Part shown: one piece after another, positions 1 to 64,000 of the stretch
Layout: the number at the start of each line of letters is the position of its first letter
Numbering within the stretch: the stretch's first letter is position 1
Origin: Orbicella franksi
Lineage: Eukaryota
Length of the DNA: 64,000 nt
Assembly (NCBI GenBank): GCA_964199315.1
Contig: OZ116707.1
Location: 3,162,001-3,226,000 of the forward strand
Reading direction: 5' to 3'
Position numbers and translations under genes: made by a program
Notes under the pieces: model-generated
Database searches by the model: none
What the model was told of the DNA's origin: nothing
Seen by the model: only the letters and a program-made list of their open reading frames with translations

Positions 1-27100: not shown

Positions 27101-27850
27101 TTTTCCAGTGAGAGCGTTTATGTTGAAACTTCTTATTTGCATATCCGTGCAAAGTGTCAAAGAAGTTGCTATTCGCATCATTTAAATGCCCATGATCTGA
27201 AAGTTTGCTTGAATTAAATGAATGGGAGAATGAATAGCTAAACTGTGGTAGAGAACAAGTCAAACATTTCCAGTCTGCTTGAAAGTTGTGAAGTCTTTTA
27301 GTGTTGTCCCTTCGTAGCCCCACACACTTGCCGTGATAGCTTCTTTTGCAGCCTTTGCATAATATGGCCGCCTGATTCTTCCTGACAGTCTTGTCGCAAG
27401 AAGAACACTTCGGCTTTGCGGTCGGGCCCAGGTTAGGCTCAATATCATGATGTAGGGCAACATCTGAAATCCATAAGCACATGGATCCACGTTTGGTCCA
27501 TTTGGTTTGAGCTGTCCTGATTCTGGACTGGTTTTGAGTTGTCGCTCGCTTGAAGACATTTGGTTTGTTTGACAATGCGGCGCTCGAGTTTAAACTCTCT
27601 AATGAGTAATTAATTATTTTTGGTGAATTCTTTTCGACACCGGTTTTCCATGACACAAAGATACAAAATAAGAATATAGCAGAAATAAGGCGATTTAAGC
27701 GACTCACTTGCATGTCCTCGACCAACATAACTTTCTTTATGCCGAGAGCGACGCCTATTTATAAACCCAGCGCACAAAAGACTATAATGAAATGGTTATA
27801 ATCGCGGTCGTGCATGCGGCCAGAAACCACTGAATCACTGAATCACTTGT
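24190..27850 (-). mobile_element. Near full-length CR1-clade LINE with PHD finger, APE and RT; frameshifted
   Basis: PHD CSSC...CKGC...HGKC...CLTC (27093-27728); APE FNINAL/LQETK/DRKKGGGG/GDLN; RT NFRPV, LDLSKAF, GVLGPLLFNI, FADDT, KLLG; (CTATGT)n tail at ~24190. Confidence 0.9.
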
Positions 27851-28294
27851 TTGGATTAATTTGGCCACTCACGTGGCGTTTATTTCAAACCATTCAAATG
27901 CTAAGGTGTCAAATTAATCAATTAAACATCGCTATATTTGATTCAGTGAATAAAGTTGGGGCGAAAAACAGCCAGCCCAGTAAGAGGTAGCAAGAGCAGA
28001 GGAGGAGCTCAGGGGATGGTGGAGGGCCGACGAAAGAAAGTAAAGTACACTTCTAAGGCTAAACAGCTATCACGATCGGCGCTGGCAGAAAAAGGGGAGA
28101 GGGTTAGCAGAGCACACGAATTTAAAGCTTGCTCTGCGTGTGGTGTCTAGCCCATTAACGGCTATCTACCTCTGCAGCTTGTACTGTAAGATAAGATAAG
28201 GCCCCGCCTCAGCATAAAACCCATTATCGCGATAAGTCGATAATGGGCCATTTTTCTCGTAAGTTCTTGCACATGCAAATTAACAATAATTAAT

Positions 28295-28440
28295 TACTCA
28301 TCAGAGAGTTTAAACTCGAGCGCCGTATTGTCAAACAAACCGAATGTCTTCAAGTGAGCAACGACTCAAAACCAGTCCAGAATAAGGACAGCTCAAACCA
28401 AATGGACCAAATGGACCAAATGGACCAAATGGACCAAACA
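28295..28440 (+). repeat. Inverted copy of the CR1 5' region (27495-27615) with (AAATGGACC)5 expansion
   Basis: GAGAGTTTAAACTCGAGCGCCG...CAGCTCAAACCAAATGGACC matches the reverse complement of 27495-27615. Confidence 0.8.
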
Positions 28441-29738
28441 TCAACTTTCTAACCCTAAAAGGTATGATGTTACCTGCCCTCACCATAAGTTACAAATTAT
28501 GGCAGTTACAGTACATGAAGGTTAAACAAACCCGATGACTATAATAAAGATTGACAATCTGTCAATGGGCATATTCAAAGCCCTTATAGCTTCTACTTTC
28601 ACTTGGGAAGCTCTCCCTAATTTTTTTCACACCACAAGATGGATTTGCAATTCTAATTTTTCGTCCCAGCTTCTTCTGAATCCAATATGTGTATTGCCTA
28701 TAGGCAACATGTCTGTATCTACTGACAGAGAGAAAGGAATGTAATCAGTAAATGTGAGCAGGGATCGAGGAAAAACTTGAATTCTAACTTGCCCTTCAGA
28801 CAAACAGTTCCGAGTCAAATTTTGCTTGCACAGGGCAAGTCTGAAAGTTTACTTTTTACCCAGGCAGTGAGGCCTGGGTTTAAATTTTGGCTCCATTTTT
28901 TTCCATGTTCAGTCACAAATCGCCGACTGGTCTCTAAAGCGCATGTGCCACCCGTGCTGCGTACAGCACATGGAATTTACAGCAGTTGTCGTTGTGAAAG
29001 TTAGCACGGATTCCATGAGTTCTAGGGCGATGAAATCACATACAAACGAACACACTGTTCAAGGTAGACCAACACTAAAGGATATTAAGCATTTTTGGAA
29101 CAGGTCACTGAAAGCCTTACGAGAGATCAATTTACGAGCAAACATTTTGACTGAATTTATCAAGAATCATGTTATACCAAAGGAGCCATCAACTGGGGCT
29201 ATCAACTCTTCAACTTGATAAAATGCATCTTCAGAAGCATCATCGTACTTTTAGATGTTATTGTGAACCAAGCAGAATCCAAGCACGAACTCAAGAATGT
29301 CTGAGCAACAAGAGCAGAAAGGTTAGAGAATTTGTTTACAAATGTACCTGTTCGAGTACACCTAAGTAAAACACTCTGAGAAACTAAACGATACTCTCTC
29401 GTTATTTTCTCGTAACAGAGTTGTGTCTTTACTAGAGTGAAACTCGTGTAGCGAATTATTGTACATTTAAGCCGCCAGAAACTAATACGTTGACCCCAGC
29501 AAACAATTCTTGGCTTGCACCGTCACGCAATCCTGATGCAATAAAAAATTTATTCGAAAACCATTTAGTGGATAAAATCAAGAAATTGTGATGTTATAGA
29601 AGATTAATAAAGATGACACTTCTCCAATTGTTTAAGTCTGTGCGTTTTCCCAAAACTAAGATATTCGTCGAAATATTTTGCACAAATTAACAGAGCCCAG
29701 TATGGAGCTGCCACGTTGGTGTACCTCTGCACAACACA

Positions 29739-30190
29739 AGTAGTGTAGCATGCTCTTAGGGGCAGTAGCCAATCAGCGGGCAGCAAAAAATGACGTAGCG
29801 GGCTCTCGACCAATCAGATTGCAGCATTTGCTGATGAATAAAAAAGTGGGCGTGGTTTGAAAAAAATTGATGAAGTCACAGGTCAAATGTCCAGATAAGG
29901 GTCGTCAGCTGCTCGCGTGCGTCAAGGTCAAAGGTCAGGGGTAGCCGTAGTCGTCAGCTGCTCACGTGTGGTCAAAGGTCAGGGGTAGCCATAGTCGTCA
30001 GCTGCTCGCACGCGTCAAGGTCAAAGGTCAGGGGTAGGTGTAGTCGTCAGCTGCTTGTGTGTGGTCAAGGGTCAGGGGTAGCCATAGTCGTCAGCTCCTC
30101 GTGCACGGTCAAAGGTCAGGGGTTGCTGTAGTCGTCAGTTACTCGCACGTCAAGGATTTTTGTGGGGTGCGTAGTGCGTAAAAGATCACG
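29739..30190 (+). repeat. Left terminal inverted repeat
   Basis: Reverse complement of 49442-49800, with two extra internal repeat units. Confidence 0.92.
29760..30150 (+). promoter_or_regulatory. Promoter-like TIR: two CCAAT boxes, GC/GT box, CRE-like sites, five DR1 + E-box repeat units
   Basis: CCAATCAG twice (~29769, ~29810); GGGCGTGG at ~29849; perfect AGGTCA-A-AGGTCA at 29925-37 and 30018-30; near-perfect DR1s at 29969, 30062 and 30106; CAGCTG in most units. Confidence 0.55.
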
Positions 30191-30213
30191 CAACCATGGC
30201 ACGGGAAAATGTT

Positions 30214-30650
30214 TTAATAAAGTTCTTTTAACGAGACAATGTACATGGTTTGTTGGGTGATTTTTTGCATCATGTAGAGGGCTTGTTCATCATTGGTTCC
30301 CCAGTGTACAAGAGATAATATCATTTCGTTGGGGGTGAGAAATTCTCCGTGCAGGCCAGAAGACGATTTGAAAATGCGTCCGAAGGGCCAGATATCGGAG
30401 AGGTCCGGTCTCAAGTACACTGGATAGGTAAATTGTCTGTTGAGAAAGATGAGCATGGCATCATTGTGGGGGTGAGGTTCTTCCAGACGGATGTTGCAGG
30501 CAAGGGGTCTCTGGAAAAAAGAGAGGGAAAAATTAAAAAAATTGCCCCAGCCAGGAATCGAACCTGGTTTTCTGAGGCCACAACTCAATGTCTTAACCAT
30601 TAGACCATGGAAGCACTTACCTCTTTATAACTTGCGTTTGCAGCTGTCAT
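30214..30650 (-). CDS. Spliced 108-aa hypothetical protein (MTAANASYKE|RPLACNIRLEEPHP...KELY) whose intron holds the tRNA
   Basis: Exon 1 is 30650-30621. The intron is 30620-30511 (GTAAGT...TTAAT...pyrimidine tract...CCAG). Exon 2 is 30510-30214 (297 nt). The junction is phase 0 and in frame. Confidence 0.65.
30543..30614 (-). tRNA. trnH-GUG: tRNA-His(GUG)-like gene (72 nt), intronic, imperfect acceptor stem
   Basis: GCTTCCA TG GTCT AATGGTTA AGAC A TTGAG TTGTGGC CTCAG AAAA CCAGG TTCGATT CCTGG CTGGGGC A. The D, anticodon and T stems pair fully; A and B boxes are intact; a T7 terminator follows. Confidence 0.85.
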
Positions 30651-30861
30651 CGCTGGGTTCAGGGACAAAGGGTTGGCCGAAATTCACAGTTTTACAATGG
30701 GGGCAAAATCTTTGACTTGGGTGTAGCCACCACATGTTGAGGGCTCTACAACTTCCGTGAAAGAATTGTTTGCAACACGGGGTAAGGAAATAGTCATCAA
30801 TTCTGTGTTTTGGAGAGAATCCTTCGCCACACCATAGGCAGCTTGGGTTGGGAAATGACAT
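30625..30861 (-). CDS. Small RING-finger protein (putative E3 ligase)
   Basis: CLWC-x16-CC-x4-H-x2-C-x14-CPHC. Confidence 0.75.
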   Translation of the reverse strand: MSFPNPSCLWCGEGFSPKHRIDDYFLTPCCKQFFHGSCRALNMWWLHPSQRFCPHCKTVNFGQPFVPEPSDDSCKRKL

Positions 30862-30994
30862 GAGTCTGAAAAAATGACAACTTAATGTTTCTAGTACATT
30901 CTGGGCTGACGTGGCTAATTTGAGGGCGTGCTAATGAATGACGTGTGTGAGCCCCAGTAAATGATCGTCCAAGCTGAGTTTTATTCTTGATACT

Positions 30995-31508
30995 CTATAA
31001 AAAGGGACAATAGGACTGCTCTAAAAAGGGATAATACTGGTGCATGCACTCTTGGTGATAAATGCGTGGTAAATGCGGTAATGTCCATTGGTGACCAAGT
31101 GGAAAATGGATGAGTATGTGATGAGAATGCGGCAGTTTCCAGATGTGTGCTAGTGGGTAATGTTCCAGGATACGGTGGTCGTCACTGAACATTAATAAGC
31201 GATCACAGATAAAACAGGATTCGAAGTTGGGGTGAATTTTCTGCCAGCCTTGTTTTAATCGTTCGTGGGCCCGTAGGCAATTGGCCATCCACTGGATCAT
31301 TTGTTGGAGTTCAAGCGGTAGTTGATCCCAGTGACTGAGTATCTAGGCATTATTAAAAAAAAACATTTTTGAGTGGGACTGACACTATGGTTGCACTAGG
31401 CCTGGAGACAAAGAGAATTAAAAAATCCCAAGTAGGGCTCACCTCACCCGTCTCTTGCTCGTGTCGAAGGGCCTGTCGTAATGGGCTTAAATTGTGGTTA
31501 GTCTCCAT
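30995..31508 (-). CDS. F-box-like + degenerate RING fusion gene, two exons
   Basis: Exon 1, 31508-31443 (METNHNLSPLRQALRHEQETGE|GTGAGC), a phase-0 intron, then exon 2 from 31342: ILSHWDQLPLELQQMI...CFIC...IYHQEC...YCP. Confidence 0.6.
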
Positions 31509-31974
31509 TATCACAGTTGTTGTTTTTTGTTCTATACGCTGACGCCGCAGTCACGCCATCCAAGGATGCTAAGATTTGATGTGGTGCATGCGCTCCCCTG
31601 GGGCGGAGACTTTTTCGGGACCCAAGGCACGGTCAATGTAAAAATGACCTGCTTTGTTGTTCCTAACGGGAAATGGTGTTCACAGATGAGTTTTTTTTGA
31701 AAAGATATTTATAATCCAAGTGCCAAAAAAACCTGTTAATGAAGATGATTTGAACCTAATGTACGTGCCTACCTGACTAAATGTCATGCGATCTCCACGG
31801 CAGGTGCCAATAGCTCAATACAGATTCTAATTATTCATCAAACATGAAAAATCTGTCTAGACTGACTAGCGCCCAGGAGATTAAGATAAGAAAAAAAAAC
31901 TATCAGGCGTTTGATACTATATTTTTTGTTTTATTCATCCACTCAACTGGAACATGAGTTAAAAAAGCTTTAAG

Positions 31975-32618
31975 TTACATAAAAGTGACGGCTAGTGCTA
32001 AAAACGCAATGTTCTCTGGGTCAGTGTCAGTGTTAAATCGACACAATATCTCTTCGGCAAGTGTTGAGGCCAGGAAGGGTGGAGAGGTGACCGTTTCTGG
32101 AGACTGGTTTGGTATTGTCTCTGTTATCTGTGGACAGTTTTGATGTTTTTGGCGATGTTGTCGGATCCTTTCCCGGTGGCGTTCTCTATAACGTTTCTGG
32201 GAGACTTTGTCTCTTTCCCAAATGCTCTCTCTGTGCTTGATCCTGTATTGGCGGTTTAGTTCTCGGATTTTTTCTCAGTGGTGCTCTTTGTAGCATTTCT
32301 GGTTGATTCGGGATCTTTCTCGGATTAATTCGCGGTACTTGGCCTTGTATTTGCGGGCATATTCTCGGGCTTTTTCAGGGTGTCGGGGACGATTGATCCG
32401 CCTCAGTTGTTTGATGTGCTCTTTGTTTTCGGCTCTGTATTTTTGAGCTTTTTCCTGTAGCATTTCTCGGTGTTGTTCTCTGTAGCGTTTCTGGTAGAGT
32501 CTGCTTTTTTCTGGGAAAGATTCGCGGTTCTTGGCCCTGTACTCATGGGCTTATTGTTGGGAATATTCAAGGTGCTTGGTACAATATATCTTGGCTGTTT
32601 GTTTGATACATTGGGCAT
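31975..32618 (-). pseudogene. Basic Arg/Lys/Glu-rich helical repeat protein (~15-aa KRYREQHRE-like repeats), one frameshift and one stop
   Basis: QKRYREQHRE, QKYRAENKE, RKYKAKYRE, QKCYKEHH*E, RQYRIKHRE, QKRYRERHRE. Confidence 0.6.
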
Positions 32619-32872
32619 TTTTTTCTAAATATGCTTTCCGCTTCTCTGTTACTATGTTTAGGGGCAAAAAAATTATGACAAAGCGGGTTGCTTTTCTAGC
32701 GTGCACTTAGGGGTAGCTGGTTGACGCCATCTTTGGGTGTGGTAATATACGCCATCACATTGTTTGCTAGTGCACACTTAGGGGTAGCCGGTTGACACCA
32801 TCTTTAGGAGCTTAATATAAGGGAGAAGTAGTTGTGGTGAGCAAACATTTTTTGTTTTGACAGATAGCTTCG

Positions 32873-33244
32873 ATGCAGCCGGAGAAGGAGCCAGAGAACC
32901 CACAGGAGAACCCAGAGAACCCGGAGGAGGAGAACTCGCTAGATCCGGTCAAAGAATTCATCGTTTTGGTGGTGAAGACGGTTGTTCTCGAGGAAAGCGA
33001 GGAACTCGTCTCCAAAATCACCAAATACCGTTTAAATTTGTGCCGTCGCCTGTCAGATCAGCTACCTAACCTGGCAGGTCAACTGGTCAACATGGCAAGA
33101 TTTCACGCTGGTTTCAAAGCGGGTTGGCAGGAATGGAAAAAGAAGGGCAAGCAACACGAGGAATCTTCCTTTGTGGTGTGTTGTTGTTGGCATCCAGTCC
33201 CCTTTTTCGCTTGTCAAACCTGTGGAGAAAAAAAAAAGTTGTGA
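32873..33244 (+). CDS. Hypothetical 123-aa protein with acidic EPEN repeats and a Cys-rich C-terminus
   Basis: Clean ORF with coding-like composition, preceded by a pyrimidine tract + AG; ends CCCWHP..FACQTC. Confidence 0.55.
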   Translation: MQPEKEPENPQENPENPEEENSLDPVKEFIVLVVKTVVLEESEELVSKITKYRLNLCRRLSDQLPNLAGQLVNMARFHAGFKAGWQEWKKKGKQHEESSFVVCCCWHPVPFFACQTCGEKKKL

Positions 33245-35974
33245 GTCCAGATGAAATTAAAAAATGTTATTTATATTGTTGTTGATTTAAATGAGTAGGG
33301 TGTAAGGGAATGGCAGAGGAATTTGAGCAGTGGGGAAAAAAGCTCAAAGGGAAGATGCCCACCCTACCCCCAGCAAAAAAAAAACTGAGGCTGTGGACAA
33401 GCCTCGTGTACACACCCAACTGGTGACTGTTCTCAACTGCACTCAGCGAAAATGTCATAGGGTGGGTTGACTCTAGAAGAAAATATTTTACTGCCCTCCC
33501 CTTAGGGCCCCTCCCTTCAAACCCTCATCTGCTTGTAGGTAACAAGTTCCAAGCAACATACCAAGGATAATTCACTATACCACAAACGGTCAATTGAAGA
33601 GATGTGTTCACGGTTGGGTAAGGAGACCTTTTTTGGGGTGAGTAGGGCTCCCATTCCCCTACAGAAAAGACATAGGCCCCACCCAAGAGAGGCGGTGGAC
33701 AAGCCTCGACTACATACTCAACTGGTAAAATTTCATAGGGCTGGATTTGGGTCAAAGGCAACAGAATTTGGCACATTTCCAGCCATGTGTGAGGGTAAAT
33801 CCTATTTGATACCACGAGGTGATGTTCGAAAGTTAATCAAAAAAACTTTGAGTAAAGGCGAGATGGTCATAATTTTGTTTTGTCTGCCCCCTCCCTTCCA
33901 AGATAGACCACATGTTACTTCGCTGAAAAATATACAATTTTCGAAATGCTCTCTGTGGCTGTCAACCTTTTCAAAAATGACCACACAAAATGAGCATGAC
34001 TTTAAAAATATCCAAGTTGTTTTTGTCTAACTGGTGGGAGGCTAGGCACCCCCCCAAAAAAAAAGATTTTTCAGAGACCAGTTTTGATCTTGGTATCAAA
34101 GAATACACCTTCTTGAAAAATGGACAACTGCAGCTACTCACACCAAAAACTATAACAGTGTCTGAATATATGATCTTAATTAGCATAGATTTTTATTTCT
34201 CCTTAATTCTAGCTTGGCGCTTGCTCGAACAAACTACCCAGTAGGTTTTTTTTTAATATACTTGCAGTTAACAAGAATGGAAAGCCGGTCCATCACCTTG
34301 TTCCAGCTATTGTATGGAGTGAAACTAAGCTGGTCTCGACGAAATAGGTGAGTTATTACTGTTTTTTCCCCCTGGCCTTTGATGGGCCATGGTTTGATAT
34401 AGGAGGATGATTGCAAGTACCATTTTATGCACAAGATGAAAAAAAGGCTGCTCAGTCATGTTGATTGGACAGGACAAGACAGGAAAAACCAGCCTGAAGA
34501 TATCTTTGAAAGGAGAAAAAACCATCCAACCCAGACTCTCCATTTTTACTTGCCAGAAAAAAGATTATCAATTTTTTAAAATATAAACCATCAAACAGTT
34601 TCAATCAATGCTGCACCTGTTAGGCTACTTGGTAGAATCATGCTGATTGGACAGCACCAGACAGGGAAATCTTTGAAAGGACAAAAAACCATCCAACCCA
34701 GACTCTCCATTTTACTTGCCATTAAAAAAAGAGATTATAATTTTTTTTTTGGTTATTTGGTTGATGTGTTTAACAACAAGCCATCTCTGTTGATCAGTAT
34801 TATAAACAGTTTTCAATGAAGCACCTGTTAGGCTACTTGGTAGAATGTCCATTTTTTTGGGGGGGAAAAAAGGGGGGGCTGGCAGATGTTAACCCACAAG
34901 TTCTTCCAGCCGGCTGAAAACATCAAAGCATTTGAGTAGAAGCCTTTTTTCCTAAAGGCTTCCAAGCAGACCGAGAGCCTTTTTTCCAAAAGGCTTTGAA
35001 ACAAACCTCTTAACAGGAGCTCAACCAGTCATTCCAAAGAAATTATGTTAAAAGGAGAGTGAGCAAACCAACCTTTTTTTTTGGTCCACATTCACGTCGT
35101 CAAAGAACTCGCCATATAGACTCATGTACACTGAAAAAATCCCACAGCCTACCATTTGTCAGGAAGATGGGCTTCTTTCCCTAGCAGTTTACCAAGTGTA
35201 ATCAACTGAAGATTCATCAGTTTGTACTCTGCAGTTTGAACAGTGGGGGTTAGTAAAGCCAGGGCACACCAATGGATGTTGTAATTTGTTTTTTTTAATC
35301 TGACCAACAAGCTGGTCCATTTTTTGCACAAGGACCTATATTGAAGAGGGGAATTCCACCACAGAATAAGAACCCAATAATTCTAAGGTGTGTACATTTT
35401 ATATGGTATTATTTTTTCTTATACTATATTCTATTATTTTTTCTTGTGCTATATTTTTTATGATAGTAGTAACATTTTTTAGTCCATTTAAAATTTGTTG
35501 ACTGCTAGCTGGGCTGGTATAATACTGTCCAGAGAGACAGAAAAAAGATATAGAAGGAAATGGAGACAAATGCAAGAAAATACTTCGACAAAGCTTTTGG
35601 CCAAAAAAGTCCCCAGAGAATGGATTTGGAAACCTCAATCAACAGGAAGGTTGGCATCTGCAACCTAATAATGTTTTCCCCCAGTCTCCTAGAAAATGGG
35701 AGGATGTACAAAATTTTGTCCAAAGTGACCAAAAGTACCTACTTCCTTTCCTGCTTGGCTACTAAAAAGAAGAGAGCAGTCAAGGTTATTACAAGATCAC
35801 TACGAAAAAAATAGCAAGAAAAGTACCAGCTAAAAAGAAGAGAGCAGTCAAGGTTATTACTATGAAAAATAGCTGGAACATTTACCAGCTAGAGTATAGG
35901 AGTTTTCATTTTTTATATTATCATCATGTCTTGCTCGTGGGTTCTGCTAGTCTTTGACCAAAAAATGAGCCTTT

Positions 35975-36655
35975 ACTGGCATGTTACACCATGTAAAAAA
36001 TTTGTTTTTTTTCTCTCACTGTTGAATTTGGATTCAGAGGGCATTGGTGGTGCTACTTTTCTTTCTGAGGCCCTCAAAGTCAACACAACGCTGACAGAAT
36101 TGAAATTGTCTTTTTATGGTTCCAGGTTGGGTTTGATGATGATGAACAAGGGGCTCCTGGAGAGAGCTCGAGAGGTAACCTTCTAGTTTTCATGCATTGA
36201 TTAATTGACTGCACTAAACTATTTTTGGATCAATAGCCTCAAGCTTAGTAAGACAGACTTATTATGTGAATTCAAAAGCCATCCTCAAGAGGTACATGGC
36301 TATTGGAACCAGCCTGTAAAGTAACCACACTACACCTGAGTCAAGCATTACAGTCATCAGCCTATAAAAAATTGTTTTTTTTTTCTCCCAGTGTTGAATT
36401 TGGATTCCAAGGGCATTGGTGCTACTTCCCTTGCTGAGGCAATGAAAGTCAACACTGACAGTATTGAAATTGTCTTCAACCCACGGCTTAGACAGCACCG
36501 TTGTCAGTGGTACTGGTCCTCTCAAGTTTTTACATGACTACACTAAGCTATTTTTTGGATCAATGGCCTCCAACTTACCCAGACAGACTTCTTATGTGAA
36601 TTCAAAAACCATCCTCAAGAGGTTTATGGCTAATGGAACCAGACCTAACACTTGA
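35975..36655 (+). pseudogene. Two tandem-duplicated RI-like/NLRC3-like leucine-rich-repeat modules
   Basis: LNLDSEGIGGATFLSEALKVNTTLTELKLS (~36020-36120) and VLNLDSKGIGATSLAEAMKVNT/LTVLKLS (~36392-36480), each behind a poly-T tract. Confidence 0.65.
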
Positions 36656-37169
36656 CCTCGACACCATCCATCTCACTTTGAGCTTAGCTCTGGCAAAGGG
36701 GGGGAAAAAAATTCCAGCCCAGAAGAAGAGGTTCCACACAAAGAGACGAGATATTTTTGGAAGGATTTTTTATAGTTTCTTAAACAAGAGTGTGATTATT
36801 TTGTAGATGACCAACTACAACTGCACGGATGATGTATATTTTTTTTATAATTAATTTGTACTAGCCATGGGGGCTATGCTGGCAGCTTCCCTATTTAATA
36901 TACCACCACCACAATACATCAAAAACAACCCTATGGATCTCCATGTAACATTTTTTGGAAGAGAATACACAATAAATGAAATTGAGATTTTTTAAAGCTT
37001 GCTGCTGGCTTTGTTAGACATCTACATGGGCCTGAAATTACATGTGGTAATCCAGGGCTTGACATTTTAAAAAATCTTACCCCAACCTTATTATGCAATT
37101 TTGGTAAAGACTCCCCTCACAGATGTTTTTTAGACCAGTGTGCTCACTGGTTCTCAGCATTACATGAAG

Positions 37170-38150
37170 GAACAGACGAAAAAAAATGCCACCTTCTTGG
37201 TCGTATTGACGCATGTTTAAGTTTGGCCATCGCTAGCAAAACATGACGCTTTGGTCCTTCGTAGTCAAGCGACTAGCAGGCAATCCCACCACTCGAACCG
37301 GCTAGGAGTTCAACGGCGGTCTGTGGCACGGATGCCCTCGTTGCCATCCCCATCCTCATTGGGAACAATACAGTAACATCAATGCCGGTGGCATGCTGGA
37401 AGAAAATGTACGAAGACAGACACACAGATATGTTCTAAAAATGCGATGAGAAAAAAAAAATCCATTAGAAGGGCCTGGATCTAACGAACTGAAGAAACTG
37501 ATTGATAAACATGGGGCTGACTTGGAAGAAGTGAGCTGGCGTCCTCCCTCGTCTTCGTAGTATCCGCTAATAGGCAGCTTGTTGTCAAGCGACTAGCAGG
37601 CGATCCCACCACTCGAACCGGCTAGGAGTTCAACGTCAGTGTTGAAAATTCAAATGTCACTGAAGAAAAATCACAAATAAAGCCATAAAAAATGCATTTG
37701 TTTGGGCATTTGCTTATTACATATAATTAAGGACAGGGTGTAAAATATACAATTGCAAAAACTTGTGTGCAACAGGAATGATTTGACATGATTCATCCTT
37801 TGGAAGGCATGTCCGTGGCTAGCAGGCGATCCCACCACTCGAACCAGCTAGGTGTTCCACGGCTGTCTGTGGCAGGGGTGTCCTCGCTGTTTTGCCCCGC
37901 CAATGCGACAGCTACAGCAATCTCCATCCCGATGGCATGCTGGAAGAAATGTACCAAGACACACAGATATGTTCTAAAGAAATATCAATTAGAAGGGCCT
38001 GGGTTCTGATGAACTGAAGAAACTGATTGATAAAACATGGGGCGGACGTGGTCTACATGTGTCCTGGAGTTCGTGGAAGATTCCAAGACTAGAAGCAGCT
38101 AATACGTAGCCTGTTGTCAATTGGTTTTTTAGGCGTTGCCACGTACAGAC
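37170..38150 (-). pseudogene. Inverted, fragmented paralogues of the C-terminal half of the F-box-like family
   Basis: The minus strand gives NRLRISCF, NKLPISGYYEDEG, YEGPKRHVLLAM and AFQRMNHVKSFL, matching the 42147 protein. 37705-37808 is a nucleotide-level inverted copy of 42410-42518. Confidence 0.75.
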
Positions 38151-39073
38151 TGATGGAGAAAATTCTATGATATTATTTTTTGTCCTATAATATTATTATT
38201 TTCCTATGATATTATTATTTTCCTATATTATTTTTTCCTATGATATTATTTTTTTCCTATGATAGTATTATTCCTATGATAAAAAAAGTGGCAAACTTGG
38301 TAAAATAGACGGAGACGAATTGACCAGAGCTTTCCGATCTATTATGGAAGAAAAGGTGCAGATCGCAGGATGGACCAAAAAAATTCCCCAGAGGCAGATT
38401 TTTTATTTTACAAATGTTCAATGCAGATGAGACTGCTCTCTTCCACGGTTGTTTCATCCAGACGATGATTTCAAAAAGGCTTTTTCAACATCCACGACAG
38501 AGCAGCCTTCACAGTTTTAGAGAGATGACTGCCCTCCAAACACCTTTTTATGGGGACAAAACAAAAATTGTACTGCCCAGCCAGGAAAAAACTCAGAGTT
38601 TCAACTCCCGAAGAATTTGATGCGGGCTTGCATGAACTATTAATGTTTTGGACAAATAAATTTTTGGACCAGCCCGTCTAACCATGGCCACACCTTTTTT
38701 CCATATGCTGGCTGAATTGGAGGGGTTCCCCTGAGAGGACAAACTCTCTCGACACCTTTCTATTAAAAAAAAAGCAACCAGCATGAATACCATATATTGA
38801 ATTCCAAAAGACCGACAACATTAGACAACAAATGAAATTCTTTACACAGCTGTTTTCTAGATGCTTTTGGCTATCTGCTTGTGAAAAAACACCATTTCCA
38901 AACTCTTCAAAAAACTTGCATGTTGGCGATGGTGATAACCACTGTCATTTTTGGAGCATGCAAATACTGAATACGAGGATTCACAGCAAGTTTTTTTAAG
39001 TGTGCAGAGTGATTTGTGCTTGATCTGGGCAAACGAACAGAATGTTTCCTTCTGACGAATTTTCAAAGGTGCA

Positions 39074-39838
39074 ATGTTTAGTGCAGTGATCGGTGCAATA
39101 ATTACAGTGGAGTTGTTGAAATTGTCACGTAATGTGAATGGGCATCATGAACGTACGCGTGTAGGGCTAGCGTCAGCCCAAAAGCGACTTGTAAATCCGC
39201 ACAAGCATATCAGTCATTACTGTAGCATGGATTGTCCAGTCTGTAAGAAAACCTTCACCCAAAGAAAAGCCATGAATCGCCATAAGCAAGAAAAACACAG
39301 ACCGAATAGGACCAGGATACAGTGTAGCCTGTGCCCCAAGAGCTTTGCCCGCTTGGAACATTGTAAATGGCACCAGCGAGATATACACGAACCACCGCGC
39401 CACGAGAGCCCCGTTTGCCCACGCAAAAAATTCAAGCGAATGTGTCCCCAACTAAAAAAAGAGCTCACTGATCAAACCAAAGCCGTGAAAGTTTTGATGA
39501 GGGAAATAGAGCAGCTTGAAGCAGACCTGAGCAAACCAGAGCCGCCCACAGATCAAACCAAAGCCGTGAAAGTTTTGATGAGGGAAATAGAGCAGGTTGA
39601 AGCAGACCTGAGCAAACCAGAGCAGCTTGAAGTAGACCCGAGCGAACCAGAGCAGCTTGAAGCAGACCTAAGGGAAATAGAGCAGCTTGAAGCAGACCCA
39701 AGCGAACCAGAGCTGCCCATTACTGATGAGTTTGCTGCAGAAGTTGTAATGGAAAACACAGAACTCTTTGACTTGATGGAAGAATTTTTTAACCAGATTT
39801 CCTGGACGGAAGTATTTCAAATCATGTGTAACTTGTAA
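39074..39838 (+). CDS. C2H2 zinc-finger protein with acidic repeat tail (likely start ATG 39227)
   Basis: CPVCKKTFTQRKAMNRHKQEKH, CSLCPKSFARLEHCKWHQRDIH, a partial third finger, then EQLEAD repeats. Confidence 0.85.
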   Translation: MFSAVIGAIITVELLKLSRNVNGHHERTRVGLASAQKRLVNPHKHISHYCSMDCPVCKKTFTQRKAMNRHKQEKHRPNRTRIQCSLCPKSFARLEHCKWHQRDIHEPPRHESPVCPRKKFKRMCPQLKKELTDQTKAVKVLMREIEQLEADLSKPEPPTDQTKAVKVLMREIEQVEADLSKPEQLEVDPSEPEQLEADLREIEQLEADPSEPELPITDEFAAEVVMENTELFDLMEEFFNQISWTEVFQIMCNL

Positions 39839-40164
39839 AAAAAGCATTGTACTTTGTGTAGATCAATTAAAAAAAATTGGACTGTAATTCAATTTTGAGT
39901 GCATTTTTTATCGATCAAAAACAATGCCACGAGTTAGAACTAGAAGGCGCTAAAGAAATTATGAAACAACAAACTGGTCATCAACACAGCAGCCTCATGA
40001 TTTTTTTCCCACGAGAAAAAAAAAATTGGGGGGGTGATCAATAATGGCGTAATAAATGCGTCAGATTTTTTGAACAAATCAGGTACGCATGTGGGACTAG
40101 CGTCATCCCCTCAAAAACCTTTTACCAACTGAGCAAGCATTTTTTTTGTACCAGTTACTATAGC

Positions 40165-40575
40165 ATGGATTGTCCAGTCTGTCAGAAAACCTTCACCCAA
40201 AGAAAATCCATGAATTGCCATATGCAAGAAAAACACAGCCCGAATAGGCCTAGGATACATTGTAGCCTGTGCCCCAAGAGCTTTGTCCGCTTGGAACATT
40301 ATAAACGGCACCAGCGAGATATACACGAACCACTGCGCTACGAGTGTCCCGTTTGCCGACGCAAAAAATTCAAGTGACCAGACCATTTACGACGACACCA
40401 GCGAATCTGTCAACAACCGAACACACCTTTGCCCAGGGCAACGCAAGAACCACCCTTGGTATCTGTACAACTAGTCATTGATATCCAAAGTCCCAAGATT
40501 ATAGACGAAGCAAAACTTCAAGCATTAGCCAACGACATTTTGTCCGTGGCATTCTCATTTGTATTAAACCATTAG
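40165..40575 (+). pseudogene. Paralogous three-finger zinc-finger gene with premature TGA at 40375
   Basis: MDCPVCQKTF...CSLCPKSF...CPVCRRKKFK*PDHLRRHQRIC... continues in frame to TAG at 40573. Confidence 0.8.
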
Positions 40576-42146
40576 AAAAAGAGACATTTTTCACTGGACA
40601 AAGCAGAACATTTATGGCTTGTTATTAAAGCCGTGTCATTTTGTAAAATCGTTCAAAGTGGCAGTGGCACAAAAAAAACCCCTTCAAGTGCCATTTCAAA
40701 AATGCGGCTTTTTTGGCTCTGGCTGTGATGTTGTAAATAACGCATTCGGGTTTTTGTTTAATAAAATAAGCAGAATGAGTAAACAAATCGAGTGTGGTTT
40801 TTTCAGGGAGAACCCGTGCATAAATGGCGTGTAGTTATTTTTAAATATCGTGGATCGATGGCGTTTTTCAAAAAAATCTGATGCGTTCATACTTTTTGAA
40901 ATCTACTGATGGCGTGTATGGTAGTTCACAAAGTTTTTTGTTTTCACAAGACTTGGCTGGGTTTTTGTCTGCTGCGCCAAAAAAATGAGTGAGCCATCGA
41001 TGAATGAGGTGAGTTACATCAGTTGACGCGTTATCTCCAAAAAAAACCCGACATAAATAAACTCGCATCGAAAGTTGTAGAACAGCGCCGTATTAATGGT
41101 GATTTTTTTTCTTTTGGTTTGAATAGGATGACCAGGTCACGGCCAAACATCAAGTAAGTTCATGTTTTTGATTCATGCTTAAACCCTCTACCCGCACCTA
41201 GTAGAGATTTTTTTTGTACGAAATTCGCTGACTCTTGACGGGCATGAAAACCGAGTTGATCCAAGTAAGGCCCCTGTGGAAATTCTCGATTGAAGTTAAC
41301 TCTTTTTTTAAAATAACAGAATTTTACCGGTTTTTTTTCACCCTAGGATTTAGAACGAAATAAACGCCAACGAGTTGAAGCGTGGGCGAGCGGGAATTCA
41401 GCGGCCATTTCAAGAAGCAATACCGAATTTCAAGAAATTGTACAACTTGGCCTGCATTGGTTCGGACTCAATTTCATGGAATTAGTACCCCATGTAACCA
41501 TGGAAGGGGATTCAGCAACCTTTACAATGAGGTTCTAAAAATCTGATTTAAAGCAATAAATGTCAGTCAAAACTACAAATGGACTTTTTTTCTCGAGCGT
41601 GCACACTGTCACAAATGGCCGACAACCCAGGGAAAACACTAATAACTCACCTATTTCGTTGAGACCGGCTTAGTTTCACTCCATACATTAGTTAGAACAA
41701 GGTGATGGACTGGCTTTCCATTTCTTATTAACTGCAAGTATATTTAAAAAAACCTACTGGGTAGTTTTGTTCGAGCAAGTGCCAAGCTTCTCACTTCCAT
41801 TCAACACCGAGCGCTCGGGTCTCTCTCTTCGTTGGAGAGAAATAACATGCTGAAACAAAAACTCACCTGCACAGTCAAACTCAGGGTTTGTTTGTTCTTC
41901 CAGTAATTTCAGCCATTTCGCAAACAGTGGTTTAACCATACATGTTTTTTTTGCACCGCTCAAAAAAAACCCGCCCATCTACTCAAATTCACTGCACGTT
42001 ATGCCAAAACCACGAGCTCTTCTAGGCTGGCATCAGCTCATCACATGCTCCAATGGCGTCACCAGCATTTTCTTGCCCCTCCCTAGTCGTTGTGTCACCC
42101 TCCATTCCCTTAAACTAATTTTTTTTTGTATTGGTATAAAAAACAG

Positions 42147-42449
42147 ATGAGCTACTGGGACTGGCTACCACCAGAACTTCAAGAGTCCATTATCCAGTTG
42201 GCTGAAAGTCAACTTGCCCATGAGCAGCGAAGACAAGAACTGCTAACTAAAATAAACAAAGAAATCTGCCTATATTGGCACGTACAAGAGGCCTGGGGCC
42301 TAGGTGGCCTAAGACTGCGAAATGCCAAGAACAGACTACGTATCAGCGGCTACTACGAAGACGAAGGACGAAAGCGCCACGTTTTGTTAGCCATCGACAA
42401 ATTTGAAGATGCCTTCAAAAGGATGAATCATGTAAAATCATTCCTGTAA
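42147..42449 (+). CDS. F-box-like family member a
   Basis: MSYWDWLPPELQESIIQLA matches the F-box LPxE(I/L)xxxI core; ends AWGLG...ISGYYEDEGRKRHVLL...HVKSFL. Confidence 0.7.
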   Translation: MSYWDWLPPELQESIIQLAESQLAHEQRRQELLTKINKEICLYWHVQEAWGLGGLRLRNAKNRLRISGYYEDEGRKRHVLLAIDKFEDAFKRMNHVKSFL

Positions 42450-42664
42450 TACTGTTGCACACAAGTTTTGCAATTGTATATTTTACACCTTGTCCTTAAT
42501 TATATGTAATAAGCAAATAGTGTTTTTGCTATCATCTCTGTTATAATCTTGGCTTTAAATGCTTTTTTAATTAGTCCCCAGCACGCGCACAATAGTAAAA
42601 ACTTTATAGATCCGCTAACGCCCATATCCCCTTAAATTGGCCATGTCCTCCCTTTTTTTCATGC

Positions 42665-42850
42665 AAGCGAGCAGCTGACGACTCAACTACCCCTGACCTT
42701 TGACCGCATGTGAGCAGCTGACAACTACGGCTACCCCTGACCTTTGACTGCGCGCGAGCAGATCATGACTATGGCTACCCCTGACCTTTGACCACGAGCA
42801 GCTCACGACTACAGCTACCCGACCTTTGTCCGTGCGCGAGCTGCTGACGC
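42665..42850 (-). repeat. Internal copy of the TIR ~44-bp DR1/E-box repeat array
   Basis: GAGCAGCTGACGACT..CTACCCCTGACCTTTGACC units at 42694, 42738 and 42782, degenerate at 42821; same orientation as the right TIR. Confidence 0.9.
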
Positions 42851-42928
42851 CACCCGAGCCGCTGATGCACACGTATTACTAAAGGAGCGGCCTGACAAAA
42901 AATGGTACACTTGCCACGAGCGCTGATC

Positions 42929-42982
42929 ATGGCTGAGCTGACCGACGATGAGATGAATCACCCTATGGACCTATACGAAGCA
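42929..42982 (+). CDS. Putative 18-codon leader exon MAELTDDEMNHPMDLYEA
   Basis: ATG at 42929 and a phase-0 donor GCA|GTGAGT at 42983; the unspliced frame stops three codons later. Confidence 0.5.
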
Positions 42983-42999
42983 GTGAGTATCTAAAAAAA

Positions 43000-43212
43000 A
43001 TGGACAGTTTAACGTGCACCCTATGCGCCCAAGTCATCCTTAGTATTGAGATTCCCACTTGAACCAAGTGTTGCCGTTACTTTGTTCATTACAATTGCTT
43101 CACCAAGGCAGTCGGTGATCAATTGAACAAAGCTATGATGGCTGAGAAGTTGTACTGCCCACTCTGTCACTCGTTGTGCATGCTAAGTGCACTCATGGCC
43201 ATTTTGGACTGA
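43000..43212 (+). pseudogene. RING-finger paralogue with in-frame TGA (43060)
   Basis: MDSLTCTLC...*TKCCRYFVHYNC...YCPLC; same CC-x4-H-x2-C spacing as 30625-30861. Confidence 0.75.
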
Positions 43213-43304
43213 GTCTGGTCACACCCCCACTAGACATTTGTTTTGGACTTGAGATTCGTACGACACCTTTTGTCATGCCTTGTTCATCACCTTTCTTTTC
43301 ATAG

Positions 43305-44800
43305 AGTTGCTGGGATTGGTTGCCACCCGAAATCCAAGCCTACATTATGTCACTCGCTGAGTCGCAACTCGCCTTCGAGGAGAAAAGGGAGCGTGAAATA
43401 GTCAATGCAGAAACGAGAAAATATGAACAGTGGTCGTTTAGACCAAAACCAGGCAAGTTTCGCGAGTTAAATACTTCAATTTATTTCTGTCAATACAATT
43501 CATTTGATAGAGTTGCTGGGATTGGTTGCCACCTGAAAATCCAAGAATCTCATTGACAGATGCGAAAGTGAGATCGAGAGAGAATTTTTTTTTAGGGTAG
43601 AGAATTGACAACGCTAAGTCCACTTTACTATTTCTAGACTGAAAAGAGTCACTGGGATTGGCTACCCACAGAAATACAGTGTTCTGTGATTTTGCTAGCC
43701 GTGCGGCAACACATTATTGATCGGAAAAGGAAGGAACTATTGGGCAGGCTTCATGAAGAAATTGTGGATTATGCAAGATTAAAGACAGCCTGGGGATACG
43801 GTCACGTAGAAATAAAAAAGCGAAAATGTTATCTAACCGTTTGTAAATTGTTATACAGGCGATTTATGCCCAATCACATGGATATCTACGGTCATTATGT
43901 CAGTCGCCATAATGAACTAAAGAAACTGTATTTAGGGTGCAGCATTAAAGATGCCTTGAATAATGTAGACGAGAAAAAATTGTTCTTGTTCTCTGCTGAT
44001 GTGTGATTGGTTCTTACAGAGTCACTGGGATGGCTTACCACCCGAAATACAGGATTACATGCTTTCCTTGGCTACCTGACAACCCAAACTCATCCGCAGA
44101 AATAATGAACTGTTACGCAGTCTTCACCAAGAAATCCTAGACTATGCAAAACTGAAGGAAGAATGGGGCATAGGACACATTAAGAATGTTGTATGTCGAT
44201 GTGGTTTCCCCTGCTGTCGAGGAAAGAAGGAACAATTTCAATATTTGAAAATATATATGGATGTTACATTGACGATAAACCTCAAAAAACGTATATAGTC
44301 AACACTTACGAAGCTGCTATGGAATGCGCCCCCTTTGTAAAGTCGTTCCTCTACCCCATCGGTTTACGCAGTGCTAAATACAACTTATACAGATATTACA
44401 GATATAATAAATCTCTTTCAGAGTCACTGGGATAGACTACCCCGAGAAATAGTGTTATGTGCTTTCGTTGGCTACCTGGCAACATATCATTGACCGAAGA
44501 GGGAACAGACTGTATTGCAAGATTCTTAGAGACATTTTATATTACACTAATCTGAAAAGAGAATGGGGACACGGTCACATAGAAGTAAAATGGTTTAAAT
44601 GTAATAGACCCCAATGTATAGCGTTTTACGGACCATTCATTCCCCATCACACTACTGTCCACGGTTGTTATGTCAACTGTCATAACAAGAAAAAGAAAGT
44701 ATGGTTAGGGTCAATTTAGGTCATGCCATGGACAATGTATATGATGAGAGAAGTATGCTTGTATTATTGGATGTGTTATTAGCCAATAAAAAACATTTGT
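43305..44800 (+). CDS. Tandem array of five ATG-less F-box-like exons (b 43305, c 43511, d 43638/43647, e 44020, f 44422); d intact, others damaged
   Basis: Each begins AG|AGT (TGC/CAC) TGG GAT, encoding S(C/H)WDxLPxE(I). Members d, e and f share the downstream LxxEIxxY..L...WGxGH(I/V) motif. Confidence 0.75.
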
Positions 44801-44824
44801 GCTTGACCTCATTAAAAAAAAGCA

Positions 44825-47800
44825 TTGTACGCGTCCTCAATCAGTGTGTCCTCATGTCTGCAGACTCCAAGACGAAGTTGGTCACTCTCCCCAGTGCCCA
44901 CGCCCAGACTCGACGTTCCACATCACACTCGTTCTCTGGACCAAGACCGCGACGACAACGACGACGACTGGATCTTCGATCCGCCCATTGACCAGATCTT
45001 AAACGAAAACAGTAAAAGATCACACAAGCAAGCCTTCTCGGACGATGACGACACGCAATATGGCGGCAGCGCCAACACCCATCTCCTAGACTTTGAACTG
45101 TGACCTCTAGGCGCCCCACGCAACTGGAGACATGTGGTGAACAAACGTAGATACGAAGCCACTCTGAAACAACACCGAGATGTGACTGCCAGGGACAACC
45201 TGGGCCAAGAACTGACCAGTGCCCTGCAACGATGCATCCAGCGACAAATCGACCAGGATCCCAGCCTGACTCCCCACTCCACCGTGCATATCACCATGGA
45301 GTCCAGTGCCTTCACGCACGCCTTCCAATCCGCCACCTTCAGCGTGCTCGAATTCCAAGAAGGCAGCCAAAGACTGGACACTTATCTCCAGTCTCTTGCG
45401 GCCAAACTGAACTCCAACCAGGACTTCACCCCAGACGACACCTTCACCGTGGAGACCACCTTCATCCAGACTCCCGGTCCTGGTAGTGGTCATGGCAAGC
45501 AATACCGACCCAGCAAAGCCGCCGTCCGGGGCATCCTCAAACGGTCATGCGTGACCATAAAAAACAAAGACCAACTCTGCTACGCGCACGCCATTGTCAC
45601 CATGAAAGCCTTGGCCGACACCAACAGCAATGCTCGAGATCACGATTATCACAATCTCGAACAGGGATGCCCTGTCCAAGAGCGATTGGTCAAGGAACTC
45701 CACCGCTTGGCTAACGTCCCCGAAGGACCTTGCAGCCTAAAAGAACTTGACATGTTCCAGGTGGCGCTACCCGGGTACCAGATCAAGGTCCTGTCCATCG
45801 ACCCGCCGCACATGATCATTTACACGGAACCCGTAGACTCGGACAAGTGCATTCTTCTCATCAAGGAGGACGGCCTCTACGACGGCTGCAATTCCTTCGG
45901 CGGGTTCTTCAGCAAATCATACTTTTGCCATGAACGCAACTGCAGCTACAACCACGATGACATTAAAAATCATCCGTGTAAAGGCAAATGGTGCCCCGCC
46001 TGCAAAAGAAAGGACTCTCCTGATTACATCGAAGCTAAAAAGACCAACAACTTTCCGTGTCCTTCTAAACTATGCACCCTCTGCCATCGTGACTTCTTCA
46101 ATGCTTAGTCTCCCACCTGCTACTACGGGACTCAAAAATCAAATCCATCTGCAACACCCACAAAAAGTGCCCAGACTGTTGTCATGTCTACCAACTAGGC
46201 GATAAAGTGCGTCACGGTGGCAATCATCGTGCCCCACAACATGTGTGCGGAAAGGGCGAGTGCCGCATTTGCGGCAAACAGGTCATGCTGTCCAGTCACA
46301 AATGCTTCATCCAATGCATCCCCGAAGAAGACCAATCCAAAACCAAGAGGGTCAATCGTGACCAGGTCAACAGCCGTCCCTTTAGTGAACCCTCAGCGCG
46401 TGATCCCGATCGTCGTGTGGTGGTAAACAGAGATCCTCTCCAGGTCTACGCCGATTATGAAGCCACCGTGGACCAGGAGGGAGTGCAATCGCCCATCCTC
46501 CTCTGTGCCGAGATGGACGAAGACGACGAGGAAGTGTCCTTTTACAGACCCGACTGCACCACCCAATTCTTCTACTGGCTAGAGGCAATAGGCATGGACC
46601 AAGACTGTGACGATCAGGACGTCATCGTCATCTTCCACAACGCCAAGGGCTACAACGGCATGTTTCTCCTTGACTACTGTTACCATCATCACCGAGAAGT
46701 CACCAACCAAATCACCATTGGTACCAAAATCCTCTCCTTCAAGACGGACCGCCTGACCTTCAAGGACCCGCTCTGCTTTCTTCCCATGCCACTGGCCAAC
46801 TTTCCCGCCACCTTCGGCATCCAAGAATTGACCAAGGGTTTTTTCCCTCGTCTCTTCAACACCCTAGAAAACCAAGAGTACCGGGGACCCATGCCACCAA
46901 CCTCCAGCTACAATCGAGACGGTATGTCTGCCAAGAAAAAATTCGAATTCGAGCGCTGGTATGCCAACAAGGTCCACAATAACTAAACCTTCCATCTGAA
47001 AAGGGACATGGAGGCTTACTGCATCAGCGACGTGAAGCTCCTCAAAGCAGGCTGCCAGAAATTCCAACAGCAGTTCAAGCAAAAGGCCAGCTTTAACCCC
47101 ATGGAAAAATGCTACATGGTCGCCTCTTTGTGCCACCGGTTCTGGTGCAAGAAACTACTCACTCCCGACACCATCGCCTCCGAACCTCCTGGCGGCTGGC
47201 ACGGGGCTCAGTCCAACCAGTCCGCCAAGGCCTTCAATTGGCTAGCATGGCAGGAACACCTTCGTCGTCACAGCCCCAACAACGACAAGCCTCGTGCAGA
47301 CCACATCAAGCATGCTGACAATGGGGGTGAGCAACGAGTGGCAAATGTCCTGGTAGATGGCCTGGATGTACACAACACCGTGTACCAATTCCACGGCTGT
47401 CTCTGGCACGGGTGTCCTCGCTGTTTCCCCTGCCAACGGGACAGATATCCCATCTGCCACACCGATCGCACCCTAGAAGAAGTCTACGAGCACACGCTAA
47501 AGAAACAGGCCCTTCTGAAGCAGCACAGCCACCATCTCAAGATCATGTGGGAGTGCGATTGAGATCGGCAGGTCAAGACCAAAGAGGCCCTCCAATGATT
47601 CTTGGCCACCTACCAGAAAGTGGACCCCCTAGAACCGCGTAATGCCTTCTTTGGTGGCAGAACCACTGCCGTGCGTCCTCACCACTCCGTCAACCAGAGC
47701 CAGGCCAAACAAATCAAATACGTGGACGTGACTTCCCTGTACCCGTGGGTCAACAAGACTTGCGAATACTCCGTTGGACATCCCGAGATCCTCACCAACC

Positions 47801-49040
47801 CCACCGACCAAGACATCCACCACTACTTCGGCATGGCCTACATTGACATCCTTCCACCTCCACACCTTTACCATCCTGTGCTACTGCATCGCCAGGCCGG
47901 TAAACTCACCTTTCCTCTGTGCCGCTCCTGCGTCCAAGACCAAATGCCACTTCCTCAGCGGGACAAATTGTGGCGGTGCTCGCACACGGAGACTCAATGC
48001 GCCTTGTGTGGAACTTGGTACACGCCTAAAATTCAAGAAACTGTTTGACAGGGGTACATCATCCTGCACATTCATGAGGTGTGGCATTTTCCCCCAAAGC
48101 AAAGACGCAAGAGTCTCTTTGCCGACTATGTCAACACCTGGCTAAAAATCAAACAAGAATCCGCTGGGTACCCCAGCTGTTGCCTCACCCCAGATGACAA
48201 ATTACTCTACATACGCCAATACAAAGAACAAGAAGGTATCTCCCTCGACACCACCATGATCCAGAAAAATCCCGGCCGGAAAGCCATGGCCAAACTCACG
48301 CTCAACTTCTTCTGGGGCAAGTTCGGAGAAAACCTCCACAAGAAACACACGGAAACTGCCACATTGCCAGCTGAACTCTTCGGTTTGGTATCCAACAGCT
48401 TTCACGACATCCGAGCCATCTGGATCTGCTCCGACGACGTGCTCGAAATAGATTACCTAGACCTGCACGAGAACCAAATCGATAATGGGCACGTCAACAT
48501 CTTCGTGGCCGCCTTCACCACCTGCTGGGCCCGTCTCAAGCTCTATTCGTATCTTGACCAACTGAAGCAACAAGTGCTGTACTGCGACACCGATTCCATC
48601 GTCTACTCCCACAAACCCGGTCAAGCTGACATTCCCCTAGACGACTACCTGGGCGACATGACCAACAAGCTGGACGCTGACGATTACATCGTTGACTTCA
48701 CTTCGGCCGGAGCCAAAAATTACGGCTACAAGACCAAACTCGGCAAAGTCTGCTGCAAAGTGCGAGGATTCACTCTCAATGTGCGCGGCTCCCAACAACT
48801 CAACTATGACGTCATAAGAGAAAACCTACTGGAAGAGTTGACCAATCCGCTCGACCAACGAAGGAACATTCCTGTCGTCAACCCCTACTTCTTCACTCGT
48901 GATCCCGCCAGCAAACAGGTCCGAGTGGGACCCCGCACCAAACAGTACGGACCTACCCTTACGGTTACCAGTGGAACTGACTGACTGAATTAGACGATGC
49001 CAACATGGACAACATGGAGACCCTGATGGAGCTGTTGTAG
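44825..49040 (+). pseudogene. pPolB: Protein-primed family-B DNA polymerase (Polinton-type: TP/vOTU-like N-terminus, Zn fingers, exonuclease, Vsr-like insert), with stops and frameshifts
   Basis: NKDQLC; ExoI YADYE; ExoII FHNAKGY; ExoIII YCISDV; FHGCLWHGCPRC/WECD; FFGGRT; motif A DVTSLYP; motif B KLTLNFFWGKFG; motif C YCDTDS; KNYGY; KVRG. The terminal YPYGY is in a shifted frame after an internal deletion. Confidence 0.95.
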
Positions 49041-49074
49041 CTCCACCAGGAACTGATCAATAGTAAAAAACAAA

Positions 49075-64000: not shown

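Follow-up and report, generated by a model that had tools for sequence, protein, structure and literature searches.

The locus analysed here is closest to the Maverick/Polinton elements, whose hallmarks include an AGTAGT end motif and a target duplication (PMC8097293; papers are given by PMC identifier, each cited for the sections consulted). A coral survey reports Polinton expression, with no regulatory motifs in those sections (PMC11131425), and the consulted parts of the literature (including PMC11131425, PMC8502044, PMC8097293, PMC6431247 and PMC8532177; subscription papers, Repbase entries and supplements lay outside this scope) describe no nuclear-receptor sites or motif grammar in Polinton ends. 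Sites for host factors in the terminal repeats of a virus are already known: the adenovirus inverted terminal repeat (ITR) holds a core origin together with NFI, NFIII/Oct-1, Sp1 and ATF sites (PMC5717082). HNF4alpha and COUP-TF bind the enhancers and promoters of hepatitis B virus (HBV), where they compete: HNF4 activates and COUP-TF represses (PMC7077322). Among human receptors, a canonical DR1 of the type found in the window is the form preferred by COUP-TF2 and RXR, both with a reported preference for the 3′ half; HNF4 has a specific motif, xxxxCAAAGTCCA, and CAAAGTCCA is bound by HNF4 and not by RXR or COUP-TF2, the latter two being favoured by the canonical 3′ half (PMC3384313).

The window, by which we mean the whole 64,000-nucleotide stretch of Orbicella franksi DNA analysed, contains an element spanning 29739–49800, both ends of which carry AGTAGT, an (AGT)2 end motif (Table 1). 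It resembles Maverick/Polinton elements, which are common in stony corals, in these ends, in terminal repeats of a few hundred bases and in its polymerase B gene (PMC8097293, PMC11131425, PMC8502044); the putative 6-bp target duplication is near-perfect, with 5 of 6 bases agreeing. Unlike those elements, the window copy yielded no integrase, protease, ATPase or putative capsid ORF. The two terminal repeats agree at 328 of 362 aligned bases; of the 34 differences, half fall at CpG, and the left-end CRE and CArG are mutated relative to the right end. DNA_pol_B_2 matches were obtained in three polymerase fragments, two of them above the cut-off, and the broken polymerase is 64–71% identical to that of an intact sister; at least 130 polymerase matches occur in the genome (130 of 237 candidates scored). 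Sister C12 has an integrase, an adenovirus-type protease and an A32-like ATPase by Pfam, which left its capsid label unconfirmed; its integrase, ATPase, protease and putative capsid ORFs have no match in the window element. Comparison of the intact sister's ORFs with the window element gave matches to the polymerase and two small ORFs only. The DR1-bearing sister C4 matches the integrase and putative capsid-region ORFs, and also has protease-like and ATPase-like ORFs. The window element is a decayed deletion derivative of a Polinton, not an autonomous member; this copy is a fossil, and the module proposed below would have acted in its active ancestor. A search of a viral contig collection gave no polymerase relative and no match to the DR1 unit. 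Four RNA runs have contigs that cover the element, mostly at 85–99% identity; these contigs therefore mostly reflect sister copies. Alignment of contigs from runs labelled "coral metagenome", a label that was the only habitat evidence taken from runs with small word shares, and an anthozoan-like set of receptors make a stony coral the likely host.

Table 1. Features of the element in the window (positions are those of the window)
Feature	Position	Strand	Details
Left target-site duplication, AACACA	29733–29738		Right copy AACAAA at 49801–49806, 5/6 match
Left terminal inverted repeat	29739–30190	+	AGTAGT end
Left terminal repeat motifs		+	CCAAT boxes 29768 and 29809, CRE half-site 29791, GC box 29848
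Left array, five 44/49-bp units	29901–30150	+	DR1 cores 29926, 29970, 30019, 30063, 30107
Left-array CAGCTG sites	29906, 29955, 29999, 30048		
tRNA-His(GTG)-like gene within the element	30543–30614	-	
Internal array, four units of the terminal-array repeat	42663–42849	-	Exact cores 42694–42705, 42782–42793
Probable promoter and first exon preceding the polymerase (predicted)	42874–42988	+	Degenerate TATA box
Protein-primed DNA polymerase B gene, several broken frames	44816–48984	+	
AT-rich tandem array, ~68-bp units, polymerase end to right terminal repeat	49104–49426		
Right terminal inverted repeat	49440–49800	-	CCAAT 49772 and 49731, CRE 49670, GC box 49692, CArG 49650
Right array, three units	49478–49640	-	DR1 cores 49516, 49560, 49604

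The terminal repeats hold five cores on the left and three on the right of the form GGTCA-A-(A/G)GGTCA, with a period of 44/49 bp, as the original prediction had it. The site is a canonical DR1, with two AG(G/T)TCA half-sites at one-base spacing: three of the eight cores are perfect, the other five differing at the first base. The perfect form AGGTCAAAGGTCA stands at 29925, 30018 and 49604–49616, each time within TCAAGGTCA (29922, 30015 and 49619). Only three of the eight cores have a purine as first base, the remaining five beginning with T or C. A recurring G-to-T change yields AGTTCA, which the AG[G/T]TCA consensus allows; variation at the first base together with an unvarying 3′ half is consistent with the 3′-half preference reported for RXR and COUP-TF2 in work on human receptors (PMC3384313). 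The remaining unit content is less regular than described: the TGACG half-site follows seven of the eight cores and CAGCTG six. The pairing of DR1 with E-boxes does not hold generally among relatives: CAGCTG is present in 4 of 11 sister ends and is not enriched among clustered ends (4/45 versus 2.9), and the 38-bp units of C8 keep the DR1 while mostly lacking the E-box, so an obligatory pairing was ruled out. The number of units per array varies from 1 to 6, and the DR1 lies 185–368 bp in from the terminus.

It had also been claimed that the DR1 core is better conserved than the rest of the unit. This is true against all spacer bases (1/96 versus 12/159 changes, p=0.017) and fails against non-CpG spacer (1/96 versus 4/120, p=0.26), also in larger sets: twelve window units gave 3/143 versus 5/178 (p=0.49) and 23 units gave 7/275 versus 13/342 (p=0.26), with 0.42 distinct variant alleles per core column against 0.40 in non-CpG spacer. 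These counts left out the 38-bp units, three degenerate edge units and a length-variable GC tract, and the array units are young and related, which makes the test weak in both directions. The apparent core conservation is a CpG effect, and after this control within-array conservation was dropped as functional evidence.

DR1 arrays are restricted in distribution. A 16-mer pattern has 23 matches genome-wide against 6 for its reversed control, with 22 of them spread over four elements and the last lying in unrelated sequence; a single DR1 unit is present in a fifth element, and two metagenome contigs represent the same subfamily, with three right-end units. The strict DR1 occurs in 4 of 45 clustered terminal sequences against 0.05 in 200 shuffles, more than chance gives for such sequences, with the four coming from only two lineages, and the long-open-frame polymerase families of this genome have none. 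Among 69 polymerase-downstream stretches a DR1-like word was found in three, in one of these outside the terminal repeat. With the DR1 inside the element in just 2/69, absent from most families and at no fixed distance from the end, a general origin signal was rejected, and with it the suggestion that the repeats control replication as a general role. The half-site reaches further: among 11 diverged clade ends AAG(G/T)TCA is present in 10 and the full DR1 core in 5, and CAAGGTCA, in 8, is outdone among 8-mers by the CArG words alone. For plain half-sites there is no enrichment (33 of 45 ends versus 27.6). All DR1-array copies examined are decayed. L176 (G000:C8:10069800-10079200) is a remnant of 9 kb in which the polymerase 3′ end is duplicated in inverted orientation; it has 38-bp DR1 units, six on the left and four on the right, mostly without the E-box. 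L144 has tandem units with TTAGGG-like words about 1 kb downstream of its polymerase match.

Other host-factor motifs are far more general. After clustering of 93 end sequences into 45 (the clusters are related, and some automatic termini are possibly wrong), CCAAT was found in 34 clustered ends, CRE in 24, ETS in 19, USF in 18, CArG in 14, YY1 in 11 and octamer in 8, counts reached by none of 200 shuffles and compared with 0–3 for reversed decoys; the motifs were picked after viewing the sequences. The proposed adenovirus-style recruitment of host factors by the ends is thereby upheld at the level of predicted sites. CCAAT is positionally fixed, at +31 in 45 of 63 ends. Like the adenovirus ITR, this terminal repeat belongs to a linear replicon with protein-primed DNA synthesis and is rich in host transcription-factor sites (here motifs), namely CCAAT at +31 with CRE, GC box and octamer motifs. 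Unlike the ITR, for which the sections consulted describe no DR1 (PMC5717082), this repeat has a DR1 185–368 bp in, variable in number, subfamily-specific and recurring at an internal promoter. The DR1 does not occupy the fixed, near-terminal, family-wide position of an adenovirus-type auxiliary origin site, which CCAAT at +31 fits; by this analogy CCAAT is the better counterpart of the adenovirus NFI and Oct-1 sites (PMC5717082).

The internal array was overlooked in the original prediction. It has the same orientation as the right-end array and stops 25 bp before a TATA box, degenerate in the window and intact (TATAAAA) in sister copies, after which come a short exon and the polymerase region. 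The exon, opened by an ATG at 42929, is acidic and has a GT donor-like site at 42983, and in sister C12 (L165:9219-9760) a pyrimidine-rich AG acceptor lies just inside the polymerase ORF start; exon, donor and acceptor suggest a spliced polymerase mRNA. Among the 15 of 53 window joints listed in RNA contigs there was no GT-AG joint linking the short exon with the polymerase, nor was one listed in C12; RNA contigs cannot reveal transcript starts or absence, and splicing accordingly stands as a prediction.

The unit of the end recurs at the promoter in all five clade members tested, in three versions: the window element and sisters C4 and C15a have one unit common to the terminal repeat and the site directly upstream of the TATA box and first exon, and sisters C13 and C15b have different units, each again at both places. 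The scores are 59–178 against a background maximum of 30. Outside the clade such sharing, with a score of its own above 30, was found in 2 of 8 elements with the first exon in the stretch; the comparison covers 13 of 26 elements, those whose upstream stretch showed the first exon. The presence of the internal array speaks for a role in transcription, less for one in replication. The SV40 72-bp repeats and retroviral U3 repeats are tandem viral enhancer repeats, and the arrays described here are like them in being variable copy-number modules of candidate factor sites by an early promoter; the factors and replicons differ. In other subfamilies the place just before the TATA box is occupied by unrelated tandem arrays, so array formation there does not depend on the motif. 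Examples are L244, L246, L251 and L252, with unrelated units (~47 bp with a GC box; ~62 bp) in tandem directly upstream of TATA. L243 and L165 have terminal-repeat pieces of other subfamilies, one a whole AGTAGT end, upstream of the polymerase promoter.

The host does have NR2-type receptors, as had been assumed from cnidarians in general: we found 16 zf-C4 DNA-binding domains, including COUP-TF-, HNF4- and TR2/4-like ones. Comparison with solved structures covered four of the 16, giving best matches to COUP-TF1 (149 bits, next 110), HNF4alpha (138, next 103) and TR4 (111, next 106), the fourth domain being NR1/4-like with no clear assignment. The HNF4-like domain carries the Asp and the Arg to which HNF4 owes its specificity (PMC3384313). 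RXR has been reported absent from Nematostella and from a coral survey, and COUP-TFs generally repress (PMC2749838). The likeness to HBV is that of a viral control region with NR2-family sites, here predicted (PMC7077322); the differences are that the viruses are unrelated, that binding is shown there and predicted here, and that the sites here form tandem arrays in the terminal repeats of an integrated element.

A second Polinton clade carries an HNF4-type site. It is separate in polymerase identity (38–49%) and stands apart on a midpoint-rooted tree of 53 fragments. The metagenome loci considered were the best 80 of 154, and all loci of this clade come from one metagenome assembly; it has 37 loci, of which the 32 with at least 450 bp downstream were counted. 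An HNF4-type DR1, AG(T)(C/T)CAAAGT(C/T)CA, lies within 1 kb in 25 of these 32 (L106-L163), pointing inward every time; two more loci have the site further out and one has a variant. The strict CAAAGTCCA was found 23 times inward and never outward, and in 0 of 24 coding controls. Motif-versus-flank identity (0.93 versus 0.42) is inflated by pattern selection, and all 9-mers were therefore ranked instead. The top two of this unbiased ranking are AAAGTCCAA (25/32) and CAAAGTCCA (24/32), both outranking the ETS, CCAAT and CRE words; the median identity of these clade ends is about 0.49. The site is some 260–600 bp from the right terminus, its distance to the polymerase varying from about 110 to 1500 bp, and it keeps the 13-bp form with two half-sites. 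A coding explanation of the motif was rejected, there being no consistently open frame through it on either strand. A search of this genome did not find the clade: the pattern has 16 matches here against 28 for its reversed control, and 0 of the 16 have a match to the polymerase C-terminus within 1.5 kb. The HNF4-type site of the second clade is the stronger case for a receptor site, and the window array the weaker. L124, L126 and L143 have an additional canonical or near-canonical DR1 nearer the end.

We lean, with little more than even confidence, towards reading the window repeats as a subfamily-specific, enhancer-like nuclear-receptor module, at which predicted binding of NR2-family receptors of COUP-TF or TR2/4 type would tune transcription and not replication. 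Control of the element by host orphan nuclear receptors, the core of the original prediction, is thus retained on sequence grounds for transcription and given up as a general replication role. The DR1 would have arisen, via a 7-bp duplication, from an ancestral half-site (C/T)CAAGGTCA that sister subfamilies still have in single form; the DR1 unit may then have been amplified by slippage or unequal exchange, and copied between the end and the internal promoter by recombination or conversion. COUP-TF- or TR2/4-type receptor dimers would bind the DR1, activating or repressing: as HNF4 and COUP-TF compete on HBV (PMC7077322) and COUP-TFs generally repress, the module could act with either sign. 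We counted in favour of function the motif-rich context, the promoter placement, the depth of the half-site, the host receptors and the HNF4-type site of the second clade. Counted against it were a core no more conserved than non-CpG spacer, its full form in just 5/11 clade ends and inside just 2/69 polymerase-downstream stretches, its absence from families with long open polymerase frames, the unrelated arrays before the TATA box in other subfamilies, the lack of enrichment of plain half-sites, the weak sharing between end and promoter outside the clade, the ease with which a DR1 arises by duplicating AAGGTCA, and the fact that the second clade is from a single metagenome assembly and was not found in this genome.

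Some of these points belong equally to a neutral account, which we hold to be unlikely: the DR1 would be a by-product of 7-bp AAGGTCA slippage, amplified and copied with no selection on receptor binding, in a recombination-prone terminal region that would also be the source of copying to the internal site. It would accommodate the equal conservation of core and non-CpG spacer, unit numbers from 1 to 6, the unrelated arrays at the same promoter spot elsewhere, the whole end fragments captured upstream of the polymerase in other elements and the decay of all DR1-array copies examined. It does less well with a half-site that persists in 10/11 diverged ends while the flanks change, with neighbouring motifs that are strongly enriched host-factor sites, and with an HNF4-type DR1 conserved in the second clade against a background identity of about 49%. 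Extended half-sites are bound by monomeric receptors, and a single receptor on (C/T)CAAGGTCA or AAAGGTCA might be what matters, the DR1 being incidental. The greater reach of CAAGGTCA (8/11 clade ends, against 5/11 for the full core), the missing first purine in five of the eight window cores and the host's NR1/4-like domain of no firm assignment agree with this, but the 38-bp C8 units and C45, having lost the E-box, still show two half-sites one base apart, and the second clade likewise keeps both half-sites; we judge the monomeric reading quite unlikely. Very improbable, in our estimate, is an element-encoded protein that binds the units as iterons and, specifically for each subfamily, couples use of the origin with autoregulation of the polymerase. 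Subfamily-specific units do recur in the end and the polymerase promoter, and the element does carry zinc-finger ORFs; however, the conserved words match host-factor motifs, including the published HNF4-specific one, no element protein is linked to the unit, and most families are without such a shared unit.

Returning to the host-receptor module, a broader claim is possible, which we hold with distinctly less than even confidence: coral polintovirus lineages may set cell tropism via swappable host-factor modules at their ends and polymerase promoter, and may have recruited NR2 receptors at least twice independently, with a COUP-TF/TR2-4-type DR1 array and with an HNF4-specific site. If true, this would be hepatitis-B-like logic in a cnidarian virus. 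A grammar of host-factor sites with lineage-specific receptor modules allows direct tests of how Polintons are activated and of their cell tropism. The same sequences offer candidate sites, shaped by natural selection, for the cnidarian receptors HNF4, COUP-TF and TR2/4, about whose function little had been reported as of 2009 (PMC2749838).

Several further features of the window and its relatives were noted. An intact sister has tRNA-His and tRNA-Met genes (L164:909-980, 1444-1515), and another sister has tRNA-Met (L246:862-933). The window element carries as cargo a duplicated C2H2 zinc-finger ORF with internal repeats (39074–39838 and 40045–40377). Between 42114 and 44720 there are several short, partly broken ORFs starting with a WDWLPxE motif, which may be F-box-like; the two compared with Pfam gave no match. 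Beyond the borders of the element, the window has ORFs of Tc3-like transposase, reverse transcriptase and PHD-finger type at 21279–22013, 25246–26640 and 27093–27728.
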